This document shows positions 1-64,000 of a stretch of DNA of 64,000 nt, piece after piece. The DNA is from an uncultured Candidatus Saccharibacteria bacterium (GTDB lineage Bacteria > Patescibacteriota > Dojkabacteria > J137). Positions within the stretch are counted from its first letter, which is position 1. Each line of letters begins with the position of its first letter. The stretch spans positions 309,304 through 373,303 of the forward strand of contig OZ246402.1 of assembly GCA_965230975.1 (NCBI GenBank), read 5' to 3'. The position numbers were made by a program, and so were the translations under genes. The notes under the pieces are model-generated. The model was not told the DNA's origin. It was given only the letters and a program-made list of their open reading frames with translations, and searched no databases.

Positions 1-1
1 G

Positions 2-196
2 CATAGTATAAAGCTAAGCAAGCCGGGATTTGAGCAACTTGAATTTGTAATATTGCCTTCTAGCCAAGAAGAACGAGATAAACTTAAAAATTACAATATT
101 ATGATAGAAGCACATTTAATGTACCAACCTGTCAATGTAGAAGATATTATTCAAAACCCAACAGAGCAGTCAACTCAAGAACAAATACAAGAATAA
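2..196 (+). CDS. 3' end of an upstream gene (partial; open frame from the window edge to TAA at 194-196); product unknown
   Basis: The frame starting at position 2 has no stop until 194-196. The C-terminus reads ...EQSTQEQIQE*. No start codon lies inside the window. Confidence 0.35.
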   Translation, partial: HSIKLSKPGFEQLEFVILPSSQEERDKLKNYNIMIEAHLMYQPVNVEDIIQNPTEQSTQEQIQE

Positions 197-213
197 ATAA
201 ACAAAATTAAAAT

Positions 214-3200
214 ATGGTAGCTCAACAATTTAGATTAAAAAATACAGTTAAATACCCAACATCGTTAATTTTTGGGGGTCTTTCAAGATTAGGTCTTGAA
301 ATTACAGATTCGTTGTTAGAGCAGGGTGGTTATGTAGTAATTGTAGATACTTACTCAGATGAAAATATAGCAAAACTACAAGTATTTCCTAAAGATAGTC
401 TAATTAGTTTTATTGATTACACAACCCTACCAAACTTAGACGAAGATTTAAGAAGGCTTGATTATGTTTTCTTTTTTAACCATGAATCAACAGATTTAAA
501 TAGAAAGATTTCTACTCAAGAATTTTTGAAATTTTCTAACTATATAGATACCACACTAAGTTTAAGCACAAAATTCGAAGCAAAGTTTTTACTAACAACT
601 TCAATTCGATCACATCAACTTAATTTACACAATGATGATTACAAACTCTATAACCAAGAACATCACAAAACATATTCAGAAGCAGATTTGCAAAGGCACT
701 CTGAAAGTATGGTCATGGAATATATAGAAAAAAACAACTTGGATGCTCGAATTGCTAGATTAGGTGAGCTTATTGGAGATGGAATAGATTTTTCTATAGA
801 AAGCTCATTTAACAATCTTATTTTAGATGCAGCGAAAGGCCAAAGCCTTAAATTACATAAAGATGGTTTAGAAACAGAATGGTTAGTTCATATACTAGAT
901 GCAGCTTATGGAATTATAAAGTCTCAATTTTCAAAAAATACTAGTGGCAAAATATATTCTGTAGCATACGAAAACAATTTCTCGCATTTATCTATTGCGT
1001 ATAAATTACAGGAGGTAGAAGAAAATGCAGAAGAGATTGAATTTATAGAAGGCAGGGACAATTTGCCATCATTAAAAATATATAAACCAGCTCCAAACTT
1101 GGCAACAATAGGTTGGGCAACAAAAGTTCCATTTGAGAAAGCTTTAAAACAATCTGTAGCTGCGGCAAAAATATATTTACTAGAAAGTAGTTCTAAAACA
1201 GAAAAGAAAGATACAATTTCGGGTAAACTAAAAACTTTTTTTGCAATTGCAGGAAGTTCAGAATCTAGTACAACTAAAGATGAAACTGAATATGACGGAC
1301 CAATTTCAAGATTAATTGCAGAAAGAAAAAAACAAGAAGAGTTAAAACAGCAAAGTATAGATTTCGCAACCAGTTCTATTAAAATAAAAAAAAGAAAAAA
1401 GGCAAGAACGTTTCAAGAAAAGTTTAGCAACTGGGCTTGGGAAAAATCCCTCTCTATTGGAAATAGTTTTGCTTTATTTAAAAACAAATCACCCATAGAA
1501 TTTTTAGGTATATTTGTTGTATTTGGATTATTATTGTTTGTTTTTTTTACACTAATATCTCCACTACTAGTATTTACAAGAAATTACCTATCTATTAGTG
1601 GAGAGTATCAAAATACTGTAAACATAATAAAAAATAGCGAATGGTTAACTTCTTCAAATAATTTTAAAAAAGTAAAAGACACCTTGGATGAAAATATTCA
1701 AATACTATCAGGGTTTGATTCGATTTTTTCAATTACATCACTAGGAGATGAAAGTTCTGAAATCAAAAACGTTTTAAAAAATTATTCTGAAATCTTAGAT
1801 GGTGCTAACGATATCTCATTTGCATTAAATCCGGTTAGAGAATATTTAAATAATTATCAAGGGAATTTACAATTAAGAACAAGCACAGAAAGCTATCTAA
1901 GTGTTACTAATACAGGAGTAGATTATGAAAATTTTTTGCTAGACTTTCACGATGCATATCCATATTTGCAAACTGGCATTCAAAAATATCAAAAAGGAGT
2001 ATCTGACTTAAGAAAAACAAACATCTCTTTGCTACCAACTTTTATGCAACAAAATATTAGCGATATAAATAATGCTTTGTTTGCACTAGAAGATGATGTT
2101 GTTGCATTAGATAGGTTAGAATACCTAGAAGATATGCTTGGAGTTTACTTTCCAAGAACCTATGTTTTACTATTACTAGATAATTCAAGATTAAAAAGTA
2201 TTGGGGGTGAGGTTTCTGCATATGCGCTTTTTACAGTAAAAAACGGTAGCATAATAGAAGTTACAGTAAAATCACCCGAAGAAACTCAATTCAATTTATC
2301 AAGTATAGATGATAGAAAACTTCAAGAAATTAATGCAAATAAATATAATTTTAAAAATAAAGATAACCTAACCTTTAACGACTTAACAAGCTTAACCAGC
2401 TTTAGCACATTTGCAGATTACATAACTCCAATTTTTAAAGATACATTTAATAGAGAGGTTTCGGGGGTCCTAGCTATAGATTACTCTTCGTTGCAAAATT
2501 TACTTTTAAATTTAAGTGATAAAGAAGAGGTAAACGTTAACAATGTAAATTTTGCAAGTGGTGATATTTTAAGAAATTTAATTAGTGCGCAAAACATTAA
2601 TTCTGGTATAGATACTAAGCATAAAATTAGCGCACAATTATTAGCAAACTTAGTTAATCTTATGTTTAGCAATCCAAAGCAAAATATAAATACATTAATT
2701 TCCACTTTAGGCAAAGAGATTGATAATCAAAGTCTTCTAATTTCTACTCCAAACATAAAGTTTAACAAAATAGTAAAATCTCATAATTATGATTTAGAAA
2801 AGATTTCAGATTCAGATAGTTATGTAAAAATTGGGTATAACATAGATGATACTAAAGTCGTAAATATTGAAAAATACCCAGAACTTAATGTAGTAAAAGA
2901 GATAGCAATAAATCCTGAATTCAAACTAGATACTAAAGTAGTTGTCGATTTGCCACTATTGGGTAGCTCTCAGGAGTTAGTAGTTTGTATTCCTGCAAGA
3001 GTATTATCTAGTTCTATTAAAGTTACCGGTATCCCAAGTGCAAGGGTAGTAATCAACGATGCTCAAAATGAAAAATGTATAGTTGCAAGATCAATAACTG
3101 AAAAACAAATTCAATTTACATGGAGTTTAGATACCGTAAGTGTAGAAGGTGTAAAGCAACTTAAATTAAGTGTCGGGAAAATTAAAGGTACAAAATCATC

Positions 3201-3339
3201 TCTGGACTATAAAATTTCATTAGATAGCACATTAGATTTAGTAAAGTCACAGCCTTATGTCGCGCCACAAGGCAATACGCTTATATTCACAACCTTTTTA
3301 AACACAGATCAGATTGTAGATTTAGAGATTTCTAAATAA
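214..3339 (+). CDS. Large membrane protein with an N-terminal NAD(P)-binding Rossmann-like (epimerase/dehydratase-like) domain, a single TM helix and a ~580-aa C-terminal extracytoplasmic domain
   Basis: 1041-aa uninterrupted ORF. The N-terminus 'LIFGGLSRLGLEITDSLLEQGGYVVIVD' looks like a GxxGxxG dinucleotide-binding fold. There is a hydrophobic helix near aa 436-460 ('FLGIFVVFGLLLFVFFTLISPLLVF'). The rest has no recognisable family. Confidence 0.6.
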   Translation: MVAQQFRLKNTVKYPTSLIFGGLSRLGLEITDSLLEQGGYVVIVDTYSDENIAKLQVFPKDSLISFIDYTTLPNLDEDLRRLDYVFFFNHESTDLNRKISTQEFLKFSNYIDTTLSLSTKFEAKFLLTTSIRSHQLNLHNDDYKLYNQEHHKTYSEADLQRHSESMVMEYIEKNNLDARIARLGELIGDGIDFSIESSFNNLILDAAKGQSLKLHKDGLETEWLVHILDAAYGIIKSQFSKNTSGKIYSVAYENNFSHLSIAYKLQEVEENAEEIEFIEGRDNLPSLKIYKPAPNLATIGWATKVPFEKALKQSVAAAKIYLLESSSKTEKKDTISGKLKTFFAIAGSSESSTTKDETEYDGPISRLIAERKKQEELKQQSIDFATSSIKIKKRKKARTFQEKFSNWAWEKSLSIGNSFALFKNKSPIEFLGIFVVFGLLLFVFFTLISPLLVFTRNYLSISGEYQNTVNIIKNSEWLTSSNNFKKVKDTLDENIQILSGFDSIFSITSLGDESSEIKNVLKNYSEILDGANDISFALNPVREYLNNYQGNLQLRTSTESYLSVTNTGVDYENFLLDFHDAYPYLQTGIQKYQKGVSDLRKTNISLLPTFMQQNISDINNALFALEDDVVALDRLEYLEDMLGVYFPRTYVLLLLDNSRLKSIGGEVSAYALFTVKNGSIIEVTVKSPEETQFNLSSIDDRKLQEINANKYNFKNKDNLTFNDLTSLTSFSTFADYITPIFKDTFNREVSGVLAIDYSSLQNLLLNLSDKEEVNVNNVNFASGDILRNLISAQNINSGIDTKHKISAQLLANLVNLMFSNPKQNINTLISTLGKEIDNQSLLISTPNIKFNKIVKSHNYDLEKISDSDSYVKIGYNIDDTKVVNIEKYPELNVVKEIAINPEFKLDTKVVVDLPLLGSSQELVVCIPARVLSSSIKVTGIPSARVVINDAQNEKCIVARSITEKQIQFTWSLDTVSVEGVKQLKLSVGKIKGTKSSLDYKISLDSTLDLVKSQPYVAPQGNTLIFTTFLNTDQIVDLEISK

Positions 3340-3483
3340 ATCTATTTTAGATGAAGTAATTAGGCATAATTTGCTATAATTATTGGCTGCCAAATAATTT
3401 CCTGGCAAACATTTTGATCTTTAATTTATTGATTAAAGATTGTTACATGTGTCATAATTCAAAGTTAATTTAAGTAAATAAAT

Positions 3484-4011
3484 ATGGCTAAGACAAAGAA
3501 ACCAACAATAGCACCAGAAAATGCTATTAAAATGACTCAAGAAGCTTACGATGAACTTGTAAAAGAACTTGATCATAGACAAAATACATTAAGAAAACAA
3601 ATTGCAGATGAAATAGCTGCAGCAAGAGAACTAGGCGATTTATCTGAAAATCACCCTTATACAGCTGCAATGGAAAAGAAAGAGTTAAACGAAAACAGAA
3701 TTACAGATATCGAAGACGTAATTATCAAAGCAGTAATTGCAGAAGAAAATGTCTCAGATCATTTTGTGAGTGTTGGTGAACAAGTAGAAATTGAAAACTT
3801 AGAAACTAATCAAAAAAAGACAGTTTTAATTGTTGGTTCAGAAGAAACCAGATCTGCAAATCCATTAGATGGAAAAATTTCCAGTGATTCACCAATCGGT
3901 AAAGCAATTATTAATGCAAAACTTGGAGATACTGTAGAAGTAGTATTGCCTACAAAAAAGATTAATTACAAAATTTTAAGATTTGTAAGAGAAGCTAAAA
4001 AGGCTGCATAA
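3484..4011 (+). CDS. greA: Transcription elongation factor GreA
   Basis: An N-terminal coiled-coil region is followed by the 'LGDLSENHPY' acidic finger-tip motif typical of GreA/GreB. The size (175 aa) fits. Confidence 0.85.
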   Translation: MAKTKKPTIAPENAIKMTQEAYDELVKELDHRQNTLRKQIADEIAAARELGDLSENHPYTAAMEKKELNENRITDIEDVIIKAVIAEENVSDHFVSVGEQVEIENLETNQKKTVLIVGSEETRSANPLDGKISSDSPIGKAIINAKLGDTVEVVLPTKKINYKILRFVREAKKAA

Positions 4012-4030
4012 ATATTACTAAGCCAGTCAA

Positions 4031-4058
4031 AACTCCCGGGTAACCGGGAGTTTTTTTA
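4031..4058 (+). terminator. Rho-independent terminator after greA (possibly bidirectional, also serving uppP)
   Basis: Hairpin ctcccgg-gtaa-ccgggag is followed by a run of 7 T. Confidence 0.6.
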
Positions 4059-4127
4059 TAACATTTGGTAAATAAAATATCTGCAAAATACTTTATCTTT
4101 CTTTATCAAATTAGTGTTAAGTAGTTG

Positions 4128-4967
4128 TTACAAAAGAGTTAAGATAACTATTGCCCCAAATATAACTCTATAAATGCCAAAATCTCTCAAACCTCTTCTT
4201 TTTAAAAACGAGATCATGAACTTGATTGCAAAATAACCAAAAACAAAAGAGGTAATTAACCCACTCAAATAAATTGGCATATTACTAGAAAGAGTGTTGC
4301 CGTCTGTCTGTATAAGATCAATTGTTCCAAAAAGAGCGGCCATAAGTGTTATTGGTATACTCATTAAGAAACCAAATTCAGCTGCAGAAACCCTATTAAG
4401 CCCAACCGCTTGACCAGCTAGAAGTGTAATACCAGATCTCGATGTGCCTCTAAAAATAGCTATGGCTTGAGCAATACCAATAATTAAAGATTTCTTAGAA
4501 GTAAGCTTTTCTAAATCAAATTTTTTATTTGTGAATAATCTATTTGCAAAAATAAATATTACTCCAACAAAAATCATTGCAACAGCAGTTAATAAAGTTG
4601 CAAGCTTTGCATTTTCTGGTGCGTCATAAAGTTGCTCTATATATTTACTTAAGGCAAATCCTAAAATCCCCGCAGGGATTGTAGCAATTAAAATATTTAG
4701 CATGGTTTTTAGTGAATCGTTATCTTCTAATGTATTAGATCTTTTTAATAATCTAAAAAAACTTATAAAATATTTAATTAAAGTTTTTCTGTAATAAATA
4801 AATAAAGCCAGTAATGTACCAAAATGTAAAAAAGTAATAAACCCTGTGCTTGGCTCGCTCCAGTTAAAAAATTTTGGAACTAGTTCTAAGTGCCCAGAGC
4901 TTGATACGGGTATAAATTCTGTTAAGCCTTGAACAATTCCCAAAACAATTGATTCTAATAAACTCAT
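4128..4967 (-). CDS. uppP: Undecaprenyl-diphosphatase (UppP/BacA)
   Basis: N-terminal signature 'GIVQGLTEFIPVSSSGHL'. It is a polytopic membrane protein of 279 aa. Confidence 0.9.
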   Translation of the reverse strand: MSLLESIVLGIVQGLTEFIPVSSSGHLELVPKFFNWSEPSTGFITFLHFGTLLALFIYYRKTLIKYFISFFRLLKRSNTLEDNDSLKTMLNILIATIPAGILGFALSKYIEQLYDAPENAKLATLLTAVAMIFVGVIFIFANRLFTNKKFDLEKLTSKKSLIIGIAQAIAIFRGTSRSGITLLAGQAVGLNRVSAAEFGFLMSIPITLMAALFGTIDLIQTDGNTLSSNMPIYLSGLITSFVFGYFAIKFMISFLKRRGLRDFGIYRVIFGAIVILTLL

Positions 4968-5096
4968 TTAAATATTGTTAATAATTAAGAGCAATAAATT
5001 AAAGTATATCAGAGAAGTTTAAAATCAGCCTATAAAAAAGTTGATAATAAAGATACATTAATAGTAGTATATAGTAATAGTTTTTAAAACCAATTT

Positions 5097-5717
5097 ATGG
5101 GTAGTACACCAACCCCAGTTGAGCCAGTAGCACAAGCTCCAGTTCAACCTACTGCAACTCAAGTTGCAAAAAAATCAAATAAGAAATTACTTATTATTAT
5201 TGCAATAGTAGTTTTGTGTTTGTGCGTTAGCTCCTTAATAGCAATAGTTGCATTTGTATTACCTAGCTTGGCTTTAATCCCATTCTTTTCTATGGGTGGA
5301 CAAACAATTACTAATAACCCTTTAGAAAATACAACCGAAAATACATCAAATAACGATTCAGCTACATCGAACCCAGCAGATGATTCAAATTCTTGGTTTG
5401 ATGGATATACTCAAACAGAGATACCATCAGATTTCCCATCAGATGTAAAAATATATCCTAATGCAGTTGCATACATGACTTATGCATCAGAAGAAGGTAC
5501 AAGTGTTGGCTTTGCAGTACAAGCAAGCAATAATCAACTTTATAACTTTTATAGAACAGAGTTAGAAGATGCAGGTTGGGATATTTTATCTTCATCAAAT
5601 GCAGAAGGTTATGCATCTTTCATTGCATCTAAAGGTGACAGAGGTTTGGTAATTACAATTGGCAATTCAGATGATGAATCTAGCGATACAAATTACTTAG
5701 GAATTGTTTATTATTAA
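5097..5717 (+). CDS. Hypothetical membrane-anchored protein (short Pro/Val-rich cytoplasmic tail, one TM, extracytoplasmic domain)
   Basis: 206-aa ORF. A TM segment 'LLIIIAIVVLCLCVSSLIAIVAFVL' follows the 'KKSNKK' motif. No family match recognised. Confidence 0.5.
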   Translation: MGSTPTPVEPVAQAPVQPTATQVAKKSNKKLLIIIAIVVLCLCVSSLIAIVAFVLPSLALIPFFSMGGQTITNNPLENTTENTSNNDSATSNPADDSNSWFDGYTQTEIPSDFPSDVKIYPNAVAYMTYASEEGTSVGFAVQASNNQLYNFYRTELEDAGWDILSSSNAEGYASFIASKGDRGLVITIGNSDDESSDTNYLGIVYY

Positions 5718-5743
5718 TAACTCAATTTTTAAATTAAGAATTT

Positions 5744-5770
5744 AAGGCCCCGACAAAGTCGGGGCCTTTA
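5744..5770. terminator. Bidirectional intrinsic terminator between convergent genes
   Basis: Perfect 9-bp stem ggccccgac-aaa-gtcggggcc, flanked by A/T runs on both sides. It sits between the + gene ending at 5717 and the - gene ending at 5834. Confidence 0.55.
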
Positions 5771-5833
5771 CATTGCTATTTCATTATCTTTATTAGAAGT
5801 CTAAAGCTATTTTAAGTTATCTACAATTAAACT

Positions 5834-6274
5834 TCATATTTTGTTAATTTGATCGATTCTTCTTAAATGTCTTTCTTCGTTAGAAAAATTAGTGGTCAAA
5901 AATGTACTAACCATTTCTTGGTTTAGATCTTCTGAAATAAACTCTGAATCTAAACAAATCACATTTGCATTTTCGTGTTCTCTGGCTCTTTTTGCATGTT
6001 CAACAGTCGTTGCTAATGCAGCAAATATTCCACTGTATCTATTGGCTACAATTGACATACCAACTCCGGTTTTACAAATTAATATTCCTATACTGCCCTG
6101 ATTATTTAAAATTTCTTTAGCAAGTTTTGTTGCAAAAATTGGGTAATCATCGGTTGGGTCTAGTTGATACGGTCCTAAATCTTCAATTTGGTGTTCAAAA
6201 TTAGATTTAATAAATTCAATCAGCTTATTTTTTAATTCGAACCCGCCATGGTCGGAGGCTATAAATAGTTTCAT
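5834..6274 (-). CDS. rpiB: Ribose-5-phosphate isomerase B (RpiB/LacAB family)
   Basis: 'MKLFIASDHGGFELK...ILICKTGVGMSIVANR' matches the RpiB fold. 146 aa. Confidence 0.85.
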   Translation of the reverse strand: MKLFIASDHGGFELKNKLIEFIKSNFEHQIEDLGPYQLDPTDDYPIFATKLAKEILNNQGSIGILICKTGVGMSIVANRYSGIFAALATTVEHAKRAREHENANVICLDSEFISEDLNQEMVSTFLTTNFSNEERHLRRIDQINKI

Positions 6275-6412
6275 AGTTTTTTGGTAATAAATTTATATTA
6301 AAGTTTATAGTGGAATGGTTAATGCGTCAATTAGTAATAGAATAATTCAATTTCTTACAATTTGAAAAAAAGTATTTGCCTAATTTAAGTATACATAGTG
6401 TTAAAATTAGAT

Positions 6413-8167
6413 ATGACCGATTTAGAGCTTGTAAAATCAAAACTAGATATTGTAGATGTTATATCTACTTATGTTCCAAATGTTCAGCATGCAGGTTCAA
6501 ATTTTAGGGCAAACTGTCCTTTCCACAATGAAAAGACTCCATCTTTCATGATTAATCCATCATTGCAAATTTTCAAATGCTTTGGGTGTGGAAAAGCAGG
6601 AGATGCGATTAAGTTTATTCAAGAAATTGAAAGGGTAGATTTTCCAGATGCATTAAAAATAGCAGCCGAGAAAGCAGGCGTTCAGCTAACTGGCAACTTT
6701 CAAATTAAAGATACAAAGGCGGAAGAAGAAAAAAAACGAATTCTTAAAGCAAACGAATTAACCGCTAAGTTCTATAACTACATACTTAAAACCCATAAAT
6801 TTGGTTTGCCTGGCAGAGAATATGCTCAAAAAAGAAAATTAGATGGGCAAAGAATAGACGACTTTTTAATTGGTTTTGCACCAAAATCTTATTCAATCTT
6901 AAAAAACTTTTTAAATTCAAAAGGTTTTACAGACCAAGAGTTAATTAAATTTGGACTTTTAGTAGATAGAAAAGGTAAACCAATAGATAAGTATAGAAAC
7001 AGGCTTATGCAACCAATTTTTAATGTTCAAGGCGACATTATTGGGTTTAGTGGTCGTTATATTGGTGAAAGCAAATTTGACCCAAAATATTTAAACTCTC
7101 CCGAAACTTTGGTTTACAAAAAAAAAGAAATCCTTTACGGGCTTTTTCAAGCTAAAGAAACCATGCGAAAAGAAAATTTTGTTGTAATGGTAGAAGGCAA
7201 TATTGATATTTTATCTTCTCATAGAATTGGAGTTAAAAATATAGTCGCACCACTTGGTACAGCTTTTACCCCCAGTCAATCTAAATTAATAAAAAGATTT
7301 TGCGAAAATATATATTTTTGCTTTGATACAGACTCGGCCGGCACCCAGGCACTTATTCGCGGTATAGAACTTGCCGAGGGTGCCGGCCTTAAACACAAAG
7401 TGGTTAACATAACGGGCTTTCAAGATGCGGATGAGCTTATTTGCAAATCTTCTAATCCGGAAATTTGGCTAGAATTAGTGAAAAATGCTTCTGATTCAGT
7501 TGAGTATTTAATTAAAAAGTTTTCTGACAATTTAGATTTGGGTACTGCACAGGGCAAAGCCACTTTTAGGGATCAAATAATTCCGGTTATAAACACTATA
7601 AAAGATGAAGTTACATTAACTCATTACTCAAAAAAGGTTGCTATGATGTTAGATGTAACTCCTGAAACCATTCTTAAAAAATTTAATAGTCAAGAAAATC
7701 AAGTCCATACAGTTGAACAATTACCCACATCAAAACATTCTTCTAAAAAAGATCAGTTCGAATTATATTTCTTGGCATATATAATTAATTTGCTAGATCA
7801 TTCCATGCTTAAAGATATTCCAGAAGATATTTTTTCTAACCAACCATACAAAGAAATTTTCAAAATAATAAAGTCATCTAAACAAGATTACGACTTGGGT
7901 GAGATAGCTGAATCTCTGCAAGAATCTTTAAAGTCACATTTTGAGGAAGTGGTTTTATTAGATTTACCTCAAGGTGAAAAGGCAAAAGAGGAGTTTCAAA
8001 AAATATATTTCTCTATTATGAGAAGTTATTATTTAATGCAACTTAAAAAGCTCAAAATGGATATGGCAAAAGATGAAGATAGCGAAAATCTTTTAGCAGA
8101 TTTAGATAAAACAACAAAGGCAATTCAAAAATTGGAGAAAACTAAGGGTAGAGACTTATTAAATTAG
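6413..8167 (+). CDS. dnaG: DNA primase DnaG
   Basis: CHC2 zinc finger 'CPFHNEKTPSFMINPSLQIFKCFGCGKAGD'. The TOPRIM region contains 'VMVEGNIDILS'. The ORF is open from a GTG at 6398; the ATG at 6413 (MTDLELV...) is the more likely start. Confidence 0.9.
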   Translation: MTDLELVKSKLDIVDVISTYVPNVQHAGSNFRANCPFHNEKTPSFMINPSLQIFKCFGCGKAGDAIKFIQEIERVDFPDALKIAAEKAGVQLTGNFQIKDTKAEEEKKRILKANELTAKFYNYILKTHKFGLPGREYAQKRKLDGQRIDDFLIGFAPKSYSILKNFLNSKGFTDQELIKFGLLVDRKGKPIDKYRNRLMQPIFNVQGDIIGFSGRYIGESKFDPKYLNSPETLVYKKKEILYGLFQAKETMRKENFVVMVEGNIDILSSHRIGVKNIVAPLGTAFTPSQSKLIKRFCENIYFCFDTDSAGTQALIRGIELAEGAGLKHKVVNITGFQDADELICKSSNPEIWLELVKNASDSVEYLIKKFSDNLDLGTAQGKATFRDQIIPVINTIKDEVTLTHYSKKVAMMLDVTPETILKKFNSQENQVHTVEQLPTSKHSSKKDQFELYFLAYIINLLDHSMLKDIPEDIFSNQPYKEIFKIIKSSKQDYDLGEIAESLQESLKSHFEEVVLLDLPQGEKAKEEFQKIYFSIMRSYYLMQLKKLKMDMAKDEDSENLLADLDKTTKAIQKLEKTKGRDLLN

Positions 8168-8171
8168 CCGT

Positions 8172-8202
8172 TAAAAAACAACTATAAAATAGTTGTTTTT
8201 TA
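8172..8202. terminator. Bidirectional terminator between dnaG (+) and rpmH (-)
   Basis: Hairpin caactat-aaa-atagttg is flanked by A6 upstream and T6 downstream. Confidence 0.5.
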
Positions 8203-8223
8203 GTAAAGTTATTTGAAAATGAA

Positions 8224-8424
8224 TTATCTTCTTCTAGAAAATCTTTTGTTTTTATCCATTTTGCTAGAGAATTCATCATGAGCTGTTAAAGCGTATCTAC
8301 CTTTAGCAATTCTCTTTTTTAAAACAAGAGCACCCTTTGTAGTTGCTTTTCTTGCTAAGAAGCCGAATTTTCTAATTCTTTTGATTTTACTTCCCTTGTA
8401 TGTTGGACCTTGTGTCTTAGCCAT
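8224..8424 (-). CDS. rpmH: 50S ribosomal protein L34 with a ~20-aa basic C-terminal extension
   Basis: The core 'KRIRKFGFLARKATTKGALVLKKRIAKGRYALT' matches L34 (KR..HGF..RM.T..GR.VL..RR.KGR..L). A basic tail follows. Confidence 0.75.
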   Translation of the reverse strand: MAKTQGPTYKGSKIKRIRKFGFLARKATTKGALVLKKRIAKGRYALTAHDEFSSKMDKNKRFSRRR

Positions 8425-8492
8425 TTAATTTATCTATAAATATATGTAGAATGAAACAGTGCAATTATACTTAACCAAATTGATAAACTCAA

Positions 8493-9653
8493 GTGAAAAA
8501 CGCTCAGAAAAAAGGAGTTGTTAAAAACAGGACAAAGTTTTTACTATCATTATGTTCAATTTTGCTCTTATTACTCTTTTTATCTCAGTTTTATATAAAC
8601 AATTATTCACAAAACAAGCAGGAAACAAAAACAAATACTTTGAAATATAACGATCCATTAACGTTATCTGAACTTCCAATGTTTAATGAATCAAAAAATA
8701 ATTTAGATTTGCCAGAAAGTGATTACCAGCTTGTAGATACACAAAATTTATGGTTAAGCTTATTAACAGAAAGCTATCTAGATGTTGGGTTTTTAAACCA
8801 AAGCTTAGTTTTTAAAAGTATTACTCAGCTACCCACTAATACATCTAGCTTAAAAATATACAGTCCAGATAAGTTGATGTTTGTTTTGGAAAGTAGAAGT
8901 GGTTCTAGCCCAACGTTGATATATAAGAACAAAGGTGAGCTATTTGAAATTCTTGCATTAAATCCAAACGAATTCTTTACAGAATATTATTATTCGCCAC
9001 TCGAGCAACTTTTTTATATCTCTAAAGGTAATTCTTCAAATGTTTTTACTTTTTTTTATTTAAAACAAGATGGAAGTACAGAAACCTTGCTTGAATCAAC
9101 CTTGCCAATTAAGGTTTTAAAACCTATGTCTACATATTCAATAGTTTTGTTAAACAACGAATGCAAAACTTTAAACTATTACAGCAAGGAATTTCAGGAT
9201 TTTGATTGCAATAACCTATATTTGAACCCTTCTAATTTAAATCTAATTTCAAAATCAAGCCAACTTTTGCTAAGTAAAGATAATCGGGCTATTACAATTT
9301 TTAATAGTAATAAAGGTGATTTTATAACAGGTGCTACATTTTTTAATAATGAGGTTTATTTTGTTTTAAATAATTCAACATTCTCGTTAAATAATACTGC
9401 TTACAAAATAATGAAATCAAACCTAAGTGGCAACTTAGAGCTGGTTACTACAAGTATTCCGGAGGGTGATATAGTAAAAGTACTTAATTTTAATGGGGTT
9501 ATGGCAATAAATAAACTATTAGGTTCTTATCAAATTATAAAGCTTCAGACAGAAAACGTGGCATCTTACTTGCAAAATACCTGGACTAATGTAAATTTAA
9601 CTAATAATTTAATAAAAAACATTGAAATATTAGGCCCGGATTATCAAATCTAG
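8493..9653 (+). CDS. Hypothetical secreted/membrane-anchored protein
   Basis: 386 aa. It has an N-terminal signal-anchor 'FLLSLCSILLLLLFLSQFYI' and an Asn/Ser-rich body. No family recognised. Confidence 0.5.
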   Translation: MKNAQKKGVVKNRTKFLLSLCSILLLLLFLSQFYINNYSQNKQETKTNTLKYNDPLTLSELPMFNESKNNLDLPESDYQLVDTQNLWLSLLTESYLDVGFLNQSLVFKSITQLPTNTSSLKIYSPDKLMFVLESRSGSSPTLIYKNKGELFEILALNPNEFFTEYYYSPLEQLFYISKGNSSNVFTFFYLKQDGSTETLLESTLPIKVLKPMSTYSIVLLNNECKTLNYYSKEFQDFDCNNLYLNPSNLNLISKSSQLLLSKDNRAITIFNSNKGDFITGATFFNNEVYFVLNNSTFSLNNTAYKIMKSNLSGNLELVTTSIPEGDIVKVLNFNGVMAINKLLGSYQIIKLQTENVASYLQNTWTNVNLTNNLIKNIEILGPDYQI

Positions 9654-9682
9654 CAATTAGACCTTTTAATTTGAGAGATTTT

Positions 9683-9691
9683 TGATATAAT
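9683..9691 (+). promoter_or_regulatory. Candidate extended -10 promoter element (TGaTATAAT) upstream of rplS
   Basis: TG at 9683-9684 and TATAAT at 9686-9691, about 48 nt upstream of the rplS start. No good -35 element. Confidence 0.25.
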
Positions 9692-9738
9692 TACGAGCCT
9701 AAATCCCGGCACGTTATTTTTAAATCAAAGGTTAGATT

Positions 9739-10224
9739 ATGAGCCAACAATTAATTCAAGAAGTACATAAAAATTCTATTACAAAAAAAGTCCCAGAAAT
9801 TAAACCGGGGTTTACAATTGAAGTAGATACAATTATTAGAGAAGGTAACAAGCAAAGAGTACAAAAATTTAAAGGTTTAGTAATTGCTATTACAGGAACT
9901 GGTGCAAATCAAGTTGTTACAATTAGAAAAATCTCTTATGGAGTTGGTGTTGAAAAAAAACTTTTGCTTCATTCACCAAATATTGGTGCAGTTAAAGTAA
10001 TTAAAACTGAGCCAACAAGAAGATCAAAGCTTTACTTTATGAGAAGTAGAGTAGGTAAGAACGCAATGAGAATTAAAAAAGGTAAAGCAACTTTTGTTAC
10101 AGATCAAGATGAATTTATGTCTCAAGATTTAGAATCAGAAATGCCAATGGAAGAAGTTGTAACTTCTGAAGTTGCAGCTGAGGTTGTAGAAACTCCAGTA
10201 GAAACAACTGAAACTCAAGCGTAA
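9739..10224 (+). CDS. rplS: 50S ribosomal protein L19 with an acidic C-terminal extension
   Basis: 'VPEIKPGFTIEVDTIIREGNKQRVQKFKGLVIAI...TIRKISYGVGVEKKLLLHSP' matches L19. It has about 45 extra acidic residues at the C-terminus. Confidence 0.9.
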   Translation: MSQQLIQEVHKNSITKKVPEIKPGFTIEVDTIIREGNKQRVQKFKGLVIAITGTGANQVVTIRKISYGVGVEKKLLLHSPNIGAVKVIKTEPTRRSKLYFMRSRVGKNAMRIKKGKATFVTDQDEFMSQDLESEMPMEEVVTSEVAAEVVETPVETTETQA

Positions 10225-10240
10225 TAAAAAACAAGAATTT

Positions 10241-10270
10241 AAAAAAGCTCCTGAAAAGGAGCTTTTTTTA
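10241..10270 (+). terminator. Rho-independent terminator after rplS
   Basis: agctcct-gaaa-aggagct followed by T7. Confidence 0.6.
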
Positions 10271-10359
10271 TATCTCAATATTATAGTTATAAAATAACTT
10301 TTGTTATGCTATAAAAAACATTTAGGCTAAAATAAATAGTTACTTGTTAAATAAAATTT

Positions 10360-10761
10360 ATGGACAATTGTGTGTTTTGTAAAATAGTAAAAGGTGAGTT
10401 ACCTGCACATAAGATTCTTGAAAATGATAATTATTTGGCATTTTTAGATATTTTTCCAAGAAATACAGCTCAAACTGTTGTAATTCCTAAAAAACATTTA
10501 CACTCTAAACTTACTGAAAATGATAAAGACGAGGTAGTTAAATTAATGGATTTTGCGTTAGACGTTGCACAAAAGATAGAGCAAAAGCTACTAGAAGTTG
10601 AAAGATGCCAATTCGTTATTGAAGGTTTAGAACTCGATCATATGCATTTCAAACTATTTCCAGCATTCTTTCCAGAGCCAAAAGAACATGTAGTCAGTCA
10701 AAGTGGGGTTAGGGCAAATGAGGATGAACTTCAAAAGATTGCCAATGTAATTAATTCGTAA
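10360..10761 (+). CDS. HIT-family (histidine triad) nucleotide hydrolase
   Basis: N-terminal 'CVFCKI' and the histidine triad 'LDHMHFKLFP'. 133 aa. Confidence 0.8.
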   Translation: MDNCVFCKIVKGELPAHKILENDNYLAFLDIFPRNTAQTVVIPKKHLHSKLTENDKDEVVKLMDFALDVAQKIEQKLLEVERCQFVIEGLELDHMHFKLFPAFFPEPKEHVVSQSGVRANEDELQKIANVINS

Positions 10762-10763
10762 GT

Positions 10764-11384
10764 ATGAAAGTCTCGTTACAGCTAGATAAGGATTTTTTAA
10801 TTCTTAAAGAAAAAGGATATACCAAGATTGTTGGCATAGATGAAGTTGGAAGGGGTTCCTGGGCTGGCCCAGTCGCAGTTGGGGCATATTGTGTAGATTT
10901 AAACACCCAATGGATAAATGGCATAAATGATTCTAAGCAGGTTAGTTTAAAAAATCGAGAAAAGTTAGTAGATACTTTGTCTGCACATATTCATTCTATT
11001 CACTTAGGCTCCGTGGAAAATATAAATAAGTATGGAATTGGTAAGTCAATTACATTTTTAATTCAAGAGATTGTAGAAAAATATAATAATTCAGATACTT
11101 TCTTTTTAATTGATGGTCAATTTTCACAGGATTTTGGCACAAATTCGTTAAAAGTTATAAAAGGAGATGCTACTTATTATTCTATTGCAGCAGCGTCAAT
11201 CTTAGCTAAAGTGTATAGAGACAATCTAATGAAAGAATTACATAAAACATATCCTCACTATGGATTTTTAACGAATGTTGGTTACCCTTCCAAATCGCAT
11301 ATTCAGGCGTTAAAAATCCACGGTCCAACACCAATTCACAGAACAAGCTTTACACCGATAGGAGAGATGCTAATCAACTCATAA
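10764..11384 (+). CDS. rnhB: Ribonuclease HII
   Basis: 'IVGIDEVGRGSWAGPVAVGAYCV' matches the RNase HII catalytic motif DE(A/V)GRG. Confidence 0.85.
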   Translation: MKVSLQLDKDFLILKEKGYTKIVGIDEVGRGSWAGPVAVGAYCVDLNTQWINGINDSKQVSLKNREKLVDTLSAHIHSIHLGSVENINKYGIGKSITFLIQEIVEKYNNSDTFFLIDGQFSQDFGTNSLKVIKGDATYYSIAAASILAKVYRDNLMKELHKTYPHYGFLTNVGYPSKSHIQALKIHGPTPIHRTSFTPIGEMLINS

Positions 11385-11431
11385 TAATATATGGTTCAAA
11401 ACAATCTCATTTTAGTGTAAGATATTTTTGT

Positions 11432-11857
11432 ATGGCAAAAATATATATTGTTGCTTCGGTGGTGCTTTTTATCTTATCCGCATTTGTAGCGATTCTTTCT
11501 TATGTGCAGTACGATAGAAGTGTTAACTATTGGGGAAATGAGTGGAATGGAAGTATTTGGCTAAGCTCTGGTAATAAAAATGTCGCTGATATTAGGCTTT
11601 CAAAACAAGGTAAGGTTGGCCTTGGTTATGTTGAAAATTTATATGATGGCATACACATTAAATTTTATGATAATGGCATTGAGCTTAATTCTATAATAAG
11701 CCCTAATGAAGTATCTATTTATAAATTTGATACTCAAAATAATTTAGTGCTTGCCAACTATTCGGATCTAGTTAATCGAATAGGAGGTATTGTAGATATT
11801 ACCTACTATAAAAAATTTAGTTCCAATGCTATTTATGTAAATAATATAGTTTTATGA
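11432..11857 (+). CDS. Hypothetical membrane-anchored protein
   Basis: 141 aa. One N-terminal TM segment ('IYIVASVVLFILSAFVAILSYV'). Its stop overlaps the next ORF's start by 4 nt. Confidence 0.45.
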   Translation: MAKIYIVASVVLFILSAFVAILSYVQYDRSVNYWGNEWNGSIWLSSGNKNVADIRLSKQGKVGLGYVENLYDGIHIKFYDNGIELNSIISPNEVSIYKFDTQNNLVLANYSDLVNRIGGIVDITYYKKFSSNAIYVNNIVL

Positions 11858-12225
11858 AGATTGCTTATATACTAATAAATATTTTAACCATAATGCTAAT
11901 AGGTGCATCTATTTTCTTTTTCTTGATTTCTAGAAATACTATAAATAAAGGTGACTTTAATCTAGAATATGTAATATCTTTAGAGGATAAAAGTATTACA
12001 TTTAAAAATAATGAACTTAATATTACAGATTTAGAAAATCAAGAATTTAGCATTAAAGCATCTAGTTATGTTGGTGATATAAAGCTTTTAAGTTCGATGT
12101 TTGGTGTTATAAAACAAGGAGATAATGAGGAATTATGGGTAAATAAAGGGGATTGTAATTATATATCTATAACATTTGTATCTGCGGATAAAATTAATAA
12201 TTTATACTGTATTAAATCTATCTAA
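11854..12225 (+). CDS. Hypothetical membrane-anchored protein
   Basis: 123 aa with an N-terminal TM segment. It is translationally coupled to both flanking ORFs (ATGA overlap at 11854 and TAATG overlap at 12225). Confidence 0.45.
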   Translation: MKIAYILINILTIMLIGASIFFFLISRNTINKGDFNLEYVISLEDKSITFKNNELNITDLENQEFSIKASSYVGDIKLLSSMFGVIKQGDNEELWVNKGDCNYISITFVSADKINNLYCIKSI

Positions 12226-14849
12226 TGAAACAAAAACTATTATTTACATTAATTCTGAGTGTAGCTTTTTCACTCTCAGGGTTTATTTTACCTGCTACAC
12301 ATACAAAGGTTTCTGCACAGGCTTGTACTTGTTGGCCTCCGGGAGCTACATCTGACCAAGGTTGTATGGCCTATGGATGTCCTACTGGAACAAGAAGGGT
12401 ATGTAATTGCAATGCGGGAGGTTCAGGAGGTGCCTGCACACCCGTTGCAGGTTGTGGGTCAACTTGTGGAGGATCATGGAGCTGTTATTGTCAACCTGAT
12501 GCATCATGCGGCGGCGGAGGAGGTGGTACAGCTTGCACACCAAATGCTCAAAGATGTAATGGTTGTGACAGAGTCCAATGCTTATCGGATGGTTCTGGTG
12601 AAATAATTATAGGTCCAGGTTCGTGTTGTACACCACCGCCCCCAGCATGCACTTCTACAGCACCTGCTGCAACAACCTTGGTGTCTCCTTCGAATAATGT
12701 AACTATACCCTCTAATTCTACGACGCTAAATTGGAATTCCAACAGTGCTTGGGGAACAGGATGTCCTTCAAACAATAATCAATACAGGGTGTTTTTAAGT
12801 CAAAATTGTACGGGAACATATACTAATATTGCAAATGTGGCCAGTTCTGTAACAAACTATAATCTATCGGGATTAACTTATGGAAGTTCTTATTGCTGGT
12901 ACGTTCAAACTTCAAATGGAAGTCAAACAGCAAATAGTGCTGTTTGGAGATTCACAGTGAATAACAATCCCTCTATAACTAGTTCCACTTTTGGTGCAGA
13001 TAGTTGTGGTTACAGTACTACAGGAAGGTTTGATTCAATATCCCCTAACAAAGTAAATCCTTTGACTTTTAATGTAGGTTTTAGTGATCCCGAGGCAGAT
13101 TTATTATCCGGAATCTTTATAGGTTTTGTTCCACAAAGTGCGTTAAATGCAAATACAGTCACATATGACCAGGTGTATTCTGCAGCTACAAATAATAATT
13201 CAATTGTAACTTTGCTGGGCTATTCAACTGCTGGGGTTCTGCAGAATAACTGGAGTTATAATATGCAATCTGGTGGGGTTGAAGTTCAAAATACTCCTGG
13301 TACAGCGACCCTCTTAGGTGCAGGTACTACTTCTAAAGTTACATACATAAGTCCTGGTAATTGGAACAGTAGTGTTACTATTAGGTTTGGAAATACATAT
13401 CCATCAGGCTTACAAAATGTTTATGTGATGGCAACTGTTTTGAACCCAGATGGAACTTATTCCACACCAAACCAGGGTTCATCGAGTTTATTAATGATGA
13501 CTAAAGTGGCAACCTGGTCATTTGATATGACTAATCCAACCGGCTCAATTGTATTAAGCAACTATGTTGGCAGTAATTTTACTGCTGCATGGAGTGGTTC
13601 AGATGCAAGTGGGTTAAAAAATGCATATTCGTATATTATTGCAGGTAGTAGTGGATCGACACTAACAGATACAACTGGTGGATACGCAATTAACCCACTA
13701 GGCACTGCAGATATGAATTACCCAACACCTTCAAACGCTGGTATTGGAATTGCTAATTTGCCAACTACTAGGAATTATACATTTACAGGTGTGTCTGACT
13801 ACACACTTAAACTAGCATTAGAAGACAGAGCTTGTAACGTTTATACTGCAACTGCAGGAGCAGTTATACCTACCTCATGGATATATTCTCGAGAAGGTAT
13901 AGTTTCTGCAAATGGAGGTATTTTAAACATTAAGATTCCAACTACAGTAGGGTCAATGAATATTACTGATTTAATAACACCGAACCCACCAACCGGTAAT
14001 AGTTCTTCACCTTATACAACCGCAAATAACTTTGTTGCAGAATCTCCATTGAAACTTGGTACAGGTAGTGTAATATCAGGGACTGGTACACTTCCTACTC
14101 CAGTAGCAACTATTTCTGCCAAAGATAGGTATACTTACAACTATTCTAATCAAGCTACGACGCCAGATACTAGATCAAATACAACTAATTGGTATAGTTA
14201 TGTTCTAGATTTGCTAAATAGTAATAATGCAAGCAATATACTTGCAGAAGGAACTTCTGGTTCTATTTATATTAGCGGTTCGGTTAGCACCTATCTAAAT
14301 GCAGTACTACAATTTTATAGAGGCCCAAGTGCACTTTCAGATACAACATCTATCTATACAATTCATATCCCATCTGGGCAAATGATATTTAATACCCTTA
14401 ACTGTGATAGAAGAGTTGTATTTATCTCTCCAAACCCAATGACACTTGTTCCAAACATAACTCGTAGTGGAACTGGAGGGTGCATTTTTGTGTCTGGTGG
14501 TAACGTCACTGTCTCTGCAGGTGGAAACTTAACTACAACTCCGCTTGCTACGGGTGGTAATTCCTCTTACGATGTCATAAACGGTTATATAATTTCTAAC
14601 GGAAGTTTTATATCAACTAAAGATAATGCTCAATCAGGTCCAAGCGATACTCCAGCTACAAGACAATGGGATGGGATGCTAATCAAAGGTGGTGTTTTGG
14701 CAACCAATGTAAGCTTAAATAGAAGCTTAAATTCTAGTGGAAATGCAGATCAACCTGCAGAAATTTATCAGTACGATCCATTCTATTCACTTACCTTTAA
14801 AGATGCATTGGCAAGCAGATTCTACACAATTAGAGAATATATTCCATAA
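12225..14849 (+). CDS. Large secreted Cys-rich surface protein (signal peptide, ~110-aa Cys/Gly-rich module, Fn3-like domain, long Ser/Thr/Asn-rich beta-rich region)
   Basis: 874 aa. Predicted signal peptide ending 'VSAQA'. Cys-rich stretch CTCWPPG...CCTPPPPAC. An Fn3-like segment 'LNWNSNSAWG...YCWYVQTSNG...WRFTV'. No C-terminal anchor. Confidence 0.6.
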   Translation: MKQKLLFTLILSVAFSLSGFILPATHTKVSAQACTCWPPGATSDQGCMAYGCPTGTRRVCNCNAGGSGGACTPVAGCGSTCGGSWSCYCQPDASCGGGGGGTACTPNAQRCNGCDRVQCLSDGSGEIIIGPGSCCTPPPPACTSTAPAATTLVSPSNNVTIPSNSTTLNWNSNSAWGTGCPSNNNQYRVFLSQNCTGTYTNIANVASSVTNYNLSGLTYGSSYCWYVQTSNGSQTANSAVWRFTVNNNPSITSSTFGADSCGYSTTGRFDSISPNKVNPLTFNVGFSDPEADLLSGIFIGFVPQSALNANTVTYDQVYSAATNNNSIVTLLGYSTAGVLQNNWSYNMQSGGVEVQNTPGTATLLGAGTTSKVTYISPGNWNSSVTIRFGNTYPSGLQNVYVMATVLNPDGTYSTPNQGSSSLLMMTKVATWSFDMTNPTGSIVLSNYVGSNFTAAWSGSDASGLKNAYSYIIAGSSGSTLTDTTGGYAINPLGTADMNYPTPSNAGIGIANLPTTRNYTFTGVSDYTLKLALEDRACNVYTATAGAVIPTSWIYSREGIVSANGGILNIKIPTTVGSMNITDLITPNPPTGNSSSPYTTANNFVAESPLKLGTGSVISGTGTLPTPVATISAKDRYTYNYSNQATTPDTRSNTTNWYSYVLDLLNSNNASNILAEGTSGSIYISGSVSTYLNAVLQFYRGPSALSDTTSIYTIHIPSGQMIFNTLNCDRRVVFISPNPMTLVPNITRSGTGGCIFVSGGNVTVSAGGNLTTTPLATGGNSSYDVINGYIISNGSFISTKDNAQSGPSDTPATRQWDGMLIKGGVLATNVSLNRSLNSSGNADQPAEIYQYDPFYSLTFKDALASRFYTIREYIP

Positions 14850-14876
14850 GATTAAGGTGTAGTATATAATTCTTTA

Positions 14877-15329
14877 ATGATTGTAAAAGAACTAAACCTT
14901 GTCCATCAAGAAAACCTTGTAGTTGAAATTAAAGAAGACACAGAACTACTCTTTAAATATGTTGGTATTAAAGATACCCAATTTAAAACTAAGGTTACTT
15001 TTCTACATAAATTACCAAATATAAAATCTAGAATAAATATTAGAGCGGTAGTTTTTGATAATGCTAAATTTGATCTAGAAGGTATATTGCAAATAGATAA
15101 AGGAGCAACAGGTACGGATACTTATTTAAAAATAGATTGTTTGGTTGTTGGAGATAATTCTTTTGCAAGAGCAATTCCATCTTTGGAGATAAAAGAATCA
15201 GAAGTTAAAGGAGGTCACGGAGCGACTATAGGTTATATAGATGAATCCCAACTTAATTATTTATACTCCAAGGGTTTAAGTAAACATATTTCAGAACAGC
15301 TTGTAGTAGACGCCTTTATTAATTCCTAA
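14877..15329 (+). CDS. Mini SufB/SufD-like protein (C-terminal beta-helix/SufC-interaction domain only)
   Basis: 'VKGGHGATIGYIDESQLNYLYSKGLSKHISEQLVVDAFI' aligns with the SufD/SufB C-terminal motif (SHGATVGRIDDEQIFYLRSRGI...AF). The ORF is bounded upstream by an in-frame TAA at 14853, so it is only 150 aa. Confidence 0.6.
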   Translation: MIVKELNLVHQENLVVEIKEDTELLFKYVGIKDTQFKTKVTFLHKLPNIKSRINIRAVVFDNAKFDLEGILQIDKGATGTDTYLKIDCLVVGDNSFARAIPSLEIKESEVKGGHGATIGYIDESQLNYLYSKGLSKHISEQLVVDAFINS

Positions 15330-15378
15330 AAAGTAATATAATGCACTTACCTAACTTATTAAATTTTATTTTTAGCAT

Positions 15379-15891
15379 ATGTCAGATGTATCAAGTTCTC
15401 CTGTTCAACCAGTAAGCCAATCTACTAAAAAAAGTAATACTGGCAAGATTCTAATTGGATGTTGTTTAGTAATTTTAGTTTTGTTGTGCATGTGTTGTGG
15501 TGCAGTGTTTTTGCTTTTTGGAACAACAGCAACAACTGCCATGACAGTTTACAATAACGTACAAACATCATTAGTTAAAGTGTGTGATGGTCAAGAATCA
15601 GATTTAAGAAATTTTTACGATACAAGAACTACTCAAGAATTTAAGGCTCAAACATCTTATTCTCAATTTAAATCTTTTTATACAAACTATAAAGATATTA
15701 TTTTAGATTGCCAAGAATTAAAACAAGGCACTTTCTTTAATAACAAAATTAATGGGTTACAAATTAATATGGAAACAGTGAATGGAATACAAACACTTAG
15801 CGTACAGTATCCATCAAAATCTTACACTGTTAGTTTTCAATTTGTTCAACAATCTAACGATTGGAAAATTAACACTATTGAAATTAGGTAA
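15379..15891 (+). CDS. Hypothetical membrane-anchored protein (Pro/Val-rich N-tail, Cys-rich TM)
   Basis: 170 aa. 'SSPVQPVSQSTKKSNTGK' is followed by the TM segment 'ILIGCCLVILVLLCMCCGAVFLLF'. Confidence 0.5.
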   Translation: MSDVSSSPVQPVSQSTKKSNTGKILIGCCLVILVLLCMCCGAVFLLFGTTATTAMTVYNNVQTSLVKVCDGQESDLRNFYDTRTTQEFKAQTSYSQFKSFYTNYKDIILDCQELKQGTFFNNKINGLQINMETVNGIQTLSVQYPSKSYTVSFQFVQQSNDWKINTIEIR

Positions 15892-16050
15892 TCTATTATA
15901 ATAACTACTCATTGAAACTTTAGCGAATTTTTGGGATAATCCGTAGCAGATTTTTATTCGTATCCCAAGGTTGGTAGTTTTATATTATGGTAATCAATTT
16001 GCCAAACTAAAAAACTTACAACTTTTAACTTATTTACTTAAAACTTTAAT

Positions 16051-18198
16051 ATGGCAAGTACAGTAGACTATTCCAAGGTTAAGGACACAAAGTTCTATAG
16101 AAACATTGGAATTATTGCGCACGTAGATGCTGGTAAAACAACAACTACAGAAAGAATTCTTTTCTTTACAGGAAGAAAACACAAAACAGGAGAAGTTCAC
16201 GAAGGAGCAGCAGAAATGGACTTCATGGCTCAAGAAAGAGAAAGAGGAATTACAATCCAATCTGCAGCTACAACTGCTTTTTGGGAATTAAACGGTCACC
16301 CTTACAGAATTAACATTATTGATACACCCGGCCATGTTGACTTTACAGCAGAAGTAGAAAGATCTTTAAGAGTGTTAGATGGAGCAATCGTTGTATTCGA
16401 TGGAAAGATGGGTGTAGAACCACAATCTTCAAAGGTATGGTTCCAAGCAGAAAAATATAGAGTACCAAGAATGTGTTACGTAAATAAACTTGATAACATT
16501 GGTGCAGACTTTTACAAATCTTACGGTACAATTGTAGAACACTTGAGCGACCATGCTGTTCCAATTTCATTACCATTTGGCTTAGAAAACGATTTCAAAG
16601 GAATTATTGACTTAGTAAGAATGCAAGCTAGAGTTCATCAAGATGATGAAGGTAAAGTAGTAGATGTTATTGATATTCCAGAAGAATACAAAGCAAAAGC
16701 AGAAGAATACAGAACAAAATTGATCGAAGTTGTTGCAGATGTTGACGATGACATTGCAATGAAATACTTAGAAGGAGAAGAAATTTCTGCAGAAGAATTA
16801 GAAGTAGGGGTAAGAAAAGCAACATTGGCTTTGAAATTGTTCCCAGTAATGGCAGGTTCATCTTTGAAAAACAAAGGCGTTCAAGCAATGCTTGATAACG
16901 TTTGTAGGTACTTACCTTCCCCTCACGATAAATCATTTACAATTACAGATAAATCTACCGGAGAAGAAAAAATTTATAAAGACGAGGTTCCTGGTACAGA
17001 TCCAAGAACAGGTGAAATCATTACTAGAAAATTATCTGACACAGAACCATTTGCAGGTTTAGTATTCAAATTAGCTATTGACCCACATGTTGGTAACTTA
17101 TCTTTCTTTAGAGTTTACTCTGGTAAACTTCAATCTGGTAGTTATGTATATAACTCAACTACAGGCAATAAAGAAAGAGTAGGAAGAATTCTTTTGATGC
17201 ATGCTAACCACAGAGAAGAGGTTCAAGAGGTTAGAGCAGGAGATATTGCTGCAATTGTTGGTTTAAAAGATACAAAGACTGGAAATACAGTTTGTGATGA
17301 ATCTAAACAAATTAGATTAGAATCAATTGAATTCCCAGAACCAGTTGTGAACTTTGCTATTGAGCCAAAAACAAAATCTGACCAAGAAAAATTAGGTGTT
17401 GCATTAGGTAAGTTGGTTTCTGAAGACCCAACATTCAGAGCAAAAACAGATGAAGAAACAGGTCAAATTGTTATTTCAGGAATGGGAGAACTACATTTAG
17501 ACATTAAAGTAGATATTTTAAAAAGAGAGTACGGAATCGAAGTAGCTATGGGTAAACCTCAAGTAGCATACAGAGAAACTGTAGTTTCTGATGGTGAACA
17601 TAGAGAATTGTTAAAGAAGCAATCTGGTGGAGCTGGTCAATATGCAGATATTGCATTTAAGATTCACCCACAAGAGAGAGGTGCTGGATATAAGTTTATA
17701 GATAACATTAAAGGTGGAGCTATTCCAAGAGAATATATTCCAGCAATTGATAAAGGTATTCAAGATGCTCTAACAAATGGTCCATTAGGTGGATATCCAG
17801 TTGTAGATGTTGCTGTTGAAATTACAGATGGTTCGTACCACGAAGTTGACTCTAATACAGATACATTTAAAATTTGTGCTTACTATGGTTTCAAAAACTT
17901 AATGAAAGCCGCAAATCCAGTATTATTAGAGCCGATCATGGCAGTTACAATTAATGTTCCAGAAGAGCATGTTGGAGCTGTTACAGGTTATTTATCTTCT
18001 AAAAGAGGTATTATTAAAAACCTTTTACAAAGAGGTAAGACAAAAGAGCTTGTTGCAGAGGCACCTTTGGCAGAACTTTTTGGTTATGTTTCAGATTTAA
18101 GAAACTTAACATCTGGTACTGCTGCACCTAATATGGAACCTTCTCACTATGCAGAAGTTCCAAGAAATATTATGGAAAAAGTATTAGCTGCTAAATAA
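16051..18198 (+). CDS. fusA: Elongation factor G
   Basis: G1 'IAHVDAGKTTTTERILF', 'DTPGHVDF', and full-length domains II-V. 715 aa. Confidence 0.95.
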   Translation: MASTVDYSKVKDTKFYRNIGIIAHVDAGKTTTTERILFFTGRKHKTGEVHEGAAEMDFMAQERERGITIQSAATTAFWELNGHPYRINIIDTPGHVDFTAEVERSLRVLDGAIVVFDGKMGVEPQSSKVWFQAEKYRVPRMCYVNKLDNIGADFYKSYGTIVEHLSDHAVPISLPFGLENDFKGIIDLVRMQARVHQDDEGKVVDVIDIPEEYKAKAEEYRTKLIEVVADVDDDIAMKYLEGEEISAEELEVGVRKATLALKLFPVMAGSSLKNKGVQAMLDNVCRYLPSPHDKSFTITDKSTGEEKIYKDEVPGTDPRTGEIITRKLSDTEPFAGLVFKLAIDPHVGNLSFFRVYSGKLQSGSYVYNSTTGNKERVGRILLMHANHREEVQEVRAGDIAAIVGLKDTKTGNTVCDESKQIRLESIEFPEPVVNFAIEPKTKSDQEKLGVALGKLVSEDPTFRAKTDEETGQIVISGMGELHLDIKVDILKREYGIEVAMGKPQVAYRETVVSDGEHRELLKKQSGGAGQYADIAFKIHPQERGAGYKFIDNIKGGAIPREYIPAIDKGIQDALTNGPLGGYPVVDVAVEITDGSYHEVDSNTDTFKICAYYGFKNLMKAANPVLLEPIMAVTINVPEEHVGAVTGYLSSKRGIIKNLLQRGKTKELVAEAPLAELFGYVSDLRNLTSGTAAPNMEPSHYAEVPRNIMEKVLAAK

Positions 18199-18214
18199 GT
18201 TTAACTAAACTTTA

Positions 18215-18253
18215 AAACCCGCCGAAGAATTAAGTATTCGGCGGTTTTTTTTG
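18215..18253 (+). terminator. Rho-independent terminator after fusA
   Basis: acccgccgaa-(10 nt loop)-ttcggcggt followed by T8. Confidence 0.65.
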
Positions 18254-18354
18254 CTTTCATTTTATAATGACACTTATCTCATAGTAAAAACTAGCTTGAA
18301 GATAAATAAATTTAGGGAATATAATGCAATATTATAATTTTTTAAGAAATTAGC

Positions 18355-18681
18355 ATGTCATACGATGTAAGTTTTGAATTTTTAGAGCATAGTGCACATT
18401 CTACTGTTGAAGGATCAGTTTTTCGTTTTGCTAACAAACCAATTGAAAATGAGTTTGGGTCTCTTCTAGGTCAATTCCCAACACTAAAATCATCTTGGGA
18501 TCGATTAAGTATTGCCTTGGATTTATCAGAATATAATCTTGCACAAAAAAGTTTTAGAGATAATGTAGCAATTTTGGTAGATCAAAATTTATTATCTAGT
18601 GATTCTGCAGATTATTTAATTAGCATTCAAATACAACACAATTTGTTCACCCATCTGAGGACGAACTATAGATTCCAATAA
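18355..18681 (+). CDS. Hypothetical protein
   Basis: 108-aa ORF. No recognisable motif. Confidence 0.4.
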   Translation: MSYDVSFEFLEHSAHSTVEGSVFRFANKPIENEFGSLLGQFPTLKSSWDRLSIALDLSEYNLAQKSFRDNVAILVDQNLLSSDSADYLISIQIQHNLFTHLRTNYRFQ

Positions 18682-18708
18682 TATTATATTTATAAAAAGT
18701 AAAACTAT

Positions 18709-18957
18709 ATGGAAACTGCTAACGATGAAACAATTTATCAACATACTAATTTACCAGATACTCTAGCTGCTGATTTGATGAAATCTTTCTCCAGAGCTAG
18801 GGATCAATCATCTGCAGTAAAATTTTATAAACTTTGGCTCATGTATTCCGAAGTTTATCCAGAAAGTTATTTTGTTGGGTCATTTAACCTTGCTTTAGAT
18901 AAATTGGATAAAAAGTTTGGAATATTTAGTGCGGTAGCTAAAACAGAAGAAGCTTAA
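18709..18957 (+). CDS. Hypothetical protein
   Basis: 82-aa ORF, 27 nt downstream of the previous ORF. Confidence 0.4.
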   Translation: METANDETIYQHTNLPDTLAADLMKSFSRARDQSSAVKFYKLWLMYSEVYPESYFVGSFNLALDKLDKKFGIFSAVAKTEEA

Positions 18958-18961
18958 TTAC

Positions 18962-19417
18962 TTACATTTCTAAATATTGCTCGCTAATTCCATAGTTGGA
19001 GTTGTTTATCTTTAATAAAATGCACTCAATAAATTGAATATCATTTTCAATATCTATTAAACTTCTATCAAACCTGGTAGATTGCCCCTTTTTCATTCTC
19101 AAAATTGTAAGTCTTCGTTCTGTAGCTAATTTACGAGATAAAATTTGAAATCTTCTCAATATTTGATCAATAGACATATTTGATCCAATAGCTAATACCT
19201 CCTCGATTAACTGAATATGTTCATTAAGGATATGGATATTTGCGTTAAGACTATCACTCACATCGGGTGCATCATGATCAGTTTCCACTTGAGTTTGAAA
19301 GTTATCCCTAAGTCTTACAAACCCATCATGGAGTCTTATTAAATCAGTAAAGGGTAGGGAATTTGCAATACCATCTTTTAATGTAAGGCTAGAAGTACTA
19401 GTTAGGTCTAAAGCCAT
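18962..19417 (-). CDS. Hypothetical protein (last gene of a minus-strand DUF2207-patatin operon)
   Basis: 151-aa ORF, 67 nt downstream of the patatin gene on the same strand. No recognisable motif. Confidence 0.45.
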   Translation of the reverse strand: MALDLTSTSSLTLKDGIANSLPFTDLIRLHDGFVRLRDNFQTQVETDHDAPDVSDSLNANIHILNEHIQLIEEVLAIGSNMSIDQILRRFQILSRKLATERRLTILRMKKGQSTRFDRSLIDIENDIQFIECILLKINNSNYGISEQYLEM

Positions 19418-19484
19418 TTATTGTGTCTTAAATGCTTAGAATCTTACCACTAACTTAACTCAAGTAAATACCTTATAGAAATTT

Positions 19485-20330
19485 TTAAGTATTAATTTTG
19501 TTTTGAAGTTTTTTTATTGATCTATTAATAAAATAGAAGATAGGGCTTTTTATATTTAATTTTTCTTTAATAAATGGCATATTTTCAATAGTCTTGTTAT
19601 AAGCATTATCAATAAGTTCTGGAAATTTATCGTAAGAAAACGGCCCAGCATCTAACCCTAAATTATCTATATGAATATCTAATGGGTGTGCCAAAGAATC
19701 CACGGCTCTATAATTTTCTGCAGCAATTAAAATAGGATCTAAAAATCTAGATAAAAGGCTGGTATGATTTTCAAGGGAATGCATTTTGCCGGCTGATAGG
19801 CCCATAACAACGTCTGCACCCTTACGTCTTAAAAAATCTGCACCATATCCAGCCGTAATGTCTCCATCAATATAATATTGACCTTCAATTTCTATTGGTG
19901 GCATGTAAAATGGGAACGCACAGGTTGCCATAATCAATGGTTTAAGTAATCCTTTTTCAAATATTTCAACTCTTCTGGTATTTAAATTAGTTGCTTGAAT
20001 ATATACAGGTATTTTCAAATCCTCAAGTTTAATATCTTTTAATATAGGCTCTATTTCAATTTCTGCTTTATGTATTCCTAATAGAGTTAATTCTTTTAAA
20101 GATTCTAAAGAGATCATATTTTTTAGTTGAAACCTACTTATAATCTCTATTATCTCTTTCTCAGGTAAGTTCATTCCATAAAGCACACCAATATTTGCAC
20201 CCATGCTAGATCCAATAATGTAATCAATCTGAATGTCTTCTTCTCTTAGTGCTTTAAATACGCCAACATAACCAGTAGCTCTGCCGGCACCACCTCTTAA
20301 CGAAAGTCCTAACTTTTTTTGATTTCGCAT
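19485..20330 (-). CDS. Patatin-like phospholipase (RssA-like)
   Basis: Oxyanion 'LRGGAGRATG', nucleophile elbow 'GSSMG', and catalytic Asp in 'IDGDITAGYG'. Confidence 0.8.
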   Translation of the reverse strand: MRNQKKLGLSLRGGAGRATGYVGVFKALREEDIQIDYIIGSSMGANIGVLYGMNLPEKEIIEIISRFQLKNMISLESLKELTLLGIHKAEIEIEPILKDIKLEDLKIPVYIQATNLNTRRVEIFEKGLLKPLIMATCAFPFYMPPIEIEGQYYIDGDITAGYGADFLRRKGADVVMGLSAGKMHSLENHTSLLSRFLDPILIAAENYRAVDSLAHPLDIHIDNLGLDAGPFSYDKFPELIDNAYNKTIENMPFIKEKLNIKSPIFYFINRSIKKLQNKINT

Positions 20331-20399
20331 AAAATAATCGAGAGTATTATTCTAATTTACCCGAAGTAGAGAATGAGTTCAATGATTTTGTTATGAAGA

Positions 20400-22424
20400 T
20401 TACCAACCTCCACTAGATCCACCTCCGCCACCTCCTCCAGAGAAGCCTCCAAAAGATCCACCTCCACCACTCCAACCAGAGCCTGAAGATGATTGAGTAG
20501 GGAAATTGAATGCTGTTGTAGTGGTTGTTGTAAAACTTCTTGCAAAAGAGCTAAAAAAGTAAGCATTGTAAATTGCATTTACATTAGACCCTTCATACCA
20601 ATCAGGTGCCTTGTCGTACAAACCTTCAAACTTTTTTGCCCACTCATCCTCAATTTTAAAAACAATTGCGTAAGATAAGTATTTTTCAAACTCTTCTGGC
20701 CCTAAGTTTTGTAATCTGAATCTTTCTGCAGTATGCAAATACATTTTAAAGCCCAAAATCTTTGCATACACTTGGCTACCAATTTCGGTTTTCGCAGGCA
20801 TAAATTTAGCAAAAATAGCTAATGCTAATCCTAATATTGCAAAGGGTAGAGCAATAGTAAACACGGTAAAGTAACCCAATAACTCTGTTAATATTCCACT
20901 TAAAATAAAAAGCCCAACTACAGAAAAAGCTAATAAAAATATTCCAAAGCCTACGTATTTTGCAATTGTACTTTGTGGTGACTCTTTAAAGTAGCCCTTA
21001 GTAACCATCTCTTTATAAATAGAAGATACAATTGCATTGTATTTATAAGGAAAAGTCTTAATCATCTCTTTTGTTGTAGTAGACTCTTTCCCGTTAAAAA
21101 TAGCTTGTAAAATATCTCCTTCAATTTTATCTAGACCATCTTTTTTATCTGTCCTAATCAATTCGTATTCTTTTTGTCCAACTGTTATCCCTAAAACTTT
21201 TTCCTGTTCTTTATCTTTAATTTTTAAATAACCTCTATAAGCTAAGTCAATAATTGTACCAGCAATATCTTCTTTATCTACACTTTCATCTTTTAAAGAA
21301 CCAAGTAAATAAGGCCTAACTCCTTCAGGTGGTGTAAATTCTGGGATTATTGTCTTTGGCATATTTATATCTTTACCTCGTTTTCTTAAATGTCTATAAG
21401 CCAGAATAATAAATAAAGGAATAAAGAAAATTCCAAGTGCAAAGAATATTTGGTTAGCTTTATCTATCAGAGATAGTAAAAAAGATTGTTCCAAGTTATA
21501 GCTTCTATCAATTGATTCGCTTTCTTTTATACTAAACTTTTCTGTTATAGTGTTAAACCCAGTCCTAGCAATTTCCAATGTATGATCTCCTGGGGTTATA
21601 CCTCTTAAAGTGCCGCTCGTAGAATTTTGAGCAACCAAATACCCATCTAGGTATAAATTCCCTCCTAGTGGGGGATTGGTAATTTGATAATTCATTTTTC
21701 CTGGTAATTTAACCTCACCTTTCTGAAAAGGATAAGTTAAAGTTATTGCTCCATAAGAAGCTAAATTTTTTAAATTCAGTGTAAGCGTATCAGATTTGGC
21801 ACCACTAATAAGAATATCTGTAAATGGCAAAGAAGTTAGTACTTGAAGATTATCCTCATTAACTTTCACCCCATCTGGAAAAGTTATGTTAATTTTAGAT
21901 GTTTGAGTTACCCCACCTCTATCTTCTGGTAATAAATCCCAATAAAAATATGGGCGATTCTCAACTTCTTGTATTCCGCCAAACACAACATAATTAATTA
22001 TCCACCCAACTTTATAGTTGCTTACATCTTTCCCATCGGGAAAGATTTCCCACTCAACTCGATAATAAGTGCTACCGTTTTTTTCAGTGGTATAAAAATT
22101 TAGATCATCAAATGGAATTTGGGAACCATCAAATTTTGTAACATTTGTAACTTCTATATGGTCAAACCCTCCGCAGGTTAAGCCTTGTTCTTCGCAAATT
22201 GCCAAACTAGCACTATCTACCAATGTGATATCTCTTCTTAAACCATGGAATTCTCCGTTGAATGTGTATTCTGCTGTTTCAGTGACATTAAAAGTGGAGT
22301 CTTTATTGATTGTAATATCTACATTTTGGGATATTGCCTGTTGAGTAAGTGCAAATGTCTTGTTAGGAAAATATATAAACAAAAATCCAATAATTAGGAA
22401 TGTAAATGTAACTAAGTTTTTCAT
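20400..22424 (-). CDS. DUF2207-like membrane protein (signal peptide, ~300-aa ectodomain, TM, cytoplasmic loop, further TMs, Gly-rich C-terminal tail)
   Basis: 674 aa. The architecture and the terminal 'SGSGWSGGGGSFGGFSGGGGGGGSSGGW' tail are typical of DUF2207-family predicted membrane proteins. Confidence 0.55.
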   Translation of the reverse strand: MKNLVTFTFLIIGFLFIYFPNKTFALTQQAISQNVDITINKDSTFNVTETAEYTFNGEFHGLRRDITLVDSASLAICEEQGLTCGGFDHIEVTNVTKFDGSQIPFDDLNFYTTEKNGSTYYRVEWEIFPDGKDVSNYKVGWIINYVVFGGIQEVENRPYFYWDLLPEDRGGVTQTSKINITFPDGVKVNEDNLQVLTSLPFTDILISGAKSDTLTLNLKNLASYGAITLTYPFQKGEVKLPGKMNYQITNPPLGGNLYLDGYLVAQNSTSGTLRGITPGDHTLEIARTGFNTITEKFSIKESESIDRSYNLEQSFLLSLIDKANQIFFALGIFFIPLFIILAYRHLRKRGKDINMPKTIIPEFTPPEGVRPYLLGSLKDESVDKEDIAGTIIDLAYRGYLKIKDKEQEKVLGITVGQKEYELIRTDKKDGLDKIEGDILQAIFNGKESTTTKEMIKTFPYKYNAIVSSIYKEMVTKGYFKESPQSTIAKYVGFGIFLLAFSVVGLFILSGILTELLGYFTVFTIALPFAILGLALAIFAKFMPAKTEIGSQVYAKILGFKMYLHTAERFRLQNLGPEEFEKYLSYAIVFKIEDEWAKKFEGLYDKAPDWYEGSNVNAIYNAYFFSSFARSFTTTTTTAFNFPTQSSSGSGWSGGGGSFGGFSGGGGGGGSSGGW

Positions 22425-22606
22425 ATTTTGATATTTAAATTACAATCATTTTACCCCTTTTAGTTTATCAAACAAAGTTATTTGTATTGTGAAAATTGGA
22501 TTGCTAGGACTGGCAGTTACTAAAAAAAATGATATAATCCTATCGCATTTAATAAGTTGGGGTAATTTAATAGGAATTTTAATTACACTAACTTAAAACT
22601 ACAAAT

Positions 22607-22691
22607 GCCGAGGTGGTGGAATTGGTAGACACCCTAGTCTTAGGAACTAGTTCCCGTCAAGGGAGTGCAGGTTCGAGTCCTGTCCTCGGTA
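22607..22691 (+). tRNA. tRNA-Leu (anticodon UAG), class II with a long variable arm
   Basis: The 7-bp acceptor stem GCCGAGG pairs with CCTCGGT. D-arm GGAATTGGTAGA. Anticodon stem CTAGT/ACTAG with loop CTTAGGA. Extra arm TTCCCGTCAAGGGAGT. T-arm GCAGGTTCGAGTCCTGT. Discriminator A. Confidence 0.85.
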
Positions 22692-22712
22692 TGTTAATTT
22701 AAAATTCTTTCC

Positions 22713-24110
22713 ATGAAACTTATAAATACCATTCAAGATTCTTATTATGGAGTTGTTTCCTACATATATCAATTCCCCTCTGGCTTAAGAGTATTTCACG
22801 CAATTAATAAAAATACAGTAGATTTTAAACTAAGTATAAACTTTAAAGCAGGCATGCTTTTAGAAGATCAAATAAATGTACCTAGGGGTACAGCACATTT
22901 TCTAGAGCATCTATTAGTATATGCGTCTAATAAAACATTTGACAGTAGGACTGAAATGGATAAGTTTAGTTTTGGTAATAGTAAAAGACCTGCGTTTTGG
23001 TTTAACGCATCTTCAGGTTACAGATTTATTACTTTTGATGCGATTGGACACAATAAAGGTGCTGATAGAATGTTTACATTGTTAAACGCTCAGTTAGACT
23101 ACGATTTAGAAAAGTTATTTGAGGCCAGTGAAATAGAGAAGCAAAGATCAATCATTATTAGCGAATTAAAGCGAAAACCAAGAGAGGACATGGACCCAGG
23201 TTTGCTGTACGACAAATTGTTCATGAATAGCAGTAACCCTCTTTTTGCACAACGATCTATAGGAACTCTTGAAAGTGTTAGTTCAATTACAAAAGATCAC
23301 TTAAGTCTTTTCTTGCAAACATTTTTTAGTGTAAATAATGTGGTGGTGGGAATAGAGTCAAATTCAAAGTTGACAAAGAATCTTAAAGATAAATTACAAA
23401 AGCTAGATAATACCTTTTCTAGTTATAAAAATTCATTTAAGACCGATTATAAATTTAAGCCACTAGATTTTGATTTTAGATATGGACATTTTAAAGATAT
23501 TCATAAACAAGATGTTTTTTGTAGCTTTAATTTATTCCACGATACCGATCCAACAAAAGAAGTTGATTATAAAAAGAATGCACAAAGATTTATGGTTTTG
23601 GATTTAGTTGGAAGAGTAATGAATGAATATTTAAGAGAGCAAAAGATGTTAATTTATGGCGCAAAAACATTTAATCAGTTGCTATTTCCGGGTGTTTTAA
23701 ATAAAGGTTTTAATTTTAATGTTCCTGCAGAAAAGTTGCTTGAAACCTTTGATGCTATTGAGTATGTAATAACAAAATATGCAAAAGAATTTATAAACTC
23801 TTCTAGCGGAGAGGAATTTTTTGAAAGCATGAAAAGTAAATATATTTTCAAAAGAGATACTTTGTTACCAGATACCTACACAGAAGATAGAGCATGTGAT
23901 ATTTTGAATGGCTATTTTATGAATAATGATCAAGATTTGTTTGAGAAGGAGATTCTTAAAATGACAAAAAGTGATTTGATTAAATCATTTGAAAGCCACT
24001 TTAAATTACCAAGTGGAATTTGGCTAGTATCTTCTTTAGAAGACAGTGAAGTCTTAAAGATATTTGAGACTTCTAAGCTTTATTCTTTTCTTAAAAATAG
24101 AAAGCATTAG
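22713..24110 (+). CDS. M16-family (insulinase/pitrilysin-like) zinc peptidase
   Basis: Inverted zinc-binding motif HxxEH in 'GTAHFLEHLL' near the N-terminus. The size (465 aa) fits M16. Confidence 0.6.
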   Translation: MKLINTIQDSYYGVVSYIYQFPSGLRVFHAINKNTVDFKLSINFKAGMLLEDQINVPRGTAHFLEHLLVYASNKTFDSRTEMDKFSFGNSKRPAFWFNASSGYRFITFDAIGHNKGADRMFTLLNAQLDYDLEKLFEASEIEKQRSIIISELKRKPREDMDPGLLYDKLFMNSSNPLFAQRSIGTLESVSSITKDHLSLFLQTFFSVNNVVVGIESNSKLTKNLKDKLQKLDNTFSSYKNSFKTDYKFKPLDFDFRYGHFKDIHKQDVFCSFNLFHDTDPTKEVDYKKNAQRFMVLDLVGRVMNEYLREQKMLIYGAKTFNQLLFPGVLNKGFNFNVPAEKLLETFDAIEYVITKYAKEFINSSSGEEFFESMKSKYIFKRDTLLPDTYTEDRACDILNGYFMNNDQDLFEKEILKMTKSDLIKSFESHFKLPSGIWLVSSLEDSEVLKIFETSKLYSFLKNRKH

Positions 24111-24466
24111 CTATCTAAATCTTTATTCTCAGAAATTAATTTAATCTCCATTATTTGCTTTCGAATATCTTTTAAAGATACTTCTACAGCTCTTAATCTA
24201 GAAGCTACTTTATAATCTCTTGGGTCAGAACCCAAAAAGTAGGTAATTGGTTTTTTAAATAAATCTGCTAACTGCATTAATTTATCAATAGGGGGTGCAA
24301 TTCTTCCAGATTCGTATCCGCTAATAGTTTTATCAGTTACACCCAAAGAAACTCCCACTTGTAACTGCGATAGTCTTGCTTCGTCACGGGCATTTCTAAT
24401 TCGCTTTCCAATCTCTTTAATCATCAAAGCGCGCTTTTGTTGTTCTTGCAGTAATATATCTGACAT
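24107..24466 (-). CDS. XRE-family helix-turn-helix transcriptional regulator
   Basis: 'IGKRIRNARDEARLSQLQVGVSLGVTDKTISGYESG' is a canonical Cro/C1-type HTH. Confidence 0.75.
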   Translation of the reverse strand: MSDILLQEQQKRALMIKEIGKRIRNARDEARLSQLQVGVSLGVTDKTISGYESGRIAPPIDKLMQLADLFKKPITYFLGSDPRDYKVASRLRAVEVSLKDIRKQIMEIKLISENKDLDS

Positions 24467-24542
24467 ACTTGGATTCTATCAAAAATAGAGTTAATTTAAA
24501 ATCTAAATCGAGTATAATCACCTAGAATTATTCGAATGAAAT

Positions 24543-25349
24543 ATGAATCAATACGAGCCTAACAAAATTTATACAGATGAATTTGGCCGTCCAAGTGGTA
24601 TTTTTTTAGTAGATAAACCAATTGGCAAAACTTCTCATGATATGGTTTATGAATATAGAAGAAAGCTTCAAACTAAAAAAGTTGGTCATGCTGGTGCATT
24701 AGATCCTTTTGCATCTGGATTATTGATTATTCTTGCAGGTAAAGCTTTAAAGCTTTCAGAATCTTTTTTAACTTTGCCAAAAGAATACGAAGCAGATGTG
24801 GCTATAGGTTTTAGGACAGACACTCTAGATACAGAAGGTAAGATAGTTGAGAGTAGTAAGTTACAAGATTTAACTTCTTCTGAAGAAGATATTAAGAATG
24901 CATTGCAATCTTTTACGCCAGGCTATTTGCAAGATGTACCTATATATAGTTCTGTAAAAGTTCAGGGTGACAAATTAAGAGAGCTTGTTAGAAAATCAGA
25001 TGATCATAAGATTATTAAACAAGAAGATGGTTTTTCAAAAGTTCAGTTTCTTAGGCAAGGTGAGGTTTGGAAGGAGATTAATATTCCACAAAAAGAGGTT
25101 AAGATTTACGGATTAGATATTTTAGAGCTTAAGAAGGTAAGTGTTAAAGATTACAATTTTGATAATCATTTTAAAGAGGAGCTTCAAAATAATAATATTA
25201 CTGAATTTTATTCCTTAAAAATTAGAGCCCACGTTTCTAAAGGCACATATATAAGAAAGCTAGCAGAGGACATTGGTGAAAAGCTAGAAGTGCCTGGAAT
25301 GCTTGTTGGGTTGAGAAGAACGAAGGTAGGGGAGTATGAGCTTTCATAA
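24543..25349 (+). CDS. truB: tRNA pseudouridine(55) synthase TruB
   Basis: 'FLVDKPIGKTSHDMV...VGHAGALDPFASGLLIILAG' contains the catalytic Asp motif. Confidence 0.85.
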   Translation: MNQYEPNKIYTDEFGRPSGIFLVDKPIGKTSHDMVYEYRRKLQTKKVGHAGALDPFASGLLIILAGKALKLSESFLTLPKEYEADVAIGFRTDTLDTEGKIVESSKLQDLTSSEEDIKNALQSFTPGYLQDVPIYSSVKVQGDKLRELVRKSDDHKIIKQEDGFSKVQFLRQGEVWKEINIPQKEVKIYGLDILELKKVSVKDYNFDNHFKEELQNNNITEFYSLKIRAHVSKGTYIRKLAEDIGEKLEVPGMLVGLRRTKVGEYELS

Positions 25350-25411
25350 CTATTTTTCATTGTCTTCACAATATCATTGATCTCATTTACTAAGATGTAT
25401 AGAATATCTTA

Positions 25412-26131
25412 ATGACTGATTATTTAAATCCATATTTTTTAGGAAGTTTATATTTTCTGTGTGTTTGGCTAGTAATTCTCTTTCTAAATAAGAATGATAG
25501 AAAAGAGCAATTTTTAATGAGCTTGGCAGGTGCTTTGTTGGGTCCTTTCGTTCAAATAATGCATTTGACTGATTGGTGGGCTCCTAAGTTCTTATTCGCT
25601 AATAATCCTCACATTGAAGATATTATTTTCGGTTTTGCCGTAGGAGGAATTGTAGCTGTTGCTTATAATGTTTTTTTTGTTAAAAAGTATGCACATACTA
25701 GAAATAGTCAGAATCCATCTCACTACTATATTATATTGTTGGTAATTTTAAGTATGTTCGCATTGTTTGGATTATTTTATTTTTTTAATATACATTCATT
25801 CTGGTCAAGCATCATTTCTTGTTCAATAATGTTCTTATTTGTAGCAATCAAAAGACATGATTTAATTGTGACTATGTTTGTTAGCGGAATTATAATTATG
25901 ATTCTAGCTTGGCCTGCATATATTATCGGACTCCAGATGAATCCAAACTGGATAGAATCTGAGTGGGCACTAACACAATTGTCAGGTTTAAGATTCTTTG
26001 AAATACCAGTAGAGGAATTTATATGGTTTTTCTTTGTCGGATTGGGTGCATCCGCGATTTATGAATTAGTATTTAGTATTAGATACGTCTACCGAAATTC
26101 GACTAAATATAATAAGTCACATAAAAGTTGA
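25412..26131 (+). CDS. Hypothetical polytopic membrane protein (6-7 TM)
   Basis: 239 aa with multiple hydrophobic helices. No family recognised. Confidence 0.5.
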   Translation: MTDYLNPYFLGSLYFLCVWLVILFLNKNDRKEQFLMSLAGALLGPFVQIMHLTDWWAPKFLFANNPHIEDIIFGFAVGGIVAVAYNVFFVKKYAHTRNSQNPSHYYIILLVILSMFALFGLFYFFNIHSFWSSIISCSIMFLFVAIKRHDLIVTMFVSGIIIMILAWPAYIIGLQMNPNWIESEWALTQLSGLRFFEIPVEEFIWFFFVGLGASAIYELVFSIRYVYRNSTKYNKSHKS

Positions 26132-26193
26132 AAAATTATATGAATATAACAATTAACTAACAAAGAAGAACCGTACCCAACTTTAGTCCACCG

Positions 26194-27288
26194 GTGTATA
26201 CTATTAATATGAATAAAAAAGTAATAAACATATTAATAGTAGTTGTCTTAATAATAATAGTTTCTGTAGGTATTCTTTTTGCACTTGATAAAGTCACTGG
26301 TTCTAATACCTTTGAATCAATTCAAAAAGCAATTGATAATCTACAACCAAAACCTCAAGAACCTGAAGAAGTCGTAGATACAACACCTTTAGAAATCTCT
26401 TTTGAAACTAAAGAGGCAATAATTTACGAGCCAACTACTGCAATAACTTTAAGCGCAAATAAAGAGATAGAAGTAGAAGATACTAATAAATACAATCTTG
26501 TATTAACCCAATTAGGTCAAACAGATGAAGGAAAGAAATACTATCTATATGCCCTAGAAATCAAAAATATAGGGATAGGGGAGGCTAATTTAGCAATAAA
26601 AATTCAAGATAAGGCCGGTAATAAAAGTGTGGTAGGAGTTTTAATCACAAGAGAAGACTTTACTATGCCATTTGGATTAAAAAACATATCGAAGTGGGAA
26701 AATAGCTCCTACACTGCTGACGGTGATTCACTAAACGCAAAAGTAAATAAAGAATATAAACTGATTGATGATTACGCTCCAGCAGATTTAAAAAACTTAA
26801 ACCAAGATTATTTACTATATACAAACACAGGTAGCATAATGCTAAGACAAGAAGCGGCAGATTATTTAAAAGCTATGTTAGAAGCAGTAAAAAAAGAAAC
26901 AGGAAAAAACATAGTAATAGCATCTGGTTACAGATCTTACTCAGAGCAATTTAGTTTATATGTAAATTGGGTAAGGCAGCTAGGGCAAGATGAAGCCGAT
27001 AAAGTTTCTGCTCGTCCAGGGTTTTCAGAACATCAACTTGGGACTGTAGTAGACTTTATAGAACAAGAGAGCGGTTTGTCATTAACAAATGCATTTGATC
27101 AATCAACAGCAGGAAGGTGGCTTTTGGAAAACGCATATAAATATGGATATGTTCAATCTTACCCCGAAGGTAAAGAGGGGACAACAGGCTATTCTCACGA
27201 AGCTTGGCACTGGAGATATATAGGTATAGATAATGCAAAATCACTTAAAGAAAGTGGGCTGACATTAAAAGAGTGGTTAGATAAATAA
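26194..27288 (+). CDS. Membrane-anchored M15-family (VanY-like) D-Ala-D-Ala carboxypeptidase
   Basis: N-terminal TM. The C-terminal domain carries 'SEHQLGTVVDF' (SxHxxGxAxD) and 'HEAWHWRY' (ExxH) zinc-ligand motifs. Confidence 0.75.
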   Translation: MYTINMNKKVINILIVVVLIIIVSVGILFALDKVTGSNTFESIQKAIDNLQPKPQEPEEVVDTTPLEISFETKEAIIYEPTTAITLSANKEIEVEDTNKYNLVLTQLGQTDEGKKYYLYALEIKNIGIGEANLAIKIQDKAGNKSVVGVLITREDFTMPFGLKNISKWENSSYTADGDSLNAKVNKEYKLIDDYAPADLKNLNQDYLLYTNTGSIMLRQEAADYLKAMLEAVKKETGKNIVIASGYRSYSEQFSLYVNWVRQLGQDEADKVSARPGFSEHQLGTVVDFIEQESGLSLTNAFDQSTAGRWLLENAYKYGYVQSYPEGKEGTTGYSHEAWHWRYIGIDNAKSLKESGLTLKEWLDK

Positions 27289-27296
27289 TAAAAAGT

Positions 27297-28034
27297 TTAC
27301 TCCCACACAACACAGTTAGTCTTGACGTTAAGAATATCAGTAGCAATCAGTAATATTTTTTCCTGACTCCATATATCATACAATTCTATTCTTTCATTTC
27401 CAGAAATTAGCCCTTTGCTCAACAATAATAAAATATCTTTTTGAAGTTCGTTAATATAGGCATTAAAATAGGTTTGCAAAGCTTTGTTCATAATATCTTC
27501 GTAAATGGTCTCGTCTACTCCCATCATTATTGCTATTGGTTTCCCAATAAGCCAGGCTTCTAATTCTGTCCTCCAGATTAAGTTTACTCTTTTCAAAAAC
27601 TTATAAAATCTTTCAATATAGTATTCATTCGTACCGAACGATGCATCAACTTGATAAGATGCAAGTCCCTTAGGATCAGAGGGATTATTTAAATGCCCTA
27701 GTTCATGAGCCAAGTATATTGCTCCTTTTGGGTCTTGCAATAAAAAGGGGATGCTAACTTCTACAGTCGTTCCAAATGCCGTAAACATACCGTACTCGGT
27801 TTTATTTGTGGTGTAGAAGTACCCATTTTCCGGTAAGAATTCGTTTAAGAGTATGCCATTGGAAGTATAGATCTGATATTTATAAATTATATATCCTGAA
27901 TAATCCCTAGTCTCTACAAGTTGAATTTTAAAAGAAGTCAATTTTTCTGGAACTTCATCTATCTCGTTAAGTAGAGTTTTTGTAAGTCCAACAGTTGTAT
28001 CCATAAAGTAAGTAAATTTTAGCATATAATTCAA
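27297..28034 (-). CDS. Hypothetical zincin-like protein with an HEXXH motif
   Basis: '[12 protein letters not shown]'. 245 aa, no TM. Family unknown. Confidence 0.45.
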
Positions 28035-28124
28035 AACTGCAAGGTTTTAAACCAATCTATTAAAAGAAACTCTGAAAGGTTTCCAGAAGACTTTATGTTC
28101 CAACTTACTCAAAAAGAGTTTTCA

Positions 28125-28155
28125 AACTTGAGGTCACAAATTGTGACCTCAAGTT
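28125..28155. promoter_or_regulatory. 31-bp near-perfect palindrome (15-bp arms) in a divergent intergenic region; candidate operator or strong hairpin
   Basis: aacttgaggtcacaa-a-ttgtgacctcaagtt, with 15 of 15 arm positions complementary. Confidence 0.3.
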
Positions 28156-28269
28156 CTATAAATTATGGCGGTACACGTTTCCTTCCTTTTGGATTCACCG
28201 AACAGGGTGTTGCAATGCTATCAAGTATCTTAAAAAAGTAAACGTGCAATAGAAGTTAATATCTCTATC

Positions 28270-28479
28270 ATGAGAACATTTGTTCAATTTAGAAAATATC
28301 TTTTAGAACATCAGGATTTAGAGCAAAAACTTATCGAATTAGAATCAGATATAAAGCAAAAATTTTTTGCCCAAGATAAGCAAATATCAGATATATTCAA
28401 GCTTATAACACATATGCTTAAAGAGAATGAAGATCAAAATCAAAAGAAAATTGGATTTGATGTCAGCACAAAGATGTGA
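28270..28479 (+). CDS. Small hypothetical protein (possible coiled coil)
   Basis: A 69-aa ORF is the only ORF in a 660-nt gap. Coding status is uncertain. Confidence 0.3.
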   Translation: MRTFVQFRKYLLEHQDLEQKLIELESDIKQKFFAQDKQISDIFKLITHMLKENEDQNQKKIGFDVSTKM

Positions 28480-28636
28480 AATCTAATTATTTTATGTGTA
28501 ATAGCCTTGTCCTGCTTTAGGGATAATGCTATAATTCTTCGCTTTACCCGAAATAAAAATTGTTAAAAAACATTTGCAGTAAAGCAGTTTTTAACATATA
28601 ATACCGACTTAGCTAAACTCAAATAAACGCTTAAGT

Positions 28637-28664
28637 TTGTAATATCGTTATAGTAAAATATAAT
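28637..28664 (+). promoter_or_regulatory. Candidate sigma70-type promoter for tuf (and the S10-spc cluster)
   Basis: TTGTAA (28637-28642), a 16-nt spacer, then TATAAT (28659-28664). This lies about 29 nt upstream of the tuf ATG. Confidence 0.35.
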
Positions 28665-28692
28665 TCAATAATTTATTTTTTAAACTAAAACT

Positions 28693-29886
28693 ATGGCAGA
28701 ATTCGTAAGAAGCAAGCCACATGTAAATGTTGGTACTTTGGGTCACATCGACCACGGTAAGACTACTTTAACTGCAGCATTAGTTGCATATTCTCAAAGA
28801 AAGGGTTGGCAAAACTCTGGCAAGTCATATTCTGACATTGCAAAGGGAGGAATCGCAAGAGCTGGTTCAAATAAAATTGTAACAGTTGCATCTTCTCACG
28901 TTGAATACGAATCCGAGACAAGACACTATGCACACATCGACTGCCCAGGTCACAAAGACTATATCAAGAACATGATTACAGGAGCAGCTCAAATGGATGG
29001 AGCTATTTTGGTTGTATCTGCAGAAGATGGACCTATGCCTCAAACTAAAGAGCACTTGTTATTAGCTTATCAGGTAGGTGTAAAGCACATCGTTGTGTTC
29101 ATCAATAGATTTAAAGATGACATGGATGCTGATTTACTAGAATTAATCAAAGAAGAAGTAAAAGATAACTTAAAGAAATATGGTTACGATGCAGAAAAAG
29201 TTCCATTCGTAGTAGGATCTGCTTTCTACGGTACAACTGGAGAAAAAGACGGAGACGAAACAATGGCTGCATTACTAAAAGCAATGGACGAAACAATCCC
29301 AATGCCAGAAAGACCATTAGACAAACCATTCTTAATGCCAGTTGAAGATGTATTCTCTATTGAAGGTAGAGGTACTGTAGCAACAGGTAGAATTGAAAGA
29401 GGAAAAGTACACGTTAACGATGTTGTTTCTCAAATTGGTTTAATGGAAGGTGCTAAAGATTTGACAATCACAGGTGTAGAAATGTTCAAGAAGCAATTAC
29501 AAGAAGGACAAGCTGGTGACAACGTTGGTTTGTTAATCAGAGGTATCAAAAGAGAAGATATTGAAAGAGGTCAAGTATTAGCAGCTAAAGGTAGCATTAA
29601 AGCTCAAACAGAATTTAAAGCAAAACTTTATGTTCTAAGTAAAGATGAAGGTGGAAGACACACTGGATTCAGAACTGGATATAGGCCACAATTCTATATT
29701 AGAACAGCAGATGTAACAGGAGAAGTTTTACTTGCAGACGAAAACGCATTAGTATTACCAGGTGATAATGCTGATGTTGTTGTTAAACTACAAACACCAG
29801 TAGCTTTGGAACCTCAAATGTCCTTTGCTATTAGAGAAGGTGGTAAGACAGTAGGAGCAGGTGTTGTTACAGAAGTTATTAAATAA
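28693..29886 (+). CDS. tuf: Elongation factor Tu
   Basis: '[14 protein letters not shown]', 'DCPGHKDY', 'NKFKDD'-like region. 397 aa. Confidence 0.95.
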
Positions 29887-29894
29887 AAAATTGA

Positions 29895-29925
29895 AATCGG
29901 TCCCGACAAGTCGGGACCGATTCAT
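29895..29925 (+). terminator. Strong hairpin (terminator/attenuator) between tuf and rpsJ
   Basis: 12-bp stem atcggtcccgac-aa-gtcgggaccgat with a weak T tract. It is only 33 nt before the rpsJ start, so read-through is likely. Confidence 0.45.
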
Positions 29926-29958
29926 CTAATAATTAAAAATGCTCTTTAAATAATTAAT

Positions 29959-30261
29959 ATGCAAAACAAAATCAGAGTAAAAATTAAAGGTTATGATTAC
30001 AGAGTGGTTGATAAAGCTACTCAAGAGATTTGTAAATCAGTGGTAGAAACAGGTGCTAAAATCAGAGGTCCTGTACCATTACCAAATAGAATTTGGAAAA
30101 TGGCAATTCACAGAGGCCCACATATTGATGCAAAGTCTAAAGAGCATTTCGGATTAATAGAACATTTAAGATTGGTTGATATTTTAGAACCAAACGCAAA
30201 AACTATAGAATCATTAACTCACATGCAATTACCAGCAGGTGTTGATGTTGAAATTAAGTAA
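29959..30261 (+). CDS. rpsJ: 30S ribosomal protein S10
   Basis: 'IRVKIKGYDYRVVDKATQEI...GPVPLP'. Confidence 0.95.
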   Translation: MQNKIRVKIKGYDYRVVDKATQEICKSVVETGAKIRGPVPLPNRIWKMAIHRGPHIDAKSKEHFGLIEHLRLVDILEPNAKTIESLTHMQLPAGVDVEIK

Positions 30262-30269
30262 ATAATATT

Positions 30270-30872
30270 ATGAAAACATTTATAGCTAAAAAAATAGGAA
30301 TGGTTCAAGTCTTTACAGAAAAGGGAGACTCAAAACCAGCAACAGTTTTAGATATTTCTGAAAATTATGTTGCAAGAACAATTGAAGTTGATGGAAAAAA
30401 ATTCATAGAAGTAGGTAAGGACAAAGTAAAACATCCAACAAAATCAGAACTTGGAAGTTATAAAGACTTAAAGTTTGTACCTAGACAAAAAGCTAGAGAA
30501 GAATCTGATTCAACAGATGTTCAAGTTGGAACACAATTAGAAGCAACTTTGATCTCTGTAGGTGACACAGTAGAAGCTACTGGTACTACAAAAGGAAAAG
30601 GTTTTGCAGGTGTAGTAAAGAGGTGGGGTTTTAAAGGTGGTCCTAGAACTCATGGTCAATCAGATAGAGAAAGAGCACCTGGATCAATTGGTAATAGAAC
30701 AATCCCAGGTAGGGTTTACAAAGGAAAGAGAATGGGTGGACATATGGGTGTAACTACTAAAACTATTAAAGGTTTAAAAGTTTTAATGGTTAACTCTGAA
30801 TCTAAGACAATAGTAGTAGATGGTAGCGTAATGGGCCCAAAGAATTCATATTTAGTAATTAGAAAGAAGTAA
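30270..30872 (+). CDS. rplC: 50S ribosomal protein L3
   Basis: 'KKIGMVQVFTEKGDSKPATVL'. 200 aa. Confidence 0.9.
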   Translation: MKTFIAKKIGMVQVFTEKGDSKPATVLDISENYVARTIEVDGKKFIEVGKDKVKHPTKSELGSYKDLKFVPRQKAREESDSTDVQVGTQLEATLISVGDTVEATGTTKGKGFAGVVKRWGFKGGPRTHGQSDRERAPGSIGNRTIPGRVYKGKRMGGHMGVTTKTIKGLKVLMVNSESKTIVVDGSVMGPKNSYLVIRKK

Positions 30873-30876
30873 TATC

Positions 30877-31515
30877 ATGAATTTAGATATCTTTGATTTA
30901 AAAGCAAAAAAAATCGGTGATTTTGAAATCTCAAACGAGTATAAAGATGCAAAGGTAAACAATGCAGTTTTATCTCAATATGTTTATATCTACCTTTCAA
31001 ATCAAAGAGAGGGTAATGCTCATACAAAAGACAGATCAGAAGTAAGTGGAGGTGGTAAAAAACCTTGGAAACAAAAAGGAACTGGTAGAGCTAGAGTAGG
31101 ATCATCTAGATCTCCTATTTGGACAAAGGGAGGAATCACATTTGGTCCAAGAAATGAAGTAAATTACAAAAGAAGAACAACAAAAAAATTTAGAGCAGTA
31201 GCTTTTAGAAATGCACTATCTTACTTAATTCAGTCTGAAAATGTAAGAGTTATTAAAGAAGCTGATATCAAGTCAGAAGAAAAAATGACTCAAAAAGCAG
31301 CTGAAATATTAGTAGCATTCAATAGCCCTAAAAAAGTAACTATAATTACAAGTGAAAAAAGAGATTCTTTACTTAAAGCTTTCTCAAACATTAAGAATGT
31401 AAATGTAGTTACAATATCAAAAATTAACCCGTATTTACTGCTTAATGGCGGAGTAGTTTTCTTTGAAGAAGCTGCTTTAAAACATTTTGAAGAAACATGG
31501 GGATTAACAAAATAA
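30877..31515 (+). CDS. rplD: 50S ribosomal protein L4
   Basis: 'GGGKKPWKQKGTGRARVGSSRSPIWTKGGITFGP'. Confidence 0.9.
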   Translation: MNLDIFDLKAKKIGDFEISNEYKDAKVNNAVLSQYVYIYLSNQREGNAHTKDRSEVSGGGKKPWKQKGTGRARVGSSRSPIWTKGGITFGPRNEVNYKRRTTKKFRAVAFRNALSYLIQSENVRVIKEADIKSEEKMTQKAAEILVAFNSPKKVTIITSEKRDSLLKAFSNIKNVNVVTISKINPYLLLNGGVVFFEEAALKHFEETWGLTK

Positions 31516-31531
31516 TATTAAGATTAATAAA

Positions 31532-31813
31532 ATGATAGTTTTAAAGAAACCGATAGTAACAGAAAAGAGTTTGAGAGAGTATAAAGAAAACAGAGTAGTA
31601 ACTTTTTCTGTTGACTTAAATGCTACAAAAATTCAAATTCAAAAAACAGTTGAAAATGTATATGCTGTTAAAACACTAGAGGTTAGAGTAGTTAATAGAC
31701 TAGGTAAGGTAAAATATAGTAGATTTTCAAAAAAGAAAAGTAAATTGCAAGATCAAAGAATTGCATATATTAAATTAGATAATAATCAAAAAATAGATAT
31801 TTTTGAACAATAA
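31532..31813 (+). CDS. rplW: 50S ribosomal protein L23
   Basis: 93 aa, 'VLKKPIVTEKS'. Position between rplD and rplB. Confidence 0.85.
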   Translation: MIVLKKPIVTEKSLREYKENRVVTFSVDLNATKIQIQKTVENVYAVKTLEVRVVNRLGKVKYSRFSKKKSKLQDQRIAYIKLDNNQKIDIFEQ

Positions 31814-31824
31814 GGTTATATACC

Positions 31825-32688
31825 ATGGCACTAAAGAAATTTAACGCAACAACACCAGGTTCACGACACGCAATATTAATCGATAGATCAGAATTGCATG
31901 ATGGAAGACCATATTTACCATTGGTAAAAAGCCTTAGAAGCAAAGGTGGTCGAAATAATCAAGGTAGAGTAACAATGAGGCATCAAGGTTCTGGTGCAAA
32001 AAAACAATATAGAGTTATTGACTTTAAAAGAGATAATCATGGTGTAGAAGGAACTATAGAAAGGGTAGAGTACGATCCAAACAGAACAGCATTTATTGCA
32101 TTAGTAAAGTTTGCAAATGGTGACAGAAGATATATTCTTTCCCCAGATGGACTTAAAGCTGGCGATAAAGTAATGAGTGGTGAAGAAGCTCCTGTATCAG
32201 TTGGAAACGCATTACCATTAAAAAGCATTCCTCAAGGTACAATGGTACATGCTGTTGAGATGTGGCCAGAAAAAGGTGCATCTTTAGCTAGATCAGCTGG
32301 TACATCTGTTCAAGTGATGGGTGGAGACCAAGGATATGTTCAGCTAAGATTACCTAGTGGAGAAATTAGATTAGTGAGAGAGACTTGCTATGCTACAATA
32401 GGCACTGTAAGTAATCCTGATAATAAAAATGTAAAATTAGGTAAAGCAGGTAGAAGAAGAAATAAAGGGGTAAGACCTTCAGTTAGAGGAGTGGCAATGT
32501 CAATCAAGCACCCTCACGGAGGAGGACAGGGTAAGGGTGGTAGACACGGTACAGGTGGACCTAAGAAGGATAGATGGGGTAATCCAGTAGGAACAAGAAC
32601 AAGAAAAGGAAAGAACGTAAATAATAAATTTATAATTAGAAGAAGACAAGAAAAGAATAAATTTAAAGGTTTTAAAACAATTATATAA
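31825..32688 (+). CDS. rplB: 50S ribosomal protein L2 (with a basic C-terminal extension)
   Basis: 'SGEIRLV', 'GVAMSIKHPHGGGQGK'. 287 aa. Confidence 0.95.
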   Translation: MALKKFNATTPGSRHAILIDRSELHDGRPYLPLVKSLRSKGGRNNQGRVTMRHQGSGAKKQYRVIDFKRDNHGVEGTIERVEYDPNRTAFIALVKFANGDRRYILSPDGLKAGDKVMSGEEAPVSVGNALPLKSIPQGTMVHAVEMWPEKGASLARSAGTSVQVMGGDQGYVQLRLPSGEIRLVRETCYATIGTVSNPDNKNVKLGKAGRRRNKGVRPSVRGVAMSIKHPHGGGQGKGGRHGTGGPKKDRWGNPVGTRTRKGKNVNNKFIIRRRQEKNKFKGFKTII

Positions 32689-32706
32689 AAAGTAATAAGT
32701 AAAATT

Positions 32707-33009
32707 ATGTCAAGAAGTTTAAAAAAAGGACCTTATGTTAATGAAAGATTATTAGCTAAGGTAGTAAAAGCAAAACAAACAGGAGACAAAAAAGCAATTA
32801 AGACTTGGTCAAGAGACTGTACTATTTCTCCTGAAATGGTAGGTTTTAACTTCGAGGTTCATAATGGAAAATACTTTAACAAAGTTTTTGTAACAGAGTC
32901 TATGGTTGGACACAAGTTGGGAGAATTTTCTGTAACTAGGAAATTCACAGGTCATAGCAAGAAAGGAAAAATAGCTAAAGCAACAGGGGCAACAGGTAGA
33001 GCAGCATAA
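32707..33009 (+). CDS. rpsS: 30S ribosomal protein S19
   Basis: '[11 protein letters not shown]...HNGKYF'. Confidence 0.9.
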
Positions 33010-33041
33010 TTTTTAAATAAATTGTATTAGTAATTAATAAT

Positions 33042-33512
33042 ATGAAAGTCAAAGCAGTAGCAAAAAGAGTGGGAGTGTCAGCAATTAAAGCTAGAATAAT
33101 CGCAGATACTGTAAGAGGTATGAATGCTAAAGATGCAGTAGGTATTTTAACATATGTATCAAAGGGATCTGCATTGCCTGTTAAGAAAGTTGTTGAAAGT
33201 GCAATTGCAAATGCTAAGACTAACTACAATTTAAATGAGGATACCCTTGTTATAAGTGAAATTAGGGTAGATAAGGGCCCAATTGCTAATATAAATGCAA
33301 AAAGATTTGAAACTTTAGGTAAGGGCGGTTATGCTAGATTCGATAGAAAATACTGTCATATTACAGTTTTATTAGAGGAACGAAGTTCTACTGCAAAGGT
33401 AAAAAAGACTAAAACAATAGATTCAAAAAAATCAATTGTTGCTGATTCTACATCAGAAGACTTAGAAAAGAAGAGCGTTAAAAAAAGCAAAACTGCTAAA
33501 AAAGCAGAGTAA
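33042..33512 (+). CDS. rplV: 50S ribosomal protein L22 (Lys-rich C-terminal extension)
   Basis: 'AKRVGVSAIKARIIADTVRGMNAKDAVGIL'. Confidence 0.9.
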   Translation: MKVKAVAKRVGVSAIKARIIADTVRGMNAKDAVGILTYVSKGSALPVKKVVESAIANAKTNYNLNEDTLVISEIRVDKGPIANINAKRFETLGKGGYARFDRKYCHITVLLEERSSTAKVKKTKTIDSKKSIVADSTSEDLEKKSVKKSKTAKKAE

Positions 33513-33614
33513 AACAAGAGATTTGATGGTATAATCTCATGCACTTTTAAATGGTAGGTTAAAGGTTAAAAGCTAGACTTTTAATCTCTAATTTGTAATT
33601 TAATATAGACTAAT

Positions 33615-34271
33615 ATGGCTCGAGGAGCTCACAAAATAAATCCAATAGGATTTAGGCTAGGGGTAAACAAAAATTGGAAATCAAGATGGTATGCTAATAA
33701 AAATGATTATGCAGACAGATTCTTGAGTGACATTAAGGTAAGACAGCTTGTTGAAACAAAGCTTAAGACTGCAGGTGTTGCATCCGTAGTTGTTAAAAGG
33801 TTTACAAATAAGACCCTAGTGGAAGTAAGTGTTGCAAGACCTGGAGTGGTTATAGGAAGAGGTGGAGCGGGTATTACTGCCTTGAAAGATGACTTAACAA
33901 AATTGTTGAAACATGATGTTGATGTGAAAATCTTTGAAGTTAAAAACCCAGATACAGTTGCTAAATTAGTTGCAGAAAATATTGCTTTGCAATGTGAAAA
34001 AAGAGTTAACCCTCAAATTGCTGCAGCAAAAGCGGCAGAAGCTGCAATGGGCAATGAATCAGTTAAAGGTATTCAAATTTGGATAGGTGGAAGAATTAAA
34101 GGAGCAGATATTGCAAGAGTTGTTAAAGTTAAACATGGTGTAGTTCCAAGACATAGTTTAAGAGTTGATTTAGATTACTCAGCTGCAAGAGCTCAGGTTC
34201 CTGCTTTAGGAGTACATGGTATAAAAGTTTGGATTAACAAAGGAGAAAAAACATCATATAGCATAGATTAA
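33615..34271 (+). CDS. rpsC: 30S ribosomal protein S3
   Basis: 'AHKINPIGFRLGVNKNWKSRWYA', KH domain. Confidence 0.95.
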   Translation: MARGAHKINPIGFRLGVNKNWKSRWYANKNDYADRFLSDIKVRQLVETKLKTAGVASVVVKRFTNKTLVEVSVARPGVVIGRGGAGITALKDDLTKLLKHDVDVKIFEVKNPDTVAKLVAENIALQCEKRVNPQIAAAKAAEAAMGNESVKGIQIWIGGRIKGADIARVVKVKHGVVPRHSLRVDLDYSAARAQVPALGVHGIKVWINKGEKTSYSID

Positions 34272-34294
34272 TATAAAAATTTATATAGTATAAA

Positions 34295-34702
34295 ATGTTG
34301 CAACCAAATCAAAGAAAATACAAAAAAGAGCAAAGAGGAAGAATGAAAGGAATTGACTTTAGAGGTTCCGAGCTTGCTTATGGAGAGTTTGGAATTCAAT
34401 CACTTGATAGAGGTTGGCTTAAAGCAAGAGAAATAGAAGCAGCAAGAAAAGCTATTGTAAACTACACAAATAGAAAAGGTAAGTTATGGGTTAAAGTATT
34501 CCCTCACAAACCTTATACAAAAAAGTCAGATGAAGTTGTAAGAGGTAGCGGTAAAGGAGAAGTTTCTTACTATGTTTCTGTAATAAGACCAGGTAGAATT
34601 TTATTCGAACTAGGTGGTATTCCTGAGGAAACAGCTAAAGAAGCATTAAGACTTGCAACAGCTAAGTTATCTTTAAAAACAAGAATTATTAGTAAAAATT
34701 AA
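34295..34702 (+). CDS. rplP: 50S ribosomal protein L16
   Basis: 'MLQPNQRKYKKEQRGRMKG'. Confidence 0.95.
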   Translation: MLQPNQRKYKKEQRGRMKGIDFRGSELAYGEFGIQSLDRGWLKAREIEAARKAIVNYTNRKGKLWVKVFPHKPYTKKSDEVVRGSGKGEVSYYVSVIRPGRILFELGGIPEETAKEALRLATAKLSLKTRIISKN

Positions 34703-34914
34703 TGAGCGAAGTAAAAACATCAGAAAAAAAAGAGGCTAAAGTTGTAGATAAGAAAGTTTCTAACACTAAGACTATCTCAGAGCTTAGATTGGAACTTCAA
34801 AAGTTAATACTAGATGTAAGATCTGGTAAGGAAAAAAATACATCTTTAATTAAAAAAACTAAAAAAGAGATTGCAAGATTATTAACTAAATTAAAAATTA
34901 ATAATGGAAAATAA
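34702..34914 (+). CDS. rpmC: 50S ribosomal protein L29
   Basis: 70 aa, 'ELRLELQKLILDVRSGK'. Shares a TAATG overlap with rplP. Confidence 0.8.
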   Translation: MSEVKTSEKKEAKVVDKKVSNTKTISELRLELQKLILDVRSGKEKNTSLIKKTKKEIARLLTKLKINNGK

Positions 34915-35155
34915 AGTTAAATCACAAAGAGAGTTGGTAGGTATAGTAGAAAAGCTTAGTGGAGTAAATACTCTTAAAGTAAGGGTTGAAAGAAAATACC
35001 CACACACAAAGTATGGAAAAATTATTAAGGAACATAGAAGTTATTTAGTAAATTACATTTCAGAAAATTCACAAGTGAAAGTCGGAGATGTAGTAACAAT
35101 TAAAGAGTGCAAGCCTTTCTCAAAAAAGAAAGCTTGGGAATTAGTTACAAAGTAA
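34904..35155 (+). CDS. rpsQ: 30S ribosomal protein S17
   Basis: '[27 protein letters not shown]...[19 protein letters not shown]'. Confidence 0.9.
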
Positions 35156-35165
35156 AATAAATAAT

Positions 35166-35549
35166 ATGGTACAGAAATTATCAAGATTAAAAGTTGCAGA
35201 TAATACAGGAGCTAAAGAGTTAATGATAATTCAAGTTCTTGGCAAATCAAAAGGCGGAACTTTTCAAAAGTTTGGTTACTATGGAGATATTGTAAGCGCA
35301 TCTGTAAAAAAGGCCATGCCAAATGGACAATACAAAAAAGGAGATGTAGTTCATGCAGTTTTAGTAAGAGCTGTTAAGGAGTATAGAAGAAAAGATGGTA
35401 GTTACATTAAATTTGATGATAACGCAGCCGTTTTAATAGCTAAAGATACAAAAGATCCAAAGGGAACTAGAGTTTTTGGTCCAATTGCAAGAGAATTAAA
35501 AGAAAAGGGATTCAATAAATTAGTTTCAATGGCACCAGAAGTTTTGTAA
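35166..35549 (+). CDS. rplN: 50S ribosomal protein L14
   Basis: '[26 protein letters not shown]'. Confidence 0.95.
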
Positions 35550-35574
35550 TAATAATTAAATTATATTAATAAAA

Positions 35575-35898
35575 ATGTTGAAGATAAAAAAAGGAGACAA
35601 TGTTTTAGTAATGAGAGGTAAAGATGCTGGAAAGCAAGGTGAAGTTTTAAGCATTGTTAACAAAGAAAATTCAATAAGAGTTGTTGTTAAAGGTATTAAT
35701 ATTGTTAAAAAGACTCAAAAACCAAATCCACAACTAGGTATAGTAGGTGGTATGAGTGAAAAAGAAATGTCTTTAGATATTTCAAACGTTATGGTATTAG
35801 ATAAGAAAACAGGAAAACCTGTAAGAGTTAAATTTAAAATAGACGAAAAAACCGGCAAGAAAAGTAGAGTTTCTGCAAAAACCGGAGAAGTTATTTAA
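35575..35898 (+). CDS. rplX: 50S ribosomal protein L24
   Basis: 'KIKKGDNVLVMRGKDAGKQGEV', KOW motif. Confidence 0.9.
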   Translation: MLKIKKGDNVLVMRGKDAGKQGEVLSIVNKENSIRVVVKGINIVKKTQKPNPQLGIVGGMSEKEMSLDISNVMVLDKKTGKPVRVKFKIDEKTGKKSRVSAKTGEVI

Positions 35899-35903
35899 AT
35901 AAT

Positions 35904-36455
35904 ATGACAGAATTGCAAACTAGATACAAAAAAGAGATTGCTCCAAAATTAACTGAAAAGTTTGGATACAAAAATCCTATGTCTGTACCAACTATAGAAA
36001 AAATAGTAATTAATGCAGGTATCGGAAAAGAATATAGAAACAATACAAATGTAGTAGAGGAAATGGTAGATGTAATTTCTCAAATATCAGGTCAAAAACC
36101 AGTTGTTGTGAATTCAAAAGAAGCAATTTCAAACTTTGGATTAAGAGAAGGTACACCTAATGGAATAAAAGTAACACTTAGAAAAGACAGAATGTGGGAT
36201 TTCTTATATAAACTTATAGGAGTAACACTACCGAGAATCAAGGACTTTAGAGGTGTATCAAATAAAGGTTTCGATGGCAGAGGTAACTATTCATTAGGAA
36301 TTAAAGAACATACAATCTTTCCAGAGATTGATACAACTAAATTATCTAAAATAAGATCTTTGCAAATTGTTATAAATACAACTGCAAATTCTAACGAAGA
36401 GGGTCATGCATTATTGGAAATGCTAGGAATGCCATTCGAAAAGAAGAATAGGTAA
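35904..36455 (+). CDS. rplE: 50S ribosomal protein L5
   Basis: 'RYKKEIAPKLTEKFGYKNPMSVPTIEKIVIN'. Confidence 0.95.
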   Translation: MTELQTRYKKEIAPKLTEKFGYKNPMSVPTIEKIVINAGIGKEYRNNTNVVEEMVDVISQISGQKPVVVNSKEAISNFGLREGTPNGIKVTLRKDRMWDFLYKLIGVTLPRIKDFRGVSNKGFDGRGNYSLGIKEHTIFPEIDTTKLSKIRSLQIVINTTANSNEEGHALLEMLGMPFEKKNR

Positions 36456-36494
36456 TTGAATTAACTAGATTATAAAGGTATAATACGCGATACT

Positions 36495-36707
36495 ATGGCT
36501 AACAAAGCAAAAATTGCAAAAAACACAAAACAAAAAGTAATGCTAAGAAACGGCAATAGCCCTTTCAAAGCTGTTAAATATAGAAACAGATGTGAAATCT
36601 GTGGACGACCAAGGTCTTATATTGGTAGATTTAAACTCTGCAGAATATGCTTTAGAGAAAAAGCTATGGCAGGTGAATTACCAGGTGTAAGAAAAATGAC
36701 TTGGTAA
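36495..36707 (+). CDS. rpsZ: 30S ribosomal protein S14, zinc-binding type Z
   Basis: '[23 protein letters not shown]' is a Cys4 zinc ribbon. 70 aa. Confidence 0.9.
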
Positions 36708-36807
36708 AAGATTGCTTATGTCTGATTACTAGACCAAATCTAGTAATTTGAAATTAGCAATTACGCTTTAATAAAGCTAATTCAAAAATAGTTATTAAAT
36801 AAATAGA

Positions 36808-37200
36808 GTGGTTAACGATCCTATTGCAGATTTTCTAACTCAAATTAGAAATGCGCAACAACGAAAAAAAGATGAGATTACAGTAAAATCAAGCAAAATG
36901 CTTGAGTCTATTGCAGCTATCTTAAAAGAAGAAGGTTTTGTAAATGACTTCAAAGTTGAAGAAAATGAGGTTCAAAATGAATTAGTTGTTTCATTAAAGT
37001 ACGTAAACGGAGAGGGTGCAATTAGAGAATTGGCTAGAGTTTCTAAGCCAGGTATTAGAAGGTATTTAGGCTACAAAAACATTAAGCCTGTTAAAAAAGG
37101 TTTAGGTGTAGCTATTATCTCAACTCCAATGGGTGTTATTTCTGACAAAAAAGCAAGAGAACACAAAGTTGGTGGTGAGTACATTTGTTATGTCTATTAA
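36808..37200 (+). CDS. rpsH: 30S ribosomal protein S8 (GTG start)
   Basis: 'VNDPIADFLTQIRNA'. Initiates at GTG 36808. Confidence 0.9.
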   Translation: MVNDPIADFLTQIRNAQQRKKDEITVKSSKMLESIAAILKEEGFVNDFKVEENEVQNELVVSLKYVNGEGAIRELARVSKPGIRRYLGYKNIKPVKKGLGVAIISTPMGVISDKKAREHKVGGEYICYVY

Positions 37201-37202
37201 AC

Positions 37203-37757
37203 ATGTCTAGAATCGGTAAAATGCCAATAACAATCCCAACCGGAGTAACTGTAGAGGTTACAAATGGTGGAGAATATGGCTTTAAAGAAGTTATTGTAAA
37301 AGGTCCTAAAGGAGAACTAAAAGAATCTTTAAAAAGAGGTGTTAATGCAGAAGTTATAGAAAATGAAATTATTGTAACAAGAGATAATGATTCAAAACAA
37401 AACAGAGCATTTCATGGCTTGTTTAGAACATTAATAAATAACATGGTCGAAGGTGTAACTAAAGGTTTTTCAAAGTCTTTAGAAATAGTTGGAATTGGTT
37501 ACAGAGCTGAGATGCAAGGTGCAAATTTAATTTTATCTGTGGGTTACTCACATAAAATTAATTACCAACCACCAGTAGGAATTAATATTTCAGTACAAGA
37601 CCAAACAAATATAACTGTAGAAGGTGCAAACAAACAAGTAGTTGGAGAAGTTGCATCTAAAATAAGAGGATTTAGAAAACCTGAACCTTATAAGGGTAAA
37701 GGTGTTAGATATAAAGGAGAAGCTGTTAGAAGAAAATCAACTAAAGCAGGTGCATAA
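37203..37757 (+). CDS. rplF: 50S ribosomal protein L6
   Basis: 'MSRIGKMPITIPTGVTVEV'. The ATG at 37203 sits 3 nt after the rpsH stop. The ORF track's TTG at 37185 would overlap rpsH and is less likely. Confidence 0.9.
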   Translation: MSRIGKMPITIPTGVTVEVTNGGEYGFKEVIVKGPKGELKESLKRGVNAEVIENEIIVTRDNDSKQNRAFHGLFRTLINNMVEGVTKGFSKSLEIVGIGYRAEMQGANLILSVGYSHKINYQPPVGINISVQDQTNITVEGANKQVVGEVASKIRGFRKPEPYKGKGVRYKGEAVRRKSTKAGA

Positions 37758-37795
37758 AATATAATAAGTTAAAGTAAAAGTAGCAATTAGAAAAT

Positions 37796-38149
37796 ATGAA
37801 AAGATTTATAAAAAAAGCACAAAGTAGATTAAAGAGAAAGATGCATATTAGAAAAGATATCTATGGTACAGAATCTAGACCTAGATTATCTGTATACAGA
37901 TCAAATAATCATATTTACGCTCAAATTATAGATGATGTAAATTCAAAAACAATAGTATCTGCTTCTGATAAATTATCTACAGAGAAAGGTACTCCAGTTG
38001 AAAAAGCAACTAGAGTAGGTGAAACTTTAGCAAAATTAGCAATTGCTAAAAAGATAGAAACTGTAGTATTTGATAGAAATGGATTTAAGTATCATGGAAG
38101 AGTAAAGGCAATTGCAGAAGGTGCTAGATCTGCTGGCTTAAAATTTTAA
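37796..38149 (+). CDS. rplR: 50S ribosomal protein L18
   Basis: '[20 protein letters not shown]'. Confidence 0.9.
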
Positions 38150-38171
38150 TCTAATAAATAATTAAAATATA

Positions 38172-38753
38172 ATGAGTGACGTTACAACAACTGAAACAAA
38201 AGAAGTAAAAGTAAATATACAACCTCAACAAGGTCAACAATATAACGGTAGACCGCAAAGAGGCCATGGTAGAAACAACAACAGATCAGATAGAAGAGAT
38301 AAACCAGAAAAGGAAAAAGACCCATTTGATTTCAAATTAATTGAAGTTAGAAGAGTTAATAAAATGTATAAGGGTGGTAGAAGAATGAAATTAAGTGTTG
38401 TAGTAGTAGTTGGAGATAAAAAAGGACGAGTAGGAATCGGATTGGGTAAAGGTGATGATGTAAAAACAGCACAAGAAAAAGCTATTTCACAAGCAAAAAA
38501 GAACTTAGTTTTGATTCCATTAAAAGGAAATACAATTCCTCACGAAGTAACTCATAAGTTCAAATCATCTAGAATCATGTTGAAACCAGCAGCTCCAGGT
38601 ACTGGAATTGTAGCAGGTTCTTCTGTAAGAATGGTTGCAGAAGTAGCAGGTATAAACGATGTTTTATCAAAAATTTTAGGTGCTAATAACAAGATTACAA
38701 ATGCGTATGCAACAATTCAAGCTTTGTCATCTTTAAGAGCAACAAGACTTTAA
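38172..38753 (+). CDS. rpsE: 30S ribosomal protein S5 (with a ~45-aa N-terminal extension)
   Basis: 'LIEVRRVNKMYKGGRRMKLSVVVVVGDKKGRVGIGLGKGDDV'. Confidence 0.9.
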   Translation: MSDVTTTETKEVKVNIQPQQGQQYNGRPQRGHGRNNNRSDRRDKPEKEKDPFDFKLIEVRRVNKMYKGGRRMKLSVVVVVGDKKGRVGIGLGKGDDVKTAQEKAISQAKKNLVLIPLKGNTIPHEVTHKFKSSRIMLKPAAPGTGIVAGSSVRMVAEVAGINDVLSKILGANNKITNAYATIQALSSLRATRL

Positions 38754-38772
38754 ATTAATTATAGGTAATAGA

Positions 38773-39252
38773 ATGTTAAATAATTTAGTATCACCAAAAT
38801 CAACAAGTAAATCAAAAATAATCGGAAGAGGTATGGGATCTGGAAAAGGTGGTCATACTGCAGGTAGAGGTTTAAAAGGAGCTACAGCTAGAACAGGTTA
38901 TCAATACCCTAGAAGAACATTCGAAGGTGGTCAAAATCCCTTATCAAGAAGATTACCTAGATACAGAGGAGACGTTAGAGGTACAACTAGAGCAGCTTTT
39001 ACAGCTGATATTCAAAATACACCTATTAAATTGAGTAAAGTTGCTGATTTGGCATCACAATTATCAAAAACAGAAATTACTCTTCAAGACTTAATTGAAG
39101 GTGGAATTGTTACATTAAAATATAATAAAACAATAAAACCTAAAATTCTTTTAGACAAAGAAATTTCTATAAAACTTAACATCAAAGGTATCCCAGCTTC
39201 AAAGTCTGCAAAATTAGCAATTGAAAAAGCAGGTGGTTCTATTGAAGATTAA
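38773..39252 (+). CDS. rplO: 50S ribosomal protein L15
   Basis: 'GRGMGSGKGGHTAGRGLKG'. It follows rpsE after a 19-nt gap, with no rpmD between them. Confidence 0.9.
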   Translation: MLNNLVSPKSTSKSKIIGRGMGSGKGGHTAGRGLKGATARTGYQYPRRTFEGGQNPLSRRLPRYRGDVRGTTRAAFTADIQNTPIKLSKVADLASQLSKTEITLQDLIEGGIVTLKYNKTIKPKILLDKEISIKLNIKGIPASKSAKLAIEKAGGSIED

Positions 39253-39396
39253 TAAGCTATCCCATTAATTGAATTTTTTTAAGATATAGTCTTCACTATT
39301 CTCTTATTAGCAGAATAACGTTAAATCTGCTTAAATATTGATTCACGATATTGGGTTTCTAATGTATAATTACCTACATATTTTGTTTTTATACCT

Positions 39397-40998
39397 ATGA
39401 AATTAAAACTATTCAAATCTAAAGAAGATAATTATTCTAAATTTGATTCTGGCTCTAGTAAATCTAAAAGCTTTAAATCAAATCCAATAAAAAGAAGTAT
39501 TAATAAAATATCTAAATTCTTTACTAAAAACAAAATAGTAAAAGTTATTACAAATACATTTACTAAAGATATTGTTAATAAGCTCTCGCTTACACTGGCA
39601 ATTGTAATAGTATATCGATTTTTAGCTGCTATCCCACTACCTGGAATTGATATGTCTGTCTACAATTCGAATTTTGCAGGCGGGGCTGGAAGTCAGTCAA
39701 ATGCACTTTTCTCTTTATTTACAGGTGGTCAGCTAGACTCTCCAAGTTTGGTTGGTTTAGGTTTGGTAGCATATATTAATGCTTCTATTGTCATGCAACT
39801 TTTACCTTATGCTATACCAAGACTTAAAGAAATTCAGCAAGAGGGAGAGCGTGGTAGACAAGTTATAAACCAAATAACAAGATTAATAACATTGCCATTA
39901 TCTTTTTTCTATTCAATTGCATATTTAGTATATTTATCACAAAGAGATGTTGCCAATCCTCAAAATTTAGCTACCGTTGCTAGCGATCCTAACCATGTTC
40001 CTTTGTACTTAATTCCTCATGCAGCAGGTACAACTTGGCCAAGTATAGAAAAAATTATATTTATGGCCGTAATATTAGCTGCAGGAACAATGTTTTTAAT
40101 GTGGTTATCTGAATTAATAACAGAAAGAGGTTTGGGTAATGGTTCCTCAATAATAATTACAATCGGAATATTAGCGAATTTACCTACATATATATCTTCA
40201 GACTTTGCACAAGCTAATATCTTGCAGGTATTAGCTAATATTTTCCAAGGTAGATTTGAATATTTACGAGACCCGTACTTTATTGCAATTATTGCAGTAA
40301 TATTGGGTTTAATACTTGTAATAACTGCATTGGTATTTATTAATGAATCTCAAAGAAAAATAGACATAAGATATGCAAGGAGGGTAAGGGGAGAAGAGGG
40401 TGGACAAGGGTCATTCTTGCCTATTAAATTTACAATAACCGGGGTATTGCCAGTTATTTTTGCAACATCTTTGTTATCAATTCCTCAAATATTAGTTCCA
40501 CTTATAGAAAATTCAATAGATTCAAATAGCGCTGTAGGGTCATTTATACAAAGTATAAAAAACGGATTTTTATTTGCATCACAAAATGCAGCAATAGATA
40601 CAAATGATTTAATATTTATAATCGTAGAGTTTTGTTTGGTTATAGTATTTGGATTGTTCTATGCATTTATTGTTTTAAACCCTAAAGAAACAGCAGAAAA
40701 TTTGCAAAAATCCGGAGCCTTTGTTCCTGGAATTAGGCCAGGTAAATCTACAGAAAGATACATAACAGGAGTGATTTTAAGAATATCATTTGTTGGGGCA
40801 ATCGTGTTGGCTATAATTTCAATTATTCCAATAGTCTCAAGAGATTTATTAATTTCAAGTACCGGAAATTCTTTACAAATTTTAACTGGTATTTCCGGAA
40901 CCGGAATTTTGATTATTGTCGGAGTTGTGTTAGATACATATAGACAATATAAGTCATTAAAAGCAACTAGAGGTTATGATAGATATATAATTTCATAA
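39397..40998 (+). CDS. secY: Preprotein translocase subunit SecY (with a ~60-aa Lys/Ser-rich N-terminal extension)
   Basis: 'LAIVIVYRFLAAIPLPGID' is the TM1 signature, and there are 10 TM helices. 533 aa, compared with ~440 typical. Confidence 0.9.
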   Translation: MKLKLFKSKEDNYSKFDSGSSKSKSFKSNPIKRSINKISKFFTKNKIVKVITNTFTKDIVNKLSLTLAIVIVYRFLAAIPLPGIDMSVYNSNFAGGAGSQSNALFSLFTGGQLDSPSLVGLGLVAYINASIVMQLLPYAIPRLKEIQQEGERGRQVINQITRLITLPLSFFYSIAYLVYLSQRDVANPQNLATVASDPNHVPLYLIPHAAGTTWPSIEKIIFMAVILAAGTMFLMWLSELITERGLGNGSSIIITIGILANLPTYISSDFAQANILQVLANIFQGRFEYLRDPYFIAIIAVILGLILVITALVFINESQRKIDIRYARRVRGEEGGQGSFLPIKFTITGVLPVIFATSLLSIPQILVPLIENSIDSNSAVGSFIQSIKNGFLFASQNAAIDTNDLIFIIVEFCLVIVFGLFYAFIVLNPKETAENLQKSGAFVPGIRPGKSTERYITGVILRISFVGAIVLAIISIIPIVSRDLLISSTGNSLQILTGISGTGILIIVGVVLDTYRQYKSLKATRGYDRYIIS

Positions 40999-41771
40999 TG
41001 AAATATAATAATATCTTTACAAGCACATCTGATATTAGTTCTATAAGAGAAGCTACTAAAATATCTTCACAAATTTTAAAAACTTTAAGAGACTCTGTAA
41101 AAGGTGGTTTAACTGCAGAAGATTTAAATGCTTTAGCAGAATTGGAATGCAAAAAATACAACGTATTGCCAGCATTTAAAGGGGTAGAGGGCACTAAAAT
41201 GCCATTTGATAAAGCTGTCTGTATCTCCATTAATGATGAAATACTTCACGGTAGACCATCTGATGTTAATGTAATTAAAGAAGGAGACATTGTGAAAATT
41301 GATTTTGGCATAATTCATAATGGTTTTTATACAGATCATTGTGTAACAGTTGGGGTAGGAATACTTTCAAAAGAAGAGGAACGATTAATAAATACTGCAA
41401 AATTATGCATAGATGAGGCAGTAAAAGAGGCAGTGGTTGGAAATTATACAGGAGATATTTCCTATGTGTTAGAAAATATAGCAACCCTAGGTGGTTTTAA
41501 TTTTGTAACAACTTATTGTGGTCATGGTATAGGTAAATCACTACATGAATCCCCAGAAATCTTATCTTGGGGAGATAGAAAAACAGGAGTCAGATTACAA
41601 GAAGGAATGCTTTTGTGTATAGAAAATCAAATAACTATGGGTAGTGCTAAACTTAAATTGCAACCGGATGGTTGGACTTTAAAGACAGTAGATAAAAGCA
41701 AAGGGGCCATGTTTGAACATATGGTCCTAGTTGGTAAAAATTCCCCAGAAATTCTTACAATATTAGACTGA
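40998..41771 (+). CDS. map: Methionine aminopeptidase, type I
   Basis: Metal ligands lie in 'IDFGIIHNGFYTDHC' and 'TYCGHGIGKSLHESP'. 1-nt overlap with secY. No adk between them. Confidence 0.9.
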   Translation: MKYNNIFTSTSDISSIREATKISSQILKTLRDSVKGGLTAEDLNALAELECKKYNVLPAFKGVEGTKMPFDKAVCISINDEILHGRPSDVNVIKEGDIVKIDFGIIHNGFYTDHCVTVGVGILSKEEERLINTAKLCIDEAVKEAVVGNYTGDISYVLENIATLGGFNFVTTYCGHGIGKSLHESPEILSWGDRKTGVRLQEGMLLCIENQITMGSAKLKLQPDGWTLKTVDKSKGAMFEHMVLVGKNSPEILTILD

Positions 41772-41839
41772 TTGTAGACTGTTTAAGAGCTTTAGAATAT
41801 AATCTAAGTGTGTTAGTTTTAATTATTATTTTTATTTAA

Positions 41840-42205
41840 ATGTCAGATGCAAGTACACCAGCACCAGTTTCAAGTGCACCAAGCAATGATAATGTAATGG
41901 CAGCAGTCGCAACAATTCCATTAGTTGGATTAATTATTTACTTTGCAATGAAGGATTCTAGCGAATTTGTCAGATTTTATGCAAAACAAAGTATCGGTTT
42001 ATTAATTTTAGAAATTGTAGTGTGGATTGTAACTGCTGTGATAGGCGTAATTCCTTTCTTAGGCTGGGTTATAGGTCCAATTTTGGGTATGGTAGCAAAC
42101 CTTGGTATTTTAGCAATATGGTTAATTTTGTTAATTAATGCATTACAAGGTAAAAAATACAGATTACCTTTACTTGCAGATGCACTAGATCAATACATTA
42201 AGTAA
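41840..42205 (+). CDS. Hypothetical small membrane protein (3 TM)
   Basis: 121 aa. Hydrophobic helices. N-terminus 'MSDASTPAPVSSAPSN'. Confidence 0.5.
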   Translation: MSDASTPAPVSSAPSNDNVMAAVATIPLVGLIIYFAMKDSSEFVRFYAKQSIGLLILEIVVWIVTAVIGVIPFLGWVIGPILGMVANLGILAIWLILLINALQGKKYRLPLLADALDQYIK

Positions 42206-42259
42206 TACTTAATTTGAAAGTGTAAGGTTTTTGTAAGAAATTTTAGGTAAATTAGTTTT

Positions 42260-44164
42260 ATGAAAATAAAATTAATTTACCTTTTTTTATTGCTATTAGT
42301 AAGCTTTTGTTTACTAATTATTAGCTCTAAAATAATTAAGGCACAAGAAGTTACTTTGTTTATAAGTGAATTTTTGCCGGACCCCGAAGGTTCTGATTCT
42401 GGGAAAGAGTGGGTAGAAATTTTTAATAATTCAAATCAAAGTCTAACTATAAGTGCATGGAAAATAAAAAATACTTCATCTAGCGGTACTGTTAGAAATA
42501 TAGTTATTCCAAATGTTACTATAAATGCAAACCAGTACTTATTAATTGCAGATTCTAGTAATATAATTTTGCCAACTGCGAATAATTCAATAATAGTATA
42601 TTTACCACTTGGGAATGTTAATTTATTTAATACAAATTCCAAATTAGAGTTAATAAATGATTTATCTATAACTGTAGATTCACTAGATTACCTATCTTCG
42701 TCTGAAAATATAAGCTGGGAAAGAACAGGCCCTTATTGCAGTATTTTAGAAAAAAGTTTAACTGCAAATACATTAGGGCTTAATAACTCTCAAACTTCTT
42801 CACAGTGCTGGTCAATAACTCAAATTGCAAGTTACCCAAATCAAAACGAGCAAATACAGACTGTCGTATCAGAACCCATTGTCTATCTGCCATCTTATCC
42901 ATCAACACCTCAAGTAATTACGGAAGGCTTTTATAATACCAAATTACAAATAACAGAAATATACGCATCTCCACAAACAGGGGAAAAAGAGTGGGTGGAA
43001 GTTTACAATAATAGTAATGAGACAATAGAACTAACACAATTCAAATTATCTGAAGTAAATAGCTCAGATGTTTATGAGAAGTTTATGAGTTTGAATGGGC
43101 AAATAAATCCATATCAGTATTTGGCAATCGAAACAAGCACCATTACTTTAAATAATACTGGCGATCAATTAGCATTATTTTATAAACAAGAGTTAATTGA
43201 TCAAATAGACTACCCAAGCTTATCGAAAGGGGAGTCTTACTCTAGGGGTTTTAGAAATAATCAGTATAGCAATGATTGGTTTGTAACATCTAAAGTTACA
43301 AAATCTAGTTTGAATGCAAGTAACGAAATAGAGTTTATTCCATTAAGTCAAATTACCAACTACCAAACTGGAATAGTAATTAAAACAAAAGGGTGTATTA
43401 GTTTTATTAAAAGTGTTATGCCAGATAACTATGCTTACTTTATTAGTGATACTTACAGTTTAAAAGTTAAATTTATAGATGATAGTGATTTAAATATAGA
43501 TGATTGTTTAGAACTTACGGGTAAGCTTATTAAAACAAGTAAAGATAGTTACTTTTATGTGTCTAGTTATACTTTTTTAAACCAAAGTTTAAACAATAAT
43601 TATATAAATATAAATGGTGAGACAACATTTATTAACTTTGAAGGCAAATACGTTAGCCTAAGTGGTGTAAGTATTAAACGTAACTATACTTATTCACTTT
43701 TGCTTTCTAATGACTTAAAAATGAAGTATCCAGAAGATTTTGACCCTAATGATTATTCATCTGAAGATAGCATTAATATTGAGGGAGTAATTATAAAGTT
43801 AACTAATAGTTATTATATTTACCCATTTACTATTGAAAAAGAGCAAAGTGTATTGGGAGCAATCAGATATTCAGATGAAAATCTCTCAAATAAGCTTTCA
43901 GGTAATAATAATTCTAAGACTGTCGAACAAAATAAATTGAATTTAATTCAGCCAAATACTATAAAGATTCCAATAGCATACTTTCTATTACTTTTATGGA
44001 TTTTAGCGCATATCGTTATATTCAATAGAAATATTATTGCTTTAAAATTAAAGGTAGATAAATTTATGAAAGAAAGGGTAAAATACATGAATGCCAAAAC
44101 AACTTCATATTTTGGGAAAGACATATTTCATAGAAATTTTTCCAAAGAGACTACTAAAATCTAG
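42260..44164 (+). CDS. Secreted lamin-tail-domain (LTD) protein with two LTD repeats and a C-terminal TM anchor
   Basis: 'FISEFLPDPEGSDSGKEWVEIFNNSNQSLTISAWKI' and 'LQITEIYASPQTGEKEWVEVYNNSNETIELTQFKL' match the LTD consensus. There is an N-terminal signal and a C-terminal 'IAYFLLLLWILAHIVIF' segment. Confidence 0.65.
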   Translation: MKIKLIYLFLLLLVSFCLLIISSKIIKAQEVTLFISEFLPDPEGSDSGKEWVEIFNNSNQSLTISAWKIKNTSSSGTVRNIVIPNVTINANQYLLIADSSNIILPTANNSIIVYLPLGNVNLFNTNSKLELINDLSITVDSLDYLSSSENISWERTGPYCSILEKSLTANTLGLNNSQTSSQCWSITQIASYPNQNEQIQTVVSEPIVYLPSYPSTPQVITEGFYNTKLQITEIYASPQTGEKEWVEVYNNSNETIELTQFKLSEVNSSDVYEKFMSLNGQINPYQYLAIETSTITLNNTGDQLALFYKQELIDQIDYPSLSKGESYSRGFRNNQYSNDWFVTSKVTKSSLNASNEIEFIPLSQITNYQTGIVIKTKGCISFIKSVMPDNYAYFISDTYSLKVKFIDDSDLNIDDCLELTGKLIKTSKDSYFYVSSYTFLNQSLNNNYININGETTFINFEGKYVSLSGVSIKRNYTYSLLLSNDLKMKYPEDFDPNDYSSEDSINIEGVIIKLTNSYYIYPFTIEKEQSVLGAIRYSDENLSNKLSGNNNSKTVEQNKLNLIQPNTIKIPIAYFLLLLWILAHIVIFNRNIIALKLKVDKFMKERVKYMNAKTTSYFGKDIFHRNFSKETTKI

Positions 44165-44576
44165 GGTTATTATAGAGAAAGATAAGCTAATTATTTTTTT
44201 AGCAGAAAATCAAAATCAATCAGAGGCTTACGTTTTATTAGAAAATTTTTTAATAGAATTTGCAAGATCTTATATAACAAAAAGAACGGATCTATTTTGT
44301 AAACAATTTAGCTTTGAATATAATCGAATAGCTATAAAGGAACAGCGATCTAGGTGGGGTAGTTGCTCTAGTTTAAAGAATCTAAATTTTAATTGGAGAT
44401 TAATTTTTGCTTTACCTTTAGTTGTTGATTATGTAATTTTGCATGAGTTAGCTCATACCAAGCAAATGAACCATTCAAAAGCATTTTGGGATATAGTAGA
44501 AGAGTGTATGCCAAATTACCTGGCATGTAGAAATTGGCTTAAAATTAATGGAAAATCTTTATTCTCAGCATTTTAA
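44091..44576 (+). CDS. YgjP/DUF45-like (SprT/M48-like) zinc metallohydrolase
   Basis: 'ILHELAHTKQMNHSKAFWDIV' matches the DUF45 HExxH...NHS..FW signature. The 5' end overlaps the LTD gene by 74 nt, so the true start may be a downstream non-ATG codon. Confidence 0.65.
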   Translation: MPKQLHILGKTYFIEIFPKRLLKSRVIIEKDKLIIFLAENQNQSEAYVLLENFLIEFARSYITKRTDLFCKQFSFEYNRIAIKEQRSRWGSCSSLKNLNFNWRLIFALPLVVDYVILHELAHTKQMNHSKAFWDIVEECMPNYLACRNWLKINGKSLFSAF

Positions 44577-44660
44577 ATTATACTTTATAAGTAATTGAAT
44601 TTGAGTTTATGTCGTAAATTCTATTATTTGATTTAGAAGATTAGTCCTTAAATTCTTATT

Positions 44661-44692
44661 AAAAAAGCCCTCCTTTCGGAGGGCTTAATTTT
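44661..44692. terminator. Bidirectional intrinsic terminator between convergent genes
   Basis: A6 - gccctcc-tttc-ggagggc - ttaatttt. Confidence 0.6.
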
Positions 44693-44700
44693 ATGTTCTT

Positions 44701-47400
44701 CTACTTCCTTGATCTTTTTCCTTTAGCCTTATTACTTAAATCATCTATTATACTTTCTTCATAAGGTCTAAATTGAACTTTGACATTATTAACTTTCCCA
44801 TTTACAGAATCAAATACAGAACCAACTAGTTTTTCAGATAACTGATATCCAAATTTAGTTCTATATACCATCACTCCAAGAGTTATAAACATTAATCCAA
44901 CTAACAACATTCTTGCATCATCAAATATACCTGTGTTTGGTATAGCTGTTGGTGTGCAGTTTAGCAATGTTCTTAAGTCAAATGTTGTGCTGTTATCTTG
45001 AGTTGTTGATGTGTCATACTGCAATTTAGCTTGGTTAACTACACCTGGTGCTGTGAATGTTAACAAATTAGCCCTTGGAATTGTTAACGAATAAGTAAAT
45101 GTTTTTGATTGACCTGCAGTGTATGTTCTAGCAGTAGTATCACCAGTCCAAGTAATTTTACCTCCAGATACAGAACTGTATGTTGGATTAATATTAGTTG
45201 GTTGTATTCCTAGTGTTACTGCATTTGCATCATATTTGTCTTCTACAAAGTCAATTACTCCTGTTACACTACCAATGTTTTTAGCTGTAACTGTATAGTC
45301 AATTCTTGCATCTCCATCTGCTTCGCAAACAACTGCACCACTTTTTACTACATTAAATAATGGTTCAGCTTGAGCAGTTTGAGATACTGTAATGCTTTCT
45401 AAACATTCTGTTGGTGATGTTAATGCGGTTGATCCATCTAATAATACTCTTACATCATATGATCCAGCAGCTACTCCTGTTCCATTTGGTGCTGCAGATT
45501 CCCATCTGAATGTATATGTGTGAGTGCTAGTTATTGCGTCAAATGAATATGAGTATGCACTTACCAACGAACTAGATGTGTTTAATGCATCTCTTCCAAC
45601 TGGTGAGCCAGCTGTTCCTACTCTTAACCTTATATTTGGATAAGGGTTAGTTGTAGCTGGGTTTTGGTATTTCAAAACGTATTCTAAGTAGTTACCTGTA
45701 CCACTTGCTATAGGGTCATTTCCACTTTCAGTTAAATCAATACATTGTGCTGCTACTACTGTACATGTTGCTGTATTTAAAGATACAGGGTTTGTATTAA
45801 TTCCGCTTGTTGTTAAATAAACTCTTACATAATATATAGTTCCTTGTTGTAGTGTAAATGCTGTGCTACCTGTAAATCCAGTACCGTTAGTTACTGTTGT
45901 TCCAGATGGTACATTTTTGCTCCAATAGGTTGCAAAGTTTGATGTTGTTGATATATCTACTCTTACTGCTTGAGCAGGGTATGTTCCCATGTTCCAACTT
46001 ATTGTTGCTGTAGGTACTGTTGATCCTTCTGGACAAGTAGATGCTACAGTTGCAGTTGGGTTCGTTTCTGGTGTACATGTAGGTGATGTAGGATTATCAG
46101 GTAATCTACATCTATTTTCTGTACCAATGTTATAACAAGTCAAACCACTAGCACATAATATATTTGAAGAATTACAAATCTCATTACACTGAACAGTTTG
46201 AGTTGAAGGTGTATTTGGTGGATTGCCTGGAGTTGTAATTACCGTTGATGAGTTGAAACACTCAGGTTGAGCTCCACACGATGCACCCTCTCTATAGCAT
46301 TTCACTGCTCCATTAACGCTATAGCAATTATCACATTTATTACCACTTCCACCGCTAATTACATTACCACAACCTAGGAATCCGCTGGATGCAAGAGCAT
46401 AAGTCAGTGTCCCATCAGGAAGTTTGACTTCTTGACATTTTCTTAATGCCGCATTTTTTCTACATTCATCCTCTGTAAAACAAAATGCATCCTGTAAATT
46501 CTTTTGATCTGCCGTAGCACAGGAAGCACCGCAGGCATCTGTATTTATTATATCTGTTTTCCATTGGCCTAGTTGACTACATTGTACACCACTTGTTCCA
46601 CCAGTACATTTCCATGTAAAAGGAACACAAACTCCACCAGTAGGTATGGTACCTTTACTACCTGGAGAAGTACATGCAATAGTAGCCCAAACAGACTCTT
46701 GTTGAACTGTTGAACCATTTTCGTTATAACCACACCTAAATCTACCATCAATACATGAATAACATCCAAGTCCAATTCCACAGCCATCAGTTGCTGCATC
46801 ACCAGGTGTACAAGGGTCACCTATAGTTCCTAAATTAGATCCGTTATCGGACCCGCCAGTTACACTACCATTACTTGCTGTACAAGATGCACATGCTGGC
46901 TCATCTTTTGAACCTGTTGAACAACTAGCATTAGATTCTCCAGGATCACATCTTCCATCGTTTGGTCTGGCTGGGTTAATAGGTTCTCCATCTCTTGTTG
47001 TGGTTCCACAAAATCTATTTGTAGGGTACCATGATCCAGCCCTACATTGGTATTCTGCATTATATTGGTCACAAATAAAACCTTGATCTGGCGTGCCATT
47101 ACAACTAGTTGTACTACCAGTTGGAATTCCATTACCTCCATTAACTTGGGCAGAAAAACCTCCGCACTCTGGCCTAGCTGCAAAGTAGTCAGAACAACCA
47201 CAACCACAAGATTGCGAGCAACCCCATGTGCAAGCACTTGAGCTATCTGGGGCAAGGCCACTTTCTTGTGAAAGTCTATAAGCAATGAATAAAGAAACAG
47301 CAGCCAATACTACAATAAGTAGTATTAAAACGATTTTGAATACGTTCTTAGTTTGAACTTGTTGCATTGTTTTCTCCATTAAATCTATTATTAACACCAA
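44701..47400 (-). CDS. Giant Cys-rich surface protein (N-terminal signal-anchor, ~350-aa Cys-rich region, Fn3-like domain, DUF11-like repeat, C-terminal sorting-signal-like hydrophobic segment)
   Basis: 899 aa, about 60 Cys in the N-terminal third. Fn3-like segment 'TATISWNMGTYPAQ...IYYVRVYLTTSG'. 'VVCEADGDARIDYTVTAKNIGSVTGV' resembles a DUF11 repeat. 'IPNTG' plus a hydrophobic stretch plus 'RTK' lie near the C-terminus. The real start is possibly at internal Met 8 or 12. Confidence 0.6.
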   Translation of the reverse strand: MVLIIDLMEKTMQQVQTKNVFKIVLILLIVVLAAVSLFIAYRLSQESGLAPDSSSACTWGCSQSCGCGCSDYFAARPECGGFSAQVNGGNGIPTGSTTSCNGTPDQGFICDQYNAEYQCRAGSWYPTNRFCGTTTRDGEPINPARPNDGRCDPGESNASCSTGSKDEPACASCTASNGSVTGGSDNGSNLGTIGDPCTPGDAATDGCGIGLGCYSCIDGRFRCGYNENGSTVQQESVWATIACTSPGSKGTIPTGGVCVPFTWKCTGGTSGVQCSQLGQWKTDIINTDACGASCATADQKNLQDAFCFTEDECRKNAALRKCQEVKLPDGTLTYALASSGFLGCGNVISGGSGNKCDNCYSVNGAVKCYREGASCGAQPECFNSSTVITTPGNPPNTPSTQTVQCNEICNSSNILCASGLTCYNIGTENRCRLPDNPTSPTCTPETNPTATVASTCPEGSTVPTATISWNMGTYPAQAVRVDISTTSNFATYWSKNVPSGTTVTNGTGFTGSTAFTLQQGTIYYVRVYLTTSGINTNPVSLNTATCTVVAAQCIDLTESGNDPIASGTGNYLEYVLKYQNPATTNPYPNIRLRVGTAGSPVGRDALNTSSSLVSAYSYSFDAITSTHTYTFRWESAAPNGTGVAAGSYDVRVLLDGSTALTSPTECLESITVSQTAQAEPLFNVVKSGAVVCEADGDARIDYTVTAKNIGSVTGVIDFVEDKYDANAVTLGIQPTNINPTYSSVSGGKITWTGDTTARTYTAGQSKTFTYSLTIPRANLLTFTAPGVVNQAKLQYDTSTTQDNSTTFDLRTLLNCTPTAIPNTGIFDDARMLLVGLMFITLGVMVYRTKFGYQLSEKLVGSVFDSVNGKVNNVKVQFRPYEESIIDDLSNKAKGKRSRK

Positions 47401-48049
47401 TCATAGTAGTTAAAATTGCAGATGCGATTGGTTGAGTTACACTTTGATTAAGCTCCACTAAGTCAGAACAGTCTCCAAACCCTTCATAAACTATAGTTGC
47501 ATATTCAAAGTCGTTTTGCGTATGAAAAATATTAGTTCTGCACCAATTAGAACCGGTCTTATCAGAACCAAAAAAGAAATTAGAAGAATAATAATTACCA
47601 TTATCAAACTCTTCTAAAATAAATTTATTATTAATTCTTTCGTACAAAGAATCTGCAGAATCATCTATATAAGAAAACTCATTATAAGCAAAAAGCTCAA
47701 AATAAATCTTTTTTGTACCCAAAGTGTAAGTACAAGAAATAGGCATATAATCAAACCTAGAATTATTAGTAGTAGGAATATCTTTATTTTTATAAATAAT
47801 TAAATCCTCTGGAGAATTTTGAAAAATAGTTTGCCCCGAAAAAACATTTGTACAATCAAGATTTGTAAATGCCTCTACAACATCATCATAAGCGTCTCTA
47901 GTTGCAGTATCTCCAAAACCTGCAGCCCCAGAATTATTTGGTGACTGATTATTTTGCACAAGTTGAGCAAGCAAAACTGCCAACGCTCCAATTAAAATAG
48001 TCACTACAATTAATGCAATGACGATTGTTTTTTTTCTGTTGTTATTCAT
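47348..48049 (-). CDS. Hypothetical secreted protein (signal-anchor), co-oriented with and overlapping the giant Cys-rich gene
   Basis: 233 aa. TM segment 'IVIALIVVTILIGALAVLLAQL'. 4 Cys in the ectodomain. Confidence 0.5.
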   Translation of the reverse strand: MNNNRKKTIVIALIVVTILIGALAVLLAQLVQNNQSPNNSGAAGFGDTATRDAYDDVVEAFTNLDCTNVFSGQTIFQNSPEDLIIYKNKDIPTTNNSRFDYMPISCTYTLGTKKIYFELFAYNEFSYIDDSADSLYERINNKFILEEFDNGNYYSSNFFFGSDKTGSNWCRTNIFHTQNDFEYATIVYEGFGDCSDLVELNQSVTQPIASAILTTMIGVNNRFNGENNATSSN

Positions 48050-48203
48050 AAAATTGTATATGTAGATCTACTTTTACCAGTATACAGAAAACGAAATAAA
48101 AGTAAAATTAAATAAAAAACATTAGATATATTAGCTAATATAAATTATCAGAATTAAATAAAGAAATCTAGCCTAAAATTAAATGCTTAGCTATAATTCA
48201 AGT

Positions 48204-48959
48204 ATGCTACAAATAAAAAACTTAAATATAAATTTGGCTCAAGGAAAAGAGATAGTTAAAAACTTTAACTTAACGGTTAATCCGGGTGAAATACATTTAC
48301 TTAATGGCAAAAACGGAAGTGGAAAATCTACATTGGTAAACACATTAATGGGTAATCCAAACTTTGAAATAATAAGTGGAGAAATACTTTTAAAAGATGA
48401 AAATATACCTGAATACATTTTAGAAAAAATTGATAACGAGTTCGTTACAAAAAACGAAAAAGAAATAACTATAAATCTCACACACTTAGAACCAACAGAA
48501 AGATCCTTGTGTGGCTTATTTTTAGCAAATCAGTACCCAATTGAAATCCCAGGCGTTTCTTTAACAAGTTTTTTAAGATTAATATATAACGCAAGAAGAC
48601 CAAAAGAAGAACAATTACCTGTTTTTAAATTTAAAAATTTATTATTAGAAAAAGCAAAACTAATAAATTACCCGGAACACCTATTAAAAAGAAACTTAAA
48701 CGAAGGTTTTTCAGGAGGAGAAAAAAAGAAAACGGAGATACTTCAAATGTTAGTATTAGAACCTAAATACGTATTTTTAGATGAAATTGATTCTGGTTTA
48801 GATAAAAGCTCTGTTCAAGAAGTTTTTACTGGAATTTCAGAATATAAAAAACTATTCCCGCAAACTGCATTTATAATAATAACTCACTACGATAGAGTAA
48901 AAGAATTCTTAAAAATTGATTTTGAGCATGAAATGCAAAATGGAGAATTAATTGCATAG
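48204..48959 (+). CDS. sufC: Fe-S cluster assembly ATPase SufC
   Basis: Walker A 'GKNGSGKST', signature 'FSGGEKKK', Walker B 'LDEIDSGLD', H-loop 'ITHY'. The N-terminus 'MLQIKNL' is collinear with E. coli SufC. The ORF is also open from the ATG at 48183. Confidence 0.85.
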   Translation: MLQIKNLNINLAQGKEIVKNFNLTVNPGEIHLLNGKNGSGKSTLVNTLMGNPNFEIISGEILLKDENIPEYILEKIDNEFVTKNEKEITINLTHLEPTERSLCGLFLANQYPIEIPGVSLTSFLRLIYNARRPKEEQLPVFKFKNLLLEKAKLINYPEHLLKRNLNEGFSGGEKKKTEILQMLVLEPKYVFLDEIDSGLDKSSVQEVFTGISEYKKLFPQTAFIIITHYDRVKEFLKIDFEHEMQNGELIA

Positions 48960-49069
48960 CCCTTCTACAAAGATTTTATAGCTATACTTCAAATCATAAA
49001 TTTGAAAACAACAACTTATTAACATATACTATAGTCGCACAAACTATTTAAACTGTTAAAAATTTTTGT

Positions 49070-50398
49070 ATGGCAACGCCAAAAACAGAAGAAAAATCTT
49101 TACCCACATCACCTTTGCTAAACGCACAACCACCAAAAACAAGAAGCACTATAAATCTAAATAAAATGGAAGAATCTAAGTTTACACATAGAAGTGAAAC
49201 TAAATCATCAGAAACAAGCTCCTTAAGAATAATTGCCTATGTAGCAGTTGTTATTGTGGTAGGAGTAGGCGCTGCATTATTGGCTAGGCAGTTAATGGCA
49301 AATAATAATACAGTAGTTGAAAGTGAAGATACTCAAGAACAAGAAACTAATACACAACCAGTTTCTTTCGCAACTTCAAGTTATTTGGTAGATACAATGG
49401 TTAAAAGTGATAGTAGTGCAACAAATAAACCAGAAAATTCAGATTTTAAAACATCATCTTTACTAAGCTTGGGCACAAATAATGTAAACATGGTAAGTGC
49501 AAGTTTAGATTCAATTTCGTATTCAAAATATCAAACTTTTGCTAGAACAACTTTTGTTATGAGTACTACTGAAAATAAGTTTCCAAAAACTAATATTTCG
49601 TATGACTCATCTAAAGATACTTTAAGTTTGGAAATAGTGGGTTTAGCAAATATTACAAGTGAATTAAAAGAAACAAAGAATATTAATGATATTGTTGAAA
49701 CGATCTCTTTTGATGAATCTACTGGAAAGTTTACCCTTCAGTTTTCTCAAACAAGCGTATATAGAGTATATGCAGTAGAAGATACATTGTTTGTAGATAT
49801 TAGAACAGAAGATGAATATACCTCTCAATCTAACGAAGAAACATCAACTTCAAATGAAGATACGGATACATCTAGTCAAACTGAAACTAATACAAATACC
49901 AATTCTGGTTCGACTACAACAACAGATTCAAGTAAACCAACTGCTCCTCATTATGAAAATGATTTTTCTCAAAACACACAATACGTTTCTAGCAAAGTTA
50001 ATACAAAATCAATTGCATTAAATAATTACTATACATGGGACGAAGGAACATTTTTTGAGTTTAGTTGGGCAGAAGAAGACAAAAAAGGAGATGATTATGT
50101 CCCAAATGCTAAGGCTTATTTAAAAGAAGAATCAGGCACAAATTATTTGTATATAGAAATTGAAAATCTAACAAGGGCAACATTGCCAGGTGGAATAACT
50201 GCAGAGGAGATCGCTACAAAAACGAGTGTGAATATGGCAGGTGCAAATTTTGTAGAATTAAGTTTGGTAGAATTTAACCAAACAACCGGAAAAGCTATTT
50301 ACAAGATTGAGTTAAAAAAGAAAGCTAATTTTCAATTATTAACTCAAGAAACATATTTGGGTGATACACAAATTCTAAGCGTACAAATTAAAGACTAA
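49070..50398 (+). CDS. Hypothetical membrane-anchored Ser/Thr-rich protein
   Basis: 442 aa. TM segment 'IIAYVAVVIVVGVGAALLA'. It has a low-complexity S/T/N linker. Confidence 0.5.
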   Translation: MATPKTEEKSLPTSPLLNAQPPKTRSTINLNKMEESKFTHRSETKSSETSSLRIIAYVAVVIVVGVGAALLARQLMANNNTVVESEDTQEQETNTQPVSFATSSYLVDTMVKSDSSATNKPENSDFKTSSLLSLGTNNVNMVSASLDSISYSKYQTFARTTFVMSTTENKFPKTNISYDSSKDTLSLEIVGLANITSELKETKNINDIVETISFDESTGKFTLQFSQTSVYRVYAVEDTLFVDIRTEDEYTSQSNEETSTSNEDTDTSSQTETNTNTNSGSTTTTDSSKPTAPHYENDFSQNTQYVSSKVNTKSIALNNYYTWDEGTFFEFSWAEEDKKGDDYVPNAKAYLKEESGTNYLYIEIENLTRATLPGGITAEEIATKTSVNMAGANFVELSLVEFNQTTGKAIYKIELKKKANFQLLTQETYLGDTQILSVQIKD

Positions 50399-50417
50399 AT
50401 ATCTTTTCTAATAAGAT

Positions 50418-50458
50418 AACCCCGGGAATTGTGAAAACTTTTCCCGGGGATTTTTTTG
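50418..50458 (+). terminator. Rho-independent terminator (convergent with recO)
   Basis: ccccggg ... cccgggg stem followed by T7. Confidence 0.6.
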
Positions 50459-50505
50459 CTTTCGTGTTGAGGAATTGGGTCAAATGCATTTACAGTGTGA
50501 TCGGT

Positions 50506-51240
50506 TTAAATTGACTTCATTAACAAATCAATTGACTTTAGCTTTTTTCCTAAAACTTGACTCAGCCAGTTTAGGTGAATTCTAAACATAGAATTAGAAA
50601 GTTCCTCTGTTAAATCTAATCTAAGTGCATTTTTAAGAGTAGAGTTTAATAAAAATCTTTGAGATTTATAAATCAATGGATTAACTTTATTATTTTGACT
50701 GGCTGCATCTTGCGTAACATAACCAATTGCATCTTCTGAAAAATAACCTTCACCCACTACAATCGGGTCTCCTGTATTTACATAATAATTTATTTCTGGA
50801 AGATTACCTGAAGCCTCTAAAACTTTAATAATAAAATAGGAAAGAATTAAAGTAATTTTTGAGGGTTCTGTATTCAATATCTCATTGAAAATAAGGTAAA
50901 TATGAGGGTCGGGATTCTCTTCAAAAGAAAAGTTATCTATAATTTCACAAATAAATTGAAGCGTTGTTATGGATTTTAAATCTGTTTTCCATTTGGCAAA
51001 TTCGTTCAATAAGTTAACCTCGGTAATCAGTGGGGTTGCATATCCACTTATCATACTTGCTTTTATTAAGTTGCCGATTTCTATAGAGTGGGCCTTTCTG
51101 CTATTTTGTTTTTTAACACCTTTAGCAATTGCAACAACCTTTTTCCCACTCTCATCTAAAATACTAACCACTTTATCTGTAGCGCCAGAATTATAAGTTC
51201 TATAGATTATTCCCTTTGTATTTTGAGAACGTGACGTCAT
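50506..51240 (-). CDS. recO: DNA repair protein RecO
   Basis: The N-terminal OB-fold 'GIIYRTYNSGATDKVVSILDESGKKVVAIAKGVKK' matches RecO (GIVL..R.YGE.D.I..L.T...G.......KGAR.). Confidence 0.7.
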   Translation of the reverse strand: MTSRSQNTKGIIYRTYNSGATDKVVSILDESGKKVVAIAKGVKKQNSRKAHSIEIGNLIKASMISGYATPLITEVNLLNEFAKWKTDLKSITTLQFICEIIDNFSFEENPDPHIYLIFNEILNTEPSKITLILSYFIIKVLEASGNLPEINYYVNTGDPIVVGEGYFSEDAIGYVTQDAASQNNKVNPLIYKSQRFLLNSTLKNALRLDLTEELSNSMFRIHLNWLSQVLGKKLKSIDLLMKSI

Positions 51241-51281
51241 AAATATCTTTTACTACTAATATAATAGCATTACAAATTGAT

Positions 51282-51572
51282 TTGGTGATGACAAAGAAAA
51301 TAAAGTATGAAATACTAGTGTTTATGTACGCGAGTCAACTAAATATTTTAAAAAATATCTTTTGGGAATTTGATATCTCTTTGCTTGATATTACTAAGCA
51401 TTCTGTATTTATTATAGAACGAACATTAGAAAAGGGGAGAGAGGAACATGTGAGTTCTCTTTTTAAAATATACTCAAAACACCAAATACAAAGTGTGTTA
51501 GAATCTTCAAATAACCTTAGCTTTAAAACTAAGAACTTTTGGAGTTTATTCTTTAAATATGCCCTTACATAA
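51282..51572 (+). CDS. Hypothetical small protein, overlapping the AbiEii-like gene by 14 nt (possible cognate partner)
   Basis: 96-aa ORF. No motif. Position and coupling suggest the partner of the downstream nucleotidyltransferase. Confidence 0.4.
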   Translation: MVMTKKIKYEILVFMYASQLNILKNIFWEFDISLLDITKHSVFIIERTLEKGREEHVSSLFKIYSKHQIQSVLESSNNLSFKTKNFWSLFFKYALT

Positions 51573-52191
51573 AAACACACTAAATACTCAAAGCTTTAAA
51601 CTTTTAGAAAATATAAATTCACACCCTAATTTTAAAAACTTTTATTTAGCTGGTGGAACTTCTTTGGCATTACAAATTGGCCATAGGGAATCAATTGATC
51701 TGGATTTTTTTTCAGGAGTTGAATTTCCTTTTAGCCTTATAGATTCTATTAAAAAGCCATATCAGGCTATATCTATTCATAACAACTCTATAGAAGCCGT
51801 TATGGATGAAACCAAGATTTTCTTTTTTTATTTTGCTTTCCCAAGGTTTAAAGATATTAAAATTATACAAGGAATAAGATTTGCAGACCCGATTGATATT
51901 GGATTAATGAAGTTACTAGCCTTGCAAGGCAGAACAACAAGAAAAGATATTATTGATTTGTTCTTTATAGATAAAGAGATAATCAATTTAGAAGATTTAA
52001 TGGAGATTTTCCAGTATCATTATCCTAAAGAGAAATTCAATTCAATAGACAGTATTAAAACATTGATTGACAGTAGTGTTCTAGATAGTCAGCCAATGCC
52101 TAAAATGCTTGTAGATTTTAATTGGGAAGAATCTAAAATTGTTGTAATTGAAAAGTTAATAAAATCTATATCTAAGTATTTAATAAAATAA
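51559..52191 (+). CDS. AbiEii/AbiGii-family nucleotidyltransferase (type IV toxin-antitoxin / abortive-infection toxin-like)
   Basis: 'FYLAGGTSLALQIGHRESIDLDFFS' matches the family signature GGTAL...R.S.DLDF. 210 aa. Confidence 0.6.
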   Translation: MPLHKNTLNTQSFKLLENINSHPNFKNFYLAGGTSLALQIGHRESIDLDFFSGVEFPFSLIDSIKKPYQAISIHNNSIEAVMDETKIFFFYFAFPRFKDIKIIQGIRFADPIDIGLMKLLALQGRTTRKDIIDLFFIDKEIINLEDLMEIFQYHYPKEKFNSIDSIKTLIDSSVLDSQPMPKMLVDFNWEESKIVVIEKLIKSISKYLIK

Positions 52192-52192
52192 T

Positions 52193-52780
52193 ATGAACAA
52201 TAGAGTAGAAAATAAAATCGTTTTATTTGAAAGTAAGGGTTCTAATTCAGACTCATTAAATTCAAATGATATTTTAATTGCGGAGTTTAATTATGCTATG
52301 CAAACAGCAAGCCAATCTAACGAAGATAGGGTTAAGATTTTTCAGTTTGTTGTGGCAAATATTTTAACAATAGCTGCAACGCTTTTCTTTTCAGAATTTG
52401 CACAAAGTGATTTTAAAAAGTTAATGGCATTTGTATTTGTCTTTTTTATGGTTTTTGGGGTTATATCGTTACTTCAGCTTTCTAGGTTAAGGCTGGCTTG
52501 GATAGATAGTGTAAAAGCGATGAATAAAATTAAGGATTATTATATTACTCAAAACGAATCTTTATCTGAGGCATTTTTGTGGAGAACAAGTACCATTCCT
52601 AAAGCTAAAAAAGATTTATCTTTGGCATATTTACTTGCACTATCTTTAATGATAATTAATGCTTTGTCTACAGGTATTGCTTTGCAGCTTATATTCTCAA
52701 ATTATCTAGTATCAATATTGGGTTCTTTTATAGCTTTTGTAGTTCAATTAGTTATTTGGAATAGAGTATTGGGAAAATAA
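52193..52780 (+). CDS. Hypothetical 4-TM membrane protein
   Basis: 195 aa. It starts 1 nt after the NTase stop. Confidence 0.45.
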   Translation: MNNRVENKIVLFESKGSNSDSLNSNDILIAEFNYAMQTASQSNEDRVKIFQFVVANILTIAATLFFSEFAQSDFKKLMAFVFVFFMVFGVISLLQLSRLRLAWIDSVKAMNKIKDYYITQNESLSEAFLWRTSTIPKAKKDLSLAYLLALSLMIINALSTGIALQLIFSNYLVSILGSFIAFVVQLVIWNRVLGK

Positions 52781-52782
52781 AT

Positions 52783-53322
52783 ATGAAGGAATCTTTCGAA
52801 GAAATGCTAAAAGGTGGTCATCCTAATTCTTTAGGTAGAACTTTGGAAGTTGTAGAAATAATTGAGAATGATCCCTCAAAACTTGAAGAATTGTATGGGT
52901 GTTATTTTAGTCAAGATGAGTTAGTAAGATTAAGAGTTTCCAACGGTATCAAAAGAATTTCGCGAGAACATAGAGAGTGGCTTATCCCGTATATAGATAG
53001 GCTTTTGAACGAAATATCTAAAATTGATCAAGCTTCTACAAAGTGGACTTTAGCCGAATTATTTAGAACATTAACAGAATTTATGAGTCCAGAACAATAT
53101 TCTAAATCTAAATCTATTTTGAAGCATAATCTAGAGAACGATAAAGACTGGATTGTAATTAACTGGACTATGCAAACTTTGGCAGAGTGGGCTGTTACAG
53201 AGCCTGATTTAAGAGAGTGGCTAAAGCCCAGATTAGTAAAGTTCTCTAAAGACAATCACAAATCTATTAGTGGTAGGGCAAAAAGATTATTAAATGAATT
53301 AAACTATTCTAATCTCCATTAA
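52783..53322 (+). CDS. Hypothetical soluble alpha-helical (HEAT/ARM-like) protein
   Basis: 179 aa. It starts 2 nt after the preceding stop. The family is unknown, with weak resemblance to DNA-alkylation-repair-like HEAT proteins. Confidence 0.4.
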   Translation: MKESFEEMLKGGHPNSLGRTLEVVEIIENDPSKLEELYGCYFSQDELVRLRVSNGIKRISREHREWLIPYIDRLLNEISKIDQASTKWTLAELFRTLTEFMSPEQYSKSKSILKHNLENDKDWIVINWTMQTLAEWAVTEPDLREWLKPRLVKFSKDNHKSISGRAKRLLNELNYSNLH

Positions 53323-54135
53323 TCTTTGTACTCTTTTTTCTGTAGATGGGTGTGTAGAAAATAATTCTGTAACACCACCACCTTTAAACGGATTCGATAT
53401 ATATAAAGATGACATTGCAGGGTTCCCTTGCTGTAAAGGTATTTGCCTTGATGCTTGGTCTATTTTAATTAGCGCATTTGCCAACCCATTTGGATTTTGA
53501 GTATATTTAGCTGCGGTTGCATCTGCCTCATATTCTCGGGACCTGGAAATAGCAAGTTGAATTAATGTTGCCGAAATAGGTGCTAGTATTAGAATTAATA
53601 AATCTACAATTGGACTTCTGTCTCTATCTCCACCTCCAAAGAATAAACCCAGCTGTGCTATTGAAGAGATTGCCCCTGCAATTACTGCAGCGACCGTTGC
53701 TATTAATACATCTCTATTTTTAATATGGGCTAATTCGTGTGCAATTACCCCTTCAATCTCTTCTTTACTTAGCATTTGAACTAAACCACTTGTAACGCAG
53801 ACAGAACTATTTCCAGGTCCCTTGCCTGTGGCAAATGCATTAGGTTGCATGTTTGGTGAAATGTATAGTTTTGGCATTGGTAAGCCCATTTTGCTGGTTA
53901 GTGATTCGGTTATTGAAAATATTTGAGGACTTTCATTTTTCGAAAGAGGTTTCGCACCATTCATCATTAATGCAATCTTGTCCCCAAAAAGATAGGCGAA
54001 AATGTTGGAGAAAATTCCAAAAAATAAAAATATTATTAAGCCACCTCTTCCGCTAATTAAATAACCAATAACGCCTAGAAGGGCAGTTAGCGCGCCAAAG
54101 AGAATGATTGTTTTGAATGTTGGTGAAAGTCTCAT
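53299..54135 (-). CDS. htpX: Protease HtpX (M48 family)
   Basis: 'HELAHIKNRD' zinc motif. N-terminal TM helices. 278 aa. Confidence 0.85.
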   Translation of the reverse strand: MRLSPTFKTIILFGALTALLGVIGYLISGRGGLIIFLFFGIFSNIFAYLFGDKIALMMNGAKPLSKNESPQIFSITESLTSKMGLPMPKLYISPNMQPNAFATGKGPGNSSVCVTSGLVQMLSKEEIEGVIAHELAHIKNRDVLIATVAAVIAGAISSIAQLGLFFGGGDRDRSPIVDLLILILAPISATLIQLAISRSREYEADATAAKYTQNPNGLANALIKIDQASRQIPLQQGNPAMSSLYISNPFKGGGVTELFSTHPSTEKRVQRLMEIRIV

Positions 54136-54227
54136 ATTGTATAAATTTAGATCTAAAGTATAGGTCTAATTAATATTATACAAGAGTTAGCAGTTAGTAA
54201 TCAAGAGTGATAATACGAGATCTAATG

Positions 54228-54479
54228 TCATGGCCCGCCTAGCATAAACGTACTAATAGATATTACTGCTTCATAGTTACCTTCGATAAATGCCTTCCAG
54301 CAAGCTATTACAATAATGGAGTTTACTATGCAAAAGAGTATAATCTTTACCTTAGTTTTAATAAGTTCTTCTCGTTTATGTGCATTTTTGATTTGCTCAC
54401 TTCTTATGAAATCGTTATTGAGCGTTTTTATCTCTATCTCTTTTTTCACTTCTCTTACGCTTTTTTTTACTTTAGACAT
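54228..54479 (-). CDS. Hypothetical small membrane protein
   Basis: 83 aa. A basic N-terminus is followed by the TM segment 'IILFCIVNSIIVIACW'. Confidence 0.35.
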   Translation of the reverse strand: MSKVKKSVREVKKEIEIKTLNNDFIRSEQIKNAHKREELIKTKVKIILFCIVNSIIVIACWKAFIEGNYEAVISISTFMLGGP

Positions 54480-54669
54480 ATTTTCTATTTAATCTTGTTC
54501 TATGTCCCGAGTCTTCTTACATTCTCTAAATTTGTCAATAGACAACAAAAAAGCCAGAACATTTTACTTCTGAATAAAATCCATAAGTATGGTTGTTCTA
54601 GCTTTTACTATTCCCTTATTTAAGGGTTATTGAATTGTATCGTAGAATTTTTAAAAGGTAAAGTCTTTT

Positions 54670-55128
54670 TTATAAAGGCATATCTAATCTTCTTACAACT
54701 GCAGTTACAAAAGCTCTGTTTCTAGAACCTGTTAATGCTGTAAATAAGAATTCTGGTAAATGCGATGTATGAGTGTCTTGCAAGTACTCTAGTATAAATC
54801 TTACAAGCATGTGTAATTCTAATTCAATCTTATCTTTTTTAACGCCTTCGATAAATTTAAAGAAATTTTCAATATCACCACACATTAAATAAAGTTCTGC
54901 ATTTTGGAACCCTGCTTGATCTTTATTTTCTAAAAGGTTGTCGATGTTAGCCTTAAAGCTTTCGTAGTCTTGAGTTACAGCAATTGTTTGTGGAATTTCT
55001 AAAGCATCTATACTATCAAGGTATTCTCGAATTGAAAGTTGCCCGGTGTAAATACTATCGTAAAGTCTTTCGAACTGAACTAAGAAGGATTTGTCAGCCG
55101 CTGTTAACACTACCTCATCTGCATCCAT
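54670..55128 (-). CDS. Hypothetical protein
   Basis: 152-aa ORF with an acidic N-terminus. No motif. Confidence 0.45.
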   Translation of the reverse strand: MDADEVVLTAADKSFLVQFERLYDSIYTGQLSIREYLDSIDALEIPQTIAVTQDYESFKANIDNLLENKDQAGFQNAELYLMCGDIENFFKFIEGVKKDKIELELHMLVRFILEYLQDTHTSHLPEFLFTALTGSRNRAFVTAVVRRLDMPL

Positions 55129-55218
55129 ATAAGGAAGTATAATAACTATTTGTGTTATTATACAACTTTTATTGTTTATTTTCCAGAAAATTCTGACAAA
55201 TCCTTGTGCTGTTGGCTT

Positions 55219-55935
55219 TTAGAACTCTAACGATTCTACAAATGAGTCACAAGCTTTAAGTCCAGATTCAGAGGTATTGTTACAAATTATCTGAAAAGAT
55301 TTCTCTTGAACACCATCTTTCTGATTACTTAGCACAGGTGATGCACATATCTTCGTTCCAGGTTTATCGCTACATGACATGTATCCATCTCCCTCAAAAA
55401 ACTTGTTTGTATAAAATACAGTGCCTTCTTCACTTTTTACTCTATAAATGTCTCCTAAAGCGGTGTCCTTATCAATAAGGATCCTTTCAGAGAAAGCGTA
55501 GTTAAAAGCTTCGTACGGTAGTCTAAGTGTAATGTCTAAGCTCTTCGAATCAGTGATATTAATACCCGTAAATGGTAATCCGTTAGTGTTCTTGATTTGA
55601 GTACCAAGGGCATCTTTATAGGTTAGCGCAGTAAAACTGGATGACGGAATGAAATTGTCTAGCGCCTCAATTACATAAGTTTTTCTAGTTTTTGTTTCCA
55701 CTGAAGTTTCAGGAGTACTTGGGTTAGGTTCACCAACTGCAATTCCATTTTGACCCTTGTCATCAAGTGCAATTGCTAAGTCACTTTCTAGTTTAAGAAT
55801 TTGAGAATTTAAGTCGTTTACTTTTAATGTATTTTGGAATTGAGCATTAGAAATATATGCTAGTAAGACTGCTGATGTTGAAAGGAAACCAAGGACAAGT
55901 ATAACTAAAACGAATATTAAGATGTTTTTCTTCAT
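55219..55935 (-). CDS. Hypothetical secreted/membrane-anchored protein
   Basis: 238 aa. Signal-anchor 'ILIFVLVILVLGFLSTSAVLLAY'. Confidence 0.5.
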   Translation of the reverse strand: MKKNILIFVLVILVLGFLSTSAVLLAYISNAQFQNTLKVNDLNSQILKLESDLAIALDDKGQNGIAVGEPNPSTPETSVETKTRKTYVIEALDNFIPSSSFTALTYKDALGTQIKNTNGLPFTGINITDSKSLDITLRLPYEAFNYAFSERILIDKDTALGDIYRVKSEEGTVFYTNKFFEGDGYMSCSDKPGTKICASPVLSNQKDGVQEKSFQIICNNTSESGLKACDSFVESLEF

Positions 55936-56002
55936 AGAATATATGTAAATTAATAACTATTAGTAATAGTTAGTGTACACAATACTTATTAGGAAATCTA
56001 GA

Positions 56003-57877
56003 TTATCTTATACCCATTTGCTGTTTAGCAAAGTCGGTAAGGTTTTCACGCCTTGCCCAGTCTCTTTGGGTCTTAGTTAAGAATTGCTTTCTTAACCTTA
56101 AATTTTGTGGAGTAATCTCTAAAATCTCATCTTTATTTAAGAATAGTAATGCAAACTCTAAAGTTAACGGTTTGATTGCCTTTAAAGATGTTTGTGTAAT
56201 TTCGTCGTGTTTCATTCTAACTGCAGACTTTTGTCTTTCCTTTACAGGGTTAACTTCTAAGTCGTTCTCGTATTTATGAATACCAATAATCATTCCTTCG
56301 TAAACTTGAGTACCTGGTTCTATAATTAAATCTCCTCTTTCTTGAATAGTATTTAAAGAATAACCCATTGCAACACCACTTTCAGATGAAAGTAGTACGC
56401 CTCTTCTAAACATCTCTTCTTGATGTGTATATGGAACGTAATCTAAAAGGAAGTTGTTAATAATCAAGTTACCTTTTGTTTCTGTTAAAAGTTTTGTTCT
56501 TAAACCTAGTAAGTTTCTGGTCAAAATTTTGTACATAAACTTAGCTTGATTAGAGCTATCGTCCATTTCAAGACTAACAAGTTCTGCTTTTCTTTCACTT
56601 AAAGCTTGGGTAACAGTGCCTTGATATTCTGTTGGAACTTCAATGTAAAGCTCTTCTAATGGCTCCATCTTTTTACCTTCAATCTCTTGCATAATAACTT
56701 CTGGTCTTCTTACCTGAAATTCGTAACCTTCTCTTCTCATTGTTTCTATAAGAATTGAAAGTTGAAGTTCACCTCTACCTGCAACGGTATATGCACCTCC
56801 ATCAAGTTTTGTAATTTTTAAAGAGATATTGCTTTCTGCCTCTCTATCAAGTCTTTCTTGTAGTTGTTTAGAAGAAACAAATTTACCTTCTTTACCCATG
56901 AATGGGGATGTATTAGCTTCGAATTTAATTTGAACAGATGGATTAGAGATTTTAATTTCTGATAACTTTTCTGGATTGTTACTAGAAGCTATAGTGCCTC
57001 CAATTGCATTAATATCAATTCCTGATACTCCAACAATATCTCCACTTGATGCTTGGTCAATGTACTTAAAACCAAGTCCATCTCTTGCTCTTATTAGTTT
57101 AACTCTACCACTTACTTTTTGATCTTTTATTAAAACAACAACGCTATCACCAATTTTTACACTTCCTCGTTTAATTTTACCTACCAAGAATTTTCCTTGA
57201 TGAGTATCTTGTTCTACATTTGCAATTTGCATTTGAAAGTCGCCCTCTTCGATTTTTGGAGAAGGGATTGTTTCTACAATTCCATCAAGTAATGGTCTAA
57301 TATCACCTGGAATAGAATTTGAAATAGTTAAATCTCCAGTTGGCATTTCTGTCCACGCTTTTCCCTCTCTTCCAATTGCATAAAATACAGGGAATTCAAG
57401 TTGAGACATATCTGTTGCTAATTGCAAGAATAAGTCGTTAACTTTGTCTAATGCCTTTGATGGATTTGCGAATTTCTTATCAATTTTATTTATTACAACA
57501 ATTGGTTTCAAACCTAGTTCTAAAGCCTTTTTTAATACAAATTTTGTTTGAGGCATTGTTCCTTCTTGTGCATCTACTAAAAGCAAACAACCGTCTGCCA
57601 TGGTTAAAGTTCTTTCAACTTCGCCTCCAAAATCTGCGTGGCCGGGTGTATCGATAATATTTATTTTGTGCCCTTTGTAATTAATTGCAATGTTTTTAGC
57701 CAAGATTGTAATACCTTTTTCTCTTTCAAGTTCGTTTGAATCTAAAATCATCTCTTGATTCATCTCTTCTTGATTATCTCTAAAGATGTTGCTTTGTTTT
57801 AAAAATGCGTCAACAAGAGTAGTCTTACCGTGGTCTACGTGTGCAATAATTGCAATATTTCTTATATTATCGTTCAA
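56003..57877 (-). CDS. typA: Translational GTPase TypA/BipA
   Basis: 'IAIIAHVDHGKTTLVD', 'DTPGHADF'. 624 aa with a BipA-type C-terminus. Confidence 0.9.
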   Translation of the reverse strand: MNDNIRNIAIIAHVDHGKTTLVDAFLKQSNIFRDNQEEMNQEMILDSNELEREKGITILAKNIAINYKGHKINIIDTPGHADFGGEVERTLTMADGCLLLVDAQEGTMPQTKFVLKKALELGLKPIVVINKIDKKFANPSKALDKVNDLFLQLATDMSQLEFPVFYAIGREGKAWTEMPTGDLTISNSIPGDIRPLLDGIVETIPSPKIEEGDFQMQIANVEQDTHQGKFLVGKIKRGSVKIGDSVVVLIKDQKVSGRVKLIRARDGLGFKYIDQASSGDIVGVSGIDINAIGGTIASSNNPEKLSEIKISNPSVQIKFEANTSPFMGKEGKFVSSKQLQERLDREAESNISLKITKLDGGAYTVAGRGELQLSILIETMRREGYEFQVRRPEVIMQEIEGKKMEPLEELYIEVPTEYQGTVTQALSERKAELVSLEMDDSSNQAKFMYKILTRNLLGLRTKLLTETKGNLIINNFLLDYVPYTHQEEMFRRGVLLSSESGVAMGYSLNTIQERGDLIIEPGTQVYEGMIIGIHKYENDLEVNPVKERQKSAVRMKHDEITQTSLKAIKPLTLEFALLFLNKDEILEITPQNLRLRKQFLTKTQRDWARRENLTDFAKQQMGIR

Positions 57878-57907
57878 TATCAGGCCTTTAAAAAGTAACT
57901 GGGTATT

Positions 57908-58867
57908 TTACCACTTATTGGCATTAAAAGCACTTCTATTATTGGTTTTGGGAGAATAGAATAGCTCTACAAGATTTATTAAGCTAATAGTGAAGCTAAT
58001 AAGAATTCCAATTAAAATCAGTAGGAAAACTAGACCTATAGATAGTGTATCCTGAGAGCTTAGCTTTTCAATTGACTGCAATTTATCTAAACTCAGGTTT
58101 AACATGCTTAAAACTATTATTGGAGATATGGTTATTGAATTGTGTAACATGTGCAGGTATATTGAATATTTAAGTCCGTATACAGATCTAATAAATGCAA
58201 ACAAAGCTCCGGCTAAAAGTTGTGGTGCAATTAAAAGTGGTATTAAAAACCAAACCTTTTGCAAGTCTGTATAGTTGCTAATGTGAGCAATACCAAATAA
58301 AAATATGCTTAAATATATTAAGACTCTAAAATGTTTTGTGTACCATGATTGGATTTTCTCTTTTTTTATTCGCTTTAAAACTATAAATGCGGATAGTGAA
58401 ACAAGTAGCGTCAAAAGTACTCTAGGTAATAGATCACTAAAAAAGTTTTGAGGTAAAAAAGAGGGTATTAATCCAATTAATAAACCAAGGTTTAATGCGG
58501 TTTTTATATTTGAGTATTTAAGACCAAGTCTAAAGGTTAGTTCTTCTGAAATCGGACCTATAAAGATTACTATTAGTATTATAAATAAGAGTGATTCTGA
58601 GCTAACTAATTGAGCCACGGCATTGTCTTGGGTATTAAACCCTGTAAATGAAAGGCTTATGGCAAGTATTATTCCTAGCAAAATTATTATTGAAAAAACG
58701 AAAGTGTATAACCTTATAGATAGAACTATCTTTTTTAAAAATGATGATTGGTCTATTAAGTCATATTTTGGTTTATACAAAAATTGTATAAATTTGAATA
58801 TCAAACTTTGTTTGTTAAGTTTAATCTTTTGAGAATTCTCCACCTTGTTGTCTATTTCTTTTTTCAA
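57908..58867 (-). CDS. CPBP-family (CAAX/Abi) intramembrane metalloprotease
   Basis: 'SEELTFRLGL' (EExxxR), 'FLFGIAHISNY' (FxxxH) and 'LHMLHN' motifs. Polytopic. Confidence 0.7.
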   Translation of the reverse strand: MKKEIDNKVENSQKIKLNKQSLIFKFIQFLYKPKYDLIDQSSFLKKIVLSIRLYTFVFSIIILLGIILAISLSFTGFNTQDNAVAQLVSSESLLFIILIVIFIGPISEELTFRLGLKYSNIKTALNLGLLIGLIPSFLPQNFFSDLLPRVLLTLLVSLSAFIVLKRIKKEKIQSWYTKHFRVLIYLSIFLFGIAHISNYTDLQKVWFLIPLLIAPQLLAGALFAFIRSVYGLKYSIYLHMLHNSITISPIIVLSMLNLSLDKLQSIEKLSSQDTLSIGLVFLLILIGILISFTISLINLVELFYSPKTNNRSAFNANKW

Positions 58868-59132
58868 TTTTTTTATCTAAATATTTTACAAGATTCTCTA
58901 CACCTAATCTTACTTCTGGGCTTAATTCTACATTTTGGGTGGCCAAAGCAAATTCTTGTAGGGCTGTTTTTGCCAAAAAATAATCAGTTTGTTCTCCATT
59001 CTCATTGCTGATTTGATAAAGAAAATTGCCAACTATTGCCAGGTTGCTAAATCTTTTCGTTGTTCCTTCGTCTGTCATGGTTGTTTTATAAAAGTTGAAT
59101 TTATTAATTATGATATAGAAAGTAGAGTGCAA
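58821..59132 (-). CDS. Hypothetical protein
   Basis: 103-aa ORF overlapping the CPBP gene start by 47 nt. The CPBP start may be at a downstream Met. Confidence 0.35.
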   Translation of the reverse strand: MHSTFYIIINKFNFYKTTMTDEGTTKRFSNLAIVGNFLYQISNENGEQTDYFLAKTALQEFALATQNVELSPEVRLGVENLVKYLDKKIEKRNRQQGGEFSKD

Positions 59133-59204
59133 TTGTCAATTTTAGCTTTTATTGCTTTTATGCTTTATTTATAAGAAAATTGAAGCTGTTTTAAATTTAA
59201 GATT

Positions 59205-59516
59205 ATGATTAAAAAAAAGAAGTCTGTTAAATCAAAAAAGGTTTATTTTTATCAAGATTTTGTATCGCAAGATGAAATTGATTTTCATAAATTTGGGCCA
59301 TTAACTGGTTTTGATATTGAAAAATTGCTGTGTAACTTTTTAGAAGATTGTTATGTTGCAAAACTTGAAAAGGTTTTAGTAATAACTGGAAAGGGTAATA
59401 TAGTAAGACCAGCTGTAAATAAATTGTTAAAACAAAACAAATATGTACAGTCTTTCAAAAGCGCTGGTTACTTTAATGGTCAAAGTGGGGCTTTTGAAGT
59501 TGAGTTGAAAGGTTAG
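59205..59516 (+). CDS. Smr-domain protein
   Basis: 'KVLVITGKGNIVRPAVNKLLKQ' matches the Smr core (IHGKG...LR..V...L). Confidence 0.6.
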   Translation: MIKKKKSVKSKKVYFYQDFVSQDEIDFHKFGPLTGFDIEKLLCNFLEDCYVAKLEKVLVITGKGNIVRPAVNKLLKQNKYVQSFKSAGYFNGQSGAFEVELKG

Positions 59517-60142
59517 GATTCTAATCCTTTTTTTCTCATAATGGCATATGAAATTTTACTTTCAAGTTCATGCAGGAATGCATATCCATTTAAGTTATCT
59601 TTAAATAATTCAGCAGTAACATCATATCTATATTCTTCAGGTGAGCTTTCGTCAATTATAATTTCACTAGTGAAAATATCTCTAAATTTCAAATTTTGCA
59701 ATAAGGCATACAATTCTTCCAAAAACTCTAACTCACAATCGAGTGGAAATAAGTTGATGTACCCTAACAATAATTCGTAGCCTGAATCAGTATTTAAGTA
59801 TTGAATAAATTCAATATAATTTTTTTCTGATGGGTCTTTAGTCAGTCGTTTTAAAGAATCTTCCCAGGATTGGATTTTCAATTTCATTTCATCTGAAAAT
59901 ATTTGCTTCCCATTTGCAAGAACTATTCTTGAATCTAATAGAAGTTTTATTATGCTTTCATCTAATAAAAACGATATGTGGTATTCAGAAACTTGAGGTC
60001 TTACAAGAATTTTTCTAGTTTCATTACATTCCGCTTGTAAGGTATGAATCATCCATCTATTAGCTCTCTTTGTGCCAAAGTTTAATCTTTTTGAAGACTT
60101 ATCGCATTTTCTATCTTTGCCGTTTTCAAATGGGGAATTCAT
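59513..60142 (-). CDS. Hypothetical protein (downstream member of a translationally coupled pair)
   Basis: 209-aa ORF. Its ATG lies 1 nt after the stop of the upstream 198-aa ORF. Confidence 0.45.
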   Translation of the reverse strand: MNSPFENGKDRKCDKSSKRLNFGTKRANRWMIHTLQAECNETRKILVRPQVSEYHISFLLDESIIKLLLDSRIVLANGKQIFSDEMKLKIQSWEDSLKRLTKDPSEKNYIEFIQYLNTDSGYELLLGYINLFPLDCELEFLEELYALLQNLKFRDIFTSEIIIDESSPEEYRYDVTAELFKDNLNGYAFLHELESKISYAIMRKKGLES

Positions 60143-60143
60143 A

Positions 60144-60740
60144 TTATTCTGCTAAATTAAAATATCTTTTATTAAGTAAATCTGCGAAGTCTTCCCAAGC
60201 TTGCTTCGGAATTAACCTGTCTTCAAAATCAATAAGCTCGGTTACATTAAATAAAGCTTGAATGTCTTGTATACCAAATTGATCGGGGAAAAATAATATA
60301 AGTACAAAAAACTCAAAAAAAGCTTCTTTTGTAAAATTCTCATTTCTGTATAATGCCGCCATTATAGAATCTGAAAGCACGTTCTTGTGGTGAATAAACT
60401 CTTTCAAGTTTGAGATCTTATCATCTATGTTTTCGCTATTAATCATCAAGGCTAATCGATAAGGGCCCATCTCTTGTAAAAGTGAGTCTGGCATTTGGGA
60501 TCGATTTAATTCGTAACATTTACTCTGTAGACTATGTAAAAGCTCCTCTTCATCAATTTCTCTGCCAAATAAACTTTGATAACTAGCTTTGTATAATTGA
60601 TGGCATGAAGGTTTCTCGTTTAAAAAAACTTCATTTCCCGGTCTGGTTTGAACTTCACATACTCTTCCTGAAGGTCTCCAGGCAGAAGAATTGTTACTAA
60701 AAGTTTGTTGACTCATATTGTTATTAGAATATGGTGACAA
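60144..60740 (-). CDS. Hypothetical protein (upstream member of the coupled pair)
   Basis: 198-aa ORF. No motif. Confidence 0.45.
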   Translation of the reverse strand: MSPYSNNNMSQQTFSNNSSAWRPSGRVCEVQTRPGNEVFLNEKPSCHQLYKASYQSLFGREIDEEELLHSLQSKCYELNRSQMPDSLLQEMGPYRLALMINSENIDDKISNLKEFIHHKNVLSDSIMAALYRNENFTKEAFFEFFVLILFFPDQFGIQDIQALFNVTELIDFEDRLIPKQAWEDFADLLNKRYFNLAE

Positions 60741-60869
60741 TTATACCTCGGGACTTGCGAAATTTTCAATTAGCTTAATTCTTTATAATAGAAAATTACA
60801 AAGCTATAATAATCTTCTTAATAAATTAGTTTCCTATGATATACTTTTTAAGTTTTTAAACAAATAAAT

Positions 60870-61376
60870 ATGAAAACCAAAAATCTAGTTATAATATTAT
60901 TAGTAATCGCAGGTGCAACTTTTTTACTTATTAACCCATCACCCACTGTGAACAACCAAAGAACAAATACATCAACCGCAAGTAATTTTAGTAGCAGATT
61001 AGAATCTAGAAGTGCAGATGAAATTTTAGGAGATACAAGAACTACAGAATTAAAAACAGAAACGATATTAGAACCAACAGACGCTACAAGCAAGCAAGTT
61101 GCTAATGGAGATAGAATATCTGTACACTACAGAGGATGGTTAGCAAAAGATGGAACCGTATTTGACCAATCATTTAATAGAGGGACTACATTTAGCTTTA
61201 CAGTAGGTCAAGGCGTAATACAAGGTTGGAGTTTGGGAGTTGTTGGAATGAGAGTTGGAGAGGTTAGAAGATTAAAAATCCCCGCTGAATTAGGTTATGG
61301 AAGTACCGGTGCTGGAGATTCTATACCCGGAGACTCTGATTTGATATTTGATGTAGAACTTGTTAGTTTTAATTAA
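60870..61376 (+). CDS. Membrane-anchored FKBP-type peptidyl-prolyl cis-trans isomerase
   Basis: 'GDRISVHYRGWLAKDGTVFDQSF...FTVGQGVIQGWSLGVVGMRVGEVRRLKIPAELGYG' matches FKBP. There is an N-terminal TM. Confidence 0.85.
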   Translation: MKTKNLVIILLVIAGATFLLINPSPTVNNQRTNTSTASNFSSRLESRSADEILGDTRTTELKTETILEPTDATSKQVANGDRISVHYRGWLAKDGTVFDQSFNRGTTFSFTVGQGVIQGWSLGVVGMRVGEVRRLKIPAELGYGSTGAGDSIPGDSDLIFDVELVSFN

Positions 61377-61396
61377 TTAAACTTACAATAGTACAA

Positions 61397-61422
61397 GAAA
61401 CGGACCAAGCGTCCGTTTCTAA
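61397..61422 (+). terminator. Hairpin terminator after the FKBP gene
   Basis: aaacggac-caagc-gtccgttt followed by tct. Confidence 0.45.
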
Positions 61423-61495
61423 CTTAATAATTTTCATTAAAAAAAAGATTTTGTTATAAAAATATTGTACACTTAGAGTTGATAATTAAAAGATA

Positions 61496-62131
61496 ATGAA
61501 TACAAATCCTTTTTTTGATCCGGAACCTAAAAAAAAACCAAACTTATTTATAGCATTACTGCAAGGTTTAGTTGTATTAACAGCAATAGTAATAGTTCTG
61601 TATTTGTTTGTAATAACCCCAAGTCAGGTGGACGGGCCATCTATGCAACCTAATTTTTATACTGGTGAATTATTATTAACAAACAGATTAGTTCAGTGGC
61701 TTGGCGCTACAGAGGTTGGAAAGAGCATTGGAGTAGACTACCAAAGAGGGGATGTTGTAACATTTCAAAAGCCAGGATATAGGGAGTTTGTAAAAAGGAT
61801 TTTAGCTTTACCAGGAGATAAAATAGCTGTAAGAGATGGTCATATTTATATTAATAATCAAAGACTAGAAGAAGACTATTTGCCTCCTGCATTGTATACT
61901 AATGGCGGAGATTTTATTGTCGAGGGTGGAGAAAGTATAGAAGTCCCACCAGGTTATTATATCTGTATTGGAGATAATAGACCTGCCAGTAACGATTCAA
62001 GATATGCAGCAATTGGTTTAATAGATAGAGACTGGATTAAAGGAAGAGTGATATTAAGATTTTATCCATTTGAAAAATTCTCCATAATTCCAACCGGAAA
62101 ATATGAATTAGTATTAGAAGATAATGTTTAA
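61496..62131 (+). CDS. lepB: Signal peptidase I (S26), copy 1
   Basis: 'GPSMQPNF' (Ser), 'KRILALPGD' (Lys), 'GDNRPASNDSRY'. N-terminal TM. Confidence 0.85.
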   Translation: MNTNPFFDPEPKKKPNLFIALLQGLVVLTAIVIVLYLFVITPSQVDGPSMQPNFYTGELLLTNRLVQWLGATEVGKSIGVDYQRGDVVTFQKPGYREFVKRILALPGDKIAVRDGHIYINNQRLEEDYLPPALYTNGGDFIVEGGESIEVPPGYYICIGDNRPASNDSRYAAIGLIDRDWIKGRVILRFYPFEKFSIIPTGKYELVLEDNV

Positions 62132-62696
62132 ACCCGAATCAACACTTACAAAATCAATATTGGATTTTATACAAAGCATAATAATTGCGTTAGCTATAGC
62201 TATCTTTTTATATCTATTTGTTGTAACTCCGAGTGAGGTAGAAGGGCGATCGATGGAGCCCAATTTCTATACTGGTGAAAGGTTATATACTAACAGGCTT
62301 ACACACTGGTTTTCAGAAACTGACTTTGGCAAAACACTTGGCTTAACTTACAACAGAGGTGATATTATTGTGTTTCAAAAACCAGGCATGGATATGTTAA
62401 TTAAAAGGATAATTGCATTGCCTGGAGAAACTGTAGAGCTTAAAGACCAAAGATTTTATATAAATGATCAGCTACTAAATGAGCCCTATTTATCTTCGGA
62501 AGTTCTTACTAAAGAAGGTTCTTTTTTAAGAGAGAACCAAAAGTTAACTGTCCCTGAAAACTCGTATTTTGTAGCAGGGGATAATAGACCGGTAAGTAAT
62601 GACTCTCGCTACATTGGATTTATAAAGACGGATTGGATAATAGGCAAGCCTTTTTTTAGAATTTGGCCACTAGATAAGTTTGGCACAATTAAGTAA
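62124..62696 (+). CDS. lepB: Signal peptidase I (S26), copy 2 (tandem paralog)
   Basis: 'GRSMEPNF', 'KRIIALPGE', 'GDNRPVSNDSRY'. 8-nt overlap with copy 1. Confidence 0.85.
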   Translation: MFKPESTLTKSILDFIQSIIIALAIAIFLYLFVVTPSEVEGRSMEPNFYTGERLYTNRLTHWFSETDFGKTLGLTYNRGDIIVFQKPGMDMLIKRIIALPGETVELKDQRFYINDQLLNEPYLSSEVLTKEGSFLRENQKLTVPENSYFVAGDNRPVSNDSRYIGFIKTDWIIGKPFFRIWPLDKFGTIK

Positions 62697-62756
62697 TACT
62701 TTCCCCTATTCAATTTTTCTGTAATAATAAGAAAATTATATTTTATTTAACATTTA

Positions 62757-63416
62757 ATGTTTAAAAACATAACAATCGTAATCTTGCTGATAATGGTATT
62801 AATACTGGGTGTAACCTCAGGAGTTTTTGGCTATCTATACTTTACCAAAAATAATGAGTATGCTGATTTGCTAGCACGAGCACTAGAAGGTGGCTCTGAC
62901 ATTAGTCCTGCAACTGAAGAAGATTCTGCCACTACACCTACAATCATTACTTTCGAAGACACACCTTTAGATGTCTCATTTAATTATCCATCTACATGGA
63001 GTTTAGCAATGGGTACAAATGTTAGCGAAGATTTTGCATATGAACCTGTGTATGGAAGAATCTTACAAAATTACAAGGCTACTTTAACAAAAGGTACATC
63101 TGTTCTAACATTTGAGAAAAATTTAGGGGCAATAGATGGGTTCCCTAGTTTGGTAGATAAATCCACAGTAGATTTTGTAGAGGTTAGTGGAGATTTAATT
63201 AGATATAAACAACCTGCAGAAACAAAATGGAAGTATGTACAATGGATGAGTTGTGATGACTTTGCAGAGATGTTTGGAAGCCCAGCGGCAACAGAAGTTT
63301 GTTTATCATCTTTTTACCCTGGGTTTGGCAATTGGGCAAACATTGCATACATAAGTGCATCTTCAGAAGCTGATCTTTTAGAGGCAGATCAAATTGTTGT
63401 TTCTGCACTTAACTAA
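62757..63416 (+). CDS. Hypothetical membrane-anchored protein
   Basis: 219 aa. TM segment 'ITIVILLIMVLILGVTSGVFGYLYF'. Confidence 0.5.
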   Translation: MFKNITIVILLIMVLILGVTSGVFGYLYFTKNNEYADLLARALEGGSDISPATEEDSATTPTIITFEDTPLDVSFNYPSTWSLAMGTNVSEDFAYEPVYGRILQNYKATLTKGTSVLTFEKNLGAIDGFPSLVDKSTVDFVEVSGDLIRYKQPAETKWKYVQWMSCDDFAEMFGSPAATEVCLSSFYPGFGNWANIAYISASSEADLLEADQIVVSALN

Positions 63417-63604
63417 AATTCAAATAACTACTATAGGTCTTTACCAAAAGACCTATAGAGAACTAATATAATAAAGTAATTAAGTGAAGTGGAGTTAAAT
63501 TCTCCCGCTGTGCCGCAACGGTAATGTTTAGATTTTACTAAAACAAGCCCGATCCTTACTTATAAAAACTATCCCGCGCAGGAATCATAAGTTAATAATT
63601 TTAT

Positions 63605-63631
63605 GAACTCCTGTGAAGGAGTCTTTTTTTA
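63605..63631 (+). terminator. Intrinsic terminator ending a ~170-nt non-coding stretch (possible sRNA or leader)
   Basis: actcct-gtga-aggagt followed by T7. Confidence 0.5.
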
Positions 63632-63670
63632 CCTTGAAAAAGGTGTAATTTATTTTTTATTGTTTGTTTA

Positions 63671-64000
63671 TGGAAAAAAGACCTTCGCAGAAAAACATTT
63701 TGGTTGCAATTTTTGCGGTAATTTTAGTTGGTGTATTAGCGGTTAGTGGTGTTACTTTAAGAAATACAATAACTCAGCAATCACAAGTTCAGGGTGCACA
63801 AATAGTTAATGATCAGGTTTTTGATTTGCCTGTTAAGCTAATACTAAGTAATGATCAAGAAGTTACATATTCCATGAATGCAAATCTAGATGAAACATTA
63901 TTTTCTGTAATTCAAAGGTTTGATCAAAATAATGATGATTTTGCTATTGAATATACCGAATACGAAGGTATGGGTGCATTTATTACTAACTTTAATAATT
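63671..64000 (+). CDS. Hypothetical secreted/membrane-anchored protein, 3'-truncated at the window edge (possibly DUF4430-like)
   Basis: ATG at 63671. 110 codons with no stop, running off the window. Signal-anchor 'ILVAIFAVILVGVLAVSGV'. The C-terminal part 'DFAIEYTEYEGMGAFITNFNN' weakly resembles a DUF4430 domain. Confidence 0.4.

Follow-up and report, generated by a model that had tools for sequence, protein, structure and literature searches.

Most CPR/Patescibacteria live as obligate epibionts, and little is known of how they recognize and hold their hosts. In Firmicutes, surface proteins with LPXTG signals can carry the specialised YSIRK-G/S or KxYKxGKxW leaders. Over half of CPR genomes encode a sortase, and MdbA-like disulfide oxidoreductases are enriched in this group, with genes that often lie beside VKOR (PMC6744442). 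In the Peribacteria, which also belong to the CPR, large exported Cys-rich proteins have been described from genomes with genes for both a sortase and a disulfide-forming protein (PMC4736985). Another anchoring arrangement is known from the CPR Pam pilus, where PamC and PamD (proposed chaperones) and the anchoring protein PamR have predicted C-terminal TM helices, PamR being the proposed membrane tether of the filament (10.64898/2026.03.03.709456). As cited in PMC11502775, the cleaved LPXTG remnant in Streptococcus gordonii serves in C-peptide signalling.

Here, we analyzed an adhesin gene within a 64-kb window (i.e., the whole stretch of DNA under study) from a CPR bacterium of low GC content, with relatives that carry the labels Ca. 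Saccharibacteria or Ca. Dojkabacteria. Its product resembles the Peribacteria proteins in being large, secreted, and very Cys-rich, a likeness by description only; its leader and tailed C-terminal module are not described in PMC4736985. With LPXTG anchors (TIGR01167 / Gram_pos_anchor), it shares an N-terminal export signal and [LIV]PxT[G/A/S/N] a few residues ahead of a C-terminal hydrophobic helix, as well as basic residues directly after the helix (RTK in the adhesin). However, the canonical LPXTG tail is roughly 5-10 aa long, whereas those of the adhesin family span 26-70 aa (53 here) and contain conserved blocks. The family also differs in its [FY]E[KR][KR][VIL] box, in the [IL]FD that follows the motif, in its sub-cutoff score, and in the degeneracy of the pentapeptide in one subfamily.

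As with the YSIRK-G/S and KxYKxGKxW signal peptides, a lineage-specific signal variant is paired with a C-terminal sortase-type signal, although the leader motif of the adhesin is unrelated to them and sits downstream of the h-region. The fibrillar CLIPPER/DUF11 adhesins have the same CnaA-like Lys/Asp/Asn domain, likewise in the stalk beside the sorting domain, but in tandem repeats; the window adhesin has a single copy with a sub-threshold Pfam score, which, unlike theirs, is flanked by an extra conserved disulfide (PMC12617251). The S. gordonii remnants, as far as they are treated in PMC11502775, suggest that a remnant may likewise have a function of its own after sortase cleavage; the streptococcal remnants have short tails and act via the TM helix, whereas in the adhesin the long conserved tail would be the putative functional part.

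The adhesin gene and its partner

The earlier note had assigned the adhesin to an 899-codon open frame, 44701..47400 (-), which is the maximal ORF and reaches a TTG at 47400. An ATG at 47367 with GGAG upstream is the likely start, giving a protein of 888 aa rather than 899 (Table 1); database entry P0001 and locus L134 agree on this length. The sequence is unchanged in an independent assembly, and the frame from 47367 is a real gene with conserved synteny. GC content is locally raised, as had been claimed (0.37-0.41 at the gene vs ~0.31 window-wide), and the opposite-strand ORF proposed at 45887..47285 does not exist as a single frame: the only extra frames in the gene are one on the plus strand (46763..47083, 107 codons) and two same-strand alternatives. 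Downstream, an intrinsic terminator separates the adhesin gene from a convergent YgjP-like gene. The promoter candidate upstream of the partner gene is weak evidence because promoter-like sites are not enriched in the region.

Table 1. Features of the adhesin locus (positions in the window; residues refer to the 888-aa adhesin)
Feature	Position	Strand	Details
Intrinsic terminator, bidirectional	44665..44686	both	9-bp stem, 6 GC pairs, T-runs on each strand
Adhesin gene	44701..47367	-	888 aa + stop
Cytoplasmic tail, aa 836-888	44704..44862	-	53 aa; 12 K/R vs 6 D/E
C-terminal TM helix, aa 818-835	44863..44916	-	hydropathy 2.15 (17-residue window); AF2 helix 818-837
Putative sorting motif IPNTG-IFDD, aa 809-817	44917..44943	-	conserved in homologues
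DUF11/CLIPPER-type (CnaA-like) domain, aa 667-804	44956..45369	-	triad and family-level profile matches
Second Ig-like domain, aa 540-661	45385..45750	-	two flanking Cys; AF2
Fn3-like beta-sandwich, aa 437-535	45763..46059	-	two flanking Cys; AF2 strands, pLDDT ~55-75
Cys-rich head, aa 46-445	46033..47232	-	~10% Cys
Hypervariable cassette, aa ~70-356	46301..47161	-	comparison of the window with L008
Leader, aa 1-45	47233..47367	-	basic n-region, ~22-aa hydrophobic helix, then YRLSQESGLAPDSSSA
Partner gene	47348..48049	-	233 aa; TM leader, four invariant Cys
Sigma-70-like promoter candidate, 5' of partner gene	48079..48106	-	consensus scan, 9/12 match

A co-oriented 233-aa gene had also been reported at the adhesin start, and it is indeed present, its stop overlapping that start by 20 nt. 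This partner is conserved and translationally coupled to the adhesin. Its N-terminal TM leader ends in a QNNQSP..A.GFGD motif, and the protein has no C-terminal anchor. Structure modelling tentatively gave a fold like the extracellular sensor of PknH and of PknH_C-like mycobacterial envelope proteins, at low confidence (pLDDT 57); sequence and Pfam searches returned no match, and the partner lacks a kinase domain. We also considered the partner as a hidden sortase and rejected this, given that the candidate His is Asn in L001 and the invariant Cys look structural.

A variable Cys-rich head on a constant stalk

The extreme Cys content noted earlier is borne out, with 46 Cys in total and 41 within residues 56-470, and part of the head set is invariant among homologues. 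The AF2 confidence of the head is below 50 (whole-protein pLDDT, 48.9). A Pfam scan of the head gave no match, and the head, leader, and tail had no meaningful match in Pfam, NCBIfam, or PDB sequences. Comparison of the window with L008, a locus from another sample, revealed 98.8-99.1% nucleotide identity over ~17 kb, with the exception of an 860-bp cassette. At the protein level, identity falls to 37-63% within the cassette and is 100% at aa 1-44 and 391-888. Such exchange of heads between ~99% identical strains is the pattern expected under diversifying pressure at a cell-cell interface, and it makes the gene a candidate for host-cell recognition in CPR.

As to the origin of the variation, neither a diversity-generating retroelement nor silent cassettes are supported: a search of the window for another copy of the cassette found none, and the exchange of 860 bp, with indels, does not resemble adenine-directed mutagenesis.

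The protein encoded at 12225..14849 had been proposed as a paralogue, but pairwise comparison detected no homology (best BLASTP E value, 0.27; hhalign probability, 0.8%). That protein starts with an ordinary, cleavable signal peptide and lacks an anchor at its C terminus, and its likeness to the adhesin is compositional and architectural only.

In the adhesin, the leader follows a pattern that recurs across the family, namely an h-region followed by [YW][RK][LV][SN]Q-x2-4-[VA][AT]P[ETD][DES][ST]xA, which no NCBIfam model matched. Of the Fn3-like domain suggested earlier, the beta-sandwich stands as a prediction (AF2, Foldseek), whereas a profile match does not: the fn3 profile (PF00041) gave nothing at E<=1, and Foldseek on the adhesin model returned generic tandem Ig/FnIII matches only. 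The suggested DUF11-like repeat is likewise upheld in part, since the domain is DUF11-like at the family level but occurs once. The adhesin itself scores below the Pfam threshold for DUF11 (PF01345) and reaches 16.2-19.4 bits against DUF7927 (PF25549; cutoff, 31), with a weak match to TIGR04226. Among 21 diverse aligned members, 17 match DUF11 at E<=0.01 (best E value, 1.4e-9) and 12 match DUF7927.

Lys675, Asp710, and Asn778 are invariant in this alignment, and Cys681/Cys804 are near-invariant. The spacing of the triad (Asp at K+35 and Asn at K+103) agrees with the published +36/+100 in DUF7927 and +33/+91 in the CLIPPER structure 9IFR (PMC12617251).

The long-tailed C-terminal module

The C terminus reads as had been described, with NCTPTAIPNTG, IFDD, ARMLLVGLMFITLGVMVY, and RTK followed by 50 further residues. 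After RTK come a juxtamembrane block (FGYQLSEKLV), PYEESI (44749..44766), and a Lys/Arg-rich end. Word-indexed homologue searches returned 5 and 2 matches only and badly understated the size of the family; an exhaustive HMMER profile search yielded 519 matches at E<=1e-3, 290 at E<=1e-10, and 73 at E<=1e-30. We drew the module statistics from the best 150 of the 519 matches, and found [LIV]PxT[GASN]-[IL]FD, a TM helix, and a tail in 118 of them.

Conservation of the tail and of the position of IPNTG, on which the initial proposal depended, was confirmed. The ~50-residue tail is present in all close homologues and in the large family, and the motif Pro and Thr occur in 113 and 117 of the 118 carriers, respectively. 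Position 5 is G in 80, A in 21, S in 10, and N in 7, residues that are all within the range known for sortase classes. Tails have a median length of 43-45 aa (range, 26-70), 25% K/R, and a median net charge of +6, and 96 of the 118 contain a near-terminal [FY]E[KER][KR][VIL] box. All 21 aligned members keep the motif residues P, T, and D, and nearly all keep its G and F, one Gly of the TM helix, and the Glu of the box. One large subfamily has a degenerate pentapeptide (C-x-V-[P/S]-T-G-I-F-D, with P directly before T), which leaves T-[GAS]-[IL]-F-D, not LPxTG, as the universal core.

No Pfam or NCBIfam model covers the long-tailed module. The curated sorting models that it touches are of the sortase type only and all sub-cutoff: LPXTG_anchor (TIGR01167) gave 14.0 bits on the isolated 32-aa signal and 13.4 on that of a relative (cutoff, 15.9), with matches at E<=10 in 2 of the 21 relatives, and NPXTG and LAVTG matched weakly. 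The PEP-CTERM, PGF-CTERM, and GlyGly-CTERM models matched none of seven isolated C termini or the 21 members at E<=10. At a minimum, the uncatalogued module is common to roughly a hundred related protein clusters.

Candidate routes to the cell surface

We slightly favor a pathway in which the C-terminal module is a sortase sorting signal in a form specific to CPR. The small membrane-anchored partner and the large adhesin would form a two-gene operon, and the adhesin would be exported by Sec via its lineage-specific leader and fold oxidatively outside the cell. Its variable, disulfide-knotted head would be the likely ligand- or host-binding part, carried on a constant stalk of three predicted disulfide-stapled Ig-like domains, of which the membrane-proximal CLIPPER/DUF11-type one is predicted to lock itself by a Lys-Asn isopeptide bond. 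The TM helix and tail would keep the precursor in the membrane until a sortase-type transpeptidase cuts behind the Thr, linking the ectodomain to the envelope. The remnant left in the membrane would include the long tail and its [FY]E[KR][KR] box, which might serve in retention or docking, or offer a grip through which the remnant is cleared (e.g., by FtsH or a site-2 protease). Against a sortase, the 53-residue tail stands in place of the defining short charged one. As the earlier note had stated, regex and Pfam scans of the 64 kb showed no sortase-like ORF; the His...TLxTC...Arg regex gave only spurious matches (e.g., a patatin-like protein) among all window ORFs and ~130 loci, and Pfam scans of the anchored window ORFs found FKBP, VanY, DUF2207, and LTD but no sortase.

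That the protein is never cleaved is, in our judgment, rather unlikely. The helix would then be a stop-transfer segment and T-G-[IL]-F-D a structural juxtamembrane motif, and the tail would be a functional cytoplasmic domain that docks to a partner in the cytoplasm or membrane and so connects the adhesin outside with the interior of the cell, much like the tails of integrins and cadherins. Such a permanent bitopic anchor would suit a tail with two or three conserved blocks, which go beyond mere charge, and the persistence of TG-IF-D and the tail box where LPxTG is degenerate. The Pam system offers a precedent for C-terminal TM anchoring (10.64898/2026.03.03.709456), and no sortase lies near any member in the loci examined. 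Yet a near-invariant Pro and Thr at fixed spacing ahead of the helix are a signature of enzymatic recognition, and sortase-type models alone were touched. Moreover, housekeeping sortase genes are usually not adjacent to the genes of their substrates.

The leader and C-terminal module occur together in family members and could mark a dedicated pathway served by a non-sortase protease or transpeptidase, such as an intramembrane site-2 protease or an unrecognised CPR sorting enzyme, an option that we hold to be improbable. In L009, L063, L074, and L133, family members come immediately after frr and a gene for an M50 site-2 protease, but these four contexts share an frr-M50 backbone synteny (with rpsB and tsf upstream in L063 and L133, where the contig extends that far) and probably represent one lineage event. 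Site-2 proteases normally cleave type II helices, for which the N-terminal leader is a better candidate than the anchor at the C terminus. A conserved, unannotated ~500-aa polytopic membrane protein also adjoins adhesin clusters in L003, L130, and L131, although neither it nor an M50 protease is encoded in the window. We took it to resemble HTTM / vitamin-K-carboxylase-like proteins, an identity that neither Pfam nor PDB sequence searches confirmed, as neither gave a match.

If a sortase joined the C-terminal Thr to a Lys of the next subunit, a head-to-tail, pilus-like fibre would result. The CnaA-type isopeptide domain, the weak match to the RrgB isopeptide model TIGR04226, and tandem family members at several loci are in line with this, but no pilin-motif Lys was found, no pilus-type sortase adjoins any cluster in the loci examined, and every protein bears a large head of its own, which sets the family apart from repetitive pilins; we regard polymerization as highly improbable. 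Apart from its unusual length, nothing suggests that the tail arose as an error of annotation or assembly (e.g., through a lost stop codon or a frameshift). Its length class and motifs are kept in homologues of 35-82% identity and in >100 cluster representatives, and the independent assembly has the same sequence, which makes an artefact next to inconceivable.

Beyond the favored sortase-type signal, there is some chance, albeit a small one, that the leader, T-[GAS]-[IL]-F-D, and the boxed tail together mark a route for surface proteins that is specific to CPR and differs from plain sortase anchoring. In one possible form the proteins stay bitopic, and the tail connects a hypervariable adhesin for host recognition with a partner in the cytoplasm. 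In another, the cleaved tail-bearing remnant would be a signal or a substrate of regulated degradation that reports deployment of the adhesin. These readings raise the question of whether a CPR sortase works with an extended signal, and of what role a conserved 40-70-aa cytoplasmic tail plays, when elsewhere a few basic residues suffice for the sortase mechanism. In addition, a profile of the leader and long-tailed module could flag at least about a hundred unnamed CPR surface-protein clusters.

A DNA-pattern scan of metagenomes recovered four true long-tailed members on three contigs, together with several short-tailed LPxTG-LFD proteins. Most of the scan output was noise, and a recurring but unrelated MP[DE]TGLFDEPTRPA reading, probably from a conserved gene read in another frame, accounted for much of it. 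The LPxTG-LFD proteins with a canonical short basic tail were seen in higher-GC metagenome contigs, and the FD extension is therefore not exclusive to the long-tailed form. Actinobacterial-type DUF11 proteins among the profile matches end in LAxTG and a tail of 9-12 aa.

The C-terminal module and N-terminal leader of the adhesin family

The 899-codon minus-strand frame (47400 to 44701) singled out in the earlier note is present, and GGAG sits upstream of an ATG at 47367, which is also the start in P0001 (888 aa), a database protein of identical sequence, and in L134, an independent assembly with 100% identity to the window over 12.7 kb. Residues are numbered here in this 888-aa form. The C-terminus of this adhesin had been read correctly as ...NC TPTA IPNTG IFDD ARMLLVGLMFITLGVMVY RTK, with 50 further residues. 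Two word-indexed searches together gave seven homologs, and a genome scan gave an eighth (the L005 protein). Shared by all eight are a Cys, the motif [IL]P[NDSA]T[GAS], acidic residues in a stretch similar to [IL]FD[DE], the helix, and a tail of 40 to 66 aa that bears a (P)(Y/F)E(E/K)x(I) element and ends rich in Lys.

When 1.84 billion cluster representatives were searched exhaustively with a profile, 519 proteins matched at E<=1e-3 (73 at E<=1e-30), and the module is present in 118 of the best 150 of these. It consists of [LIV]PxT with G (n = 80), A (21), S (10), or N (7) at position 5, then [IL]FD[DSEN], a hydrophobic helix, and a tail of mostly 26 to 70 aa (median, 43). Lys/Arg makes up 25% of the tails, and their net charge has a median of +6. 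In 96 of the 118 tails, [FY]E[KER][KR][VIL] follows Lys/Arg, 8 to 20 residues before the protein end. Counted as 50%-identity representatives, the clusters that possess the module number at least about a hundred. The 32 proteins without the pattern are mostly giant DUF11-repeat proteins or members of a degenerate-motif subfamily, C-x-V-[P/S]-T-G-I-F-D, and because of the latter we take the universal core to be T-[GAS]-[IL]-F-D and the FE box, with a helix between them in which a Gly is conserved. Short canonical tails (11 to 13 residues) occur in just two of the best 150 proteins with intact C-termini; two giant DUF11 proteins of actinobacterial type in that set end in LAxTG plus 9 to 12 residues.

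Neither Pfam nor NCBIfam has a model for the module. Isolated signals score 14.0 and 13.4 bits on LPXTG_anchor (cutoff, 15.9), and the other sorting models touched, all weakly, are sortase-type alone (NPXTG and LAVTG). Five metagenome contigs with a GC content of 0.46 to 0.64 (L020, L027, L055, L100, and L105), probably from outside the CPR (Patescibacteria), encode LPxTG-LFD signals whose helix is followed by a short Arg/Lys tail of canonical form, indicating that the [IL]FD extension is common to ordinary short-tailed signals too. At the C-terminus of the neighboring LTD-domain protein, ...IQPNTIKIP likewise precedes a hydrophobic helix and a basic tail of ~45 aa; the L001 ortholog does not conserve this end, and helix and tail differ in the L130 ortholog.

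Full-length members also share a leader, comprising a basic stretch, a ~20-residue hydrophobic helix, and [YW][RK][LV][SN]Q-x2-4-[VA][AT]P[ETD][DES][ST]xA (e.g., AYRLSQESGLAPDSSSA in the window adhesin, LLWRVNQPDTVAPTDSDA, and IGWRLSQEEEVTPEEGEA), which matches no NCBIfam model. The leader of the 233-aa partner, encoded directly upstream, is related to that of the adhesin. Proteins at L003 and L131 that consist almost wholly of Cys-rich sequence have the same leader and long-tailed module and no Ig-like stalk, so both end modules travel with different ectodomains.

Features of the adhesin, its surroundings, and relatives' loci (window coordinates unless a locus or aa is given)
Feature	Position	Strand	Remarks
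N-terminal helix			AlphaFold model
Cys-rich region	aa ~46-445		Left unmodelled by AlphaFold
Three beta-sandwich domains	aa ~437-535, 540-661, 670-800		AlphaFold, pLDDT ~55-89
TM helix	aa 818-837		AlphaFold
Tail			Helical; low AlphaFold confidence
~40-aa Cys module	aa ~394-431 (about 46075..46188)	-
Replaced head cassette	46301..47161	-	~860 bp; counterpart L008 7034..7855
Partner gene	47348..48049	-	233 aa
Intrinsic terminator, bidirectional	44665..44686	both	Strong; 9-bp stem, T-runs on each strand; between convergent adhesin and YgjP-like genes
LTD-domain protein	42260..44164	+
874-aa protein	12225..14849	+
874-aa protein with two upstream genes	11432..14849	+
frr-M50 context	L009 203..3525; L063 2300..6639; L074 4651..8737; L133 4979..10121
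Stalkless Cys-rich proteins	L003 2054..3628; L131 8594..9964
~500-aa polytopic protein	L003 455..2044; L130 13869..15404; L131 7106..8530

Proposed membrane anchoring and possible roles of the tail

Our best reading is that the protein is a disulfide-rich, stalked adhesin and that the module at its C-terminus is a CPR version of the sorting signal recognized by sortases. Pro and Thr are fixed just before the helix, position-5 variation stays within the sortase range, the sorting models touched are all sortase-type, and LPxTG-LFD occurs with canonical short tails in the higher-GC contigs. We also count as support that more than half of CPR genomes have a sortase and that CPR are enriched in a family of MdbA-like disulfide oxidoreductases, often encoded beside VKOR (PMC6744442). 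Against this reading, the module falls short of the LPXTG_anchor cutoff and lacks the defining short tail, one subfamily has no proper pentapeptide, and no sortase gene was found in the 64-kb window or in any of the other loci examined. One rival is a permanent bitopic anchor whose tail functions in the cytoplasm. Another is processing by a different enzyme, for which a candidate context exists: in four metagenome contigs (GC, 0.30 to 0.38), one or two tandem family members lie directly 3' of frr and a gene for an M50 site-2 protease. All four have the same backbone synteny and so probably represent one lineage; the position may be where insertion took place in that lineage and need not imply a link in function.

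Under the sortase-signal reading, the tail could serve in retention or docking, or could provide a handle by which the membrane remnant is removed. FtsH needs a cytoplasmic tail of ~20 residues to begin degrading membrane proteins. Streptococcal LPXTG remnants act as signals, according to work cited in PMC11502775. Earlier work on CPR reports sortases and large exported proteins rich in Cys (PMC4736985, PMC6744442). For the leader and the long-tailed module, Pfam, NCBIfam, and the searchable literature yielded no description.

A hypervariable Cys-rich head on an Ig-like stalk

The adhesin is Cys-rich, as claimed: of its 46 Cys, 41 lie in the head region, and some of the head Cys are invariant across homologs. 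The overall quality of its AlphaFold model is poor (mean pLDDT, 48.9), with five regions still separable, and Foldseek matched it to generic tandem Ig/FnIII stalks only (e.g., integrin legs, gp130, and SdrG). Each Ig-like domain has Cys at its two ends, and the pair around the last domain is near-invariant among relatives. A Cys module, QCNxxC-x5-7-C-x5-C-x5-8-CRLPxNPTSxxC, occurs once in the window adhesin and in at least three copies each in the homologs P0004 and P0063; Pfam contains no match to it. In other members (P0007 and L074) there are CGDG...E.CD repeats, which look similar to the cysteine-rich repeat of Myxococcus.

L008/L135, a contig from another sample, is 98.8 to 99.1% identical to the window over ~17 kb except for one replaced cassette in the head, within which a 108-bp piece (88%) alone aligns. 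The two adhesins are 100% identical over aa 1-44 and 391-888 and 37 to 63% identical, with indels, over aa 45-390; their partner proteins are identical. A head segment, …CATADQKNLQDAFCFT…, is present in the window adhesin and the distant P0005 and missing from this near-identical strain, which suggests that the head allele arose by mosaic recombination. No silent copy of the cassette lies within the 64-kb window. Such strain-level replacement of the head adds biological interest.

A DUF11-like repeat had been proposed; a DUF11-like domain is there, as a single domain. By its sequence relationships, this last Ig-like domain is a member of the DUF11/CLIPPER superfamily: the window adhesin itself scores weakly (DUF7927, 16 to 19 bits; TIGR04226, weak), and among 21 aligned relatives, 17 match DUF11 (best E, 1.4e-9), 12 DUF7927, and 11 the NCBIfam DUF11 repeat model. 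Lys675, Asp710, and Asn778 are invariant across an alignment of 21 diverse members, and they are spaced as in the isopeptide triads that PMC12617251 reports for DUF7927 and the CLIPPER crystal structure. On this basis we predict an intramolecular bond between Lys and Asn.

Gene surroundings and lineage

The window is low in GC (~0.31) and contains a ribosomal-protein operon, secY, and map, then the LTD-domain and YgjP-like genes (neighbors are named by Pfam labels on their matches in L001/L008). The partner gene does overlap the adhesin start, as noted earlier, and has a promoter-like site upstream; the opposite-strand ORF placed at 45887..47285 does not exist as a single frame. Partners lie directly 5' of adhesin genes in the window, L001/L004, L003/L006 (two pairs), L008/L135, L130, and L131 (two pairs), and in all pairs the stop and start codons overlap or almost abut. 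L130 is a MAG labelled Ca. Dojkabacteria, and the GTDB genomes L004, L005, and L006 are labelled uncultured Ca. Saccharibacteria; the window genome is clearly CPR, and its placement within CPR is uncertain because of these conflicting labels. Adhesin clusters at L003, L130, and L131 adjoin a conserved ~500-aa polytopic membrane protein (30 to 48% identity among the three), which is absent from the window, has no match in Pfam and PDB sequence searches, and may resemble HTTM/vitamin-K-carboxylase-like proteins.

The supposed paralogy of the 874-aa protein did not hold, there being no detectable homology to the adhesin (BLASTP E, 0.27; hhalign probability, 0.8%); it has an ordinary cleavable AQA-type signal peptide and no C-terminal anchor. 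It comprises a weak N-terminal fn3/DUF4962 match, a 19-Cys region, and a long unannotated region, and 141-aa and 123-aa single-TM proteins are encoded 5' of it with overlapping stops and starts.

Follow-up and report, generated by a model that had tools for sequence, protein, structure and literature searches.

A putative DUF6922-DUF1814 toxin-antitoxin-like gene pair in a probably composite locus between recO and htpX of a Dojkabacteria-type genome

We describe a block of four genes between recO and htpX of an uncultured Candidatus Saccharibacteria bacterium (GTDB lineage Dojkabacteria) that is probably a composite of three independent pieces: a two-gene cassette (ORF1-ORF2), a resident gene for a membrane protein (ORF3) and a horizontally acquired gene for a HEAT-repeat protein (ORF4). 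We place the probability of this explanation at roughly 0.7. By analogy with MenAT1, the cassette is best read as a DUF6922-DUF1814 toxin-antitoxin-like pair that was inserted between recO and ORF3. The window analyzed is a 64,000-nucleotide stretch of contig OZ246402.1 (GenBank assembly GCA_965230975.1), and all coordinates are counted from its first nucleotide.

The block is encoded on the + strand. ORF1 (51282-51572; 96 aa as the longest possible ORF) encodes a DUF6922 protein, a putative antitoxin or regulator of ORF2, while ORF2 (51559-52191; 210 aa) encodes an AbiEii/DUF1814 nucleotidyltransferase (NTase) of the pol-beta fold, the putative toxin. These are followed by ORF3 (52193-52780; 195 aa), a predicted four-helix membrane protein, and ORF4 (52783-53322; 179 aa), a HEAT/ARM-repeat protein. 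The end of ORF1 overlaps ORF2 by 14 nt; ORF3 then follows after a gap of 1 nt and ORF4 after one of 2 nt. Both flanks are housekeeping genes on the - strand, recO (50506-51240; TIGR00613, E=1.3e-24, with Pfam RecO_N and RecO_C) and htpX (53299-54135; NF002826, E=5e-98). A sequence-only reading of the window had given the same four ORFs, spacing and flanking strands, and it had correctly recognized an AbiEii-type NTase, an upstream partner that is neither a canonical AbiEi nor equipped with a helix-turn-helix (HTH), a membrane protein with four transmembrane (TM) segments, and a HEAT-like soluble protein.

Transcription of recO and ORF1 is divergent, and the 41-nt spacer between them (51241-51281) may hold the promoter of the + strand genes. 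A perfect TATAAT is present at 51260-51265 by reading of the sequence only, and a consensus scan of the spacer called no full -35/-10 site. The terminator that had been thought to separate recO from the block does exist as a GC-rich, terminator-like hairpin at 50413-50456 (CCCCGGGAA...TTCCCGGGG, then a T-run), yet it is located between the stops of two convergent genes, a + strand gene of 442 aa (stop at 50398) and recO (stop at 50506). It lies at the 3' end of recO, outside the block and not between recO and the block. Scanning the four-gene block itself revealed no terminator-like site. Tight spacing in a gene-dense genome of ~1.2 Mb makes it probable that the four packed genes are co-transcribed, but does not imply that they share a function.

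ORF2 carries FYLAGGTSLALQIGHRESIDLDFFS and matches Pfam AbiEii (PF08843) with E=3.3e-12 and 47.3 bits, against a gathering cutoff of 22.5. Four PADLOC AbiEii models match it as well (best E=4.7e-8). SMODS and CBASS models from Pfam and PADLOC gave no match, leaving AbiEii/DUF1814 as the only assignment; ORF2 differs from the enzymes of CBASS in that it is not a cGAS/DncV-like (SMODS) NTase, the type that produces cyclic oligonucleotide signals. Across 35 ORF2 homologues, residues G32, G33, T34, R43, S45, D47, D49, D113, K118, R125, K129, D130 and D133 never vary, so the catalytic residues are intact and, judged by these motifs, the enzyme looks active. The S45-x-D47 arrangement, in which the serine lies two residues before the first catalytic Asp, occurs in 35/35 sequences of the family. 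A single-sequence PDB search with ORF2 returned nothing meaningful; a family profile was required in order to reach the DUF1814 NTase JHP933 (4O8S, E=1.3e-4), whose R-F-S-E-D-L-D aligns to the S45-x-D47 site. In viral contigs, relatives of ORF2 were limited to four weak and partial ones.

ORF1 matches DUF6922 (PF21956) with E=3.5e-15 and 55.6 bits, against a cutoff of 27. This was its sole match in Pfam at E<=1, a search in which no HTH family and none of AbiEi_1 to AbiEi_4 appeared. The start of ORF1 is ambiguous, as TTG 51282, ATG 51288 and ATG 51324 give products of 82-96 aa. Homologues are 74-119 aa long and their alignment begins at about residue 15-23, so the true start is perhaps ATG 51288 or 51324, and the length of 96 aa first ascribed to the partner holds for the longest ORF but perhaps not for the protein. 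A search of every PDB chain with the DUF6922 family profile at E<=10 produced spurious repeat-protein matches only and no antitoxin chain, be it MenA1, another MenA or AbiEi. A literature search found no publication naming DUF6922. The domain occurs both alone and fused to an HTH, in Patescibacteria, metagenomes and Bacteroidota plasmids. Four relatives have a short AbiEii gene preceded by DUF6922 in fusion with HTH_3, HTH_31 or HTH_17. The HTH in such fusions is N-terminal, as is typical of autoregulating antitoxins, and ORF1 of the window is without it.

The relationship between ORF1 and ORF2 was assessed across ORF2 relatives grouped into 82 non-redundant clusters; the upstream count required at least 260 nt of sequence and the downstream count at least 700 nt. 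In all 75 of the 75 non-redundant relatives with sufficient upstream sequence, the NTase gene is directly preceded by a DUF6922 ORF on its own strand. The cassette was defined by this co-occurrence, as a DUF6922 ORF followed directly, in the same orientation, by an AbiEii-type NTase of 200-225 aa, and ORF1-ORF2 of the window falls within the definition. Across these genomes DUF6922 and the compact NTase form an obligate pair, probably the unit at this locus, and in 62/65 clusters this pair recurs with neither ORF3 nor ORF4, in many unrelated settings.

It is unlikely, in our estimation, that the pair is instead a domesticated RNA or tRNA nucleotidyltransferase with its regulatory subunit, serving a housekeeping role in Dojkabacteria-type (Patescibacteria) cells. 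Homologues of ORF2 with 47-59% identity do occur in many genomes named Candidatus Dojkabacteria, where the neighbors of the cassette include the genes for ribosomal S20, tRNA_bind, S1, ClpB and recO, which is in keeping with a housekeeping role. Also in its favor, no integrase genes were seen around the cassette, and a search for direct or inverted repeats on either side of it, such as might delimit a mobile element, gave short, chance-level matches only. However, the context differs in each lineage examined, which argues for mobility: the pair was found in five unrelated genomic contexts in Dojkabacteria-type genomes, and also on Bacteroidota plasmids beside Fic/VbhA toxin-antitoxin and conjugation genes. 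The HTH-fused partners likewise match an autoregulated toxin-antitoxin layout, and the family members studied experimentally are all toxins (PMC3985639, PMC7450476).

Among the closest known parallels to a toxin-antitoxin-like pair of this kind is MenAT, the DUF1814 nucleotidyltransferase toxin-antitoxin systems of Mycobacterium tuberculosis. ORF2 and the MenT toxins are alike of DUF1814/AbiEii type and have in common a DxD motif, the catalytic Lys, and a conserved Ser or Thr two residues before the first Asp; MenT3 (S78/D80) and MenT4 (S67/D69) have the same S-x-D spacing as S45/D47 of ORF2 (PMC7450476). MenAT systems act by nucleotide addition to tRNA 3' ends, with neutralization through binding and induced auto-phosphorylation of the toxin (PMC7450476, PMC10435456, PMC11375011). 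In MenAT1, auto-phosphorylation is induced by MenA1, a 7.4-kDa antitoxin without a winged HTH (PMC11375011). The antitoxin gene is upstream in both systems, and MenA1 resembles ORF1 in being small and lacking the winged HTH. In contrast, ORF1 belongs to DUF6922, and no homology to MenA1 or to the AbiEi-like MenA3 was found (profile against PDB, E<=10), while ORF2, at 210 aa, is shorter than MenT and too distant for a direct sequence match to MenT structures, with JHP933 the only structure reached.

The pair resembles AbiE in having a Pfam AbiEii domain above threshold in ORF2, a bicistronic overlapping operon with the partner gene upstream, and pol-beta NTase motifs together with a 'KLxAxxxR'-like motif at K118-R125 (PMC3985639). 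It differs in that AbiEi (COG5340; a winged HTH and a C-terminal antitoxicity domain in ~200-300 aa) is absent and ORF1 has at most 96 aa, and in that ORF2, at ~210 aa, is shorter than the 238-position Pfam AbiEii model. The Phocaeicola vulgatus plasmid pPvulCL10_1 (NZ_CP096966.1) has the same gene order and two-domain logic, with a DUF6922 partner (E=4e-21) and an AbiEii NTase (E=7e-13). The plasmid partner, however, has 171 aa with an N-terminal XRE-type HTH, as opposed to the bare DUF6922 of ORF1, and the NTase has only ~32% identity to ORF2. On the AbiEii/MenT analogy, ORF2 would add nucleotides to cellular RNA through its G-G...R-x-S-x-D-x-D / K / D active site, and this modification would lead to translation arrest. 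ORF1 may bind and neutralize ORF2, whether it sequesters the enzyme or triggers its auto-phosphorylation at the invariant Ser45.

ORF3 is modeled by AF2 as four long helices, of which two are hydrophobic hairpins, in a helix-TM-TM-helix layout. It belongs to a broad family with 598 cluster representatives, and relatives appear to place it as a resident neighbor of recO in the lineage, independent of the cassette. In eight relatives recO (-) is followed by an ORF3-like gene (+) and an ABC ATPase with no cassette; RecO in these genomes is just 26-30% identical to that of the window. Only 3/65 ORF2 clusters with at least 700 nt downstream have an ORF3-like gene there, all within the window's own clade. 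Wherever ORF2 is linked to ORF3, it shares at least 68% identity with ORF2 of the window, whereas unlinked copies reach at most 56%, a split that fits one event followed by vertical descent. The comparison gave no relative within this clade whose recO-ORF3 junction is empty, and the insertion of the cassette is therefore deduced from distant relatives only. ORF3 was also considered as an ABC transporter permease and rejected: the ORF3-like genes of two of these relatives, L002 and L013, are coupled to a MacB/LolD-type ATPase, and none is adjacent in the window, where the only ABC gene near the block (48183-48959) shares ~23% identity with those two ATPases.

A different and rather improbable explanation is that in this clade ORF3 was taken into service by the DUF6922-NTase pair, as its SLATT-like membrane effector or sensor, with NTase activity or a nucleotide product coupled to membrane permeabilization. 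Such a three-gene module would be comparable to a pared-down CBASS-like or Abi system in which a DUF1814 NTase takes the place of the SMODS enzyme; neither the PADLOC models nor the searched literature contained an architecture of an AbiEii-type NTase with a membrane effector. We hold it equally doubtful that DUF6922 is a new antitoxin domain class for DUF1814 toxins, acting for example via Ser45 auto-phosphorylation, and that a SLATT-like ORF3 has at the same time been captured as the membrane effector of a three-gene system. The recruitment idea draws on the close coupling of the two genes: ORF2-ORF3 spacing is 1, 1, 4 and 2 nt in four of the five linked loci and a 4-nt overlap in the fifth, the linkage holds down to 45% ORF3 identity within the clade, and the block has no internal terminator-like site. 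Coupling throughout the clade is compatible with functional recruitment of ORF3. The protein also resembles SLATT and 8xMP in its helix-TM-TM-helix layout, in weak recurrent profile matches within its family (SLATT_1 in 15/138 relatives, best E=1.3e-4; Pfam 8xMP in 38/138), and perhaps in the setting of some relatives, one of which lies between RES and TIR/SIR2 genes while another is fused to a NUDIX domain.

Against recruitment, 62/65 non-redundant cassettes have no ORF3-like gene, ORF3 homologues adjoin recO without any NTase, and the linkage is limited to one monophyletic ORF2 clade, as simple vertical inheritance predicts. Every SLATT or 8xMP score is below its curated cutoff: SLATT_1 gives 16.1 bits with ORF3 itself (cutoff 41), and 8xMP gives 16-20 bits (cutoff 30), sub-threshold in all ten relatives scanned individually, with no match to ORF3 of the window. 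ORF3 differs further from SLATT/8xMP proteins in its second TM hairpin and in that elsewhere the gene adjoins recO and is translationally coupled to the MacB/LolD-type ATPase. PADLOC models gave no match to ORF3, and characterized DUF1814 NTases modify tRNA rather than making second messengers (PMC7450476, PMC10435456). Other ORF3-like genes are found among ordinary genes. PDB searches with ORF3 returned nothing significant (Foldseek best E=1; profile hmmsearch best E=0.009, over a TM stretch only), a literature search on Pfam 8xMP, octameric membrane protein, or SLATT with octamer returned nothing relevant, and there were no ORF3 relatives in viral contigs. Neither ORF3 nor the TIR-island relative matched plasmids.

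ORF4 has the stacked helical-hairpin repeats of a HEAT/ARM alpha-solenoid and belongs to a family with more than 1000 homologues of 57-66% identity in cyanobacteria, Chloroflexota and Proteobacteria. The cyanobacterial ORF4 is a singleton with no conserved neighbor, and no relatives of ORF4 were found in viral contigs. Its distribution bears on the earlier suggestion that all four genes constitute one novel abortive-infection operon, which we regard as very improbable. Tight spacing on one strand is in keeping with such an operon, as is the presence of all four genes in L030, a relative with 97.5% nucleotide identity. However, L011 and L012 lack ORF4 and keep the recO/ORF1/ORF2/ORF3/htpX synteny, nine genomic ORF4 loci have no ORF1, ORF2 or ORF3 nearby and no conserved neighbor in common, and an ORF4-like gene is found downstream of the cassette in just 1/65 ORF2 clusters with at least 700 nt of downstream sequence. 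The comparative data thus largely refute a single four-gene operon. Relatives also contradict the arrival of all four genes in one event, given ORF3 beside recO without the cassette and the absence of ORF4 from L011 and L012, and the assignment of the membrane and HEAT proteins to one new abortive-infection system fails on the cassettes that lack ORF3 and on the stand-alone occurrence of ORF4 elsewhere. ORF4 itself would seem to be a stand-alone, separately acquired gene and a recent addition at this locus. Its 24-nt overlap with the 3' end of htpX (53299-53322), which the sequence-only reading had passed over, results from a ~500-bp deletion relative to L030, as seen by blastn.

Under the composite explanation, ORF3 would have been beside recO before the cassette arrived. 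The cassette would then have entered the recO-ORF3 junction in the clade's ancestor and been inherited vertically. ORF4 would have been gained horizontally between ORF3 and htpX, only in the closest relatives of the window, and the deletion that brought ORF4 and htpX into overlap would have come later.

The locus illustrates that, in reduced CPR genomes, functional linkage should not be deduced from how closely genes are spaced, and what had looked like a four-gene defence island is mostly ordinary. The ORF1-ORF2 pair departs only modestly from known toxin-antitoxin-like systems, the departure lying in its uncharacterized partner domain, DUF6922. DUF1814/AbiEii NTases are an active topic, with work on the MenT toxins of M. 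tuberculosis, AbiE phage defence and antitoxin-induced auto-phosphorylation. To our knowledge, their characterized antitoxins are either AbiEi-like or small unrelated proteins such as MenA1. Since a compact subfamily of these NTases is constantly paired with DUF6922, alone or fused to an HTH and across groups, this domain is a clean, testable candidate for a third type of antitoxin in this family.

We find that the pair formed by ORF1, which carries a DUF6922 domain, and ORF2, a nucleotidyltransferase (NTase), appears from comparison of sequences to be the only recurrent, self-contained unit between recO and htpX. Four plus-strand genes are packed between recO (50506-51240, minus strand; TIGR00613, E=1.3e-24) and htpX (53299-54135, minus strand; NF002826, E=5e-98): ORF1 (51282-51572, 96 aa), ORF2 (51559-52191, 210 aa), ORF3 (52193-52780, 195 aa) and ORF4 (52783-53322, 179 aa). 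The sequence-only reading had placed the four ORFs exactly here, with the 14-nt overlap of ORF1 and ORF2 and the following gaps of 1 nt and 2 nt; it did not mention that the 3' end of htpX and ORF4 overlap by 24 nt. It had also separated recO from the block by a terminator. The GC-rich hairpin with its T-run is real (50413-50456), but lies past the recO stop codon, in the interval between recO and a convergent 442-aa gene, and so provides no insulation between recO and the block. Transcription of recO and of ORF1 diverges from a 41-nt spacer, in which TATAAT stands at 51260-51265. No terminator-like site was found within the four-gene block, which makes its co-transcription plausible. G+C across the region is ~27-33%, and reaches 0.40-0.44 locally at 44701-47400 (minus strand), where a secreted protein of 899 aa, rich in Cys, Gly and Thr, is encoded; at its end an IPNTG sortase-like motif precedes a hydrophobic anchor. 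Beside htpX, a 152-aa protein with no assigned function (54670-55128, minus strand) is retained at 50-55% identity in the related contigs L011 and L030, with a highly conserved C-terminus, ...HLPE(F/L)LFTA(L/V)TGS.NRAF(V/A)TAV.RR.D(M/L)PL.

ORF2 is assigned to the AbiEii/DUF1814 nucleotidyltransferases, as first proposed, by matches to PF08843 (E=3.3e-12, over the gathering score) and to four PADLOC AbiEii models. In an alignment of 35 homologues, with identity down to 31%, residues G32 G33 T34, G41 H42 R43, S45, D47, D49, D113, K118, R125, K129, D130 and D133 are invariant. The family profile matches the DUF1814 NTase JHP933 (4O8S/4OK0; E=1.3e-4), whose R-F-S-E-D-L-D aligns with H-R-E-S-I-D-L-D of ORF2. 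The S-x-D spacing is identical to that of MenT3 (phospho-S78, D80) and MenT4 (S67, D69), and further along the protein an invariant Lys and an invariant Asp correspond to K189/D211 of MenT3 and K171/D186 of MenT4 (PMC7450476). Those ORF2 relatives that have an organism name come mostly from Candidatus Dojkabacteria or Patescibacteria, and the window seems to belong to a small, gene-dense genome of CPR type. Within its toxin family, which is already known, the NTase is unremarkable.

Relatives of ORF2 were gathered from contig look-ups, a metagenome scan and plasmid matches; the 90 genes fall into 82 clusters at 90% identity. In every cluster whose upstream sequence is long enough (75/75), the NTase gene is directly preceded on its own strand by an ORF of DUF6922 type. 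Downstream sequence is long enough in 65 clusters, of which only three have an ORF3-like gene and one has an ORF4-like gene. The surroundings of the pair are unrelated between genomes (ribosomal S20/tRNA_bind; Peptidase_S74/S1-ClpB; VTT/ABC-2), and copies on Bacteroidota plasmids adjoin Fic/VbhA and conjugation genes. Variable contexts and plasmid copies fit poorly with a housekeeping function for the pair, which we regard as improbable.

ORF1 itself matches Pfam DUF6922 (E=3.5e-15). The description of a non-canonical, HTH-less partner was borne out: ORF1 has no AbiEi or HTH family match, and nothing notable besides DUF6922. Its start is ambiguous (TTG 51282, ATG 51288 or ATG 51324), and gene calls of its homologues span 80-103 aa, with DUF6922 homology from about residue 23. 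Longer partners, in at least four cases plus a Phocaeicola plasmid, join an N-terminal HTH (HTH_3, HTH_31 or HTH_17) to DUF6922; fusions partnering short AbiEii NTases are found in L117 (1989-3172; Phocaeicola vulgatus plasmid NZ_CP096966.1), L079, L088 and L092. RefSeq labels the plasmid copy only as 'helix-turn-helix transcriptional regulator'. With an HTH fused ahead of the partner domain, these proteins are built as autoregulating antitoxins classically are. DUF6922 is catalogued in Pfam; our literature search found no paper mentioning the domain, and no solved homologue was found. Strict pairing with the NTase and the HTH-fused versions make DUF6922 a credible new type of antitoxin for DUF1814 toxins.

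ORF3 had no family match above threshold, and no solved homologue was found by fold or by sequence. In its AlphaFold2 model (pLDDT 73.7), long helices pair into two hairpins, H24-69/H72-120 and H144-168/H171-194. A word-indexed search returned 12 relatives and a profile search 598 cluster representatives. Remote matches to two families are recurrent, never over threshold. Pfam 8xMP is matched at E<=0.01 by 38 of the 138 relatives; of ten scanned one at a time, four match it, with 16-20 bits where 30 would be needed. NCBIfam SLATT_1 is matched by 15 of the 138, and ORF3 of the window scores 16.1 bits, the cutoff being 41. In L002-L007 and L013-L014, where RecO is only 26-30% and ORF3 ~44% identical to those of the window, recO (minus strand) is followed by an ORF3-like gene (plus strand) and, with a 4-nt overlap, a MacB/LolD-type ABC ATPase; DUF6922 and the NTase are absent beside them. 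In this stretch (L002 4655-5862; L013 5648-6855; also L003-L007 and L014), the ATPase is 221 aa long and of MacB/LolD/FtsE type, with no FtsX-type permease nearby. The ORF3-like membrane protein may be its partner in these distant relatives. In L008-L010, the ORF3-like gene has a RES gene on one side and CAP12/PCTIR-TIR, SIR2 and radical-SAM genes on the other. This compact stretch (L008 827-6958; SIR2 of type SIR2_2) looks like a defence island with an ORF3 relative. L001 has its ORF3-like gene among ordinary genes. P0276, a 469-aa protein from the profile search, is a fusion in which NUDIX (E=2e-13) forms the N-terminal part and residues 239-400 are an ORF3-like membrane domain.

These relatives hint at conflict-system biology, and in each of the five linked loci ORF2 and ORF3 are very tightly coupled (in L119 a 4-nt overlap, with ORF3 only 45% identical); that ORF3 was drawn into the function of the cassette in the window's clade nevertheless seems to us unlikely. 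ORF2 identity to the window's is at least 68% for all ORF3-linked copies and at most 56% for all unlinked copies, which points to a single origin of the linkage, vertically inherited since.

ORF4 belongs to no Pfam family and has no conserved neighbour, yet more than 1000 homologues of ~175 aa were found; those of cyanobacteria, Chloroflexota and Proteobacteria are 57-66% identical to it. In nine genomes the homologue is solitary: the intergenic spacers are long, the loci have no neighbour in common, and none of ORF1, ORF2 and ORF3 lies within 5 kb. Conservation of the family across phyla is unusually strong, with several invariant Trp and Arg residues and an invariant N-terminal GGHxNSLG, in which x is Pro in all but two of 34 sequences. 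In L032, an ORF4-family gene and a MetE-like gene (Meth_synt_2) share 11 nt. L011 and L012 (RecO 79%, HtpX 82% identical to the window's) have the order recO, DUF6922, AbiEii, ORF3-like, htpX; ORF4 is absent, and a 124-aa minus-strand gene after htpX stands in its place. Rare ORF3-like and ORF4-like neighbours, and the lack of ORF4 in L011 and L012, leave the proposed new multi-gene abortive-infection architecture unsupported, and that all four genes form one system is essentially excluded.

L030, with 97.5% DNA identity to the window, has all four genes and a 135-aa minus-strand gene between ORF4 and htpX. The ~500 bp carrying this gene downstream of htpX (L030 5230-5729) is absent from the window at 53283-53322, where 32 unique nucleotides replace it and ORF4 has a different C-terminus; ORF4 runs into htpX because this segment is missing. 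By eye, the 124-aa gene of L011 and the 135-aa gene of L030, at the same position, are remotely alike (FL.D...FT and LID.N are common to both).

In the most economical history, recO and the ORF3 membrane gene would already have been divergent neighbours when the cassette was inserted between them in the clade ancestor. ORF4 would have been acquired later by horizontal transfer, and a small deletion would then have trimmed the 3' end of the block.

AbiEii is an NTase that arrests growth and is neutralised by AbiEi (PMC3985639), and MenT1, MenT3 and MenT4 extend the acceptor ends of tRNAs with nucleotides (PMC7450476, PMC10435456). These toxins are neutralised by unrelated antitoxins, among them the 7.4-kDa HTH-less MenA1, which bind them and induce auto-phosphorylation of an active-site Ser/Thr (PMC11375011). 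ORF2 keeps every such residue of characterised DUF1814 toxins, invariant Ser45 included, and for this reason we infer that it would be a toxin directed at tRNA or RNA, with ORF1 as the partner that restrains it.
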